From positions 1-38,891 of the IMG/VR virus record IMGVR_UViG_2576861092_000011: a stretch of DNA of 38,891 nucleotides; one strand, given 5' to 3'. The translations under genes and the position numbers were made by a program. Origin of the DNA: a virus. Lineage: Duplodnaviria; Heunggongvirae; Uroviricota; Caudoviricetes. The notes under the pieces were generated by a model. It made no database searches and was not told the DNA's origin. It was given only the letters and a program-made list of their open reading frames with translations. Of this stretch, positions 1 to 38,891 are shown piece after piece. Position 1 is the first letter of the stretch; the number at the start of each line of letters is the position of its first letter.

Positions 1-1158
1 ATGCTCACCGTTAAGCAGATTGAAGCAGCTAAGCCGAAAGAAAAACCATACCGCCTTCTCGATGGTAATGGCCTGTACCTTTATGTCCCTGTATCCGGGA
101 AAAAGGTATGGCAGCTTCGCTACAAGATTGACGGTAAGGAGAAAATCCTGACCGTCGGAAAATATCCGCTTATGACTTTGCAGGAAGCAAGGGATAAAGC
201 ATGGACCGCGAGGAAAGACATCTCGGTTGGCATCGATCCGGTAAAGGCGAAAAAGGCTTCGTCTAACAACAATTCATTTAGTGCGATTTACAAGGAATGG
301 TACGAGCACAAGAAGCAAGTCTGGTCAGTAGGCTATGCAACTGAACTTGCAAAAATGTTTGATGCCGACATTTTACCTATCATCGGCGGCCTTGAAATTC
401 AGGATATTGAGCCGATGCAACTGCTGGAAGTAATCCGCAGATTTGAAGATCGCGGTGCAATGGAGCGAGCCAACAAAGCCCGCAGAAGATGCGGCGAGGT
501 TTTCCGTTACGCTATTGTCACTGGTAGGGCTAAATATAACCCGGCACCTGACCTTGCTGACGCCATGAAGGGATACCGCAAGAAGAACTTCCCGTTTTTA
601 CCTGCCGACCAGATCTCGGCATTCAACAAAGCACTTGCAACATTTTCAGGAAGTATCGTATCGCTCATTGCCACCAAGGTTTTACGCTACACTGCCCTAA
701 GAACGAAAGAGCTTCGTTCCATGCTATGGAAGAACGTCGATTTTGAAAACAGGATTATCACCATCGACGCCAGTGTGATGAAGGGACGCAAAATTCATGT
801 GGTCCCGATGTCAGACCAGGTGGTTGAACTTCTCACTACGCTAAGCTCAATCACCAAACCAGTCTCAGAGTTTGTTTTTGCCGGGCGCAACGATAAGAAG
901 AAGCCAATCTGCGAGAACGCGGTATTGCTTGTGATCAAACAAATCGGCTATGAAGGTCTGGAAAGCGGTCACGGATTCAGGCATGAATTCAGCACGATTA
1001 TGAACGAGCACGAATGGCCTGCCGACGCCATTGAAGTGCAACTGGCACATGCCAACGGCGGTTCTGTACGTGGAATTTACAACCATGCTCAGTATCTCGA
1101 TAAGCGCAGAGAAATGATGCAGTGGTGGGCGGACTGGCTTGATGAAAAGGGGGAGTAA
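1..1158 (+). CDS. intS: P4-type tyrosine integrase (prophage integrase), 385 aa
   Basis: Full-length ORF. N-terminus MLTVKQIEAAKPKEKPYRLLDGNGLYLYV is typical of P4-family integrases; C-terminal HGFRHEF and IYNHAQY carry the catalytic H-x-x-R and Tyr. Matches my recollection of E. coli K-12 KplE1 IntS. Window begins at its ATG. Confidence 0.9.
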   Translation: MLTVKQIEAAKPKEKPYRLLDGNGLYLYVPVSGKKVWQLRYKIDGKEKILTVGKYPLMTLQEARDKAWTARKDISVGIDPVKAKKASSNNNSFSAIYKEWYEHKKQVWSVGYATELAKMFDADILPIIGGLEIQDIEPMQLLEVIRRFEDRGAMERANKARRRCGEVFRYAIVTGRAKYNPAPDLADAMKGYRKKNFPFLPADQISAFNKALATFSGSIVSLIATKVLRYTALRTKELRSMLWKNVDFENRIITIDASVMKGRKIHVVPMSDQVVELLTTLSSITKPVSEFVFAGRNDKKKPICENAVLLVIKQIGYEGLESGHGFRHEFSTIMNEHEWPADAIEVQLAHANGGSVRGIYNHAQYLDKRREMMQWWADWLDEKGE

Positions 1159-1348
1159 TTGGCATAGCCACACTGGAAACAAAAGAAGTTAATCTCTCAA
1201 AATACCAAATGATCAAGTTATATGATAACAGGCGTGAAAATATACATAGAATGACAGTCAACCGCTAGATAACATCTAGTTAGTCTATATAGATAATATC
1301 AACTAAATCTGATAGACTCCCGCTTCCCGTAGAATATGGATTTTTAGC
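1159..1348 (+). promoter_or_regulatory. AT-rich int-oac intergenic region, putative oac promoter, with short palindromes (CTAGATaacATCTAG, TCTATATAGA)
   Basis: 190 bp non-coding AT-rich stretch directly upstream of oac start; palindromes read directly from the sequence. No promoter elements assigned. Confidence 0.3.
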
Positions 1349-2416
1349 ATGAAACATATACAATCTTTAGATGGTGTGAGAGGTATTGCGGTGCTCATTG
1401 TAATGCTTTTTCATGCCAAAGTTTCAGGATTTTCTCTTGGTTGGTCTGGAGTTCCGCTGTTCTTTTGCTTATCTGGTTTCTTAATTACCTCAATCCTTAT
1501 CGAGGATAAAGACTCTGGTTTTAGTAACTATATTAAACGATTTCTTATAAATAGATCGCTTAGAATATTCCCGTTATTTTATGCTTACCTACTTGTTAAC
1601 TTTATTCTTCTAATTGCAACTGGGAAACCAACGGATGGTTATTTGTGGTTTATAACTTATCTACAAAACTATTATATAGGAATAAATGTTACAACACCTG
1701 GAATTTTGGGGCACACCTGGTCTCTTGCAGTGGAAGAACAATTTTACTGGCTTTGGCCTCTATTCATATTTTTCATAAACAAAAAGAATATGAATCTGAT
1801 TTTTATCATACTAATAATAACATCAAGTATATCAAGATATTTTATATTTCAAATCACTGATGGAAACCCATACATTGTAAATGTAACTCTTATCAGTTGC
1901 ATTGACATGTTAGTTCTTGGTGCTCTGTTTTCAAAGATAAAAGATGATAAGTACGCATATGAATCAGGATTTTTAACTTTTATAGCAGGTGTTGGGCTGG
2001 TTCTTAATGGAATAAATTCTGTTGGTCTTAATGCTTTTTGGAACCCTGTAGATTGGGCTGGGAAATGCTGGTATATGTTTACAGCGTTTGGGATGATTTT
2101 TTCATCTGCAATTTTTTTCATTTACAAGTGGAGTGTGCTAGGGAAAAAACAAATAATAACAAAAGCATTATCATTAAAGCCATTAACATTTACAGGAAAG
2201 ATAAGTTATGGTTTGTATATGTGGCATTTGCTGTGTTTTTCAATTGCAAACAAAATGTCCTCCTTGTTTGGGGTAAACAATAATGCTGTGATAATAGCAT
2301 GTGGGTTTGCTATCGCATATATAGTATCAATTGCATCATACTATCTTTTTGAAATACATTTTCTTAAATTAAAAAGAAAAACCAATAGAAATGAAGACAA
2401 TTTAGTTACAGTATAA
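1349..2416 (+). CDS. oac: Acyltransferase-3 family integral membrane protein, probable O-antigen O-acetyltransferase (lysogenic conversion)
   Basis: 355 aa, multi-pass hydrophobic; N-terminal motif LDGVRGIAVLIVMLFH typical of OafA/Oac acyltransferases. Markedly AT-rich versus flanking phage DNA. Sits between int and tailspike as in Sf6. Confidence 0.8.
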   Translation: MKHIQSLDGVRGIAVLIVMLFHAKVSGFSLGWSGVPLFFCLSGFLITSILIEDKDSGFSNYIKRFLINRSLRIFPLFYAYLLVNFILLIATGKPTDGYLWFITYLQNYYIGINVTTPGILGHTWSLAVEEQFYWLWPLFIFFINKKNMNLIFIILIITSSISRYFIFQITDGNPYIVNVTLISCIDMLVLGALFSKIKDDKYAYESGFLTFIAGVGLVLNGINSVGLNAFWNPVDWAGKCWYMFTAFGMIFSSAIFFIYKWSVLGKKQIITKALSLKPLTFTGKISYGLYMWHLLCFSIANKMSSLFGVNNNAVIIACGFAIAYIVSIASYYLFEIHFLKLKRKTNRNEDNLVTV

Positions 2417-2447
2417 AAATAGGGCGGGGAAACCGCCCTATTTTTAT
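2416..2447. terminator. Bidirectional Rho-independent terminator between convergent oac and tailspike
   Basis: Stem AGGGCGG / CCGCCCT with loop GGAAA, flanked by an A-run on one side and a T-run on the other (aaaat-agggcggggaaaccgcccta-tttttat). Confidence 0.75.
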
Positions 2448-4159
2448 CTATCCTCTCTCCACGCCTGCACGAAACATGTAACATTGATGTTTGATACTCC
2501 ATTTCCTGTGGTTGTATCATACACTCGAGCAATGGCAGTTCCACTGCTATGGTAAGTGTCAAAGCTCACTGCGTACTTGAATGGTGATGGCATAGTATTG
2601 GAGTGAAAATCTGGAACCGCCATTGCATATCTTGCATAGAATCCAAAGTTAATTATGTCTCCAGATTTTAAAGTAAGAATGTTTGTATAGTTAGGGGAGT
2701 TTGATATCTTCTCGTCAACACGTATTAGCCTCCCATTACCTTGGATAGTAATTACTGTGAATATTCGATTTGGATCATTGAGATAAACAACAGCTTCATC
2801 ACTGATAATTAGGTGACCTATTGTGCCATCGTCGTTGTAGATTTGAGGGTCGTTTATACGTACTACAGCGTTACCCCTAACCCGGAACAGGTAGGCATTT
2901 GCCCCTGCAGCGTTAACCCTGTTGAATGTCGGGGAGTTAAATGTAACCTCAGAACTAGAGGCGACCACGATAGCCTGGCTTCCTGCTGTAATTTTCCCGT
3001 TTGCAACGTCCATTTCGAAGTTAGGTTGATTAAATATGATTCCTCTTGAGTTCGTATCTATCTGCAGGAAATAAGCATTGGCGGACCCGTTATGTCCCAT
3101 GTTAAGCGCGTTGAATATCTGGTTGCTAGCGCCAGAAACTTTCACGGCATAAGCCGTCCAGTTTGCAACATAACACCCATTGAACACGTTTTGAATAATT
3201 GTTCCGTTACTGGATAGGTTAATCCCGATTCGGTTGTTATTGCACCTCATATTGTTATAAATATTTGAAAAATCAGCATATCCAGCGTTGTAACCAATAT
3301 CAAAGAAATCGAGATAAAGGTTGTTAAACTCACAGTTAACTGCCTTTCCGCAAAAAGACATGTCTATTCCGACCCCGCTACCAACAGGAGGACCGCCAGC
3401 AACAGATCCGTTAACTTGGAGATTCATGTTTGATATAGTAATCCCTCTAACGTCAGAGCCCTCAGGCTTTATTCCGATCGTGTTTATAGGAACGTTAACA
3501 ACTGTTGATGTTATGGATTCACCAGTTATGCTAGTTTTATTTTTTAACTCAAAATTACCGCTCCATACTCCATTAGGCACCTTCAGTAGACCATTGGCCT
3601 CACCTGTGGCAACGGCAATGTTGACAGGGTTTACGTTTTCATTTGTCGCCCCGTAACCACGGATATCACCAATTCTCTGATAGTCATCAACAGATATAAA
3701 ATCATGCACTGTCCTTCCATCGGTAATGCCAACCATGGAAGAACCTATTGATGATGCAAGACGCTGCTCAAGCTGATCCGGGTCGTACTTCAGTACATTC
3801 GGAAAATAAAACTGCTGCGCACCGTACGCATCATAAACAGCCATAGAATGGCCTTGCACGGTAACGAATTTGGCAATCTGTCCATTATATACAGGGTAAC
3901 CAGCAGCGTTAATGATGATTGGTTGCGAAACAGGAACGTGAGAGCCGTCTTCGCTCTCCATATAAACCTGAATCTGGTTTTCAGGATTTACCGGATCAGT
4001 GTCAATTTTTCCTATATAAATTTTGCCATTGGCAACCGCTTTAAAAGAACGTGCCATAGTGAAGAGTTGCGAAGGCATGCTTACCACAACATTTGCAGTG
4101 ATATCTGACATTTCATTGCTCCAGACGAATGATATGATGCAACCATGATGTGATTGCAT
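2444..4159 (-). CDS. Tailspike protein: P22 gp9-like N-terminal head-binding domain plus distinct beta-helix receptor-binding/O-antigen-depolymerase domain
   Basis: N-terminal ~110 aa ([46 protein letters not shown]...[15 protein letters not shown]...NVLKYDPDQ) closely matches the P22 gp9 head-binding domain; the rest is Asn/Gly/Ser-rich repetitive sequence typical of right-handed beta-helix. 3' part is AT-rich. Confidence 0.9.
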
Positions 4160-4232
4160 ACCAAAATGGTACTATTGAGTATTTATCCAGTAGGTTACGA
4201 TGCCATTCCACCCAACTGGTGAGGCATCAAGG

Positions 4233-4628
4233 ATGTACAGCAAATACGACGAGGCGCAGTTTCACTTGAGACTTCCGCATGAACTCCACGCGAAAATTAA
4301 ACAGCGCGCGAAGATGAATAAGAGGTAGCTGAACTCAGAGATAATTGCAGCGATTAAAGAATCATTGGCTAAACAAAGCTCTGCATCAGTTTACATTGAC
4401 GATGCAGAGCGTATGGCAGAACAACAATATGATATGGTTAAGAAATTGTCTTTGATACGCTCAAGGAGCTATATAAAAAAGACAGCAGCTAACCATCAGT
4501 TACGGAGGATTTATGCAAAGAGATATGCTGAATATTGCGTTCTACATATTTGGTTTTTGCACGTTCCTGGTGTTTGCGAAGCTATTCTGACAACGCATCA
4601 GACTTGGCACCCTGAGTCATGGCGTTAA
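4233..4628 (+). pseudogene. mnt: mnt-like ribbon-helix-helix repressor gene interrupted by in-frame amber codon (TAG at 4326..4328)
   Basis: From ATG 4233: MYSKYDEAQFHLRLPHELHAKIKQRAKMNKR-TAG-LNSEIIAAIKESLAKQSSASVYIDDAERMAEQQYDMVKK aligns with P22 Mnt (..PHFNFRMPMEVREKLKFRAEANGRSMNSELLQIV..NDAERLADEQSELVKK) in one frame; the stop replaces the conserved Ser. C-terminal reading extends into the 3' end of the ejection gene on the other strand. Confidence 0.55.
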
Positions 4629-6579
4629 TGGCCTTTTGCGCCTGCTGCATCGCTTTCTCAAACGCTGTTGATCCGCGTGGGGTGTTTGCCAGTCGGAGCA
4701 TTGCATTTCTGAATGGTTCGCTCTCATAGGCGCGAGTAAGAAGTCCGTAGCTTACTGCTGCGCCAGTTGTCGCCGGGTTCATTGCTGTCCCATATCCGAT
4801 AATGAACGGGATGGTTTGCTGCCCTGTTGGTGTTGTTACTGCCGCTTTTGCAGCCTGCTGCGTGGATTGCAGGTAGTTTTTCAATCCTTTCAGATAAGCA
4901 GCGTCCTGCCCCTTAAATGTGATGCCAGTCTGGTTTTGCAGGATGTTAAGCTGCCGAAGGAACTGGTCAGGGGATCCGCCAGATTTCTCCATCGCCTTTC
5001 CAATGATGCCATTGCGCATTTGCGCCCTGCCAACACGACCAACTGAGTTATACAGCGTCTTAATTTCCGATTTGTTCTTGCTGAATAGCATGTTGTTGAC
5101 AACTTCCGGCGTCAGGTCGCCTTTCATGAGAACATTCTTCAGCCTGGTATTCTTTAGTTTCGCCGCTTCGTCAGCGTAGACGGCATTGGCTTGCTGATAT
5201 TTACGGAGAGTATCGTTGCCAAGATTCTGACCAATGGCACCATTGATATCGTCAGTCATTGCCTTGTAAACGCGCTGAATGGCAGCATCGGAACGGTTTG
5301 GTAACACTGGTCGCTCACCCTTCACGTCCATTCTGAACTGGCTGCGCAGGTCGCTTAATTGCTTCAAATCCAGATTTACAGGACCATCAGGGCCAGCATT
5401 GCGAACAAGCTCATCACGATATGACTGAAGTTTTGAAATAGTCTCGTTATCAGCAACCTTACCAAGCTTCTGCAGGTTAGATATTTCTGTATCAATCTGC
5501 TGAATTGCTCGCGCAGGCTGAATGTTTACTCCAGCCATAGCATTCTGAACCTGTTCCAGTCGATTACCGGCGGCACGACGAATTCCTGATGTTTTCGCTT
5601 TAAGGCTGTCAATAACAACCGCTGGATCATACTCACCGAATTTATCAGCAAATCTCTGCACCAACTGGCTTCTCGCTTCCTGTTGCGTTGCTCTCATTCC
5701 GCTTGTGCCAGCCAGAGGGATATTTTCTGCTGTAGTCTGCGCCATTTTCCCGACGCGGGAGGTTGGTTGTAACAGGTCTGTGGTGTGCAGAGGAACTCCT
5801 TCACGCTCTGCAAATCTGATAGCCTGCTGCGCTTCTGGCGCGATAGCACCACGAACGCCACGATAAGTAGCACCTAATCCACGTCCGGCAGCGTTAATAG
5901 CACCGCCAGCAAGTACACCAACTCCTAAATCGGTGGCGAGTGCTTCCGCATCATCTTTCGCACTATTTGCAGCAAGTGATCCAACTGCGTTTTCTGCTAG
6001 AAGGCGAGTTGCCCCCTGAGCAATTCGACCAGCAAGTGTTGGTGCCTGTGCTGCCGCTCTCTCAACGCCAGCAGGAGTGAGGTAAGGCAATGCTTCAGCA
6101 AATACCCTTCCCTCTGTCGTTTGTGGAGTCAGCGCTCCTTGCTGAAGGCCAAAGTCCTGCTCTAATCCCTGCGTTGTTACTCGTGGCGCTGGTTGATATG
6201 TACCATCGCCAATACCGAGTTTACCGCCAGCCCATGCCGCCGCGCTTGTTACAGCATCGGCAACTGATGCAGGTATGTTTGCCACGTTCACGCCAGCCTG
6301 CACCAGTCCGCGACCAGTCTCTTTTACTGCTTCACCAAGATCAGACATAAATCCACTTTGCTGTGGTTGTTGCTGTGCTACTGGTTGTTGTGTCTCCACT
6401 GGCTGCACAGATGGCAATGGATAGGCAGCATAGAAAGCTTGCTTAGCCTGCTCTGCATTTTCTCCGGCTTGCGGGGCCACGACTTCATTGAAGTATTGCT
6501 CCTGAGCCTGCGCTTTTTGTTCTGGTGCTAACGCCTGATACTGTGGAGAGGCGATAACATCTTTCCATGCTTTAGCCAT
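4582..6579 (-). CDS. DNA ejection (pilot) protein, P22 gp16-like
   Basis: 665 aa; position immediately after gp20-like gene in the conserved P22 order 14-7-20-16; Ala/Gln-rich low-complexity composition typical of ejection proteins. Confidence 0.75.
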   Translation of the reverse strand: MAKAWKDVIASPQYQALAPEQKAQAQEQYFNEVVAPQAGENAEQAKQAFYAAYPLPSVQPVETQQPVAQQQPQQSGFMSDLGEAVKETGRGLVQAGVNVANIPASVADAVTSAAAWAGGKLGIGDGTYQPAPRVTTQGLEQDFGLQQGALTPQTTEGRVFAEALPYLTPAGVERAAAQAPTLAGRIAQGATRLLAENAVGSLAANSAKDDAEALATDLGVGVLAGGAINAAGRGLGATYRGVRGAIAPEAQQAIRFAEREGVPLHTTDLLQPTSRVGKMAQTTAENIPLAGTSGMRATQQEARSQLVQRFADKFGEYDPAVVIDSLKAKTSGIRRAAGNRLEQVQNAMAGVNIQPARAIQQIDTEISNLQKLGKVADNETISKLQSYRDELVRNAGPDGPVNLDLKQLSDLRSQFRMDVKGERPVLPNRSDAAIQRVYKAMTDDINGAIGQNLGNDTLRKYQQANAVYADEAAKLKNTRLKNVLMKGDLTPEVVNNMLFSKNKSEIKTLYNSVGRVGRAQMRNGIIGKAMEKSGGSPDQFLRQLNILQNQTGITFKGQDAAYLKGLKNYLQSTQQAAKAAVTTPTGQQTIPFIIGYGTAMNPATTGAAVSYGLLTRAYESEPFRNAMLRLANTPRGSTAFEKAMQQAQKAINAMTQGAKSDALSE

Positions 6580-7973
6580 TAATCACCCCATAGTGAAGAA
6601 AAGTTACTGCTGGCTGCTGGCTGTGATACCTGTGCAGGTTGAGATTGCTGCCGCTGAGATTTACCAACATTAACGTTATATTGTTGGTTGTAATTGTTGG
6701 TGTATTCCTGAATCTCACGAATCGACTGCTGCATAGCCTCCGGGCTTGAATAGTCAACCTGCGGCATCCCCTGAAAATACATCTTCGCTTCTGCAACGGT
6801 GTTAATACCACTGGCCCCCATGTCCCTTGCTGCCGCCACACCCTGATTCTGCATTCTGCCCTGAATACGCTGTGCTGAGTTATATAACTGGCGCTGCTCT
6901 TTTCCTGTTAATCGGCTGCGAACATCAGCACCAATTGCCGGGTTACCTGCGCCGCCGGTCATTCCTGTCATGAAATCGAGAGCAGAAGCGTCTGCATTTG
7001 CGATCGCGTCGATATCCTTCTTCATGGCATAGTTTTGTGCTGATGCAGACGATGTTGCAGGCGCTGCGATTGAACTGGCAGGAACGCGAACCATATTCCC
7101 CTCGTTGTCGACGCCTTCGTAGAACGCATTTGCCCCAGCGCCGTGAAGTTTCCCGCCAACCGTTACAGTTCTGCCATCTGATAACTGAACTGTACGCTCA
7201 TCATTCCCAGTGGTTCCTCTTGTTGACGCTCGCTGCATTGCCAAATCCTGCCCGCGTCGCGCAGTAGAAGCAGATAAATCCTGACCGCGCATCGTGATGT
7301 TCTGACCTCGTGCTGTTAGCGCCTCGCCAGCCTGATTGCTGCGGATTGTCTCTGCAAGTTTTCCGCGATCAATCTCACGCCCAACGATTCTGTCTTGCGC
7401 CTGAAAATATTGTTCTGGACCAAGTGCAGCCATTCCAAGGTGATCAACAAACTCTGTGAAACCTTGTGGATTTTGCTGATACATTTTCGCCACATCCAGA
7501 GGGTCTACTCCGGCACGAGTAAGCTCAGATGAGTTGTTCTGCAACCATGACATCATGGCTTCTGGAGATGAAGCTGCCAGTCTGGCACTTGCTGCCAGTG
7601 TGCCGACAGTGGAACGCTGGTCTTCATCGACAAATTTCATGCCGTTTCTTACAGCGTCAAACTGCTCAGGATACTGTGATGCCAGTTTTCGCATTGCATC
7701 GCGGTCACCAGATGTATATGCATCAGCATAAGCCTGCTGAAACTCTTGCTGTCGCTTCTGCTGATCCATCTGCTTATACATATCCATGACAGATGAAATG
7801 CCCTGCAAAGCCTGCAAGCCAACGTTATTACGTCCTGAACGCTCCATCTCGTTATTCTGTCGAATGTATGCAAGCGTGGCGTCTGCATCACTTGCTCTCG
7901 GAGCGTTGGAGTTCATGCCGCCTAACCCGGCAAGAAGCGCGCCTGAATTACCAGCCTGTTGCCATGTAGCCAA
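6579..7973 (-). CDS. DNA ejection protein, P22 gp20-like
   Basis: 464 aa (P22 gp20 is about 470 aa); synteny; start overlaps stop of upstream gene. Confidence 0.75.
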
Positions 7974-7985
7974 GAGACACCTCCA

Positions 7986-8645
7986 TTAAAAAAGTGAACC
8001 AAGAAGACCGACGCCAGCACCAATTGCTGTACCCCAACCAGGCATGATTGCAGTACCTGCAGCTGCACCTGCTGCCGCTCCACCCAAGGCGCTCTGAAAT
8101 CCTGATGGTTTATTCGCATTAGCCGCAGATGCTGCCGCCTGCTGTTGATACAATTGGCTGACGTTGTTGGCATAGTTCTGCCCGGCGTTTGCCTGACCTG
8201 TAAGAGCGCCAAGGCCGATATTTGCCAGATTGTTGTAGTTGTTCATCTGACCTGACAGCCAGTTTTGACCGAGTGTAGGTGCGATTGCTGCTAACTGGTT
8301 TCCTGTTGCTGTAGAGCCTAATCCACCCGTTGCCTCTGCTGCTGCCAGACTCTGGTAACGCGCCTGCCCTGCAAGGTCTTTGTACTGCTGGGAGTTGTAA
8401 TACTGGTTAAGCGCCTGACCTTGCCCCTGGAGAGAGGAAAGATTCTGCAACTGTGATACGTACTGCTGAGCGAGTGGCGTGAACGGTGCAAGGTTTTGCA
8501 TGTTCGTCTGCCACATTTCACGCTGCAATTCGATGCCCTTTTCAGTTGCGCGTGCCTGGGCTTTAGAACCGGAGTCGCTGCCGCCTTTCATATACCCATT
8601 CATGGGAAGCAATTTATTCTTGAAGCTTTCGCTAAGTACTAACAT
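7986..8645 (-). CDS. DNA ejection protein, P22 gp7-like
   Basis: 219 aa; synteny between gp14-like and gp20-like; Gln/Ala/Gly-rich with Gly-rich hydrophobic C-terminus. Confidence 0.7.
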   Translation of the reverse strand: MLVLSESFKNKLLPMNGYMKGGSDSGSKAQARATEKGIELQREMWQTNMQNLAPFTPLAQQYVSQLQNLSSLQGQGQALNQYYNSQQYKDLAGQARYQSLAAAEATGGLGSTATGNQLAAIAPTLGQNWLSGQMNNYNNLANIGLGALTGQANAGQNYANNVSQLYQQQAAASAANANKPSGFQSALGGAAAGAAAGTAIMPGWGTAIGAGVGLLGSLF

Positions 8646-9102
8646 TTATTAGCTCCTCATATTTCGAACGAGGTAATTGATAGAGGGTGATTCCTACCGG
8701 TTTTCCGTTACTCATGTACGCATCATCAAGGTGACCAACACGGGTAGCGCCAAGCAAACGGATAATTGCCCGTCCGTATTTCGTGGTGTCAGGAACCATG
8801 GTAATGCTGTTAAGGAATGGTGAGTTTTCGAGAAGCCATTTGCAGAATAATCGATGCCCTTGCAGTGCATATTCACCACGGAATCCGGGGTCGTACACCG
8901 CATGGCATTCAACAACGCTATGCCAGAAGTTACGCACTTCATGAACGCCAGCCAGCACTAATCCTTCGTAGATGCCGAGGTATACCGCATCAGGCTTGAT
9001 GTAGTATTTATCTCCACTGTCTACGATATTTCCCGTGTTTTCTGGATTGTTGAGGAATTCTGCAAGCTTCACCGGATTATCGATGAGCTTTATTTCCATC
9101 AC
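8632..9102 (-). CDS. gp14-like ejection/assembly protein
   Basis: 156 aa; positional equivalent of P22 gene 14 between the tail needle and gp7; assignment by synteny and size only. Confidence 0.55.
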
Positions 9103-9947
9103 TGCTCCGCAATGATTTTGATGGTTGTGGCAGTAAACGCCGCCCCATTTGACTGAATGGTTAACGTACTGCCATTTGTGGCAAGAAAGCCGTCTTTATC
9201 CACGCTGAAGAACGTAGCTAACAGGATGTTATCGGTTGTTGTAGCCGAGTTACGACTGCTTACCAGTGTGTCAGGAACAGAGCCGGAAAAGGTTAGCTGC
9301 ATTGATCTGTTGGCGGTTCCGCTGGGCCACGTCCCGACGATCGACAGCTTGAAGAACAAGGTTTTGTTCTCGTTGAACACAACCATCTTGTTGTTAACGG
9401 TGTCGAAGAATGGTGCCAACGAGCCGGATGACGGCGTGAGCGTTTTCAGCAGGCTAACAAGGTTGGTCGGTGCTGTCGGGATGGTTACAGATACACCAGA
9501 GTAAACAACCTCTGACTTCTTGCGTGTGGTTGCATACTCCAGAGCATCAATGCGCGTTTCATGGTCTGAAACCTGCGACTCCAGCGCCTGAACTCTGGTA
9601 TCAAGCGACGCAATATCGCTTTCATTCTGAGTGATTCGTGTTTCATGTTCCTGAAGAGTTGATTCTGCCTGGCTGATTCGCTCCTCATGATTAACAAGTG
9701 TTGCTTCCGCAGCAGAAATTCGTTGCTCATGATCAGCGAGAATCACATCCTGCTCATCGTTCCTGACTTGTGCATCATAAGCTCCCTGTCCGGCCTCGTT
9801 GGCCTTGTTAGCCACGTTACCAACATCAGTGCCCTGTGCGATAACGTAAAGCAGATACGACTGCGAGAAGATATTGCGTGGAAGAACTGATGTATCGAGC
9901 CGCGTAGCTTGGATGATTACCGGCACATTGAGATTCGAATCCGCCAT
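9099..9947 (-). CDS. Tail needle protein (P22 gp26-like N-terminus with longer C-terminal domain)
   Basis: N-terminus [43 protein letters not shown]...[18 protein letters not shown] matches P22 gp26; heptad-repeat coiled coil follows; 282 aa with extra C-terminal domain, as I recall for the Sf6 needle knob. Confidence 0.85.
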
Positions 9948-11365
9948 TACTCAATCCTTATCTGAGCGCCAGACAGAGTGACAGGTGACTTCGTGATAAC
10001 GCGCAATTTGAAACCAATGTTTTTCCTGATGCGCCCTACTCGCTTCCACAAAACACGCTTGTCGTAAACAAACGGTTCATTCTGCTCAATCATCTGCTCA
10101 CGCCCGTAATTGATGCCGTCAGTGGTTGCAGAGAGAAAAAGGCGGTCGGCGTACTGCGCAACGCCAGTTGACGATTCAACCTCAAGGTCGAACACTCTGG
10201 CGTTATCCGCTTTGAACAGTGGAGTAAACAGCAGGTGTTCCTGTTGCTTGTCGTACTGGCTGCTGATGTCGAATTGCAATTTCCCGGTCACGGACTCCAG
10301 CTTATCACCGCACGTTATCTGATTGCCTTCGTAAATGAAGTCGATAGCGCGGTACACATCGTCATACAGTCCCGTTTTCAACACACACCATTGCGGACCA
10401 TTGGCGCTTGAAGATGCGTCGTACACGAGAACATGGCGCGGAAGGTGGATAATCAGCAACTCATGAGCATCAAATCGCAGCGATTCCATCACACCATCAG
10501 CCAGTTCATCAGCAGTGTAGGAGCGGAGGATTTTCTCAATGCTCGCGCTGGCGATTGGTGATACCTGACCGGAGCCGATGATGTATACAGACGGCGCACC
10601 AGTTGCCGGATTGCTGATGAACGCATACGAATCAGCAAACGGCGTTTTGCAGTAAGTCCCGGCAATGCCTTTCTGCACCATCAGCGATGGCTGTGCGACA
10701 TACAAAGCGGCACCAACAGTGGTTGCACCAGTCAAGGAAAAATATTCAATCGTCGATGAACCAAAGCAGACGATGAAGTCTCGCCATGTTCCGATGCCGA
10801 TGATGCCGTCAGGCTGCGATTCTGCGCGATATTGTGCGCTGTATCTGTCAGGGTGCGATTCGTCTTCAGGGTCAGTAATGAACCATGAATCAGTTCCGTC
10901 TTTTGACCACGCATAACGCCCACGCAAGCGCGTAATGTCGCGGACTGAGCCTAACTCATACTGCGTGAATCCGCTGTCTGTAGGCCAGTTTGAGACGGTT
11001 TTAACCGTGCCATCATAGCGATACTCGACCAGTTGACCATTAACGCCTACCGCCTGTGATGTCCGACCATGTGCCATTGATACACGACCACTTCCGGCAA
11101 CATCACCGACTTCGCTTTCGCCCTTATACAGCTTGCCCCCGCACACGCGATAAACAGCACTCTGCGCCATGTTGTACTCGACGCCGCGAGATACGCCGTT
11201 CACATCAGAGCGTTTGGCAATGCCCGGGAATGAGCGAAGATATCCGCTGCTGTTGAGTATTTCTTTGGGTGTAGCCAGCATATTCACTGGCAGATAGTCG
11301 ATATAGTCGGCGTTTCGGAAATCTTTGCCGACACCTTTCATAAGCGGAAGTTGCTGAACCGGCAT
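9947..11365 (-). CDS. Tail hub protein, P22 gp10-like
   Basis: 472 aa, same length as P22 gp10; synteny between gp4-like and needle. Confidence 0.8.
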
Positions 11366-11374
11366 TTATTCACC

Positions 11375-11836
11375 TCACGTACTCGGATCATCTTTCTCGA
11401 TGTAAAACCGATTCCACGTAAACGCGCTTTTGTTACCACTACCGCGAGGCATATCATTTCGCCGCTCAAGTGGTGGTATTTTGGTTAAAGCGATACAGAT
11501 TGTCTGATATGCACTGTCAGCAGCGGTAAGGAGAGCGTCTGACGGCTGAATGACGTTATCCATGCACACTTGCACAGCGAGTTTCAAAGCGACGCCATCA
11601 TTTGCCCATGCAGGGATACCTGAATCATCGTCAGGTAACGGCATGATGCCGTTTTCTGTATCCGCAAACTGATATCCAAGCTCGATACCTTTCGCCTGCC
11701 ATGCTGCCATCATGTCTTCGAGGTCATTAATGGCATCTTCAATTGCCTGAGGGTCGGCATCTGTCAACGTGGCATTGGAATACAGCCCGGCTTTTCGTAA
11801 AGCCTTTAGAACGAGATCACCCTTCGTTTTCGCCAT
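11375..11836 (-). CDS. Tail adaptor protein, P22 gp4-like
   Basis: 153 aa; synteny immediately downstream of coat gene region. Confidence 0.75.
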   Translation of the reverse strand: MAKTKGDLVLKALRKAGLYSNATLTDADPQAIEDAINDLEDMMAAWQAKGIELGYQFADTENGIMPLPDDDSGIPAWANDGVALKLAVQVCMDNVIQPSDALLTAADSAYQTICIALTKIPPLERRNDMPRGSGNKSAFTWNRFYIEKDDPST

Positions 11837-12005
11837 CTTCTTCCGCCTTAGCCACTTTTTGCTTCGTTGCGGTTTCTTCAGGAGTTTTTACCCAGCCTTT
11901 TTTCAGGTGAGATTTAACTTCTTCGTCATCAACAATGATGTAATCGACAGCAAACTGACCAGAGGTGATCATGTTGCCCGGCTTATAGAGCATTGTTCGT
12001 GCCAT
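11817..12005 (-). CDS. Small hypothetical protein (62 aa) between coat and gp4-like genes
   Basis: ORF starting MARTMLYKPGNMITSGQF preceded by GGGAGAAG ribosome-binding site; acidic C-terminus. Start chosen by me from the RBS. Confidence 0.4.
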   Translation of the reverse strand: MARTMLYKPGNMITSGQFAVDYIIVDDEEVKSHLKKGWVKTPEETATKQKVAKAEEDGENEG

Positions 12006-12016
12006 TGTCTTCTCCC

Positions 12017-12041
12017 AATAAAAATGGGGCCGAAGCCCCAC
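12017..12041 (-). terminator. Rho-independent terminator/attenuator just after the coat gene
   Basis: Minus strand reads GGGGCTTCGGCCCC followed by ATTTTTATT, immediately 3' of the coat stop codon. Confidence 0.6.
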
Positions 12042-12046
12042 CAAAA

Positions 12047-13300
12047 TTACTGCCCGGCAATAACGATGCCCGTATATTCAGGAACCAGTACAGAGCAACC
12101 GTACAGAGTGGTGAAACGCGCAGTGGTTACGCCTTTGATGTGGTCGAAGGCGTAAGACATGATCAGCGTAGCGCCCTGCTCGGTGGTTGCCGTCATTACC
12201 TGTGGACCCTGACCAGTTGGGAACGCCAGTTTGCCGTACATCAGTTCAACAGAACCATCAGCCCAGAACAGGTTAGCCGGTGCGGCATTTTTGTTGAGAA
12301 TGGTGATTGCTGCGCTACTTGCCGCATTAGCATCAACGTTTGCATATGGACGGCTGGCGACATCCGCGTTGTCAGGCGGCAGAATTTTCGGGGAGATAGT
12401 TACTGTCGTTCCGCTAACTGCCAGAACGCGGAATACCTGCGGCTGCCCGGTGGTATCTTTGGTGATCTGGTGTACGGAATTCACCCCTGCGATGGTAAAT
12501 GCATCGCCAACCTGCAAGCCTTCAGAAGATACCGTAATGGTCCCCTGTCGGTTATCCACTGGCATATCGTTAGCATCTTTCGCTTCAACCTTGTGCGCAG
12601 GTGCTGCTGCCAGCGTAATGGAAGTTGCTGTACCCTTCGGAACACGACCAGAAATATCGGTCTTGTAGCTATCGAAGGACGCAACCGGAGGGATCTGCGC
12701 TTTTTCGTATGCTGTCAGGGTTGCGCCCTGAGCATAGGCACGGTGACCAAGCTCGCCAGCAAGGTCTTTATAGTTGAAGGGGTTCCAGAAAGAGCGGCGG
12801 TTGATACCCTGTGGTACCCCAATCGCCGTCATGGTGGCATCAATACCTGCCGCACAGTTCCACAAATCACGGCCCTGTGAACCAGTGGTTGAGTCAGCCA
12901 TTGTGATCACGTTAGTAGCACGCTGCGTGACCATGGAAATCAGGTCAGAGTCAATCTGTGCAGCAAGGCGCATGCCTGCGGCTCGACCAGCTTCAGTTTT
13001 ATGTTCCGGGTCACGCATTTCACGCGCATCCAGAGTGTACAGAATGTTTTTCGGCTCCTTGAACACTGAAGGAACAAGGCGCTGAACCAGTGCTGTTGGT
13101 GTTTTGCCGCTGAGATCGAGGCCTTCCTCAATGTTCATGTGGTAATGCTGCGGACGATACAGAACATCACCTGCTCGCTGCATTGCGGTATCACCGGGAC
13201 GGAATTTTTTAGCGTTACGGGAAACTACGCAGGCGGCCTCAAAGCCTTCAACGTAGTTTTCGAACATGATTTCAAGGTCTTTTGCTAATTGGTTAGCCAT
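12047..13300 (-). CDS. Major capsid (coat) protein, P22 gp5-like
   Basis: 417 aa; synteny after scaffold; conserved segments versus P22 coat (e.g. NLFWADGSVEL vs NVFWADDAIRI). Confidence 0.9.
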   Translation of the reverse strand: MANQLAKDLEIMFENYVEGFEAACVVSRNAKKFRPGDTAMQRAGDVLYRPQHYHMNIEEGLDLSGKTPTALVQRLVPSVFKEPKNILYTLDAREMRDPEHKTEAGRAAGMRLAAQIDSDLISMVTQRATNVITMADSTTGSQGRDLWNCAAGIDATMTAIGVPQGINRRSFWNPFNYKDLAGELGHRAYAQGATLTAYEKAQIPPVASFDSYKTDISGRVPKGTATSITLAAAPAHKVEAKDANDMPVDNRQGTITVSSEGLQVGDAFTIAGVNSVHQITKDTTGQPQVFRVLAVSGTTVTISPKILPPDNADVASRPYANVDANAASSAAITILNKNAAPANLFWADGSVELMYGKLAFPTGQGPQVMTATTEQGATLIMSYAFDHIKGVTTARFTTLYGCSVLVPEYTGIVIAGQ

Positions 13301-13318
13301 GCTTAATGCTCCGATAGG

Positions 13319-14212
13319 TTATTTTTTTGCCTTTTTAGCGGCGAAATACGGCGTCCAGTCACCAGTTTCCAGCGCCTTGGCTTTCAGTTTGTCGAGGTTA
13401 TTGATTACTGCGCCGTTGCTCCCCTTAACTGTCGGGGTCGTGGCTGCCGTGGTTTTTGCTTTTGGCATGATTCTGGCCTTCGATTCGATACGTTCCAGCA
13501 GACGACCGATTGCTACGGGGTTGGTAGCTTCTGCCAGTTGCTTGCGCAGTTCAGCGTTGCGACCGAGCGCCAGAACAACGATTTCCGGCTTCTCTGACTC
13601 AAACAGGATCGCGTTTTGTGTCTCGATGGGGATTTCCTCGAGTACGGCCTGCTCAGCTTCCTGATAGCCAGGAACTTTGAGAGCCTTAACACGTTGCTGA
13701 TATTTGGATAATCGCTCTTGATAGGCAGCCTGAATCTCCTGCTCCTTCTGCTTGCGAGCCATCTCCTGTTGCTGGTACTTGCCGTTATCCTCTGCCCACT
13801 TAGCCATGCGTTGCTGGTAGATTTCTTCATCGAAACCGATGTCCTCATCGTCCAGTTTTGGCATTCGCGGTGGTTGAGTGATTACCGGCTGCTGCTCGAC
13901 GGGTTTCTGAGACTGACGCATCAGCTCTTTCAGCTCGCGGTCTTTCTCTTTAATCGTCTTGCGCAGGTGTTTTACCAGTCCATGCTCTGCGCCATCTTCG
14001 CTGGTTGGCGAATCCAGCTTTTCGTCACCAAAGTAGAATTCCTGTTCTGATTCGTCGTCATCAGTTTCAGTAGCTTCCTCTGCATCATTGCCGGAGGACT
14101 CACTGCCATCTTCTGTTTCGACTTCTTCAGCCAGTTCGACATCGTCAGGAATCTGCTCTGACGCGTCGGTTTCGATTTCAACTTCTGGTGTGTTTTCTGC
14201 CATCTGGTCCAT
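13319..14212 (-). CDS. Scaffolding protein, P22 gp8-like
   Basis: 297 aa, highly charged (acidic N-terminus, Lys/Glu-rich helical C-terminus); position between portal and coat. Confidence 0.85.
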   Translation of the reverse strand: MDQMAENTPEVEIETDASEQIPDDVELAEEVETEDGSESSGNDAEEATETDDDESEQEFYFGDEKLDSPTSEDGAEHGLVKHLRKTIKEKDRELKELMRQSQKPVEQQPVITQPPRMPKLDDEDIGFDEEIYQQRMAKWAEDNGKYQQQEMARKQKEQEIQAAYQERLSKYQQRVKALKVPGYQEAEQAVLEEIPIETQNAILFESEKPEIVVLALGRNAELRKQLAEATNPVAIGRLLERIESKARIMPKAKTTAATTPTVKGSNGAVINNLDKLKAKALETGDWTPYFAAKKAKK

Positions 14213-14302
14213 TTGTTACCCCTGTTTACTCGATGTTCAGCCCATCGGAAGGCAATAGGGTGCCAGGCCTCATAAAGACAGCCATTGCACGTTATGGGTT
14301 AA

Positions 14303-16519
14303 TTACTGCTGTGGTTGTTGCTGAGTTGATTTTTGCAGGATGCTGCTGATGTCCATGCGCTGCGCATGGCCCTGTGCCTGACTTTTCAGGACAAGCTCTG
14401 CATCAGCACGGGCATTGTCTCCTTGCTGTTGCTGGAACTGTCCGAGCAGTTTCAGAGCCTCGCGGATATCAGATTTCTGCTGGCTATCGGCAGATGCGAG
14501 GATTTTCACAACGTTTGCCGCTGCAACCTGAGCATCCGTCTGTGCCTGGAATGCTTTAACCTGAATGGCTGCCTGTTCGTTCTGCGCTTTCTGCAATTCA
14601 GCCTGACCAGCAAGAAGCTGACCTTGCGCAGCAACCATAGCCGGATCTGGCTGACTGGCCTGTTGTTGTTTCGCCTGCTCAACCATCTGCTGTTCTTCAG
14701 GCGTTCTCGGCTTGATAACGCCAGACAGAAGCAACTGATTGCGGTTGTATTCTTTCAGGTCGTCCATCCCTTCGCCGTCCATATTGTCGAGAATCATCGA
14801 CGATACAAGGTCGTGCTTCGGCGTTCCTGGTGGGATAAGTGCCAGCATGGAAAGTAACGACTTAACCGTTGCGTCACGGCGAGTAGCGAACGACTGACCG
14901 ACATCGACGGTCACTTCATAGTTACCCTGCGAAAGGTCGTTAAGCGCGATAACCTGCCCTGTCTGACGGTCAACCACTTCACCAGTCATCAGCGCCACGT
15001 CATCGCTGCCGTCCTCATTAACGATACGCATCGGCGTATCGCTGCCATAGACTTCACGAGCCATAGAAAGCCACACAACGCCAGCGCGACGCATGGATTT
15101 AGCCATGTTGTCCATGTAGATATAGGACTGCGTGTCCATCCGGTTAAAGATGCTATCAACGGTATCGGTAGCGACGTTGCTCGGCATGTTCTCAAGCTGC
15201 GACGCACCTGTAATTTGCTGAATAGCCGTTCCGGTGTACTGCAATAGCCCGGCAAGAGCAGGCGGCATTTGTGTCGGAGGTGTATAACTGCTGACCTGAG
15301 CCTGCGCAGTAATATCTCCGTTTTTGTTTTTCAGACTTACCATCGGCAGGAACGCCGGGCGCTTTTTGTTGCGCTCCGCCCAATGAGTGGCGAGAGGACC
15401 AGGAATCATGTCAACATCAACTACAGGAATTCCATCACCGCCAGCCTGAGTAGCGTTATCTGCAATCATGGAAACCATCAGGTTCTCAAGACGCTGTGCA
15501 TCCATCGCTTTTGCTGCGTGGCCTTCGATTCGCTCCTGATTATCAACAAATGAGCGACGCCCATATACCGGGATGAGTGGAATATGTTCGCCCGGAATAC
15601 GCTTCGGTTCTTCCAGCCATTCAGCGCCAGACAGAAGACCGCAATAAACGCGGCGTTTCTTCACTGTCCGCTCACCGATCAGTTCGAATGAACCATCGGT
15701 TAGCTCGTCGACAATATCTTTGATTTGATCTTCATCATAGATTGCCGTTTCTCCGCTAACAGGGTTGCGCCATGCTGAGAGCTTCACCTTCTCTATGCGA
15801 ACTTCGTAGTAGCGTCCAACATAGATGGCATCAGGCGTTGACCAGTCATATTGAGTGCCAGTGTCATCACGAGAAAGACTTGCCGCGATGGAATCAGGGT
15901 ATTCAGCCTCGAACGCTTTAGGCGTCATGGAGAACATTTCCATAGCCCACATAGCATCAGAGCGGTCATATTGCTTGCTGTCCTGATCGAAGAAGACGCA
16001 TGTCGCCGGGTCGTAAACAGGAAGAAGGCTGATGCGTCGCTGCTCGTTACTCGGATCCATTTCATCTTCGTAATCAGCACACATGCGGAAACAACCGAAT
16101 CCGCCCGTTACAGCATCATCAAATGCGTTATCACACGCTTCGCCACCGGATGTTTCCTGATAATCAGCGCGGAATTTGCCGTTCATCTTTTCGGCTAACG
16201 CTTCCGATGCCTTGTCATCCTTCGGCCTGAATTTAACGCTGATGCGATTCTGTCGATACTCGCCAATGATGCGATCACATTCACGGGCAATCTTATTCAG
16301 TTCAAAACGCGGATAATGCTCAAACCTGCCTTCATCAAATGAGTAACCAGCGTTTGTGCTGCCTTCCCACTGTGCGCCGGACACCCTGACGAAACGTTGA
16401 GCCTCAATAATCTGCTCACGCATATCCTGCGTTGCTGACCAGGCATTATCAAAGTTGCACAGCACCTTGCGATGCCAGTCAGTCATCTTTCTATCATCAG
16501 CCATCATCCAACTCCGCAA
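14303..16519 (-). CDS. Portal protein, P22 gp1-like
   Basis: 738 aa; immediately downstream of large terminase; Gln-rich helical C-terminal barrel-like tail. Confidence 0.9.
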   Translation of the reverse strand: MRSWMMADDRKMTDWHRKVLCNFDNAWSATQDMREQIIEAQRFVRVSGAQWEGSTNAGYSFDEGRFEHYPRFELNKIARECDRIIGEYRQNRISVKFRPKDDKASEALAEKMNGKFRADYQETSGGEACDNAFDDAVTGGFGCFRMCADYEDEMDPSNEQRRISLLPVYDPATCVFFDQDSKQYDRSDAMWAMEMFSMTPKAFEAEYPDSIAASLSRDDTGTQYDWSTPDAIYVGRYYEVRIEKVKLSAWRNPVSGETAIYDEDQIKDIVDELTDGSFELIGERTVKKRRVYCGLLSGAEWLEEPKRIPGEHIPLIPVYGRRSFVDNQERIEGHAAKAMDAQRLENLMVSMIADNATQAGGDGIPVVDVDMIPGPLATHWAERNKKRPAFLPMVSLKNKNGDITAQAQVSSYTPPTQMPPALAGLLQYTGTAIQQITGASQLENMPSNVATDTVDSIFNRMDTQSYIYMDNMAKSMRRAGVVWLSMAREVYGSDTPMRIVNEDGSDDVALMTGEVVDRQTGQVIALNDLSQGNYEVTVDVGQSFATRRDATVKSLLSMLALIPPGTPKHDLVSSMILDNMDGEGMDDLKEYNRNQLLLSGVIKPRTPEEQQMVEQAKQQQASQPDPAMVAAQGQLLAGQAELQKAQNEQAAIQVKAFQAQTDAQVAAANVVKILASADSQQKSDIREALKLLGQFQQQQGDNARADAELVLKSQAQGHAQRMDISSILQKSTQQQPQQ

Positions 16520-18000
16520 GGTATGTTGTAGCTTGAGTAATCAATCTCTTTAGGATCTTTGATGTCTCGCATCTGTATTGCAAAACGCCTCATCATGTAG
16601 CCATAGCGAACAGCAGAAAGGATGTCGTCATTTAGCTTGACGATCTTCCCGTTCTCATCGCGGTGATACAGGCGAAACTCTTCAAAGAATGGCTCGCAGG
16701 TGTTAAATACCTTGAAACGACCGTCGAGCATCATGTCGCGTATCTCTGCTATCCCGGGTTCGACCGCATTACCTCCATCAGGCCATGTTGCATGATCTGG
16801 CAACATGTCGAACCCAGCGTCGGCGTATTGTTCCTTGAGCTGAGCGCCGCCTCCCTTTTCGTGCTGATGCCCGTCATGAGGCCAAGCCGTAGGGGTGTTT
16901 TTGCTCCATGCTTTAACAGCACTCCATGCCTCTGTCGCCTTCTTCTGTTTGGCCTTCCAGACGCGAGAAAGATAAATCACGTCCTCGTCTTTATCCCACC
17001 AAAGCTGGATGTGTGCCTGTGGGTGATCCCATCCGAAGTCCATTGCATTGATGACGTAGAAGTGATCAGGACACTCGAACGGCTGACACTTAATCGTCTC
17101 TTCCGGTATCTGGAAGATTCGACCGCTACCCATCGTAGGAATACCGCGAGCACGCGCCTCTCTCTCATGCTCAGGATAGGATGTGATGATTTGCTCTTTC
17201 TGCTCGTCGGTGTAGTGCTCAGCGTCATAGATGGTCATGTTGACCACTTTCTGCGACTTGCTGGGATTCTTCAGGAACTTGGTAACAACGTCAGACATCC
17301 CCATCAGCGGGGTAAACGTCAGAATTGAGAATTGCCCGTATTTGTTGGTACGGGTAAGACCTTCGCCATAAATGCTGTATGGTGGCTCTTCGTCAAACCA
17401 CACGCCGTGAATTGTGTCACCCTGCCAGCGTGCACGGCCTTGCGAATATGGTTTGAAGTAGCAGATTGAAATGCCATCTTCAACGCCATCAGCCGTGTGA
17501 TGCTTAACCAGAAGGTGATCAACAAGGTTCGGAAAGAAAGGAGACTTCTTCCAGCTAATGATGTCTTCTTTCGGTATGGAACCGTAGCCAGGCTCATCAT
17601 TCTCTTCGATACGACCGCACAGGATACGTTGAGTCGTTTTGGTTACCGTCTCGTTTGTCTCGCCGCCAATCCAGAAAACAACAGGCTCATAGAAACGCTT
17701 ACCTTTCCACTCTCCGCCATATTTACCATCAGCCGGATATCCTTTTGTTCCCGGATAACGCCCGGTAAGGTGAAACGCGACTTCGGCAGCACCAGTAAAT
17801 GACTTACCAAGCTGGTTACCAGCCATAAAACAGCGCTCTGGATAGTCATGCCCGGCGTCGATGAACTCACGCTGTTTGCTGTATGGCGTAAATTCATATA
17901 GCAGGTGTGTGTTCCGGTAGTTCTCTTCTTCTTCGAGTAGCTCGAGCAATTCGATTTGCTCTTCGTCGCTCAGGTTATCAAGAATCGCGTCCAGTTCCAC
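16504..18000 (-). CDS. Terminase large subunit, P22 gp2-like
   Basis: 498 aa; Walker-A-like GNQLGKS near N-terminus; overlaps the small-terminase stop. Confidence 0.9.
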
Positions 18001-18466
18001 GGTTGAATAGCTCCTTGATACGAGAGCATCGCTTATCGCGATCTCCCTTATCAGGTGTCACGTCTTCAACTTGCGACTGCTCTTTGAGGCCCAAATCACG
18101 GGCGATGATGTTAGCGTTGAGAAGGTCAGCGGCTGCGCCAGAGAATTTCTGGTCGTAGATGATGTCTTCCGCTCGTGATGTGACGTCAGAAAAACCTTCC
18201 ATTGACCGGAATGTTCCCCACGTTTGCCTGGTGATATCAAGGAAGGTACACAATCCTGAAATAGTCATGGCTCGCATCTTAGGGACGTTAGCCTTAATTA
18301 TTTCTCCCTGATATGAAAATACCTTACCCTCCCATAGCGGGTTATCATCAGCCCACTCGAAGTATTCACAACAAGCAGCCCACAGCGCCTCGGGCGATTC
18401 GAATTTAGGATTTCGCCCATGACTACTGCGGGCCTCCCAAAATCGGTTGCCCTTTGGTGCTGCCAT
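17978..18466 (-). CDS. Terminase small subunit, P22 gp3-like
   Basis: 162 aa; N-terminus [38 protein letters not shown] and C-terminus matching my recollection of P22 gp3. Confidence 0.85.
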
Positions 18467-18471
18467 ATTGA

Positions 18472-18960
18472 TTATTTCCCTTCTGTTTGCTTCCCAGCGG
18501 GGAACGAATCAACGCTGCCGCCGGAATAGCAGTCAAGATCAATTGCGACTTGTACCGCTTCTATCGCATTTTTGCCACAGTGCATGGCAGTGCGAGCAAT
18601 CAGCCCACCACTACCAATGGCGTAAGGTTCAACCTGTAGCGAAATACTCGCCCGCGTTTCGCCTTTCTCTTTTGAGATGATGTAAGCACGACCAGCACCG
18701 ATGATAGCAAGCGCTGTGAAAGAGAATGTCGGGAGAAATTCTGATGCATACGTCAGGTTATTCTTAAGCAGTTCCTGCAATTCCATCTCCGCGCCGCAAT
18801 CACCAGAACAACCTAATGCAACCACTTTACTGCCGCAAACCTCCCACCCAGATTCTGGCGGTGTGTAAATCTTTTGTTCTGTATACGAACACACAACATC
18901 ACCAGATGATGCCTGGGTGTCAGATGCCAGGGTCTTTCCATCCCATGCAATAGTGGTCAT
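18472..18960 (-). CDS. Ntn-hydrolase, HslV / 20S-proteasome beta-subunit-like peptidase (phage accessory gene)
   Basis: 162 aa. [23 protein letters not shown] puts Thr immediately after Met with the TTI..G...LASDT pattern; a Lys about 30 residues in; AIGSGG motif. These are the HslV/proteasome-beta hallmarks. Confidence 0.6.
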
Positions 18961-18961
18961 A

Positions 18962-19204
18962 TCATGCTCCGGTAGTGAACAGGTCTAACGCTTCCTTCGA
19001 TTTACGCACCGCTTCGATAGTGCGAGATGTGAAGTCTGGATTTGCACCGCCATCGTTGTAGTGCAACTTGAACAATTCCAGTTTCAGCTGGTCAGCACCA
19101 ATGAATGCAAAAGCTTCCTCTGCCGCTGAATTGTTCTTAGATAGCAGTCGGTAAATTTCTAACTTGAATTTCTGTTCTTCAGTCATGGGAATAATCTCTG
19201 CCAT
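18962..19204 (-). CDS. Small hypothetical protein (80 aa), P22 orf80 position
   Basis: ORF with GGAG RBS; stop abuts the start of the HslV-like gene, suggesting translational coupling. Confidence 0.5.
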   Translation of the reverse strand: MAEIIPMTEEQKFKLEIYRLLSKNNSAAEEAFAFIGADQLKLELFKLHYNDGGANPDFTSRTIEAVRKSKEALDLFTTGA

Positions 19205-19507
19205 TGTTGGCTCCGTTTATCCGTTAAAAGGGATATCAGTTAAGTTATCCCGTGCAGGGTATAAGCCATTGTCGAGACCACTCATTGAATGGCCTCTGCA
19301 ATAACCGATGTCTTTCCATCAGTCCGCCACCACAAAGAATCTTTTTTGCCATAAGGCAGGAGGTTCATCTTTCAGTGGCTGCCAGTGTTATTTCCCCACT
19401 TACTGGCTTGGGTTGCTTCGTGGTACTGCTGTTAATTAGTGACCAGAAATTAACTCCGGTTTCATTATCAAGCCCACCCGTAGATAGGCTTTGTAATGCC
19501 TACATGG

Positions 19508-19987
19508 TTAAATGATTTGCCAGTCTTCAGCCATCAGGTCGCCAATGGATGGAACCCATGTAGCAAGGCGGTTCTGTGAGTTTTTCAATACAAGCGTGTC
19601 ATTGAAAGTTGGCTCGCCAACATATTCGCCAAAGCCATAACCCAACGCAGACGCTAATTTTCCCCCTTTCACGAGATAAACAAACTGGTCTTTCCCATTC
19701 CATCCTGCCCGCTGCAAACTTTTGCCCTGTTTTAACGCTTCCATGGCAAGGCCGAAACTTAGCCCTGATACCGGACGATAAGCCTTTTCGAATACTTCTT
19801 TTGGACTCCAGCTAACGTAGCCATCAAAGCGATCGGTGTTAGGTTTTCCGCCATCCAGATATTCAACCAGATAGCCTTCGTCCTCGCCGTTTTCTCCGGC
19901 AGGAAGCTGCCAGCCACGAAAATCGTTATATGCCTGTCTCGTCATCGGAAAGGCGTTAATCAGTTTTACGCCAATATGCTGGGTCAT
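19508..19987 (-). CDS. DUF2829-domain protein (Tad2-like fold) with N-terminal extension
   Basis: C-terminal ..FGLAMEALKQGKSLQRAGWNGKDQFVYLV...DLMAEDWQII matches the DUF2829 signature as I recall it. Start set at internal ATG 19987 (AGGT RBS); the 200-aa track ORF upstream extension looks spurious. Confidence 0.6.
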   Translation of the reverse strand: MTQHIGVKLINAFPMTRQAYNDFRGWQLPAGENGEDEGYLVEYLDGGKPNTDRFDGYVSWSPKEVFEKAYRPVSGLSFGLAMEALKQGKSLQRAGWNGKDQFVYLVKGGKLASALGYGFGEYVGEPTFNDTLVLKNSQNRLATWVPSIGDLMAEDWQII

Positions 19988-20008
19988 AAAATTACCTATG
20001 CAGTTGGG

Positions 20009-20036
20009 AATAAAAAGCCCCGCAAATGCGAGGCTA
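20009..20036 (-). terminator. Rho-independent terminator after the lysis cassette
   Basis: Minus strand AGCCTCGCATTTGCGGGGCT followed by TTTTATT, between Rz stop and the DUF2829 gene start. Confidence 0.55.
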
Positions 20037-20209
20037 AATCCTGGTATTTGTAATGAACTGGCTCTTATCTCAACGCAGCCCCTTACCGCGCGCCATATGC
20101 TCAACTTCAAGCATCAGCAATGAGATGTTTAATCTGGATTCACTACGGAAGTGATCACCACCCTGTCTACAGAGCCAGATGTGAAGGATAATGAGTAAAA
20201 TTATCGCTA

Positions 20210-20647
20210 TCATCGAAGGCATTGCGTCCTGATGTACTCCTGCAGGTAGTTAACCTGCGCGGTTATCCTGTCGATTCCACTTCGGAGACGGTAATAATTG
20301 AGTTCAGCATCTGCTGTAAGTCCTGGGCTTTCTCCATCGCCCATGCTGCTGGCTCCGGTCGTTGACTTTGCACAGGTGGCGGCGACTTGCAGGCGCTTAC
20401 GACCAGCAGAAACATCAGCACGGAGACTTTCGATAGTCGCGTTAGCATCAGCAAGCTCCTTTGTGTATCTGGCGTCGAGTTCTGCTACATCACGTTGACG
20501 CTTCTGCATGTCAGCGATTATGGATGTGGCCTTATCGCGCTGCTCTTTATAGGCGATGGCGTTATCACGGTAATGATTAACAGCCCATGACAGGCAGACG
20601 ATGATGCAGATAACCAGAGCATAAATAATCGCGGCGACTCTGCTCAT
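20210..20647 (-). CDS. Rz: Rz i-spanin
   Basis: 145 aa; N-terminal TM segment [31 protein letters not shown] very close to lambda Rz; follows endolysin with overlap. Confidence 0.85.
20263..20454 (-). CDS. Rz1: Rz1 o-spanin lipoprotein, embedded in +1 frame within Rz
   Basis: Signal peptide plus lipobox (LLVVSAC) followed by Pro-rich segment, nested in Rz as in lambda. Confidence 0.7.
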
Positions 20648-21120
20648 ACCTCAATCTCTCTGACCGTTCCGCCAGCTTCTTTGAATTTTGCAATCAGGCT
20701 GTCAGCCTTATGCTCGAACTGACCATAACCAGCACCCGGCAGTGAAGCCCAGATATTGCTGCAACGGTCGATTGCCTGACGGATATCACCGCGATCAATC
20801 ATCGGTAAAGCGCCACGCTCTTTAATCTGCTGCAATGCCACAGCGTCCTGACTTTTGGGAGAGAAGTCTTTCAGGCCAAGCTGCTTGCGGTAGGCATCCC
20901 ACCAACGGGAAAGAAGCTGGTAGCGTCCGGCGGCTGTTGACTTGAGTTTGGGGTTTAGCGTGACAAGTTTGCGAGGGTGATCGGAGTAATCAGTAAATAG
21001 CTCTCCGCCTACAATGACGTCATAACCATGATTTCTGGTTTTCTGACGTCCGTTATCAGTTCCCTCTGACCACGCCAGCATATCGAGGAACGCCTTACGT
21101 TGATTATTGATTTCCACCAT
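20644..21120 (-). CDS. R: Endolysin, lambda R-type lytic transglycosylase
   Basis: 158 aa; matches my recollection of lambda R almost residue-for-residue ([39 protein letters not shown]...). Confidence 0.9.
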
Positions 21121-21427
21121 CTTCTACTCCGGCTTTTTTAGCAGCGAAGCGTTTGATAAGCGAACCAATCGAGTCAGTACCGATGTAGCCGATAAACACG
21201 CTCGTTATATAAGCGAGATTGCTACTTAGTCCGGCGAAGTCGAGAAGGTCACGAATGAACCAGGCGATAATGGCGCACATCGTTGCGTCTATTACTGTTT
21301 TTGTAAACGCACCGCCATTATATCTGCCGCGAAGGTACGCCATTGCAAACGCAAGGATTGCCCCGATGCCTTGTTCCTTTGCCGCGAGAATGGCGGCTAA
21401 CAGGTCATGTTTTTCTGGCATCTTCAT
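21104..21427 (-). CDS. S: Holin, lambda S-type (dual-start MKM motif)
   Basis: 107 aa; matches recalled lambda S sequence ([34 protein letters not shown]...), three TM segments. Confidence 0.9.
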
Positions 21428-21940
21428 GTCTTACCCCCAATAAGGGGATTTGCTCTATTTAATTAGGAATAAGGTCGATTACTGATAGAACAAATCCAGG
21501 CTACTGTGTTTAGTAATCAGATTTGTTCGTGACCGATATGCACGGGCAAAACGGCATGAGGTTGTTAGCGCAACCTCTTGCCACCCGCTTTCACGAAGGT
21601 CATGTGTAGAAGGCCGCAGCATAACTATCACTGATGAATCCAGGATAGCCAGTGGCTACGGCTCAGTTTGGGTTGTGCTGTTGCTGGTCGGCGATGACGC
21701 CTGTACGCATTTGGTGATCCGGTTCTACTTCCGGCATTCGCTTAATTAGCCAAATACTCTTAACGTTGCGTTGTGATGGTCGGTGCTGAACTCCGACTCA
21801 GGGTTGTAGCAAGCCCCGCAAAGCGCGCACTACTGTAGTTGCGGCACATCAGCCTGTGCATTCATCACAACGGTAAGAGCACTCGGTGCATTTAAGCCAA
21901 GCCCCATAAGGGAGAATGCTCTTACCTGTTGCACAGACAT

Positions 21941-21996
21941 AAAAAATCCAGAAACCGTTATGCAGGCTCTAACTATTACCTGCGAACTGTTTCGGG
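21941..21996 (-). terminator. tR'-like terminator of the late leader (6S-like RNA)
   Basis: Minus strand CCCGAAACAGTTCGCAGG...CCTGCATAACGGTTTCTGG followed by ATTTTTTAT; arrangement as in the lambda pR' leader. Confidence 0.6.
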
Positions 21997-22139
21997 ATTG
22001 CATTTTGCAGACCTCTCAGCCTGCGATGGTTGGAGTTCCAGACGATACGTCGAAGTGACCAACTAGGCGTAATCGGTAGTAAGAGCCGCCTCTTTTCATC
22101 TCACTACCACAACGAGCGAATTAACCCATCGTTGGGTCA

Positions 22140-22168
22140 AATTTACCCAAGTTTATTCAAAAAGTCAA
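22140..22168 (-). promoter_or_regulatory. Late promoter pR' (-35 TTGACT, 17-bp spacer, -10 TAAATT) with downstream AACGAT pause/qut element
   Basis: Minus strand TATTGACTttttgaataaacttgggTAAATTtgacccAACGATggg, about 45 bp after Q stop, same layout as lambda pR'/qut. Confidence 0.6.
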
Positions 22169-22210
22169 TATTATGCCGTTAATATGTTGCCATCCGTGGC
22201 AATCATGCTG

Positions 22211-22834
22211 TTAACGTGTGACCGCATTCAAAATGTTGTCTGCGATTGACTCTTCTTTGTGGCATTGCACCACCAGAGCGTCATACAGAGGCTTAACAGT
22301 GCGTGACCAGGTGGGTTGGGTAAGGTTTGGTATTAGCATCGTCACAGCGCGATATGCTGCGCTTGCTGGCATCCTTGAATAGCCGACGCCTTTGCATCTT
22401 CCGCACTCTTTCTCAACAACTCTCCCCCACTGCTCCGTTTTGGCTATATCAACCGCACGGCCTGTACCGTGGCAATCTCTGCATCTTGCACCCGGCGTCG
22501 CGGCACTACGGCAATAATCCGCATAAGCGAATGTTGCGAGCACTTGCAGTACCTTTGCCTTAGTATTTCCTTCGAGCTTTGCCACACCACGGTATTTCCC
22601 CGATACCTTGTGTGCAAATTGCATCAGATAGTTGATAGCCTTTTGTTTGTCGTTCTGGCTGAGTTCGTGCTTACCGCAAAATGCAGCCATCCCGAATCCG
22701 GCCTGTGATTGTGCCATCCCCATAGCAGCCATCACATCAGTACCGGAAAGAGAGTCAGAAGCCGTAGCCCGTGGTGAGTCGCTCATCATCGGGCTTTTTG
22801 GCGAATGAAATTTAGCTACGCTTTCGAGTCTCAT
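22211..22834 (-). CDS. Q: Late-gene antiterminator Q (lambda type)
   Basis: 207 aa; matches recalled lambda Q ([29 protein letters not shown]..., Cys-rich zinc-binding region). Confidence 0.9.
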
Positions 22835-23496
22835 GCGCCTTCTCCCTGTACATGAATCAATGTGAGGTTTCCGCAGAACACTGCGCCGGTATCGATATAC
22901 ATCTGGTTGGCAAACTTGAGTGGTTTCACTGCTGGCGTATGACCAAAGATGAACGTGTCCGCTCCTTTGATTTCTTTCACGATCCCGTCTTGTGAGTTGC
23001 TGATTCGTTCGCGGTTCCAGATTACCTGCTGATGATCAACTGGCTTTCCAAATTCGTATTCGTCACAAGGATAATCGGCGTGGCAGATGACATATTTTTT
23101 ACCTTCGCTCGCCAGTTCGATGATTAACGGAAGTTCATCTACTTTATGGGCAAGAGCTTTAGCCAGAATTTCTTTGTCGTAATCGAGATTAAAGAACCAG
23201 CCACCGCCATTAAACAGCCAGTGATTGACGTTTCCACGCTCTGATAAGCCATCAATCATCATTTGCTCATGGTTTCCACGTACAGCTCTGAACCAGGGGA
23301 ATGTGATTAATTCCAGGCATTCGACGTTCTCTGTACCGCGATCAACCAAATCGCCAACCGAGATAAGCAGGTCTTTTTTGGTGTCGAATCCTATCGTCTC
23401 CAGTTTTTTCATCAGGTTCGTGTAGCATCCGTGCAGATCGCCAACTACCCAAATATTTCGGTATTTGCTGCCATCAATTCTTTCGTAATAGCGCAT
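22831..23496 (-). CDS. ninI: Ser/Thr protein phosphatase (lambda PPase / NinI-like)
   Basis: Start set at [25 protein letters not shown]; metallophosphatase motifs GDLHG, GDLVDRG, GNHE; 221 aa like lambda orf221. Confidence 0.85.
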
Positions 23497-23680
23497 CTCT
23501 TTCACTCCATCCGCGATGAACCATGAGAACGTCGTTGACGATGGCGTGCATTTTCCCGTCTTTATCATCAACGTATTTTCTGACCGTACCGCGACTACAT
23601 TTCAGTCTGCGTGCTACTTCTGTCTGGTTTCCGTATGCTTCAACGAGCATGTCTGGAATGGTTTTTACTGAGAACGTCAT
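23474..23680 (-). CDS. ninH: NinH-like small DNA-binding protein
   Basis: 68 aa, same size and position as lambda NinH; HTH-like segment. Confidence 0.75.
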
Positions 23681-24288
23681 GCGGCCTCACTTCTGCTATT
23701 TCGCAGGTCTTTGAGTTTCTGTTGGTACTCTGCCTTGATCGCCTTGCACTCTTCGATAGTCCAGCGATGGCGGTTATGGTTTGATTCGATTTCGTCTACT
23801 GCTTCCTGCCCGATGCGATTAATCAGTTCGACGCGATACGGAACGAGATTTCCGCTTTTGTGCTGGTTGCACACCACGCATTGCTTGTGAATATTGCGTT
23901 CATCAAATCGGAGTTGAGGTGCCGCAGCAGTTGTCCGGTAATGTCCGGCATCCCACTGAGCAGACGTGAGCGTTCCGCACGAGATACATGGTAAGTCGCG
24001 GTCTCTTTCTCTGATGAAGGCGTTTACGGCTTGTTGGGCTTGTTTAATCCAGTAACTGCGGGGCTTTAAGGCGAGTTTTCGAATCTTAAGTTTATCTTTC
24101 TGTTTCTGCTCCTCTCGTCGTCGTTTCTTCTCTGCTGCTTTTTCCGCTTTTTCGCGTTCTTTACTTCGTCGTTCGAGTGCTATCTTGGTTCCACACTCTG
24201 GAGAGCACCACCACTGATTAGCGAATGCAGGGTGAAACCATTCCCGACATTCATCGTTTTTACATCGTCTTCGCGCTGGTTTAGCCAT
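23677..24288 (-). CDS. ninG: NinG (Rap)-like recombination endonuclease
   Basis: 203 aa, Cys-rich N-terminus, basic Lys/Arg/Glu stretch; size and position of lambda NinG. Confidence 0.8.
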
Positions 24289-24457
24289 CGTCTTCTTCCT
24301 CGTACATTGAGCTATTCGGATCGCTCATCAGTTCTGCGCAGCAGTGCTCACACACGTGAACTTCCAGCACATGCAGCTTCTTACCGCAGTTAGCGCACGT
24401 TAAAGCCCGCTCGACGCTTTCTTTCTGGTATTGAAGGGATTGGGATGGGCTAAGCAT
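24281..24457 (-). CDS. ninF: NinF-like small protein (58 aa)
   Basis: Not in ORF track (<60 aa); translation [58 protein letters not shown]; stop overlaps ninG start. Confidence 0.7.
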
Positions 24458-24839
24458 TATTGGCGTCCTGCATCATGAGAAAGACAATCATGGCGGCACG
24501 GAGTGGATTGTCATATGCGACACCAACATTCGGTCCGGCATCATCAAGCAAGTCCCTTGCGTTGTCTGTAGCGCACGGCATTGAGGGATTGTCTAAAATT
24601 ATGCTGATGTTGTTTTCAGTGATAATCGGCCATGCGTCTGCTGGGTTTGCGCATGGGTTAAAGGATCCGCGCTCAACCTCTACTTCAACTGCGTCTCCGT
24701 TTACAATGTCTCCCTCAAATGAGATAAACACCATCGCGCCATTCTCACCTTCTTTGTAATCCGGTGATCCGTTATGAATGGCTTCGAATACCGCCACGTT
24801 AATTTCAAAATCACTTAACTGTGAATAATCCATTGTCAT
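24450..24839 (-). CDS. nin-region protein of unknown function (NinX position)
   Basis: 129 aa from [20 protein letters not shown]; ATGA overlap with upstream gene stop; positional analogue of P22 ninX. Confidence 0.55.
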
Positions 24840-25012
24840 TTCCTCGCACGATGTCTTAGCCACCGGATATCCCACAGGTGAGCCGTGTAGTTGAAGGTTT
24901 TTACGTCAGATTCTTTTGGGATTGGCTTGGGTTTATTTCTGGAGCGTTTCGTTGGAAGGTATTTGCAGTTTTCGCAGATGATGTCGGTGATGCTTCGTCG
25001 CTGTCGCCTCAT
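24836..25012 (-). CDS. ninE: NinE-like small basic protein (58 aa)
   Basis: [58 protein letters not shown]; Arg-rich with KP.KP and WLR..ARK features I associate with NinE-family proteins. Confidence 0.55.
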
Positions 25013-25536
25013 GCTGCCCTCCTGACGCCCTGCCCGATCGCCATCAATGCCGCTTTGGATACAGTAGTAAACATCCGTCGAGGACTGATGAACGGTCGCC
25101 AAATCAGCAGCATTGAGCCTTTGCTGTTTCCCTTCTTCTCCAGCCCTGTCGATGGTTCGATAAAATTAATCCGTCCATCAGTGATGATGCGAACTTCGTC
25201 AACACTCTCCAGAGCCTTGTTGAACCATCCGACTGACATATCCTCTGGCACAAGCATCACTACCGTCTGTCGCTGTTGTATGCACTGCTCAGCGGCTTTT
25301 TCCACCCACGGCCTGATATTGCTGTACGGTGGGTTATTCCAGATTGCCCCGTGGCTTATCCACTCAGAATTTAGCGCGTCGTCGGCCTCAGTTAACCAGT
25401 GAGCGCACAGAGCATTTTTGTCGCTCGCTGCCGAATCCAGCCAGAATCCAAACTCAATATCCAGTGCATCAAAAAGCCAAAGCGGCGTTTGCCAGCAGTC
25501 CTTGTCGTGTGCTGGCGTATTTGATTTGATAGTCAT
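25009..25536 (-). CDS. Orphan DNA N6-adenine methyltransferase (phage Dam family)
   Basis: 175 aa from [22 protein letters not shown]; catalytic NPPY motif (WNNPPYSN); ATGA overlap with ninB stop; no adjacent restriction gene. Confidence 0.8.
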
Positions 25537-25973
25537 GCTGCCCGATCTCCCCATCGCGCTTTCCATTCGAGAGCCAGTCGCGCTTCGTCTGACCACTTAA
25601 CGCCACGTTCTGTACCGAATGCCTGTATAAGCTCTAATAGCTCCGCAAATTCGCTTACACGCATCCTGCTGGTTGACTGGCCTATTACCACAAAGCCATT
25701 CCCGGCAAGGTTAGGAACAACGTCCTGCTGCTTTAATGCTGCTGTAAACACACACTTCCAGCTTTCTGCATCCAGCCAGCGCCCATGCCATTCAACCTGA
25801 CGAGAGACGTCACCAAGGCAAGCCCAAAGCTTTCGATTCTGGTCTAAGCTGCGGTTGCGTTCCTGAATGGTTACTACGATTGGTTTGGTTGGGTCTGGAA
25901 GAATTTGCTGTACTGCGTGAATAGCGTTTTGCTGATGTGCTGGAGATCGAATTTCAAAGGTTAGTTTTTTCAT
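25533..25973 (-). CDS. ninB: NinB-like recombination protein (Orf)
   Basis: 146 aa from MKKLTFEIRSPAHQQNAIHAVQQILPDPTKPIVVTIQERNRSLDQNRKLWA, matching recalled lambda NinB. Confidence 0.85.
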   Translation of the reverse strand: MKKLTFEIRSPAHQQNAIHAVQQILPDPTKPIVVTIQERNRSLDQNRKLWACLGDVSRQVEWHGRWLDAESWKCVFTAALKQQDVVPNLAGNGFVVIGQSTSRMRVSEFAELLELIQAFGTERGVKWSDEARLALEWKARWGDRAA

Positions 25974-26049
25974 GACTTCCCTCTCCCCCAAATAAAAAGG
26001 CCTGCGATTACCAGCAGGCCTGTTATTAGCTCAGTGATGTGGATGGTCA

Positions 26050-27486
26050 TCAGAATCCTCCTTTCTTCTTGGATTGCGGTTCCTCGCGTTCACGGCGGCG
26101 CATTTCAGCAGACTGTTGGTCTGTGTCATAAATAGCGCCATTTGCCTGAATGCAATACACCGTGCCGGTATTGCCATGACGATTGAGACGAAGGATTAGT
26201 TCGGTTTCACCAGGTGGAACACTGTCATCAAAAGCACCTTCACGATGGATCCCCACCCAATAATCGCAATCCTGTTCAATCTGCCCTGTATCTCGTGAGT
26301 CACTTGGTAATGGGCGTTTATTGGTTCGGCTTTCCAGTGCGCGGTTAAGCTGTGTCAGAAGCACAACAACGCAATCAAGCTCTTTGGCAAGGTTCTTCAG
26401 TCCTTTGGTGATCATGCCGTAAGCAAGGTCGTTGCGATCGGCCTTTTCAGCGGTCATTAGTGTCAGGTAATCGACCAGAATCATGCCAACACATCCTTTT
26501 TCTCGCTTGATTCGACGGCTTTCGCTGACGATTTGAGCCAGAGATAATCCCGGCGTGTCGTCGATGTAAAGCAGGTCGATTTCACTCAAGCGATTGGCTG
26601 TTTCGATCGCCCTGTTGAAGTCACCATCGTAATCACCCTGATAGCCGTCATCAGCGTCATTTGTCGCCGGAAGGTAAAAAATATTCGGGTTAACACCAGA
26701 CTTCTGCCCTACCAGTTTTTCCAGTATCTGGTCACCTGGCATTTCAAGGCTGAACATAAGAGCGGGCTTTTTCTCATGCACTGCGCAGTTGATTGCCATC
26801 TGGCTGTATAGCGTCGTTTTCCCCATCTTAGGGCGAGCACCAATGACAAACAGAGAGCCTTTCACCAGACCTTTCGGTGACAGCATCCTGTCCAGCGATG
26901 GGATACCTGTGCTCATTCCTCGTTGTTCGCCTGATGGGTCAAATCGCTTCTCAAGGTCGCTAACCCAGTCTTCCATGACCTCACCAAATGAGCGAAGGCC
27001 GCGACGCGATCCGGTTTTTGCATGGTCTGTCAGTTGCGTGAAAATCGCCTGAATAGCTTCGTACTTCTGCGTTGCAGTCATTCCGTTGCGGGAATAGAGC
27101 AATTCCGTCGCTTCAGTCATGCGGTTGATGGCGTAGCGTTCCATTGCAGTTTCACGAACCTGCATTGCATAGGCAACGATGTTTGCGGCGCTTGGCGTGT
27201 TCTTTGCGATCTCAGCGATATAAGCAAAACCGCCAACAGACGCCGTTAACGATTTACGCTCCAGTTCATCGAAAAGCGTCAGGCCATCTACTGGCTTTTG
27301 CTCCCGGTGCATTCTGGTTATTTCTTCGAAAAGGATTTTGTGTGGTCGGCTGTAAAATGAATCAGGCTTCAACATCGCCAGAACTTTCTGGACGCGCTCA
27401 CTGCTGTCATCATCCAGAAGCAATCCACCAATCACCGCCTGCTCTGCCTCGATGCTATGGGGCGGCGCATAAAAATTATCGGTCAT
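26050..27486 (-). CDS. Replicative DNA helicase, DnaB family (P22 gp12-like)
   Basis: DnaB N-terminal domain and RecA-like core with Walker A (GARPKMGKT). Start set at ATG 27486 (GAGGGTGA RBS); a GTG at 27501 is possible. Confidence 0.85.
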   Translation of the reverse strand: MTDNFYAPPHSIEAEQAVIGGLLLDDDSSERVQKVLAMLKPDSFYSRPHKILFEEITRMHREQKPVDGLTLFDELERKSLTASVGGFAYIAEIAKNTPSAANIVAYAMQVRETAMERYAINRMTEATELLYSRNGMTATQKYEAIQAIFTQLTDHAKTGSRRGLRSFGEVMEDWVSDLEKRFDPSGEQRGMSTGIPSLDRMLSPKGLVKGSLFVIGARPKMGKTTLYSQMAINCAVHEKKPALMFSLEMPGDQILEKLVGQKSGVNPNIFYLPATNDADDGYQGDYDGDFNRAIETANRLSEIDLLYIDDTPGLSLAQIVSESRRIKREKGCVGMILVDYLTLMTAEKADRNDLAYGMITKGLKNLAKELDCVVVLLTQLNRALESRTNKRPLPSDSRDTGQIEQDCDYWVGIHREGAFDDSVPPGETELILRLNRHGNTGTVYCIQANGAIYDTDQQSAEMRRREREEPQSKKKGGF

Positions 27487-28366
27487 CGTGTTCACCCTCA
27501 CGAACTTTCAGGTAGGTATTATCGTTAAGCAGGAAATCAAATCCCTTTTTGTGCCAGACAGTTCCGCGTTGATGGTTTGGACGCTCTTCGAACATCCATC
27601 GACAATTTTCGCCTACGTAGCTCAAATAATTTCTCCAGTCCTGCATCGTGAACCCATGCCCGTCAAGCTGGCGGGTTATCACTCCGGCTTTGCGCCAGAA
27701 CGTTCGGATCTGGTTTTTACGCTTGTCATTCAGTGCGCGGATTCTTGGCGCTTCAGGAAGGATTTCGTGGTAAGCATCGACAACATCCTGACAGCTGACG
27801 GAAGTTTTTTTCTTGTCAGACTTTTTGTCTGCTGTGGCACTCTCTAATACGTCAGTATTAGAGATATTATTTATATTATTGTTTATGGACAACCGTTGGA
27901 CAACCGTTGGACAATCTCCGCTGAGAGCCGCGACATTACTGGTGTTTGCGTTGGACAACCGTTGGACAACCGTTGGACAATTTTTTGCCTGAAAATCGTC
28001 ATATTTAACGATTGTAAACAGGCTAAATTTCTTCCCCATCGAGCAAATATTAAGCATCCCTTTCGACTCAAAAGTCCGTAATAAGCTCCGAACTTTGTTG
28101 TCGGGGATGAATGTTTCTCTGACCAGCGACGGGCGTCCAGTTATCATCTGACCGCGATCAACAGTTATCGGACCGATATCCGTATTGACGACAGTAGATT
28201 CGTGATTAGCCTTGAGGATTAAGTGAAGCCAAAGATGTACTGCCTGAGAGTCCTTATAGAGCCTGCTGTCCATAAACTGGCGGTGTATAGAGACATACCC
28301 CATACTGGATGCCTCCTGATGTTGTACAGGGTTATGCCTGTAATCAGCTAACTTAACGACGCCCAT
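27476..28366 (-). CDS. Replication initiator protein (lambda O-like) containing the origin iterons
   Basis: 296 aa downstream of cII and upstream of helicase; iteron cluster and AT-rich segment lie inside the ORF as in lambda ori. Confidence 0.8.
   Translation of the reverse strand: MGVVKLADYRHNPVQHQEASSMGYVSIHRQFMDSRLYKDSQAVHLWLHLILKANHESTVVNTDIGPITVDRGQMITGRPSLVRETFIPDNKVRSLLRTFESKGMLNICSMGKKFSLFTIVKYDDFQAKNCPTVVQRLSNANTSNVAALSGDCPTVVQRLSINNNINNISNTDVLESATADKKSDKKKTSVSCQDVVDAYHEILPEAPRIRALNDKRKNQIRTFWRKAGVITRQLDGHGFTMQDWRNYLSYVGENCRWMFEERPNHQRGTVWHKKGFDFLLNDNTYLKVREGEHDDR
27855..27981. repeat. Replication origin: two clusters of 11-bp iterons (GGACAACCGTT x2.6 each) plus adjacent AT-rich region
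   Basis: 27887..27915 and 27953..27981 each read GGACAACCGTTGGACAACCGTTGGACAAT; AT-rich tract at 27855..27886 (tattagagatattatttatattattgtttat). Confidence 0.75.
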
Positions 28367-28548
28367 GTTTCACTCCTGCTTTGGCTAGTCTGTAAACACC
28401 AACAAGGCGCTCTGCGAACGCCCTGTTATTTGCTGCGGCTACCACTAATCCCTCAGGTGAATCAGAGTGTCGAATCTCTTCTTTTTCCTGGTATTTCTTA
28501 CGACGTTTTGTCATAATTACTCCTGTGGATTGATCCAGTCTTTCTACA

Positions 28549-28827
28549 TCAGGCCTCGAAGAATTCGCCGTTCTTCGGGGCTTTTTCTTTTGTCAGCATT
28601 CTGGCTACTTTCTTAGCCAGTTCCGCCAACTCCTCGTCTTCAACACCCCATTCAAGAACAGCCAGAAGCATTCCCATTTTTGGGATGAAGCTGTCTTTCC
28701 ATCGCGAAATTTGCGATTCATTAATCCCTAACGCGTCGGCAACCTTTCGCTGGCCACGTACAGCAATTCGATTCAGGATGTTGCTTGTAATTGCATTCGC
28801 TTTCTTGCGAGTACTTGTAAGTTGCAT
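28549..28827 (-). CDS. cII: CII-like transcriptional activator (P22 c1 / lambda cII family)
   Basis: 92 aa; ..SQISRWKDSFIPKMGMLLAVLEWGVEDEELAELAKKVARMLT.. closely matches lambda CII. Confidence 0.85.
   Translation of the reverse strand: MQLTSTRKKANAITSNILNRIAVRGQRKVADALGINESQISRWKDSFIPKMGMLLAVLEWGVEDEELAELAKKVARMLTKEKAPKNGEFFEA
28553..28590 (+). terminator. Rho-independent terminator on the strand antisense to the cII 3' end (OOP-like antisense RNA terminator)
   Basis: Plus strand GCCTCGAAGAA-ttcgccg-TTCTTCGGGGC (about 11-bp stem) followed by TTTTTCTTTT, inside the 3' end of cII on the opposite strand, as for lambda oop. Confidence 0.5.
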
Positions 28828-28886
28828 ATGTAAGTATTTCCTTAACTAATAAGAAGTTATGCGCATCAACTTATGCGCGTTGTATT

Positions 28887-28929
28887 CCCGCATTTCGGCG
28901 GGAATGAGGACCATGACTGTTAAAGAGCG
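28887..28929 (-). promoter_or_regulatory. nutR: boxA (CGCTCTTTAACA) followed by boxB hairpin (CCCGCCGAAATGCGGG)
   Basis: On the minus strand downstream of cro; boxA and boxB are identical to the nutL copy upstream of N. Confidence 0.65.
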
Positions 28930-28935
28930 GTGTTA

Positions 28936-29130
28936 CTATTTGTTTTTCTTGTTGCTTGGGAAAGGACGAACTTCCTCTCCAATCACACTGCCATCAGGCT
29001 TTACCGTAACCATAATGTTACGACCTGCCAGAATGGCCTTGCTGATAGCGCACTGGATTACACCAAAGTCACTGGCTGCTTTAGCCTGTCCATGGATTTT
29101 GGCGTAATCGGCAAGTGTCATTCGAATCAT
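28936..29130 (-). CDS. cro: Cro repressor
   Basis: [62 protein letters not shown] aligns with lambda Cro; GGAGAG RBS; divergent from cI. Confidence 0.8.
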
Positions 29131-29160
29131 ATGCACTCTCCGTTATTAACCATGAACAAA

Positions 29161-29225
29161 GAATACTACAGGTATTCAAAGCAATCAATACTCAGGGTAT
29201 TTTTAGTTTAAGTACCTTAGCTATT
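29161..29225. promoter_or_regulatory. OR operator region (PR/PRM): palindromic sites AATAC-N5-GTATT
   Basis: GAATACtacagGTATTC (29161..29177) and AATACtcaggGTATT (29188..29202) are perfect dyads; a weaker third site at about 29211..29225. cI ATG has no Shine-Dalgarno, compatible with a leaderless PRM transcript. Confidence 0.55.
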
Positions 29226-29236
29226 AGAATTAAGCT

Positions 29237-29953
29237 ATGGAAAATAAAAAATCACTGACGACAGAACAGCTCGAAGACGCTAAGCGGCTTAAGGCTTTGT
29301 ATGAGTCAAAAAAGAAAGAATTGGGAATAACCCAATACTCAATCGCTGATGAACTGGGTATCACCCAAGGAGCGGTAGGGCATTATCTTAATGGCAGAAA
29401 CGCGCTAAATGTTGAGGTCGCATCTGGTTTTGCACGTTTGTTGCAAGTCTCAATTGCTGATTTTAGCCAGTCAATTGCTGCCAAGGTTGCAGAACAGGCA
29501 GAAAGCCTTAAGAGCGATGCCAACGTAAGGTATGCAGGGGAATACAGAGCAGGAAAGAGGTATCCGGTGTTAAGCAGTATCCAGGCTGGCTCGTGGTGTG
29601 AAGCATGCGAACCATACACCATTAAAGACATAGATGTTTGGCTTGAGTCTGACGCGCATATTCAAGGTAATGCGTTTTGGCTTAAAGTGGAAGGTGATTC
29701 AATGACGGCACCGGTTGGGTTAAGCATTCCAGAGGGAACATTCGTTCTTTTCGATACCGGAAGGGAGGCGATCAACGGCAGCTTGGTCATAGCAAAACTT
29801 TCTGACTCTAACGAAGCAACATTCAAGAAGCTGATAATCGACGGCGGAAATAAATACCTCAAGGGACTTAATCCTGCATGGCCTCTCGTGCCAATCAATG
29901 GAAACTGCAAGATTATAGGCGTTGCAATTGAGACAAAACTCAGACTGGTTTGA
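29237..29953 (+). CDS. cI: CI repressor (HTH plus S24 LexA-like autopeptidase domain)
   Basis: 238 aa; N-terminus similar to lambda CI (..LTTEQLEDAKRLKALYESKKKELGITQ..); C-terminal ..AFWLKVEGDSMTAP.. and ..FKKLI.. match the S24 Ser/Lys peptidase signature. Confidence 0.9.
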   Translation: MENKKSLTTEQLEDAKRLKALYESKKKELGITQYSIADELGITQGAVGHYLNGRNALNVEVASGFARLLQVSIADFSQSIAAKVAEQAESLKSDANVRYAGEYRAGKRYPVLSSIQAGSWCEACEPYTIKDIDVWLESDAHIQGNAFWLKVEGDSMTAPVGLSIPEGTFVLFDTGREAINGSLVIAKLSDSNEATFKKLIIDGGNKYLKGLNPAWPLVPINGNCKIIGVAIETKLRLV

Positions 29954-29971
29954 TCACGCAAGGGGGCGCTT

Positions 29972-30340
29972 ATGGTTGGAACCGCTATAGCAAGCTTTTT
30001 GGGGATGTTGGCAATCTCAACAATTTACGGCTTAGCGCATGCTTTTATTGCGAAATCTCTATCAGAAAAAATAAGCCAGGCTTGGGCGCATAGATCAGCT
30101 CGTTTCATGATTCTAGTTGTCATAGCAATACAAGGGATATCTGCATTTATCCTCTATGGATCAAGCTTATACCTATTGTATCAAGGCGCGACATTTACGC
30201 CTTACACCAGTGATTACGGAACTCTATACGATGGTAGTGAAGACATCACTGTGGCTTGGATCGTCTTTGGTTTATCTATGGCCGTGTCTGTTGTAGCAGA
30301 CATCATTAAGGTAATTCTCGTCTTAACCTTCGCTGACTAA
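29972..30340 (+). CDS. Small integral membrane protein co-transcribed with cI (rex/sie position); candidate superinfection-exclusion or abortive-infection factor
   Basis: 122 aa with 3-4 predicted hydrophobic helices; strong RBS AGGGGG; 18 bp after cI stop on the same strand. Confidence 0.6.
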   Translation: MVGTAIASFLGMLAISTIYGLAHAFIAKSLSEKISQAWAHRSARFMILVVIAIQGISAFILYGSSLYLLYQGATFTPYTSDYGTLYDGSEDITVAWIVFGLSMAVSVVADIIKVILVLTFAD

Positions 30341-30427
30341 CCTATAATCCCGGCAGCAATAGCTATCGGGATCCACTTCACATATCCCGCATAAAAAGCA
30401 CTGAACAAGCAGACACCGAAAAAAATA

Positions 30428-30512
30428 AATATCCTTTGTATTCATTTGCTTATCATTATTTCACCAAAAATAAATACCTTGGGTATTTACACAATAAAAT
30501 ACCTACAGTATT
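30428..30512. promoter_or_regulatory. OL operator region (PL): AATAC-N5-GTATT sites
   Basis: AATACcttggGTATT (30473..30487), AATACctacaGTATT (30498..30512), weaker AATATccttttGTATT (30428..30442); same half-sites as OR. Confidence 0.55.
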
Positions 30513-30560
30513 CTTTAGCCATCAGCAGGACGCTGGAAGCCAAACGGAACAGATTGGCAG

Positions 30561-30600
30561 GCTCTTTAACATTGATGGGATTGTCCCGCCGAAATGCGGG
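30561..30600 (+). promoter_or_regulatory. nutL: boxA (GCTCTTTAACA) and boxB hairpin (CCCGCCGAAATGCGGG)
   Basis: Upstream of N on the plus strand; same boxA/boxB as nutR. Confidence 0.65.
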
Positions 30601-30708
30601 AACCAAAGAGTAGTTGGCTTTGGGGTGACGTGAAGTGCAGCTGCACGACGGCAACCGGAAGATAAGCACCCGGCGCGTCACCGCCAAAGTCAATCATCGG
30701 AGGTCAAC

Positions 30709-31008
30709 ATGACAGTAGTCATTACATATCTGGCTGACGATAACGCCAGAAATCGCCGCAGAGCACGCAGACAGGCTCAACGTGAACAGGCAATGCAAGA
30801 ACAGCGACTGGCGCGAAAAATTGCGCTAAAGCTCTCTGGTTGCGTCAGAGCAGATAAAGCAGCATCACTCGGAAGCCTTCGCTGCAAGAAGGCAGAAGAA
30901 GTCGAGAGTAAACAGAATCGTATTTACTACCGCAAGCCACGCAGTGAAATGGGTGTGACTTGTGTTGGTCGCCAGAAAATGAAATTAGGCAGCAAACCAC
31001 TTATTTGA
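30709..31008 (+). CDS. N: N-like transcription antiterminator
   Basis: 99 aa; N-terminal arginine-rich motif (DDNARNRRRARRQAQREQA); C-terminus ..NRIYYRKPRSEMGVTCVGRQKMKLGSKPLI resembles lambda N C-terminus. Confidence 0.8.
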   Translation: MTVVITYLADDNARNRRRARRQAQREQAMQEQRLARKIALKLSGCVRADKAASLGSLRCKKAEEVESKQNRIYYRKPRSEMGVTCVGRQKMKLGSKPLI

Positions 31009-31016
31009 GGTGAGAT

Positions 31017-31175
31017 ATGAACATGAATGTATCTTTAACAAAATCATTGCTTGCCAGTCGTGGATTAAAGATGAAACCAACAAAAAGTTATAAAAACGGC
31101 AGTCGATGCTACTCAGTTTCAGGATGGAGCGGAGAGTACACAATCAAAGGTATTTTGTGGCAGTTAGGATTTTGA
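31017..31175 (+). CDS. Small hypothetical early protein (52 aa)
   Basis: Below ORF-track cutoff; ATG preceded by GAGGTGA RBS; first of three tandem small ORFs after N. Confidence 0.4.
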   Translation: MNMNVSLTKSLLASRGLKMKPTKSYKNGSRCYSVSGWSGEYTIKGILWQLGF

Positions 31176-31208
31176 TGATTCTTTTGGCAGCAAGACACAG
31201 AGGTGAAT

Positions 31209-31343
31209 ATGAACGCAGTTGAGTTTACAAAATGGATGGCAGAGCAAGATATCACAGGAGCCGACGAAAAGGCTGTGTACTACATGGCTATGCTATGGAT
31301 TCACAAAGCAAAAGAGGCTGCAAATGCTCTTGGAGGTGAGTGA
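31209..31343 (+). CDS. Small hypothetical early protein (44 aa)
   Basis: ATG preceded by identical GAGGTGA RBS; stop overlaps start of next ORF by 1 nt. Confidence 0.4.
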   Translation: MNAVEFTKWMAEQDITGADEKAVYYMAMLWIHKAKEAANALGGE

Positions 31344-31531
31344 TGAAAGTAAAAATAACTGCTTCTAATACCAGTTTTGTAAGTGTTGGTGATATTACAG
31401 AAGTAATAACAAATCATGATGGAACACAAGTTATGTGGTCTGATTTCTGTAAAAGATATGAGCGAGTTAGTTGGTGTAAACTCGTATGGGGCGTCGAATA
31501 CGAAGAATTACCTGAAATGCATGACGAATAA
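31343..31531 (+). CDS. Small hypothetical early protein (62 aa)
   Basis: ATG 31343 with GGAGGTGA RBS; translationally coupled to upstream ORF. Confidence 0.5.
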   Translation: MKVKITASNTSFVSVGDITEVITNHDGTQVMWSDFCKRYERVSWCKLVWGVEYEELPEMHDE

Positions 31532-31626
31532 GCACTGTGTATTCATTCCAACGAGTGAATACACGGAGCAATGTCGCTCGTAACTAAACAGGAGCCGACT
31601 TGTTCTGATTATTGGAAATCTTCTTT

Positions 31627-31652
31627 GCCCTCCAGTGTGAGGGCTTTTTTAT
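31627..31652 (+). terminator. Rho-independent terminator within the PL operon
   Basis: GCCCTCcagtgtgAGGGC followed by TTTTTTAT. Confidence 0.6.
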
Positions 31653-31716
31653 ATGCATACCAATAACGCTTCACTCGAGGCGTTTTCGTTATGCAATCAA
31701 ACAGAAGGAGCATCCT

Positions 31717-31887
31717 ATGCAACAGTTCGCTATTGCAGGGGCGGCATCGGTTCGCCCTTTCAACCCGATTTTATCGGTACAGCATTCACGAAAAAATATT
31801 TTAACCGGAGCAGACTTTAAACAACCAAGAATGAAAAGTTTGCTCGAAAAGCTTTGGGATATTTTGAAACAACAAGGCCGTCCATGA
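31717..31887 (+). CDS. cIII: CIII-like protein (putative FtsH inhibitor), 56 aa
   Basis: MQQFAIAG.. vs lambda CIII MQYAIAGW..; central amphipathic helix KSLLEKLWDILKQ resembles the CIII core; AGGAG RBS. The longer 91-aa track ORF would run through the terminator and is rejected. Confidence 0.55.
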   Translation: MQQFAIAGAASVRPFNPILSVQHSRKNILTGADFKQPRMKSLLEKLWDILKQQGRP

Positions 31888-31968
31888 GTTTTACAGATAA
31901 CTGGTCAGACGAAGAATTCATTCGTCAGATGAACAAAATGCTCAATCAGCACAAAGAACAGGAGAAAG

Positions 31969-32280
31969 ATGATGATTCTGACTCTGAATGATAAGCGTGA
32001 AATATCGCAAATAATCGCAAGTTTTACTGATGAAGATTACGAACGAATCAACAGTGAAGTTGATCGCCTCTGCAAACGTTGCGACCCAATAAGCGAAATG
32101 CTTCGCTCATATAAACCAGATGAACACACTAAGGACGCTATCGACTGGCTGGAAGATGATGACTGTAACTATCAGGAAAAAGCCGCTGAATGGTTCTGGG
32201 ATGCAATAACCGAAAGAGTTAAGGCTGAATATGCCTTCGCAATATTCAAACGCAGACACATTTTTGGAGAAGCAGCATGA
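31969..32280 (+). CDS. Hypothetical acidic protein (103 aa) immediately upstream of recT; positional analogue of anti-RecBCD genes
   Basis: AGGAG RBS; ATGA overlap with recT start. Function inferred from position only. Confidence 0.5.
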   Translation: MMILTLNDKREISQIIASFTDEDYERINSEVDRLCKRCDPISEMLRSYKPDEHTKDAIDWLEDDDCNYQEKAAEWFWDAITERVKAEYAFAIFKRRHIFGEAA

Positions 32281-33179
32281 GCAATATCGTTGAATTCGTT
32301 AAACAGCAGGAGCAGTTATTCTGCGGAGCATTGACTGAACAGACGGTGACATGGGCTAAGGAAAGCCAGTTTGCAATTCAGTATTTCCAGAAAAACGATT
32401 ACCTGGCTAAAACGGCACTGGCAAATCCAACCAGCGCACAGAACGCCATCATCAATGTTGCGGCGATCGGCATCACCTTAAATCCTGCCAGCAAACTGGC
32501 TTATCTGGTTCCGCGCGACGGCATGGTGTGCCTTGATATCAGCTATATGGGATTGCTACATATTGCAATGGAGTCTGGTGTTATCTCATGGGGTCAGGCA
32601 AAACTTGTTCATGCTAACGATACCTATGAGTCAAACGGGCTTGATAAAGCACCAACCCATAAATACAACGCCTTCGGTGATCGTGGTGATATCGTTGGCG
32701 TTTACTGCACAGTTAAGACGCCAGCAGGTGATTATCTAACGGAAGAGATGAGTCTGGCTGAAATTGAGGCTGTAAGGAAAACAAGCAAGGCAGCATTCAG
32801 CGATAAAGGACCATGGGTAAATCACTGGAATGAGATGGCGCGAAAGACGGTCGTAAAGCGTGCAAGCAAGTATTGGCCTAAGGCATCACGTCTTGATAGT
32901 GCTATTCACGTACTAAACGAAGAAGAAGGTGTATGGACTGAACCAGTTATGCCGCACAAATCAGAGGAAGATATCCGCGAAGATGAACGGAAACTCCAGC
33001 AGGAAATAACGGATAAAGCACAACTTCTTTGTGATGAAATGGCTCAGGCAGAAAACATGGATGATTTGAAGCGATATTTTGCAGAAGCATATCGCCTGAC
33101 ATCTGGAATGAAATTGCAGCAGAACGTACAAGCCATTTACATAGAATGCAAAGCGAAACTGGAGGTTGCCAGTGAGTAA
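32277..33179 (+). CDS. recT: RecT-family single-strand annealing recombinase
   Basis: 300 aa; ..KGPWVNHWNEMARKTVVKRASKYWP.. matches the conserved RecT motif (NGPWVTHWEEMAKKTAIRRLFKYLP in Rac RecT). Confidence 0.85.
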   Translation: MSNIVEFVKQQEQLFCGALTEQTVTWAKESQFAIQYFQKNDYLAKTALANPTSAQNAIINVAAIGITLNPASKLAYLVPRDGMVCLDISYMGLLHIAMESGVISWGQAKLVHANDTYESNGLDKAPTHKYNAFGDRGDIVGVYCTVKTPAGDYLTEEMSLAEIEAVRKTSKAAFSDKGPWVNHWNEMARKTVVKRASKYWPKASRLDSAIHVLNEEEGVWTEPVMPHKSEEDIREDERKLQQEITDKAQLLCDEMAQAENMDDLKRYFAEAYRLTSGMKLQQNVQAIYIECKAKLEVASE

Positions 33180-33654
33180 ACTGTATGAAATTGCCAATGA
33201 ATACGCAAAATTGATGGATTCAGATTTAGAGCCAGAGATGATTGCTGACACAATAGAAGGCATGGAAGGAGAATTTACCGATAAAATAGAGCAACTTCTC
33301 GCCATTATTAAAAATGAATCTGGTTATGCTGAACGCCTCAAGGAAGAGGCAAAGTCACTAAATGAGCGAGCCGCAGTAATTCAAAATAAGATTGACAGCA
33401 TTATGGCGTATATAGCGTCATCGCTTGAAATGGTTGGCAAGAAAAAGATTAGAGCAGGTATTCACCAGGTAACAATCCGCAAAACGTCAGAAACTGTAGA
33501 AATCATCGACTCAAGCGCCCTTCCTCCTGAATACGTTGAGTTCGAAACAACAATTAAAGCCGACAAGTTGGCAATCAAGCACCAACTAAAAGCAGGAATA
33601 AATATCCCCGGCGCTCAACTCAAGGTTGGGAAACCTTCACTTCTTATCAAATAA
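33172..33654 (+). CDS. Sipho_Gp157-family protein (partner of RecT-type recombinases)
   Basis: 160 aa from a GTG start with GGAGG RBS; N-terminal acidic helix, central coiled coil, C-terminal beta-rich ..PPEYVEF....KADKLAIKHQLKAGINIPGAQL.. fits my recollection of the Gp157 family. Confidence 0.55.
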   Translation: MSKLYEIANEYAKLMDSDLEPEMIADTIEGMEGEFTDKIEQLLAIIKNESGYAERLKEEAKSLNERAAVIQNKIDSIMAYIASSLEMVGKKKIRAGIHQVTIRKTSETVEIIDSSALPPEYVEFETTIKADKLAIKHQLKAGINIPGAQLKVGKPSLLIK

Positions 33655-33665
33655 CGGTATCGACT

Positions 33666-33980
33666 ATGAAAAAGACTCCATGGGAGAAATGGGAAGTCGA
33701 TTTCTTGCGCGAAGTGGCGGCGACAATGCCAGTTGAAGTTATCGCTGAAAAACTGGAAAGGACTGAAAAAGCAGTAATGGCGAAAGCAACAAGGATTGGA
33801 GCTGACATTGTTAGCCGACTTCGTGGAAGACGCTGGACAAGAGCCGAAGTATCACTTTTCGGTAAGTTCTCCGCAGAAGAAATAGCAATTGCAACCTGCC
33901 GCTCAATTTATTCAGTAAGAGCTATGCGATACAAGCTAAAAAAACTCGATGAAGAAAGAGCAGGCATACGAATAAATTAA
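33666..33980 (+). CDS. Hypothetical protein (104 aa) with two tandem HTH-like repeats
   Basis: Two similar segments beginning W-x-x-x-EV/VD and containing EEIA-like helices; basic C-terminus. Confidence 0.5.
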
Positions 33981-34157
33981 CAAAGAGGAATTAATCATGA
34001 GAGGACTTGCTTACAATCCCGGCATTCTTCCGGCAGAAATGATTATTCGCCAACGCGTAAAGCCAATGCCATCGAGAGAGGAATTACTTAAGAGAAATTC
34101 TTTTCCTTCAGTGAATCAAAACAAATATCTGAATGCGATGTGGCGGAGTGGGAAGAA

Positions 34158-34589
34158 ATGAAACAAATGTCACTAATTGAGATGGATGGTTTTCTGAAAG
34201 GTAAATGCATCCCACGAGATTTAAAGGTTAACGAAACAAACGCTGAATATCTGGTGCGTAAATTTGCTGAAGCGGAGTCCAAGTGCGCGGCGCTGGCGGC
34301 GGAGAATGCGGGGCTGAAGTCTGGCGCTATGGACGAAATCAAGGTTATCAACCGTGGAGGTCAGGCATATTGCGTAAAAGATGGAGTGCGAGTTAATCCC
34401 ATGTATGCAAGAGGGTGGAATGACTATCGCGCAAAGTCTCTGCAATCAGACACCCCAGCCACCGATGCTTTCCTGGCTGAAATTCGTGCACAGGGGGTTG
34501 AGATGTTTGCTGACAATCTGTTGTGTCCAGACCTTGATGGCACTATCCGTGACTTTGCTGCCCAGCTTCGCAAAGGAGGCAACCAGTGA
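34158..34589 (+). CDS. Hypothetical protein (143 aa)
   Basis: ORF in early-left operon; start set at ATG 34158 (ATGA overlap with a possible 54-aa upstream micro-ORF at 33997..34161). Confidence 0.5.
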
Positions 34590-35230
34590 GTAACCGTTTT
34601 TACATGATGTGCTTGCGTGAAACTGTGGGTAATAACGCCTCATTCCATTGCCATAACGGCAATGGTTACAGTTCTGATATCGATCGCGCTCATGTTTACA
34701 CGCTGGAAGAAGCCCAAAAAGCCTGGAATTGTGGGCGAGATATCGATCAGCCTGTTTGCGCTGATAGCGTGGATGCAATGGCAGTGTGGCACGTTGATTG
34801 CCAGTACATCCCTACAGAAAGCCTGATTGAGTCAGATTGCACTGCGTATGTGGCCTACAAAAAAGGTAGCTGGAACGGCAACGATGTTTACTGGCTTCAA
34901 CACGGTGGATTGCCAACAGATGACTTCAGTAAAGCGACCATCTTTAGCGTCGCCAACAAAAACGAACCAGGAATAGTTTGGTTGCCATTTTCCATTGCTG
35001 ATGCAGCAAAGCGCAGGACGTTCAATATCAATAACTTTAACCGCAGAACAATGGTTCAGGGCGCAGGTTTGGTCATGCCTGACTGGTTGAAAGAGCAGAA
35101 CAGAAGAAAGAAGTCGCGAAGCGGGAAGGTGCGTTGGAATTGTCCGCATTGCGGAAAAATCTCCTGGCAGTACAGCCCATATGATTTTGAAGGCTGTAGT
35201 GATTACAACTGTGAAGGATGGCGAGAATGA
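34586..35230 (+). CDS. Hypothetical Cys-rich protein (214 aa) with C-terminal zinc-ribbon-like CxxC...C..C
   Basis: GTG start with AGGAGG RBS; C-terminus ..WNCPHCGKISWQYSPYDFEGCSDYNCEGW.. Confidence 0.5.
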   Translation: MSNRFYMMCLRETVGNNASFHCHNGNGYSSDIDRAHVYTLEEAQKAWNCGRDIDQPVCADSVDAMAVWHVDCQYIPTESLIESDCTAYVAYKKGSWNGNDVYWLQHGGLPTDDFSKATIFSVANKNEPGIVWLPFSIADAAKRRTFNINNFNRRTMVQGAGLVMPDWLKEQNRRKKSRSGKVRWNCPHCGKISWQYSPYDFEGCSDYNCEGWRE

Positions 35231-35760
35231 CAATTGACTATCAGGCACTGCGTGATGCGGCAGAAGCAATAAAAATAGCAGCCACACCACAAAAATTGCT
35301 GGCATTTCGTATGAAGGTCACACCTCAGGTTGTGCTGGCACTACTGGATGAACGGGAAAGGAACCAGCAATACATCAAATCCCGCGACCAGGAGAACGAG
35401 GAAATTGCGCTAACGGTAGGGAAGCTGCGCGTTGAGCTGGAAGCAGCAAAAAAGCGCATAGCAGAACTGGAAGCCGAACCTGTAAGCCAAACTTACAAGT
35501 TGAGCGAGCTATCGGGCAACTCTCCGGTAACTCCGGATGGTTGGATAAGCTGTAGTGATCGAATGCCTGAAAAGGGCCAGAACGTGCTTATTTCGGTGAA
35601 TTTCGATAGCTCTCTGGTTGAACCGCTAATATGCTCGGCACGCTATACCGGGAGCACCTTCCGGCGCGGAGCTGCAACGGTTAAGCCGGGTAACGGTATT
35701 GAGCAAGCAACTCACTGGATGCCGCTGCCAGAACCGCCGCAGGAGGTTAACCGTGGCTAA
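35227..35760 (+). CDS. Ea22/Ead-like protein with C-terminal DUF551 domain
   Basis: Coiled-coil centre then ..DGWISCSDRMPEKGQNVLI....ATHWMPLPEPP.., the DUF551 signature common in lambdoid early-left regions. Confidence 0.6.
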   Translation: MTIDYQALRDAAEAIKIAATPQKLLAFRMKVTPQVVLALLDERERNQQYIKSRDQENEEIALTVGKLRVELEAAKKRIAELEAEPVSQTYKLSELSGNSPVTPDGWISCSDRMPEKGQNVLISVNFDSSLVEPLICSARYTGSTFRRGAATVKPGNGIEQATHWMPLPEPPQEVNRG

Positions 35761-35830
35761 CCTGCAACTTGCCGTCAAAGGTGAATAACAATCCTCGCAC
35801 TCGCGGGGATTTCTTTTATATGGGGATAAT

Positions 35831-36631
35831 ATGACCATCCACTTTCACGGCAGCCCAATATGGGGTGATGAGCATGCCCATACAGATATGCTGATTAAAG
35901 CCCTTTACCGTGATGGTGGGGCTTTTGTTTCATTTGCCAGACCAGAGCAGATGAAAAAGATTGCCATGTTCCCTTGTGATATACGCCTTGATAACGGTGC
36001 TTTTAGCGACTGGATGAAAGCATTAAAGAAAGGCACTCCGGTAGACTGGAGTAAGAGACGAGCAAAATTCTACGACTTTGTTGGGAAGTGGTTCAGCAGA
36101 ATTGAATGGTTTCTTATACCTGACGTTATCGAAGGGACAGAGGCAGAAAACGACGAGCAGATTGAGTTGGTTCCTGATTGGCTAAAATCAAAAGCGGTTC
36201 CGGTCTGGCATACCGACGAATCAATTGAACGTCTTTTACGCCTTTCTGGCAAATTTGAATGGGTGGCGATTGGATGCTGCGGCCCACACAGGCACATACG
36301 CTCTAAATGGTGGGAACAGAGAATGGATGAAGTTTTCACTGAGCTTTATATCAATCGTAATTTGAAAGTGAAAATTCATGGTCTTCGAATGCTCGACGTG
36401 AGAGTTCTTGGTATGTATCCGTTCGCCAGTGCGGATTCTACTAATGTTGCTGTTAACGTACCGAAGACAGAGAAGCGATTTCCTGAGATTACCGACAAAC
36501 TGGCACGTACAGCTGTACTTCGCGCTGCTATTGAAAAGGTGCACCCGCCATCGATATCAGCATGGGTAGACAGAAAGATGAGAGAGCCGGCGCAAGCCGG
36601 TTTTTTATTTGAATTCACCGACGCCGCTTAA
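35831..36631 (+). CDS. Hypothetical protein (266 aa), function unknown
   Basis: Good RBS (GGGGA); largest unassigned early-left ORF; no confident family recognised by eye. Confidence 0.55.
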   Translation: MTIHFHGSPIWGDEHAHTDMLIKALYRDGGAFVSFARPEQMKKIAMFPCDIRLDNGAFSDWMKALKKGTPVDWSKRRAKFYDFVGKWFSRIEWFLIPDVIEGTEAENDEQIELVPDWLKSKAVPVWHTDESIERLLRLSGKFEWVAIGCCGPHRHIRSKWWEQRMDEVFTELYINRNLKVKIHGLRMLDVRVLGMYPFASADSTNVAVNVPKTEKRFPEITDKLARTAVLRAAIEKVHPPSISAWVDRKMREPAQAGFLFEFTDAA

Positions 36632-36688
36632 TGCGGATTTCTTTTATATGAACTCGCTACGGCGAGTTTTGTTTTATGGAGATGATAA

Positions 36689-36856
36689 ATGCACTTCCGA
36701 GTCACAGGTGAATGGAATGGAGAGCCATTCGACAGGGTTATCGAAGCAGAGGACATCAACGACTGCTATAACCACTGGATGATATGGGCGCAGATAGCAC
36801 ATGCAGACGTAACCAATATTCGAATTGAAGAACTGAAAGAACACCAAGCCGCCTGA
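36689..36856 (+). CDS. Small hypothetical protein (55 aa)
   Basis: Below track cutoff; ATG with GGAG RBS; stop lies within the downstream terminator stem. Confidence 0.35.
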   Translation: MHFRVTGEWNGEPFDRVIEAEDINDCYNHWMIWAQIAHADVTNIRIEELKEHQAA

Positions 36857-36869
36857 TGGCGGTTTTTTA
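36848..36869 (+). terminator. Rho-independent terminator at the end of the early-left operon
   Basis: GCCGCCtgatGGCGG followed by TTTTTTAT. Confidence 0.65.
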
Positions 36870-36878
36870 TTGCCTGAT

Positions 36879-36894
36879 TTGCAGGTTCGATTCC
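36879..36894 (+). other. 16-nt tRNA-like fragment (TTGCAGGTTCGATTCC), resembling a tRNA T-arm, upstream of torI
   Basis: Exact match to the T-stem/loop region of tRNA-Arg(CCU) (argW) as I recall it; not a complete tRNA. Confidence 0.45.
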
Positions 36895-36913
36895 CTATTC
36901 GGAGATAGCACTC

Positions 36914-37114
36914 ATGCAACACGAACTACAACCTGATTCACTGGTTGATTTGAAATTCATCATGGCTGATACTGGCTTTGGTAAAACCTTCATCTATGAT
37001 CGGATTAAGTCCGGCGACCTGCCAAAAGCCAAAGTTATCCACGGGCGAGCAAGATGGTTATATCGTGACCATTGTGAATTCAAAAATAAGCTCTTAAGCC
37101 GCGCCAATGGGTAA
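36914..37114 (+). CDS. torI: Excisionase / recombination directionality factor, TorI-like (AlpA/HTH_17 family)
   Basis: 66 aa MQHELQPDSLVDLKFIMADTGFGKTFIYDRIKSGDLPKAKVIHGRARWLYRDHCEFKNKLLSRANG; winged-helix excisionase pattern; matches my recollection of E. coli TorI at the prophage end distal to intS. Confidence 0.85.
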   Translation: MQHELQPDSLVDLKFIMADTGFGKTFIYDRIKSGDLPKAKVIHGRARWLYRDHCEFKNKLLSRANG

Positions 37115-37182
37115 AATAGCGGGTAAAATATTTTTCACATCTAAAAAATACCATTCCAATCAATCCCCTGCCGCGCCAAGTA

Positions 37183-37202
37183 GATGTCTGCAGGGGACAC
37201 CA
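37183..37202 (+). other. Putative attR core: copy of the 3' end of tRNA-Arg (argW)
   Basis: GATGTCTGCAGGGGACACCA; the last 15 nt equal the recalled argW 3' end including CCA, 18 of 20 overall. Lies between torI and host DNA. Confidence 0.55.
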
Positions 37203-37643
37203 GATACCCTTCAAACGAAATCTACCTTCACCCCGTAAAAGATGGGTTTGGCAGCACACTTGCCTTATATCTACTCATTTTTACTGCAACAGGTTGAAAT
37301 CTCAGCACTGTCAGAAAGCGCTGATGACTAAACAGCCCTGGGCCGGGCGATGTAACCATCACACAGAATCCTGATAGCGAAATATGGCGTGACTCGATAC
37401 TTCACTCCGCAATGCATTCCTTGATGAATTCGCAGGACCGTGATACACGGGACAGGTCACTGAATGACGACAATGTCCTGGAAATCAGCGAACCGCGCAT
37501 CTGAAGTACATTTGAGCGACTGTACCAGAACATGAATGAGGCGTTTGGATTAGGCGATTATTAGCAGGGCTAAGCATTTTACTATTATTATTTTCCGGTT
37601 GAGGGATATAGAGCTATCGACAACAACCGGAAAAAGTTTACGT

Positions 37644-38891
37644 CTATATTGCTGAAGGTACAGGCGTTTCCATAACTATTTGCTCGCGTTTTTTACTCAA
37701 GAAGAAAATGCCAAATAGCAACATCAGGCAGACAATACCCGAAATTGCGAAGAAAACTGTCTGGTAGCCTGCGTGGTCAAAGAGTATCCCAGTCGGCGTT
37801 GAAAGCAGCACAATCCCAAGCGAACTGGCAATTTGAAAACCAATCAGAAAGATCGTCGACGACAGGCGCTTATCAAAGTTTGCCACGCTGTATTTGAAGA
37901 CGGATATGACACAAAGTGGAACCTCAATGGCATGTAACAACTTCACTAATGAAATAATCCAGGGGTTAACGAACAGCGCGCAGGAAAGGATACGCAACGC
38001 CATAATCACAACTCCGATAAGTAATGCATTTTTTGGCCCTACCCGATTCACAAAGAAAGGAATAATCGCCATGCACAGCGCTTCGAGTACCACCTGGAAT
38101 GAGTTGAGATAACCATACAGGCGCGTTCCTACATCGTGTGATTCGAATAAACCTGCATAAAAGACAGGAAAAAGTTGTTGATCAAAAATGTTATAGAAAG
38201 ACCACGTCCCCACAATAAATATGACGAAAACCCAGAAGTTTCGATCCTTGAAAACTGCGATAAAATCCTCTTTTTTTACCCCTCCCGCATCTGCCGCTAC
38301 GCACTGGTGATCCTTATCTTTAAAACGCATGTTGATCATCATAAATACAGCGCCAAATAGCGAGACCAACCAGAAGTTGATATGGGGACTGATACTAAAA
38401 AATATGCCGGCAAAGAACGCGCCAATAGCATAGCCAAAAGATCCCCAGGCGCGCGCTGTTCCATATTCGAAATGAAAATTTCGCGCCATTTTTTCGGTGA
38501 AGCTATCAAGCAAACCGCATCCCGCCAGATACCCCAAGCCAAAAAATAGCGCCCCCAGAATTAGACCTACAGAAAAATTGCTTTGCAGTAACGGTTCATA
38601 AACGTAAATCATAAACGGTCCGGTCAAGACCAGGATGAAACTCATACACCAGATGAGCGGTTTCTTCAGACCGAGTTTATCCTGAACGATGCCGTAGAAC
38701 ATCATAAATAGAATGCTGGTAAACTGGTTGACCGAATAAAGTGTACCTAATTCCGTCCCTGTCAACCCTAGATGTCCTTTCAGCCAAATAGCGTATAACG
38801 ACCACCACAGCGACCAGGAAATAAAAAAGAGAAATGAGTAACTGGATGCAAAACGATAGTACGCATTTCTGAATGGAATATTCAGTGCCAT
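37644..38891 (-). CDS. cscB: Sucrose:H+ symporter (LacY-family oligosaccharide permease), host gene
   Basis: 415 aa, 12-TM MFS pattern; matches my recollection of E. coli CscB (MALNIPFRNAYYRFASSYSFLFFISWSLWWSLYAIWLKG...). Window ends at its start codon. Confidence 0.85.
   Translation of the reverse strand: MALNIPFRNAYYRFASSYSFLFFISWSLWWSLYAIWLKGHLGLTGTELGTLYSVNQFTSILFMMFYGIVQDKLGLKKPLIWCMSFILVLTGPFMIYVYEPLLQSNFSVGLILGALFFGLGYLAGCGLLDSFTEKMARNFHFEYGTARAWGSFGYAIGAFFAGIFFSISPHINFWLVSLFGAVFMMINMRFKDKDHQCVAADAGGVKKEDFIAVFKDRNFWVFVIFIVGTWSFYNIFDQQLFPVFYAGLFESHDVGTRLYGYLNSFQVVLEALCMAIIPFFVNRVGPKNALLIGVVIMALRILSCALFVNPWIISLVKLLHAIEVPLCVISVFKYSVANFDKRLSSTIFLIGFQIASSLGIVLLSTPTGILFDHAGYQTVFFAISGIVCLMLLFGIFFLSKKREQIVMETPVPSAI

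Follow-up and report, generated by a model that had tools for sequence, protein, structure and literature searches.

The window analysed here is the whole stretch of viral DNA, 38,891 nt in length, and its + strand from about 29 to 34 kb corresponds to the leftward early operon of a lambdoid prophage. A cI-like repressor gene (29237-29953, read from the sequence and its ORFs) lies upstream of a pL-like promoter, TTTACA-17-TATTCT (30486-30514, + strand; 9/12 matches in a consensus scan). This site is embedded in operator-like inverted repeats between the cI-like gene and N, as in lambdoid phages, and probably works as a promoter. Positions 30560-30601 (+ strand) hold what we take, from the nut-site anatomy of lambda, to be a nutL-like site, with a boxA-like GGCTCTTTAACA at 30560-30571 and a boxB-like hairpin, TCCCGC-CGAAAT-GCGGGA, at 30584-30601. 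The gene for a 99-aa N-like transcription antiterminator (30709-31008, + strand; stop codon TGA at 31006-31008) was recognized through phrog_271 'anti-termination protein N-like' (E 1e-36) and a weak Pfam N_peptide match, and its homologue carries the label 'antitermination protein N' in RefSeq as well as in CUS-3 and other phages. N and its flanks find their best match in P22-like phages such as CUS-3, with 93-99% identity across the N region to phages such as CUS-3, 21 and mEp213. Three small ORFs (31017-31531, + strand) occupy the interval between N and a 56-aa cIII-like gene (31717-31887, + strand; phrog_550 'CIII', E 1e-22), which marks the end of a variable stretch. Further on lies RecT (32277-33179), so called because relatives have a RecT-annotated gene in this position.

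The preliminary description of this DNA had placed three tandem ORFs of 52, 44 and 62 codons after N, each with GAGGTGA or GGAGGTGA ahead of its ATG and the last two overlapping by one nucleotide, and the sequence reads exactly so. ORF1 (52 aa, 31017-31175), ORF2 (44 aa, 31209-31343) and ORF3 (62 aa, 31343-31531) all lie on the + strand. The Shine-Dalgarno (SD) motif ends 2-3 nt before each ATG: GAGGTGA at 31007-31013, overlapping the N stop, for ORF1 (ATG at 31017); GAGGTGA at 31200-31206 for ORF2; and GGAGGTGA at 31332-31339 for ORF3. ORF2 ends with TGA at 31341-31343 and ORF3 begins with ATG at 31343-31345, an overlap of 1 nt in which the A of ATGA at 31343 is shared. The ORFs lie in the part of the pL operon, from N to cIII, where accessory genes vary, and their G+C content is about 0.40 against 0.52 in N, a low value typical of accessory genes. 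Searches of the three ORFs against Pfam, NCBIfam, PADLOC and PDB sequences returned no characterized family, an Rfam scan of 30300-32300 gave no match at E <= 1, and a literature search with accession and family names found no papers. Comparison of their DNA with sequenced phages yielded no match except for a 37-nt hairpin segment after ORF3.

The point on which the preliminary description had let its case turn was conservation of the reading frames in related prophages, and we found the frames of all three ORFs conserved and under purifying selection, with low dN/dS and substitution patterns that depend on codon position. For ORF1, a close homologue occurs in two other prophages (85% protein and 83% DNA identity) with the frame intact. 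Relative to one of these (L007), the 27 substitutions are distributed 7/2/18 over the three codon positions, giving a dN/dS of 0.12 in frame, as against values above 2.6, together with stop codons, in the other two frames. The divergence available for ORF1 amounts essentially to one independent comparison, the copies at L006 and L007 being nearly the same allele, plus three remote homologues. The close homologue lies directly behind a different, 80-aa N gene and is followed by genes for a Y8K6-family protein and DUF551 rather than by ORF2 and ORF3; DNA similarity extends from the ORF1 SD/ATG up to the ATG of the next gene. Of 5426 complete E. coli genomes, three contain ORF1 DNA, and PGAP annotates the gene in none of them. 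Profile searches with ORF1 found no Pfam, PHROG or NCBIfam family.

The remote homologues were found when 1.8 billion representative proteins were searched exhaustively with HMMER; they are P0042 (53 aa), P0044 (54 aa) and P0047 (213 aa), the last through its N-terminal domain. ORF1 shares with them the motif NG..Y.[VI][ST]GW...YT..GI.WQLG[FL]. The gene for P0042 (locus L078) stands alone on the opposite strand between tail-tube and tail-chaperone/tape-measure genes, flanked by a promoter-like site (10/12 match) and a terminator hairpin, and is a textbook moron. ORF1 founds a new and very rare small family that annotation pipelines have missed. Several further matches were set aside. The match of ORF1 to PDB 21nr 'TLP-IPT' (E 9e-9) is the sum of four identical repeats of 10 bits each with an individual E of 7.3, and a likeness to MutY residues 146-167 (22 residues, E 0.01-0.03) was taken as chance. 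Five long repeat-protein matches (P0041, P0043, P0045, P0048 and P0049) were treated as repeat or compositional artefacts in which 3-24 short stretches were matched each; P0049, the sole one inspected, is an ankyrin-like repeat protein.

The AlphaFold2 (AF2) model of ORF1 (pLDDT 86.9) has a predicted alpha-beta-beta-alpha fold that is dsRBD-like. The KKxAK-type motif is the canonical RNA-binding motif of dsRBDs. A dsrm search at E <= 10 gave no match in any member of the ORF1 family, the KKxAK-type motif is absent from the start of helix 2 in ORF1, and ORF1 contains no histidine, with no invariant histidine in the family alignment (A6); these three features argue against a canonical dsRBD or a HicA-type nuclease. 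The protein is very basic (8 K/R against 1 E), and this composition together with the predicted dsRBD-like fold makes it a candidate nucleic-acid or protein binder.

The other two ORFs belong to families already catalogued as hypothetical proteins. ORF2 aligns over residues 1-44 with profile positions 1-44 of 44 in phrog_24660 (E 2.7e-34) and is represented in RefSeq by WP_256025684.1, a PGAP hypothetical protein; by eye, its sequence looks like a helical hairpin. Close copies of ORF2 are too invariant to inform on selection and divergence was therefore taken from homologues in a Cronobacter prophage (L075; substitutions 3/1/20 by codon position, dN/dS 0.03) and at L076 (2/0/12, dN/dS 0.07). 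The other two frames have dN/dS above 1, and the comparison indicates that ORF2 is under strong purifying selection.

ORF3 matches phrog_10407 over residues 1-62 of 62 (E 6.2e-46) as well as the C-terminal domain of phrog_16117, and its RefSeq entry, WP_021560261.1, is likewise a PGAP hypothetical protein. All 26 unique DNA variants of ORF3 among 66 fetched loci are intact, with a pooled pN/pS of 0.17. Beyond the lambdoid prophages, T4-like Krischvirus phages encode in their early region a 144-aa protein whose C-terminal domain shares 61% identity with ORF3, and in large lytic phages the ORF3 domain is found by itself, uncoupled, or joined to a second domain. No ORF3 relatives were found in a scan of one genome per species, and comparison with DUF551, an alternative occupant of the same position, gave an hhalign probability of 0.4%. 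The AF2 model, built on a 10-sequence alignment (pLDDT 89.6), shows five strands, one short helix and a beta1-beta2 loop that is long, a predicted small SH3-like beta-barrel; its matches in a viral structure library are all uncharacterized. The closest solved structure is the small beta-barrel of Gp54 from Escherichia phage Bas11 (PDB 9axb), and a barrel of this predicted type makes ORF3 a candidate protein-binding module. DNA of ORF2 or ORF3 was detected in 115 of 5426 complete E. coli genomes, with both together in 27. Some copies of ORF2 or ORF3 in other assemblies (P0014, P0022, P0038 and P0039) are frameshifted, and these genes are therefore dispensable.

The repetition of one SD motif ahead of three consecutive genes called for a separate explanation. 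The motif is a perfect complement, over 7-8 nt, of the 3' end of 16S rRNA. The window contains five copies of GAGGTGA where shuffled sequence predicts 3.9, an unremarkable total; three of the five copies, however, lie on one strand within 333 nt, each before an ORF start, and a rough Poisson estimate puts the chance of such clustering at about 1e-4 across the window. Comparison of related loci shows that the identical SD motifs belong to short conserved junctions at the borders of cassette slots. The first, J1 (GGCAGCAAACCACTTATTTGAGGTGAGATATG; 30988-31019, + strand), consists of the last N codons, the stop, the SD motif and the ATG. Across about 44 loci this string of about 32 nt is constant except for one variable base after GAGGTGA, and seven kinds of first gene follow it: ORF1; hypothetical genes of 62, 83, 107, 140/149 and 156 aa; and a 28-codon ORF before ral. 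At L075 a variant of J1 (30/32) lies directly upstream of ORF2. The second junction, J2 (TTTGGCAGCAAGACACAGAGGTGAATATG; 31183-31211, + strand), is an intergenic linker related to J1, with which it forms an imperfect direct repeat (D4) around ORF1. It is found upstream of ORF2 or of several Y8K6 subtypes (the 91-99-aa XkdD/Y8K6 family) and downstream of unrelated genes. The third, J3 (GCTCTTGGAGGTGAGTGATG; 31323-31345, + strand), comprises the last ORF2 codons (..NALGGE), GGAGGTGA and the ATGA stop/start overlap, and in the form GCTCTTGG(A/G)G(A/G)T(A/G)AGT(A/G)ATG it also ends unrelated genes of the Y8K6 family.

As the same junctions flank many unrelated genes, they serve as ribosome-binding sites, and the shared motif was rejected as a sign that the three genes are related or duplicated. 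The junctions most likely act, in addition, as homology patches for cassette exchange by recombination. Alternatively, the junctions could be conserved for no other reason than that the SD, the start codon and the terminator are functionally constrained, and the conservation of J1 could reflect only the conserved 3' end of N and not a selected linker.

Comparison of gene order in relatives adds to this account. Slot A, directly after N, is occupied by ORF1, by ral or by one of at least five other genes; slot B by ORF2 or a Y8K6-family protein; and slot C by ORF3, DUF551 or others. Every one of the 62 lambdoid loci scored has ORF2 or Y8K6 ahead of ORF3 with the same 1-nt overlap, and an identical ORF3 protein was found with either partner. 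Elsewhere, ORF2 and Y8K6 precede DUF551, a 65-aa gene and a 92-aa gene, with ORF2 paired with DUF551 or the 92-aa gene in loci without ORF3, and one locus (L076) carries ORF2 and a complete Y8K6 gene in tandem. The swapping of partners and the sharing of junctions indicate that the N-cIII interval is made up of three independently assorting cassette slots, parted by junctions that carry translation signals. The preliminary description had likened this position to the one in which lambdoid phages carry ral or kil. For ral the likeness holds, as a matter of position only, since ral lies in the slot of ORF1 between N and the slot B gene at L003, L011, L014 and L016. J1 itself was seen at L003, L014 and L016, and the junction ATG in the ral loci opens the 28-codon ORF ahead of ral. 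For kil it does not hold, as this gene lies further downstream in relatives and overlaps the 3' end of cIII.

The signals around the ORFs suggest how they may be expressed. A 12-bp perfect hairpin lacking a U-run (31537-31564, + strand; fold energy -15.7 kcal/mol, z -6.5) directly follows the ORF3 stop, within the 37-nt segment, which is 100% identical in 933W, HK97, H-19B and others. The first intrinsic-terminator-like site after N, GCCCTC-loop-GAGGGC then TTTTTT (31627-31652, + strand; fold z -3.0), was also the only one that the consensus scan located on the + strand. The same scan found no terminator-like site on the + strand from the N stop to 31627 and no promoter- or terminator-like site flanking ORF1, ORF2 or ORF3 singly. 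Co-transcription of ORF1-3 with N from pL would thus be expected even before N acts, and with no terminator-like hairpin between N and ORF3 the three proteins are probably made immediately on infection or induction, without N antitermination, although Rho-dependent termination between N and ORF3 may occur. Most relatives carry a GC-rich hairpin, GGCCGCATAGTCGGCC then TTTATTTTT, of which J2 provides the T-rich tail and the flank downstream; the hairpin scores as an intrinsic terminator, and in such relatives slots B and C would need antitermination. This tL1-like hairpin upstream of J2, between slots A and B, is absent in the window and in the other ORF1 carriers, and with its loss ORF2 and ORF3 are predicted to change from delayed-early to immediate-early genes. 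The strong, extended SD at each of the three starts would drive translation, with ORF1 being started 9 nt after the N stop codon, which falls inside its own SD, and with ORF3 translation presumably coupled to ORF2 termination through the ATGA overlap. Judging from position and predicted fold, the products may, like Ral, be early proteins that the phage can do without and that target components of the host or its defences; a host-manipulating role, as put forward in the preliminary description, is suggested by position only.

Our favoured explanation is that ORF1, ORF2 and ORF3 are genuinely protein-coding genes, unrelated to one another, that belong to the small accessory complement of the pL operon in a prophage of P22/lambda type, and we consider this explanation as a whole to be probable. 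An alternative for the last two genes is that they form an obligate two-protein unit, a toxin-antitoxin (TA) module or heterodimer, in which ORF3 needs a coupled upstream partner. TA modules are typically small pairs of coupled genes, and the invariable 1-nt overlap of ORF3 by its upstream gene in all 62 lambdoid loci scored fits such a unit. The partner, however, is either ORF2 or an unrelated 93-99-aa Y8K6 protein (hhalign probability between the two about 1%), and the same ORF3 protein accompanies either one, so that there is no co-variation of partners. ORF2 also precedes DUF551 or the 92-aa gene where ORF3 is absent, the ORF3 domain is found alone, uncoupled or fused in large lytic phages, and neither ORF2 nor ORF3 has a toxin or antitoxin match in PADLOC or Pfam. 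ORF2 and ORF3 therefore lack the fixed co-occurrence of two cognate partners by which a type II TA module is recognized, and we regard an obligate pair as quite unlikely. The junctions raise a different doubt about ORF2, namely that it is a decayed 3' fragment of a Y8K6-family gene, as it sits in the slot of Y8K6 and has the same ..ALG(G/D)(E/K)-stop junction. Decay is difficult to reconcile with strong purifying selection (dN/dS 0.03-0.07), with a full-length PHROG family of its own or with the tandem arrangement of ORF2 and a complete Y8K6 gene at L076. The likeness to Y8K6 is limited to the last five residues and about 25 nt of junction, and membership of ORF2 in the XkdD/Y8K6 family (PF27050, phrog_1273), which has a LIAAAPDLLEALQ core, was rejected on an hhalign probability of 1.1% over five C-terminal columns only; the Pfam set searched did not include PF27050. 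A remnant of this kind is highly improbable.

The remaining alternatives concern ORF1. In lambda a terminator region follows N, and the stretch between N and ORF2 might similarly be an open but non-coding spacer, like the tL1 region. The omission of ORF1 by PGAP in all three complete E. coli carriers and its want of a PHROG or Pfam family are consistent with a spacer, but there is no terminator-like structure in this stretch, and the changes in ORF1 are those of a coding sequence (dN/dS 0.12, with 18 of 27 at third codon positions). The frame is also intact in a homologue of 83% DNA identity that lies behind a different N, the remote homologues keep the motif, one as an autonomous moron and one as the N-terminal domain of a 213-aa protein, and the AF2 model is confident. 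Altogether, these observations render the spacer very unlikely. If ORF1 is a gene, it might encode a toxin, either a HicA-like mRNA interferase of dsRBD fold or a Kil-like division inhibitor. HicA toxins have a dsRBD fold, as is predicted for ORF1; the C-terminal GILWQLGF of ORF1 resembles ..ILKQLGLS of HicA; and small toxins of Kil type occur in pL operons. HicA catalysis, however, uses a conserved histidine, and ORF1 has none, nor is one conserved in its family. Comparison of ORF1 with an approximate sequence of E. coli HicA gave only 11 aligned columns with an hhalign probability of 0.8%, Pfam HicA_toxin and Lambda_Kil gave no match to ORF1, and no antitoxin adjoins it. We attach very little probability to a toxin of either kind. 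Each of the four alternatives (TA-like pair, spacer, Y8K6 remnant and HicA/Kil-like toxin) is hence contradicted by tested features, and we return to the reading of three unrelated accessory genes in exchangeable slots.

A mosaic hotspot with small early accessory genes is a real and ordinary kind of feature, and our analysis does not overturn current understanding; the addition is incremental and testable. It consists of an unannotated family with a dsRBD-like predicted fold, a Gp54-like predicted fold for ORF3, and a junction-based account of the repeated ribosome-binding motif. The small proteins that phages make early in infection have supplied many inhibitors of host processes and many anti-defence factors, and are systematically under-annotated. 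ORF1 is a concrete case, being a selected 52-codon gene missed in every complete genome that carries it. The interval is also a clean natural example of cassette shuffling at junctions containing ribosome-binding sites, with the slot next to N holding ral or at least six other genes, and the genes of the N-cIII slots are candidates for anti-restriction and anti-defence screens. A more speculative proposal, which we judge unlikely as it stands, is that the ORF1 family comprises minimal (about 52 aa), highly basic, dsRBD-like phage proteins, placed in the ral slot or carried as morons, whose target is structured RNA or a host factor that handles RNA; that ORF3 is one of a wider Gp54(Bas11)-like class of beta-barrel proteins, made early by phages, that inhibit or trigger bacterial immunity; and that the SD-containing junctions turn the N-cIII interval into a dedicated site for exchange of counter-defence cassettes. 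If this were true, ORF1 might target, for example, the RNase III-dependent control of N/cIII expression or an RNA-based defence.

Comparison with known systems places these findings in context. The model in which conserved boundary sequences underlie phage mosaicism is established in the literature (PMC3233612), and the three slots with their junctions fit this version of modular phage evolution. Like J1-J3, the boundary (linker) sequences of lambdoid phages are short, lie at gene borders and part unrelated, interchangeable genes. J1-J3 differ in that each holds an SD and a start codon, and J2 the tail of a tL1-like terminator as well, and therefore functional constraint alone could explain their conservation. 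For ORF1, the nearest known fold is predicted to be that of dsRBDs, including the C-terminal domain of RNase III. The canonical domain has an alpha-beta-beta-beta-alpha fold and about 65-70 aa against the 52 aa of ORF1, which has neither a Pfam dsrm match nor a KKxAK-type motif. For ORF3, the comparison is with Gp54, a non-essential protein of 66 aa that directly activates the CapRelSJ46 defence protein and that, as its authors suggest, could be an inhibitor of a different defence system (PMC11578894). The two proteins are alike in length (about 62-66 aa) and in being non-essential to the phage, and the long beta1-beta2 loop of Gp54 is also predicted for ORF3; their identity is just 12%, with no profile-level sequence match, and the model of ORF3 has a short helix in place of the sixth strand of Gp54.

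As a group, ORF1-3 resemble morons in being small, dispensable, AT-rich and patchily distributed. Morons, however, have their own promoter and terminator, whereas ORF1-3 are embedded in the pL operon without such signals; only the distant ORF1 homologue at L078 has them. A close parallel is with ral and its small, non-essential neighbours in the N-cIII interval of lambda, 21, P22 and CUS-3. At E <= 0.1 the three ORFs matched no Pfam family, while neighbouring genes in relatives do match Ral or Kil, and ORF1-3 are without sequence similarity to Ral (PF11058) and Kil (PF06301). They nevertheless resemble the ral-type genes in length (52-66 aa), in low G+C and in having a strong SD, and lie in the same operon, on the same strand and in the same slot.

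Among the related loci fetched for comparison, a tL1-like intrinsic terminator (GGCCGCATAGTCGGCC followed by a T-run) lies after the first gene 3' of N and before either ORF2 or Y8K6, the XkdD/Y8K6-family alternative occupant of the ORF2 slot; it is found at 1880-1905 in locus L004 and at equivalent positions in most of the others. This terminator is missing at 31150-31200 of the window and in all other carriers of ORF1, and its loss predicts that the timing of ORF2 and ORF3 expression is altered in these prophages. The ATG at the junction 3' of N opens an ORF of merely 28 codons (MEEEFE..) in nine loci (L003, L014, L016, L024, L028, L029, L035, L052 and L064), which represents a leader or else a micro-ORF missing from the annotation; it sits 5' of ral, the occupant of the ORF1 slot in some relatives, in the loci whose annotation was checked (L003, L014 and L016).

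Immediately 3' of the ORF3 stop codon is a perfect 12-bp hairpin, GTGTATTCATTC-CAAC-GAGTGAATACAC (31537-31564; z -6.5), contained in a 37-nt segment that 933W, HK97, H-19B and many Stx phages share at 100% identity. The hairpin lacks a following U-run, so that it is not an intrinsic terminator; as an element upstream of cIII, it may instead serve in RNA processing or stability. A 12-nt sequence, ACAGGAGCCGAC, is repeated exactly and in direct orientation, with one copy within ORF2 (31254-31265) and the other in the non-coding stretch 3' of ORF3 (31588-31599); by our own estimate, chance would yield approximately 0.02 such repeats in 800 nt.

Frameshifted copies of ORF3 (P0014 and P0022) and ORF2 (P0038 and P0039) in other assemblies run on in the +1 frame, as in a 79-aa ORF3 variant with the C-terminal end ..NTKNYLKCMTNKHCVFIPTSEYTEQCRS, and show occasional decay of ORF2 and ORF3 in some prophages. 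A 58-aa homologue of ORF3 with approximately 67-70% identity was also detected in L017-L019, L072 and L073, within long arrays of small same-strand genes on contigs of 24 kb to more than 1 Mb. Of these, L072 (135 kb) and L073 (259 kb) are viral contigs from IMG/VR that probably represent large lytic phages. The ORF3 domain therefore moves between lineages of temperate and of virulent phages.

Two further observations concern plus-strand genes of the window. A 35-aa ORF (31884-31991) that overlaps the cIII stop codon (ATGA) holds the position occupied by kil in relatives; its matches are phrog_17766 and, over the initial 20 positions of that family, phrog_2123, rather than Kil. A gene for a predicted membrane protein of 122 aa (29972-30340; phrog_6534), for which PADLOC returned no match, is flanked by the cI-like repressor gene and pL, the slot of lysogen-expressed exclusion genes of the rexB/sieB type.

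Follow-up and report, generated by a model that had tools for sequence, protein, structure and literature searches.

A gene of the early-left operon of a lambdoid prophage probably encodes a minimal, stand-alone DpdA

Introduction

The window analysed here is the complete 38,891-nucleotide stretch of IMG/VR record IMGVR_UViG_2576861092_000011, a lambdoid prophage. Its early-left region includes a gene for a 266-amino-acid protein that had been thought to belong to no recognisable family. The locus raises three questions: what this protein is, which reaction it would catalyse, and from where a phage of this kind would obtain the substrate.

I conclude that the gene quite probably encodes a minimal, stand-alone phage DpdA, a DNA guanine/7-deazaguanine transglycosylase related to the tRNA-guanine transglycosylase (TGT). 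Membership of the phage DpdA family is assigned confidently, and the enzymatic mechanism is proposed by homology. The basis in this analysis is homology, fold, a conserved catalytic set, the lack of synthesis genes, and neighbourhood and fusion links, from which I infer the activity, the substrate, a sparse level of modification and an anti-restriction or anti-defence benefit. The function that has been proposed for the DpdA family is to counter defences by modifying DNA.

Results and Discussion

The gene, its expression signals and its module

The 266-amino-acid open reading frame of the original prediction was confirmed at 35831–36631 on the + strand, with an ATG start and with the stop codon inside these coordinates. 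The N-terminal sequence MT(I/V)H(F/Y)HG(G/S)PIWG is common to the gene product and its homologues, and since the homologues open with identical residues, the ATG at 35831 was accepted as the start. The features identified around the gene are the following:

35786–36868, + strand: mosaic module, delimited from alignments (hairpin, dpdA, hairpin, orf55, terminator)
35790–35811, + strand: terminator-like hairpin just 5' of the gene, 9 pairs of which 5 are G-C, then TCTTTTAT
35807–35822, + strand: copy 1 of a 16-nt direct repeat, GGATTTCTTTTATATG, exact (100% identity)
35822–35826, + strand: Shine-Dalgarno-like GGGGA, 4 nt 5' of the ATG, read off the sequence
36581–36606, + strand: strong terminator-like hairpin in the final 50 nt of the coding sequence, GAGCCGGCGCAAGCCGG then T6
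36635–36650, + strand: copy 2 of the 16-nt direct repeat, spaced 828 nt from copy 1
36650–36669, + strand: terminator-like hairpin right after the stop codon
36689–36856, + strand: orf55, a small conserved gene (PHROG 676) that travels with the module
36846–36865, + strand: terminator-like hairpin at the right module edge; conservation stops at 36868

The ribosome-binding site, described originally as good, is moderate, not strong; the following hairpin described originally is that at 36650–36669. Terminator-like sites are dense in this region, with 10 between 35000 and 37700, against 2.4 ± 1.5 for shuffled sequence. The hairpin at 36581–36606 encodes the disordered C-terminal tail of the protein (pLDDT <50 for residues 256–266).

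Upstream of the gene, and co-oriented with it on the + strand, are genes for the repressor (29237), N (30709), cIII (31612), RecT (32277), Gp157 and an Ead/Ea22-DUF551 protein (35218); a 55-amino-acid open reading frame and then an excisionase-like gene (36914) follow on its 3' side. From this co-oriented place between the repressor-to-Ead/Ea22-DUF551 genes and the excisionase-like gene, the dpdA-like gene is a distal gene of the PL (early-left) operon. This bears out the earlier view of an unassigned-looking early-left gene, as does the PGAP label, always 'hypothetical protein' among the E. coli matches listed. A scan from 35000 to the start codon revealed no sigma-70-like promoter, and expression therefore probably depends on N-antiterminated PL transcription. 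The window also encodes a DNA methyltransferase (25009–25596), and the remaining scanned open reading frames have ordinary lambdoid functions.

The module is nearly identical in the window, in a prophage of E. coli 873.10 and in phage HK106. Identity runs from 35786 to 36868, while the flanks are unrelated on both sides and the neighbouring genes differ. HK106 shares the flanking hairpins, orf55 and the location within the early-left operon, immediately before xis, but on a different backbone, that of a siphovirus with an HK022/HK97-type int-xis; the window, unlike HK106, has an integrase with an Arm-DNA-bind_3 domain, an O-antigen acyltransferase and other upstream genes. The two copies of GGATTTCTTTTATATG bracket the dpdA coding sequence, and this repeat resembles the recombination joints by which lambdoid modules are shuffled. 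The HK106 annotation describes orf55 as 'similar to lambdap35', a hypothetical protein of phage lambda; orf55 is therefore probably not dpdA-specific and not a dpdA partner.

Assignment to the phage DpdA family

In contrast to the original impression of a protein without a family, the gene product matches PHROG 887 ('queuine tRNA-ribosyltransferase') with an E-value of 3.2e-102. PHROG 887 also includes the DpdA of phage CAjan (8e-96) and gp032, the DpdA of Salmonella phage 7-11. The orthologue in phage HK106 is gp29 (YP_007151699), with 98.4% nucleotide and 98.5% amino-acid identity; it is catalogued as a DpdA in a published supplement, in the third group, 'DpdA only' (Hutinet et al., 2019; PMC6884629). 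Homologues are abundant, with 2230 at E ≤ 1e-3, and an exhaustive search gave 1881 clusters at 50% identity; a chance reading frame would not show this. Profile-profile comparison by hhalign of the family (40 close homologues) with the CAjan DpdA family gave 95.9% (E = 5e-9), and a diverse profile of 48 sequences, down to 27% identity, gave 98.95% over 173 columns (E = 1e-17). The result named at the outset as speaking against the original prediction was a match to some structural or housekeeping family; the family found is DpdA instead.

Other searches returned less. Scans of the protein against Pfam, NCBIfam and PADLOC gave no match, and for Pfam and NCBIfam none even at E ≤ 10. The Pfam result is not evidence against a DpdA, since the CAjan DpdA is also without a Pfam match. 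Searches of PDB sequences with phmmer and hmmsearch, using the protein and three profiles, gave nothing or spurious coiled-coil matches, and alignment by hhalign of either phage family with a single E. coli Tgt sequence was not significant. These sequence searches thus yielded no direct link of the protein to TGT or to bacterial DpdA. In its comparison with E. coli Tgt, the CAjan profile nevertheless picked the correct TDSGGF motif.

The PHROG 887 name is also the RefSeq product name of HK106 gp29 (NC_019768), and it would suggest a tRNA-guanine transglycosylase acting on host or phage tRNA, not on DNA. While the fold described below is indeed related to TGT, I regard such an activity as very unlikely. 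The protein matches neither the Pfam TGT model (PF01702) nor any NCBIfam model, the comparison with E. coli Tgt fails to reach significance, the window includes no tRNA genes, and the host already has Tgt. In addition, the nearest validated homologue acts on DNA.

Fold and predicted active site

AlphaFold2, supplied with the family alignment, predicts a (beta/alpha)8 barrel (mean pLDDT 91.2, pTM 0.88), with disorder confined to the last 11 residues. The TIM barrel guessed at from short motifs was therefore correct, and it is of the TGT-related type. In a fold search of the PDB, the best scores were obtained for Cap10 of type IV CBASS (14.1), archaeal TGT (13.3) and bacterial TGT (13.2), with generic TIM barrels close behind at about 13; Foldseek against the PDB gave weak matches, mostly to generic TIM barrels, with Cap10 at the top. 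Because generic TIM barrels score nearly as well, the PDB fold search is consistent with DpdA but not decisive. A viral structure library was more discriminating: all 27 matches at E ≤ 1e-3 are phage proteins, either uncharacterised or labelled 'queuine tRNA-ribosyltransferase', and scores fall sharply after these.

Eight residues are invariant across the 48 homologues, down to 27% identity: D54, A57, D98, N107, H127, H183, D202 and S203. The predicted catalytic residues among them are encoded at:

35990–35992, + strand: codon for D54
36122–36124, + strand: codon for D98
36209–36211, + strand: codon for H127
36377–36379, + strand: codon for H183
36434–36436, + strand: codon for D202

The model places these candidates at the C-terminal ends of strands 3, 4, 5, 7 and 8, on what is the catalytic face of a TIM barrel. 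In the hhalign alignment, D54-N-G-A-F58 pairs with D63-S-G-A-F67 of CAjan DpdA, H127 with H132, H183 with H187, and D202-S203 with D206-S207. For D98, a role as the base-recognising pocket aspartate I only infer, since it falls 3 residues off the corresponding CAjan aspartate. In the Salmonella DpdA, the acid/base is D95, followed by F99 (D-x-x-x-F), and the nucleophile is D256, where the strand-8 insertion begins; D95A or D256A abolishes activity (PMC10164549). D54/F58 and D202 occupy the places of D95/F99 and D256, respectively.

Both motifs singled out originally are present in the protein. LDNGAFSDW includes the invariant D54 and A57, with N55-G56 between them. The other, IGCCGPHRH, had been taken as a possible metal-binding motif; only its glycines, G148 and G151, are conserved, whereas C149, C150, H153 and H155 vary among homologues (IGCCG, IGLCG, FGSSG). 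A metal site at this motif was ruled out on these grounds, and the protein has no CxCxxC...H zinc motif like that of TGT and bacterial DpdA.

The phage protein is considerably smaller than the bacterial DpdA of Salmonella Montevideo (PDB 7UI4), with 266 against 413 amino acids. The bacterial enzyme possesses the insertions Ins1, Ins2 and Ins8 and a CxCx2Cx22H zinc site, all of which are absent from the gene product. Its only cysteines are C49, C149 and C150, and the chain extends just 64 residues beyond D202. In bacterial DpdA, the zinc site and the 128-residue Ins8 are described as conserved throughout the family and contribute to the surface proposed to bind DNA. The zinc subdomain and the strand-3 and strand-8 insertions that grip the anticodon arm in TGT are likewise missing, and with so short a segment past D202 this further argues against action on tRNA. 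The genetic context also differs: bacterial DpdA needs the DpdB ATPase and acts alongside DpdC-K, none of which is found here, the neighbours being lambdoid early genes. By contrast, the CAjan and 9g enzymes (DpdA1) share with the gene product PHROG 887, the D-x-G-A-F, H, H and D-S motifs and the lack of a zinc motif, although CAjan DpdA is only about 19–24% identical and longer (306 against 266 amino acids).

Source of the base and genomic associations of the family

Homologues of FolE, QueD, QueC and YhhQ were searched for in the window by tblastn, and none was found (all E > 2); the phage is without FolE, QueD, QueE, QueC and a transporter. Since it has no preQ0 synthesis or transporter genes, the base would have to be made by the host. 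E. coli has the full queuosine pathway, and makes and imports preQ0 itself; the tgt-queA locus is present in this species. The CAjan dpdA, in contrast to the stand-alone gene here, is clustered with genes for FolE, QueD, QueC, QueE and YhhQ, and about 32% of G is converted to dPreQ0 in that phage.

I examined the context of the family in 79 viral contigs with relatives of the gene, over up to 10 kb on each side of dpdA. Within these limits, FolE, QueD and QueC were found in none of the 79 loci, which makes 'DpdA only' the uniform pattern of the clade. Of the 26 relatives that are 55–98% identical, 20 have a Vut_1/YhhQ-family gene directly adjoining dpdA, often with overlapping stop and start codons; such a neighbour is found in only 2 of 25 more distant relatives and in none of the 28 copies of the allele that is ≥98% identical. 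One relative is a QueD(PTPS)-DpdA fusion. A 76%-identical orthologue is fused to Dam (PF05869), and another relative to a D12-class DNA adenine methyltransferase; all these fusions retain the catalytic residues, and DNA methyltransferases are frequent beside family members. The YhhQ adjacency, the QueD fusion and the DNA adenine methyltransferase fusions link the family to 7-deazaguanine and to DNA. The latter fusions are a further point against a tRNA substrate, and the tight yhhQ-dpdA pairing in sister alleles, together with the QueD and methyltransferase fusions, adds a modest amount of new evidence in favour of the DNA/7-deazaguanine assignment.

The loss of the YhhQ partner from the E. 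coli allele, together with the mycobacteriophage Orion, which has DpdA only and shows no modification, might suggest that the gene is a decaying, inactive passenger. I give this very little credence, because of the strict conservation of the gene: the reading frame is intact, it is 95–100% conserved in 82 genomes and in 28 viral contigs, and every invariant residue is present. Furthermore, the host of Orion lacks the whole pathway, whereas E. coli provides its own preQ0.

The top-scoring structure in the PDB, Cap10 (PDB 9NTN), has Cap9 and a CD-NTase as partners and acts on a base attached to protein ('deazaguanylation', type IV CBASS), and a Cap10-like enzyme would handle protein-linked 7-deazaguanine rather than DNA. 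Despite this fold match, such a role is scarcely credible here, since the partners are absent: the window has no Cap9/QueC-like partner, and no CD-NTase was found among the scanned open reading frames. A QueC-like or nucleotidyltransferase partner was seen in none of the 79 loci, there is no PADLOC match, identity to Cap10 is 9–12%, and the family is found in phage lytic operons and not in defence operons.

In relatives of 44–47% identity, the gene is located between holin and endolysin genes, which suggests late expression. A lysis enzyme was considered on account of these neighbours and rejected, since the catalytic set, the YhhQ adjacency and the fusions match DpdA.

Proposed reaction and comparison with characterised DpdA enzymes

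By analogy with its homologues, the stand-alone DpdA proposed here would be produced in lytic growth, as a delayed-early gene of the PL operon. [quoted passage not shown] D202, at the end of strand 8, would then attack C1' and expel guanine, so that enzyme and DNA become covalently joined. As general acid/base, D54 of the D-N-G-A-F motif, which ends strand 3, would activate N9 of the incoming 7-deazaguanine, and this base would in turn resolve the covalent intermediate. The base, preQ0 or a close pathway intermediate, would come from the host queuosine pathway, and the outcome would probably be a sparse dADG or dPreQ0 mark and not bulk replacement, as judged from two phages with stand-alone DpdAs.

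These two phages, 7-11 (Salmonella) and MED16 (Pantoea), encode DpdAs of the same clade, 58% and 43% identical to the gene product, respectively. Like the window, they have a stand-alone dpdA and no preQ0 genes, and their hosts are known or presumed to synthesise preQ0; they are, however, virulent phages whose DNA was analysed, whereas the window is a temperate lambdoid prophage known from sequence alone. Phage 7-11 has 50 dADG per 10^6 nt and MED16 has 354, i.e. 0.02–0.13% of G. Scaled to the prophage (17,795 G+C positions, ∼37.4 kb), this would correspond to about 4–23 modified bases per genome, or roughly 4–25 for a genome of ∼37 kb. Both phages carry dADG and not dPreQ0, even though they are without a DpdC-like enzyme; the tie between dADG and the gene is only correlative. 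The sparse dADG of MED16 gave no protection from the restriction enzymes tested, which makes an anti-restriction benefit doubtful.

Elsewhere in the family, deletion of dpdA in CAjan removes dPreQ0 from phage DNA (PMC6884629), and when the 9g DpdA is expressed by itself in E. coli, plasmid DNA acquires host preQ0. By sequence, the stand-alone DpdAs from phages of gamma-proteobacteria cluster apart, and in PMC6884629 the authors ask if their function has diverged.

Such functional divergence within DpdA chemistry is the serious alternative among those considered: an enzyme with TGT-like chemistry, but a purpose other than plain preQ0 insertion for anti-restriction. It might insert ADG or CDG directly, act at a few specific sites (regulatory, packaging or decoy), or have host DNA as its target. 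The nature and scarcity of the mark in 7-11 and MED16, the unprotected MED16 DNA, the separate sequence cluster and the suggested late expression of the 44–47% relatives all point in this direction. On the other hand, the catalytic set is intact and matches that of preQ0-inserting DpdAs, the YhhQ and QueD links favour preQ0-pathway bases, and bacterial DpdA and DpdA2, both of which insert preQ0, likewise give low levels. I therefore take divergence seriously while considering it unlikely.

One specific form, to which I attach a similarly low likelihood, is that the stand-alone gamma-proteobacterial clade, typified by this temperate-phage allele, may be a site-specific writer instead of a bulk anti-restriction modifier, placing a handful of amido-deazaguanines (dADG) per genome from host queuosine intermediates without DpdC. 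If this is true, the sparse epigenetic mark could help in self-recognition, in escaping one particular sensor, or in controlling packaging or replication. The gene's relocation to the lysis cassette of some prophages, and the loss of YhhQ in the E. coli allele, could reflect such a different use.

Implications for E. coli prophages

The preferred reading, that of a minimal DpdA acting on DNA, concerns a family that is already known, and this gene is catalogued through its HK106 orthologue; with that near-identical gene on record as a DpdA, the find is for the most part an ordinary one. In the literature search, no experimental study came up of HK106 gp29 or of other lambdoid stand-alone DpdAs. 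The question raised in 2019 was whether stand-alone DpdAs modify DNA from host precursors; if they do, further questions are the base used, the sites and the benefit. HK106 and the window prophage are genetically tractable lambdoids, whose host makes preQ0 and has well-defined que mutants, and they therefore offer a convenient system for this question.

Of 5426 complete E. coli genomes, 82 carry the gene, with 95–100% nucleotide identity and in all cases on the chromosome. In ∼1.5% of complete E. coli genomes, the 'hypothetical protein' can thus be re-annotated as a DpdA-family DNA transglycosylase.

Neighbours and fusions of DpdA relatives

IMG/VR loci carrying relatives of dpdA were compared. 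In 20 of 26 relatives (55–98% identity), dpdA adjoins a gene of the Vut_1/YhhQ family, a family of preQ0 transporters, and a YhhQ-family gene lies beside none of the 28 copies of the window's own allele in these loci. The loci behind this observation are:

L040–L063, L074 and L082 (IMG/VR)
L005:5540–6004

A published survey of phage DpdA groups found YhhQ uncorrelated with any phage group (Hutinet 2019, PMC6884629); both the pairing of yhhQ with dpdA at the local level and the E. coli allele's loss of it may therefore be new.

Within the family, the DpdA-like domain is also found fused, in single proteins, to Dam (PF05869), to a D12-class N6-adenine DNA methyltransferase (PF02086), or to QueD/PTPS (PF01242), and the catalytic residues are kept in all three fusion types. 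The fusion proteins are:

P0006 (L005:6001–7383)
P0245
P0318

Among relatives at 44–47% identity, a DpdA-like gene is housed in the lysis cassette, with a holin-like gene on one side and, on the other, a gene resembling endolysins (Peptidase_M15_4 or CHAP):

L007:5666–7210, E. coli CP057104
L012:5617–7319, Klebsiella

This is an unexpected site for a DNA-modifying enzyme, and the placement between holin and endolysin suggests that these genes are expressed late.

Borders of the dpdA module

The dpdA coding sequence is flanked by an exact 16-nt direct repeat, GGATTTCTTTTATATG, with copies at 35807–35822 and 36635–36650, and conservation of the module stops abruptly at 35786 and 36868, beyond which the flanks are unrelated in three phages. 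The arrangement is probably a module-exchange joint. A strong terminator-like hairpin, with a GC-rich stem followed by T6, lies within the coding sequence at 36581–36606, in the stretch that specifies DpdA's disordered C-terminal tail; HK106 and the E. coli 873.10 prophage, which carry near-identical modules, both keep it.

Prophage ends and other genes

The two ends of the window carry the following genes:

1–1158, +, integrase of the Arm-DNA-bind_3 type (left end)
1349–2416, +, acyltransferase of the O-antigen type (left end)
36914–37114, +, excisionase-like gene (far right end, adjoining cscB)
37644–38891, −, host sucrose permease cscB (adjoining the excisionase-like gene)

Since int lies at the left end and xis at the far right, the attachment site of the circular phage would fall between them, and the right prophage junction must lie inside 37115–37643.

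Further predicted genes are:

25009–25596, −, DNA methyltransferase (PHROG 111, E=1e-88; nin region)
18472–18960, −, 162-aa ORF (PHROG 1040, 'peptidase HslV family', E=3e-37), adjoining the terminase region
34586–35230, +, conserved 214-aa ORF (PHROG 2457; early-left operon)
29972–30340, +, conserved 122-aa ORF (PHROG 6534), between repressor and N

With the methyltransferase in addition to dpdA, the prophage thus holds two predicted DNA-modifying enzymes. The repressor-N interval is a frequent home of exclusion or defence genes.

Follow-up and report, generated by a model that had tools for sequence, protein, structure and literature searches.

Layout of the prophage and its insertion site

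The window, by which we mean the whole stretch of 38,891 nt analyzed here, opens with the integrase gene intS (1..1158, + strand), whose open reading frame begins with its ATG at position 1 and which shows 97-98% nucleotide identity to genes annotated 'prophage integrase IntS'. At the right end lies torI (36914..37114, + strand), the gene for a recombination directionality factor (RDF, excisionase) of 66 amino acids whose sequence is 100% identical to annotated TorI. The integrase gene at the opposite prophage end reads inwards, and torI, placed immediately upstream of the attachment core at 37188-37202, reads towards that core. The last early-left gene of the phage is an ORF for 55 amino acids (36689..36856, + strand) that is common to lambda-type prophages with a different xis-int module; in other strains it also precedes a lambda-like xis-int at ybhC and torS. 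It is followed by an intrinsic terminator-like hairpin with a T-run (36846..36870, + strand), located immediately 5' of the module boundary. Between this hairpin and torI we found a 16-nt exact copy of a part of the tRNA gene argW, TTGCAGGTTCGATTCC (36879..36894, + strand), with the central sequence GTTCGATTCC at 36885-36894. We refer to this element as the T-arm box, or simply the box. The GGAG Shine-Dalgarno sequence of torI (36901..36904, + strand), read directly from the window, begins after a further 6 nt, and the 3' end of torI carries the sequence GGGTAAAATAGCGGGTAAAAT (37109..37129, + strand) with two direct GGGTAAAA repeats.

To the right of the core, positions 37203..37643 (+ strand) are bacterial DNA from downstream of argW, 100% identical to strains with an empty site, in which argW runs directly into this same sequence. 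Beyond the bacterial flank follows a cscB-type sucrose/oligosaccharide MFS permease gene (37644-38891, - strand). Judged by its sequence, the window is a complete prophage of the HK620/Sf6/KplE1 type in the argW tRNA gene, minus attL. In these comparisons the argW reference is taken from a strain with an unoccupied site, and related lysogens and empty sites stand in for the window's own genome. At the unoccupied site argW reads ...GGCTAATTGCAGGTTCGATTCCTGCAGGGGACACCA and is followed by GATACCCTTC, GATACCC being the bases right after the junction. In a related lysogen attL reads argW...CTGCAGGGGACACCA-TTTATCAGTTCGC..., and argW ends 161 nt upstream of the intS ATG, which is consistent with the expectation of an earlier note on this DNA that intact argW should lie just upstream of position 1.

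Two argW-derived pieces on either side of torI

Two strings in the window, TTGCAGGTTCGATTCC at 36879-36894 and GATGTCTGCAGGGGACACCA at 37183-37202, both on the + strand, had been likened in the earlier note to the 3' half of argW. The resemblance is real. The upstream piece matches the variable-loop, T-stem and T-loop part of argW (the T-arm) in 16 of 16 positions, and within the downstream string positions 37188-37202 (CTGCAGGGGACACCA) match the 3' end of argW, comprising the 3' T-stem, the acceptor and CCA, in 15 of 15. The likeness does not extend to the first five nucleotides of the downstream string, GATGT, which are phage-specific, with GATGTC standing in the place of GATTCC in argW. In argW the two exact blocks abut and have one C in common; in the window they are 293 nt apart and the whole of torI (36914-37114) lies between them, close to the distance of about 290 bp given before. 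When up to two mismatches are allowed, the 38.9-kb window contains a single match to the 16-mer (0.02 expected) and likewise a single one to the 15-mer (0.08 expected). A chance origin of both argW matches is excluded. As ARAGORN detected no tRNA gene in the window, both pieces are fragments, and a search against Rfam over positions 36500-37450 gave no tRNA match at E<=10.

The description of the two pieces as a split tRNA half had to be abandoned. HK620, Sf6, N7, Kapi1 and other phage genomes have the box in the same position ahead of their torI homologue, and since the box is thus part of virion genomes, it is not the other half of the bacterial argW 3' end that was displaced upon integration. 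In most relatives, moreover, the attP sequence beside the core reads TTCGATGTA directly followed by TGCAGGG and so retains a degenerate T-loop of its own, meaning that the two pieces overlap in the part of the tRNA gene from which they were copied. An unsplit arrangement of terminator, box and core without torI occurred in none of 5,426 E. coli genomes, and neither did a deletion scar of the kind that recombination between the box and the argW T-arm would leave, with the argW T-arm joined to torI (0 of 5,426). The box is therefore phage DNA, derived from a tRNA T-arm and positioned between the last early-left terminator and the ribosome-binding site of torI.

The attR core and its arms

The position of the attR core was derived from homology breakpoints and from an alignment of attB, attR and attP sequences. 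Homology to the chromosome of empty-site strains starts at 37188, and homology to phages and other lysogens stops at 37200-37202. Aligned with attB and five phage attP sequences, the window combines the left half of HK620 attP with the right half of attB. The identity core CTGCAGGGGACACCA (37188..37202, + strand) corresponds to the published 16-nt core of KplE1, CTGCAGGGGACACCAT (PMC2951348), and the same core, CTGCAGGGGACACCA(T), is annotated in the HK620 and Sf6 records. Note that the identity block in the window comprises 15 rather than 16 nt, as the flank provides a G instead of a T after CCA. Positions 37188-37202 are thus the attR core of an IntS/TorI recombination module of the HK620/Sf6/KplE1 type, as had been suspected from the downstream piece, and the comparison with sequenced attP regions finds both the core and the upstream box in the genomes of HK620 and Sf6. 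To the left of the core lies the phage C arm (..GATGTC), to its right the displaced bacterial 3' end of argW and the chromosomal flank; in virion genomes (HK620, Sf6 and other phages) the junction has the order torI-core-intS. The true right boundary of the prophage is at 37202, not at the upstream 16-mer, and torI is a phage gene.

The phage-derived core-type half-site C, GTAGATGTC (37180..37188, + strand), replaces the tRNA sequence TTCGATTCC, and relatives have TTCGATGTA or TTAGGTGTC in its place. Across relatives, the bases directly to the left of TGCAGGG are phage-specific (GATGTC, GATGTA or GGTGTC), and in Erwinia phage Eho49 and Salmonella phage g341c they complete a perfect inverted repeat, GGTGTC-TGCAGGG-GACACC. 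The C arms of attP retain TTCGAT, and their differences from the tRNA are limited to the 3 nt that adjoin the overlap. We infer that core-type arms surround a 7-bp overlap TGCAGGG (37189-37195), with GACACCA (37196-37202) as the B' arm, the position of the overlap being set by the symmetry of the inverted repeat only.

Of the sequence GGGTAAAA there are four matches in the window against 0.71 expected, and two of these are the direct repeats at 37109..37129, whose equivalent is annotated as an attP repeat in the HK620 record. The mapped arm-type sites of IntS, the P' sites on attL, have a TAAA motif in common (PMC2951348). The repeats at 37109..37129 are likely to be the IntS arm-type sites of the P arm. 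A 135-bp attR fragment was sufficient for excision in vitro (PMC3509656); it starts at the primer CTCTTAAGCCGCGCCAATGG, which corresponds to window position 37091, about 200 bp to the right of the box. The box thus lies outside this fragment; it may still have a role in integration.

Conservation of the T-arm box

To the left of the box, different lineages have unrelated sequences. Even within E. coli three different upstream genes are found, each of them ending in a terminator-like hairpin ahead of the conserved ATTGCCTGATTTGCAGG..., and conservation begins at the box, which therefore constitutes the left edge of a portable torI-attP-intS module. The order of box, a spacer of 4-11 nt, (G)GAG and ATG is kept in the relatives.

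In order to assess conservation independently of the motif, torI homologues were gathered by protein similarity from one genome per species and from phage records, yielding 20 lineages. Eight of these carry the box upstream of torI: E. coli, Salmonella (g341c), a Citrobacter-type lineage, Serratia, Pantoea, Edwardsiella, Pantoea stewartii and Erwinia. The central GTTCGATTCC is unchanged in seven of the eight and contains one extra T in the remaining one (L018), and the Erwinia phage Midgardsormr38 has two tandem copies of the box. In the remaining 12 of the 20 lineages the box is wholly absent and the upstream sequence is unrelated; by this comparison the box is not essential to the module. 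Loci from a motif-based scan of viral sequences agree with this picture, but as they were chosen on the motif they were left out of the conservation count. The 80 loci from a scan of viral contigs with the TorI alignment all encode a 100% identical TorI of the E. coli type and inform on polymorphism within E. coli only.

In the eight lineages with the box, the torI coding sequences have a mean nucleotide identity of 76%, only 21% of their third-position columns are without variation, and invariant runs reach 9 nt at most. The match of the box to the tRNA amounts to 16 of 16 positions in E. coli, 17 of 18 in Serratia (TTCCAGGTTCGATTCCTG) and 15 of 16 in the Citrobacter type. Its flanks keep different additional tRNA matches, such as TTGCAGG in E. 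coli, and the base following the box is a C in most lineages, versus a T in attB. We read the box as a longer segment derived from a tRNA T-arm whose edges drift and whose center is held by purifying selection. The earlier proposal of an ancestral or secondary att remnant does not sit well with a central 10 nt that is kept across genera. A decayed copy of the full tRNA 3' end was also considered and rejected: the 15-25 nt following the box aligned to TGCAGGGGACACCA with scores of 3-5, the null mean from 67 pre-ATG regions of the window being 3.85.

The tRNA T-loops of all sampled hosts appear alike, which leaves in this set no variation of the host B arm that the box could follow. When viral sequences were scanned for this kind of leader with an alternative T-loop (GTTCGAATCC..GGAGATA), most of the hits were phage tRNA genes and none lay in a torI leader.

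Possible functions of the box

The central GTTCGATTCC is identical to the 10 bp of argW/attB that lie immediately 5' of TGCAGGG. With the overlap placed as inferred above, the box has the sequence of a core-type half-site of IntS, namely the B arm of attB. The neat abutment of the two pieces in argW then follows, because the box would end, and the core begin, at the junction of the B arm and the overlap. Our tentative reading, to which we assign a probability of roughly 45%, is that the box is a selected mimic of an attB half-site for the core-binding and catalytic domains of IntS, with a role in a DNA loop or in the integrative complex.

IntS is heterobivalent and made constitutively in the lysogen (PMC2951348). 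On the proposed model, an integrase anchored on the GGGTAAAA arm repeats would bridge to the box, its core-binding and catalytic domains occupying the box as a mimic of the attB half-site, and torI would be looped out, so that read-through expression of the excisionase would be damped in the lysogen. As an alternative outcome, the box might join the integrative attP complex; for excision it is probably dispensable. Lysogeny of Kapi1 was found to drop from 100% to 13.5% on an argW::kan host with an intact core (bioRxiv 10.1101/2021.04.09.439263), which indicates that the attB sequence to the left of the core matters. The box is not mentioned among the IntS, TorI and IHF sites described in PMC2951348 and PMC3509656, and the control of RDF expression is an acknowledged open point for the widespread IntS/TorI module, whose excision switch is unexplained (Panis et al., PMC2951348). 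A more general proposal, which we consider rather unlikely, is that phages of this module family carry a selected mimic of the host's attB half-site as a decoy directly before the excisionase gene, and that an integrase clamp either silences torI in the lysogen or keeps the attB-capturing domains of the attP complex occupied until they are needed. If true, this would constitute a previously undescribed layer of RDF control in the HK620/Sf6/KplE1 module family.

Several other explanations were weighed against the mimic. The box could be a neutral relic without present function, left over from an att site (ancestral or secondary) or from the fusion of torI with attP-intS, for instance by IntS-mediated exchange at the junction of B arm and overlap. 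Its tRNA origin is clear, its end coincides with the inferred strand-exchange boundary or is at most 2 nt away from it, its flanks decay by lineage (TTG in E. coli, CCTG in Serratia and Pantoea, CC(C)TGT in Edwardsiella), it is missing in the 12 lineages mentioned above, and the attR substrate for excision in vitro does not include it (PMC3509656). A neutral 10-mer would however hardly stay constant where only 21% of synonymous-type columns are invariant, the corresponding probability being 0.21^10 or about 2e-7. The pattern is also all-or-none, in that half-decayed copies were not found among the lineages, and no tRNA 3' end remains beside the box, as evidenced by local alignment scores that equal those of real ribosome-binding-site regions. 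The neutral relic accounts for the origin of the box, not for its invariance, and we regard it as somewhat unlikely. That the box is instead part of a cII-activated promoter pI for the integration transcript, with a TTGC-N5-TTGC activator site and the box spanning the interval from -35 to -10, is suggested by the HK620 and Sf6 records, which annotate the equivalent of 36869-36907 as pI; the cII-binding site of this 'phage integration promoter' in HK620, TTGCCTGATTTGC, corresponds to 36870..36882 (+ strand) and is unsupported here. Lambda-type prophages with the same upstream ORF and terminator do carry TTGCGTGTAATTGC, which we take to be the cII site of lambda pI, at the equivalent position before xis, and in an Arsenophonus relative the torI homologue is preceded by a lambda-like TTGCGTG...TTGCGTGTAATTG. 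In the window, though, the spacing is N5 as opposed to N6 at the equivalent position in the lambda-type prophage, the N5 pattern is about as frequent as chance predicts (5 occurrences, 3.55 expected), about 25% of E. coli loci have TTAC in place of its first TTGC, and the half-sites and the proposed -10 element (CCCTAT) are not conserved in other genera, unlike the box. No sigma-70-like promoter was found on the + strand, and a promoter in this place would presumably co-express excisionase and integrase, the wrong output for lysogenization. Taken together, these points make a promoter improbable.

The box also contains GTTCG, and could thus be an operator through which TorI autoregulates its own gene. 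The five TorI sites mapped on KplE1 attL have the cores GTTCG, GATCG or GTCCG (PMC2951348). These mapped sites are 8-mers like CAGTTCGC from which TorI represses PintS, and the two copies of the box in Midgardsormr38 might be seen in the same light. Yet the box scores 3.7 with a matrix of the five mapped sites and -2.2 with a matrix of 25 mapped and homologous sites, where true sites reach at least 9.7 and at least 6.3, respectively, and between 746 and 3,268 other 12-mers of the window score equally well. GTTCG is followed by C or T in all 25 sites and by A in every box, so that the 8-mer (C/T)(A/G)G(T/A)(T/C)CG(C/T) is not matched, and the conserved part of the box runs on through ATTCC, which is absent in TorI sites. 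TorI furthermore binds cooperatively to clustered sites, usually about 11 bp apart, as against the single site in E. coli; a TorI operator is in our view highly improbable. Least credible to us is an RNA or coding element of the torI leader, be it a T-arm-like hairpin, an anti-Shine-Dalgarno stem or an N-terminal coding extension of TorI. The box does offer, in every lineage, a UUCC that can pair with the Shine-Dalgarno GGAG, and in most of them the box is in frame with torI (..G-S-I-P..). The RNAalifold consensus is nevertheless limited to these 4 bp (UUCC/GGAG) at -1.25 kcal/mol and shows no compensatory pairs. Folding the single sequence gave a z-score of -1.16, conservation does not extend to the T-stem, and no Rfam family was matched at threshold, the antisense hit to STnc130 reaching 24 bits against a threshold of 55 and stemming mostly from the terminator. 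As for a coding extension, E. coli lacks an in-frame start codon and has a TGA at 36875-36877, and three lineages (L016, L023 and L024) do not keep the frame.

Of these explanations we tentatively favor the attB half-site mimic. The invariant 10-bp element, which precedes the ribosome-binding site of torI by 6 nt and is identical to the attB arm of the host, is a candidate site for RDF control. The attR of the window itself is ordinary and has already been described, and the window adds one member to the known IntS/TorI module family. The sequence of the box has been in the databases since HK620, under two annotations that we judge incorrect or unsupported, as an att core in CUS-3 and as pI with its cII site in HK620 and Sf6, and it is not quoted in any text that we found in the searchable literature. 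Its conservation across genera and its identity to an attB arm are a modest new observation.

Comparison with known systems

The closest counterpart is the module of KplE1 (CPS-53), HK620 and Sf6 (Panis et al., PMC2951348, PMC3509656), with attP lying between the genes of the integrase IntS and the RDF TorI/HkaC; it shares with the window the core CTGCAGGGGACACCA and the prophage order intS ... torI-attR, a 100% identical TorI, the GGGTAAAA repeats and the box upstream of torI. The window differs in its flank, which represents the csc (sucrose) variant of the argW region.

In the record of phage CUS-3 (CP000711), 'attL core' and 'attR core' are both given as TTGCAGGTTCGATTCC, with the same 55 nt to the left at 100% identity. 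The record ends at this 16-mer, and torI is omitted. In UTI89, a prophage right end that is 100% identical to the CUS-3 record over 809 nt is immediately followed by torI, the real core and then dsdC. The boundary of the CUS-3 record is thus probably about 310 bp short, and the 16-mer is not the crossover site. The attR core of UTI89 lacks one G (CTGCAGGGACACCAT). Owing to this loss, the 16-mer is the longest perfect repeat that flanks the prophage, which may be why the boundary was set there. In this sense the 16-mer is misleading: together with argW at attL it makes up a perfect direct repeat of 16 bp, and because it was taken as the att core the CUS-3 record was left without an excisionase gene.

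The core-type half-sites (B, B', C and C') of heterobivalent tyrosine integrases such as lambda Int consist of an arm of about 9-10 bp that abuts a 7-bp overlap. By comparison, the box is an orphan in phage DNA, with neither an overlap nor a partner arm after it, about 290 bp away from the real core; to our knowledge, no orphan half-site of this kind has been described before.

The int promoter pI of lambda, with its cII site upstream of xis, occupies the same position as the box, between the last early-left terminator and the excisionase gene, and its TTGC repeats can be aligned in part. The window deviates from it in the N5 spacing and in having neither conserved half-sites nor a conserved -10 element, and the part that is conserved in its module, in contrast to lambda pI, is the tRNA-like 10-mer.

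Prophage ends and the attR core

The reference record for CUS-3 (CP000711.1; 1-16 of locus L004 and 1993-2008 of L005) stops at the 16-mer that copies the argW T-arm (window 36879-36894) and lacks torI, the excisionase gene. In the genomes that share the CUS-3 right end identically, torI and the true core lie directly past the point where the record ends. The attR core of the CUS-3-type prophage of UTI89 (2298-2312 of its locus, L039, the counterpart of window 37188-37202) reads CTGCAGGGACACCAT, one G fewer than the copy in attL/argW, and the missing G falls within the inferred overlap region TGCAGGG (window 37189-37195). This change could impair precise excision, and the shortened core may be the reason that the upstream 16-mer was taken as the core in the CUS-3 record.

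A 43-aa ORF (window 37107-37238) crosses the attR core and is the positional counterpart of HK620 hkaB and Sf6 gene 17. As integration swaps its 3' part for bacterial sequence, this ORF is unlike in the phage and prophage states. At the other end, the DNA directly after intS (1166-2600) contains an ORF starting at 1349 that resembles a membrane acyltransferase, and among the matches listed from a ranked search of 5,426 complete E. coli genomes none extends past 1-1165. This segment may be an uncommon O-antigen-modification cargo.

The torI leader and its relatives

Upstream of the excisionase gene in Erwinia phage Midgardsormr38 (1585-1614 of its locus, L008), the box sequence CAGGTTCGATTCCC is found twice in tandem, 16 nt apart, whereas every other lineage has a single copy. 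In most lineages box and torI share a reading frame (..G-S-I-P.., window 36884-36913), and the length of the leader varies by multiples of three among E. coli, Midgardsormr38 and Serratia. This frame has no usable start codon and is broken in three lineages, and the agreement is possibly a coincidence.

On the minus strand, 36837-36964 gives a sub-threshold match to STnc130, an Rfam family of enterobacterial sRNAs, antisense to the box and the start of torI. Its score is 24 bits, where the gathering score is 55, and the bidirectional terminator accounts for much of it. A weak promoter-like site on the same strand lies within torI (37025-36996); its -10 element is not kept in HK620.

By chance, the scan of viral contigs with the box motif also hit a tRNA-Arg(CCU) gene in a low-GC contig (L135, 2223-2294) whose T-arm is the same as that of argW (TTGCAGGTTCGATTCCTGCAGGGG) and in which CCA is not encoded.

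In Arsenophonus nasoniae (about 2440-2500 of locus L026), the sequence in front of the torI homologue is TTGCGTGAGATTTGCGTGTAATTG, a close likeness of TTGCGTGTAATTGC, which lies before xis in lambda-type prophages. Some lineages of the module may therefore carry a real cII-type promoter at the position of the E. coli box.
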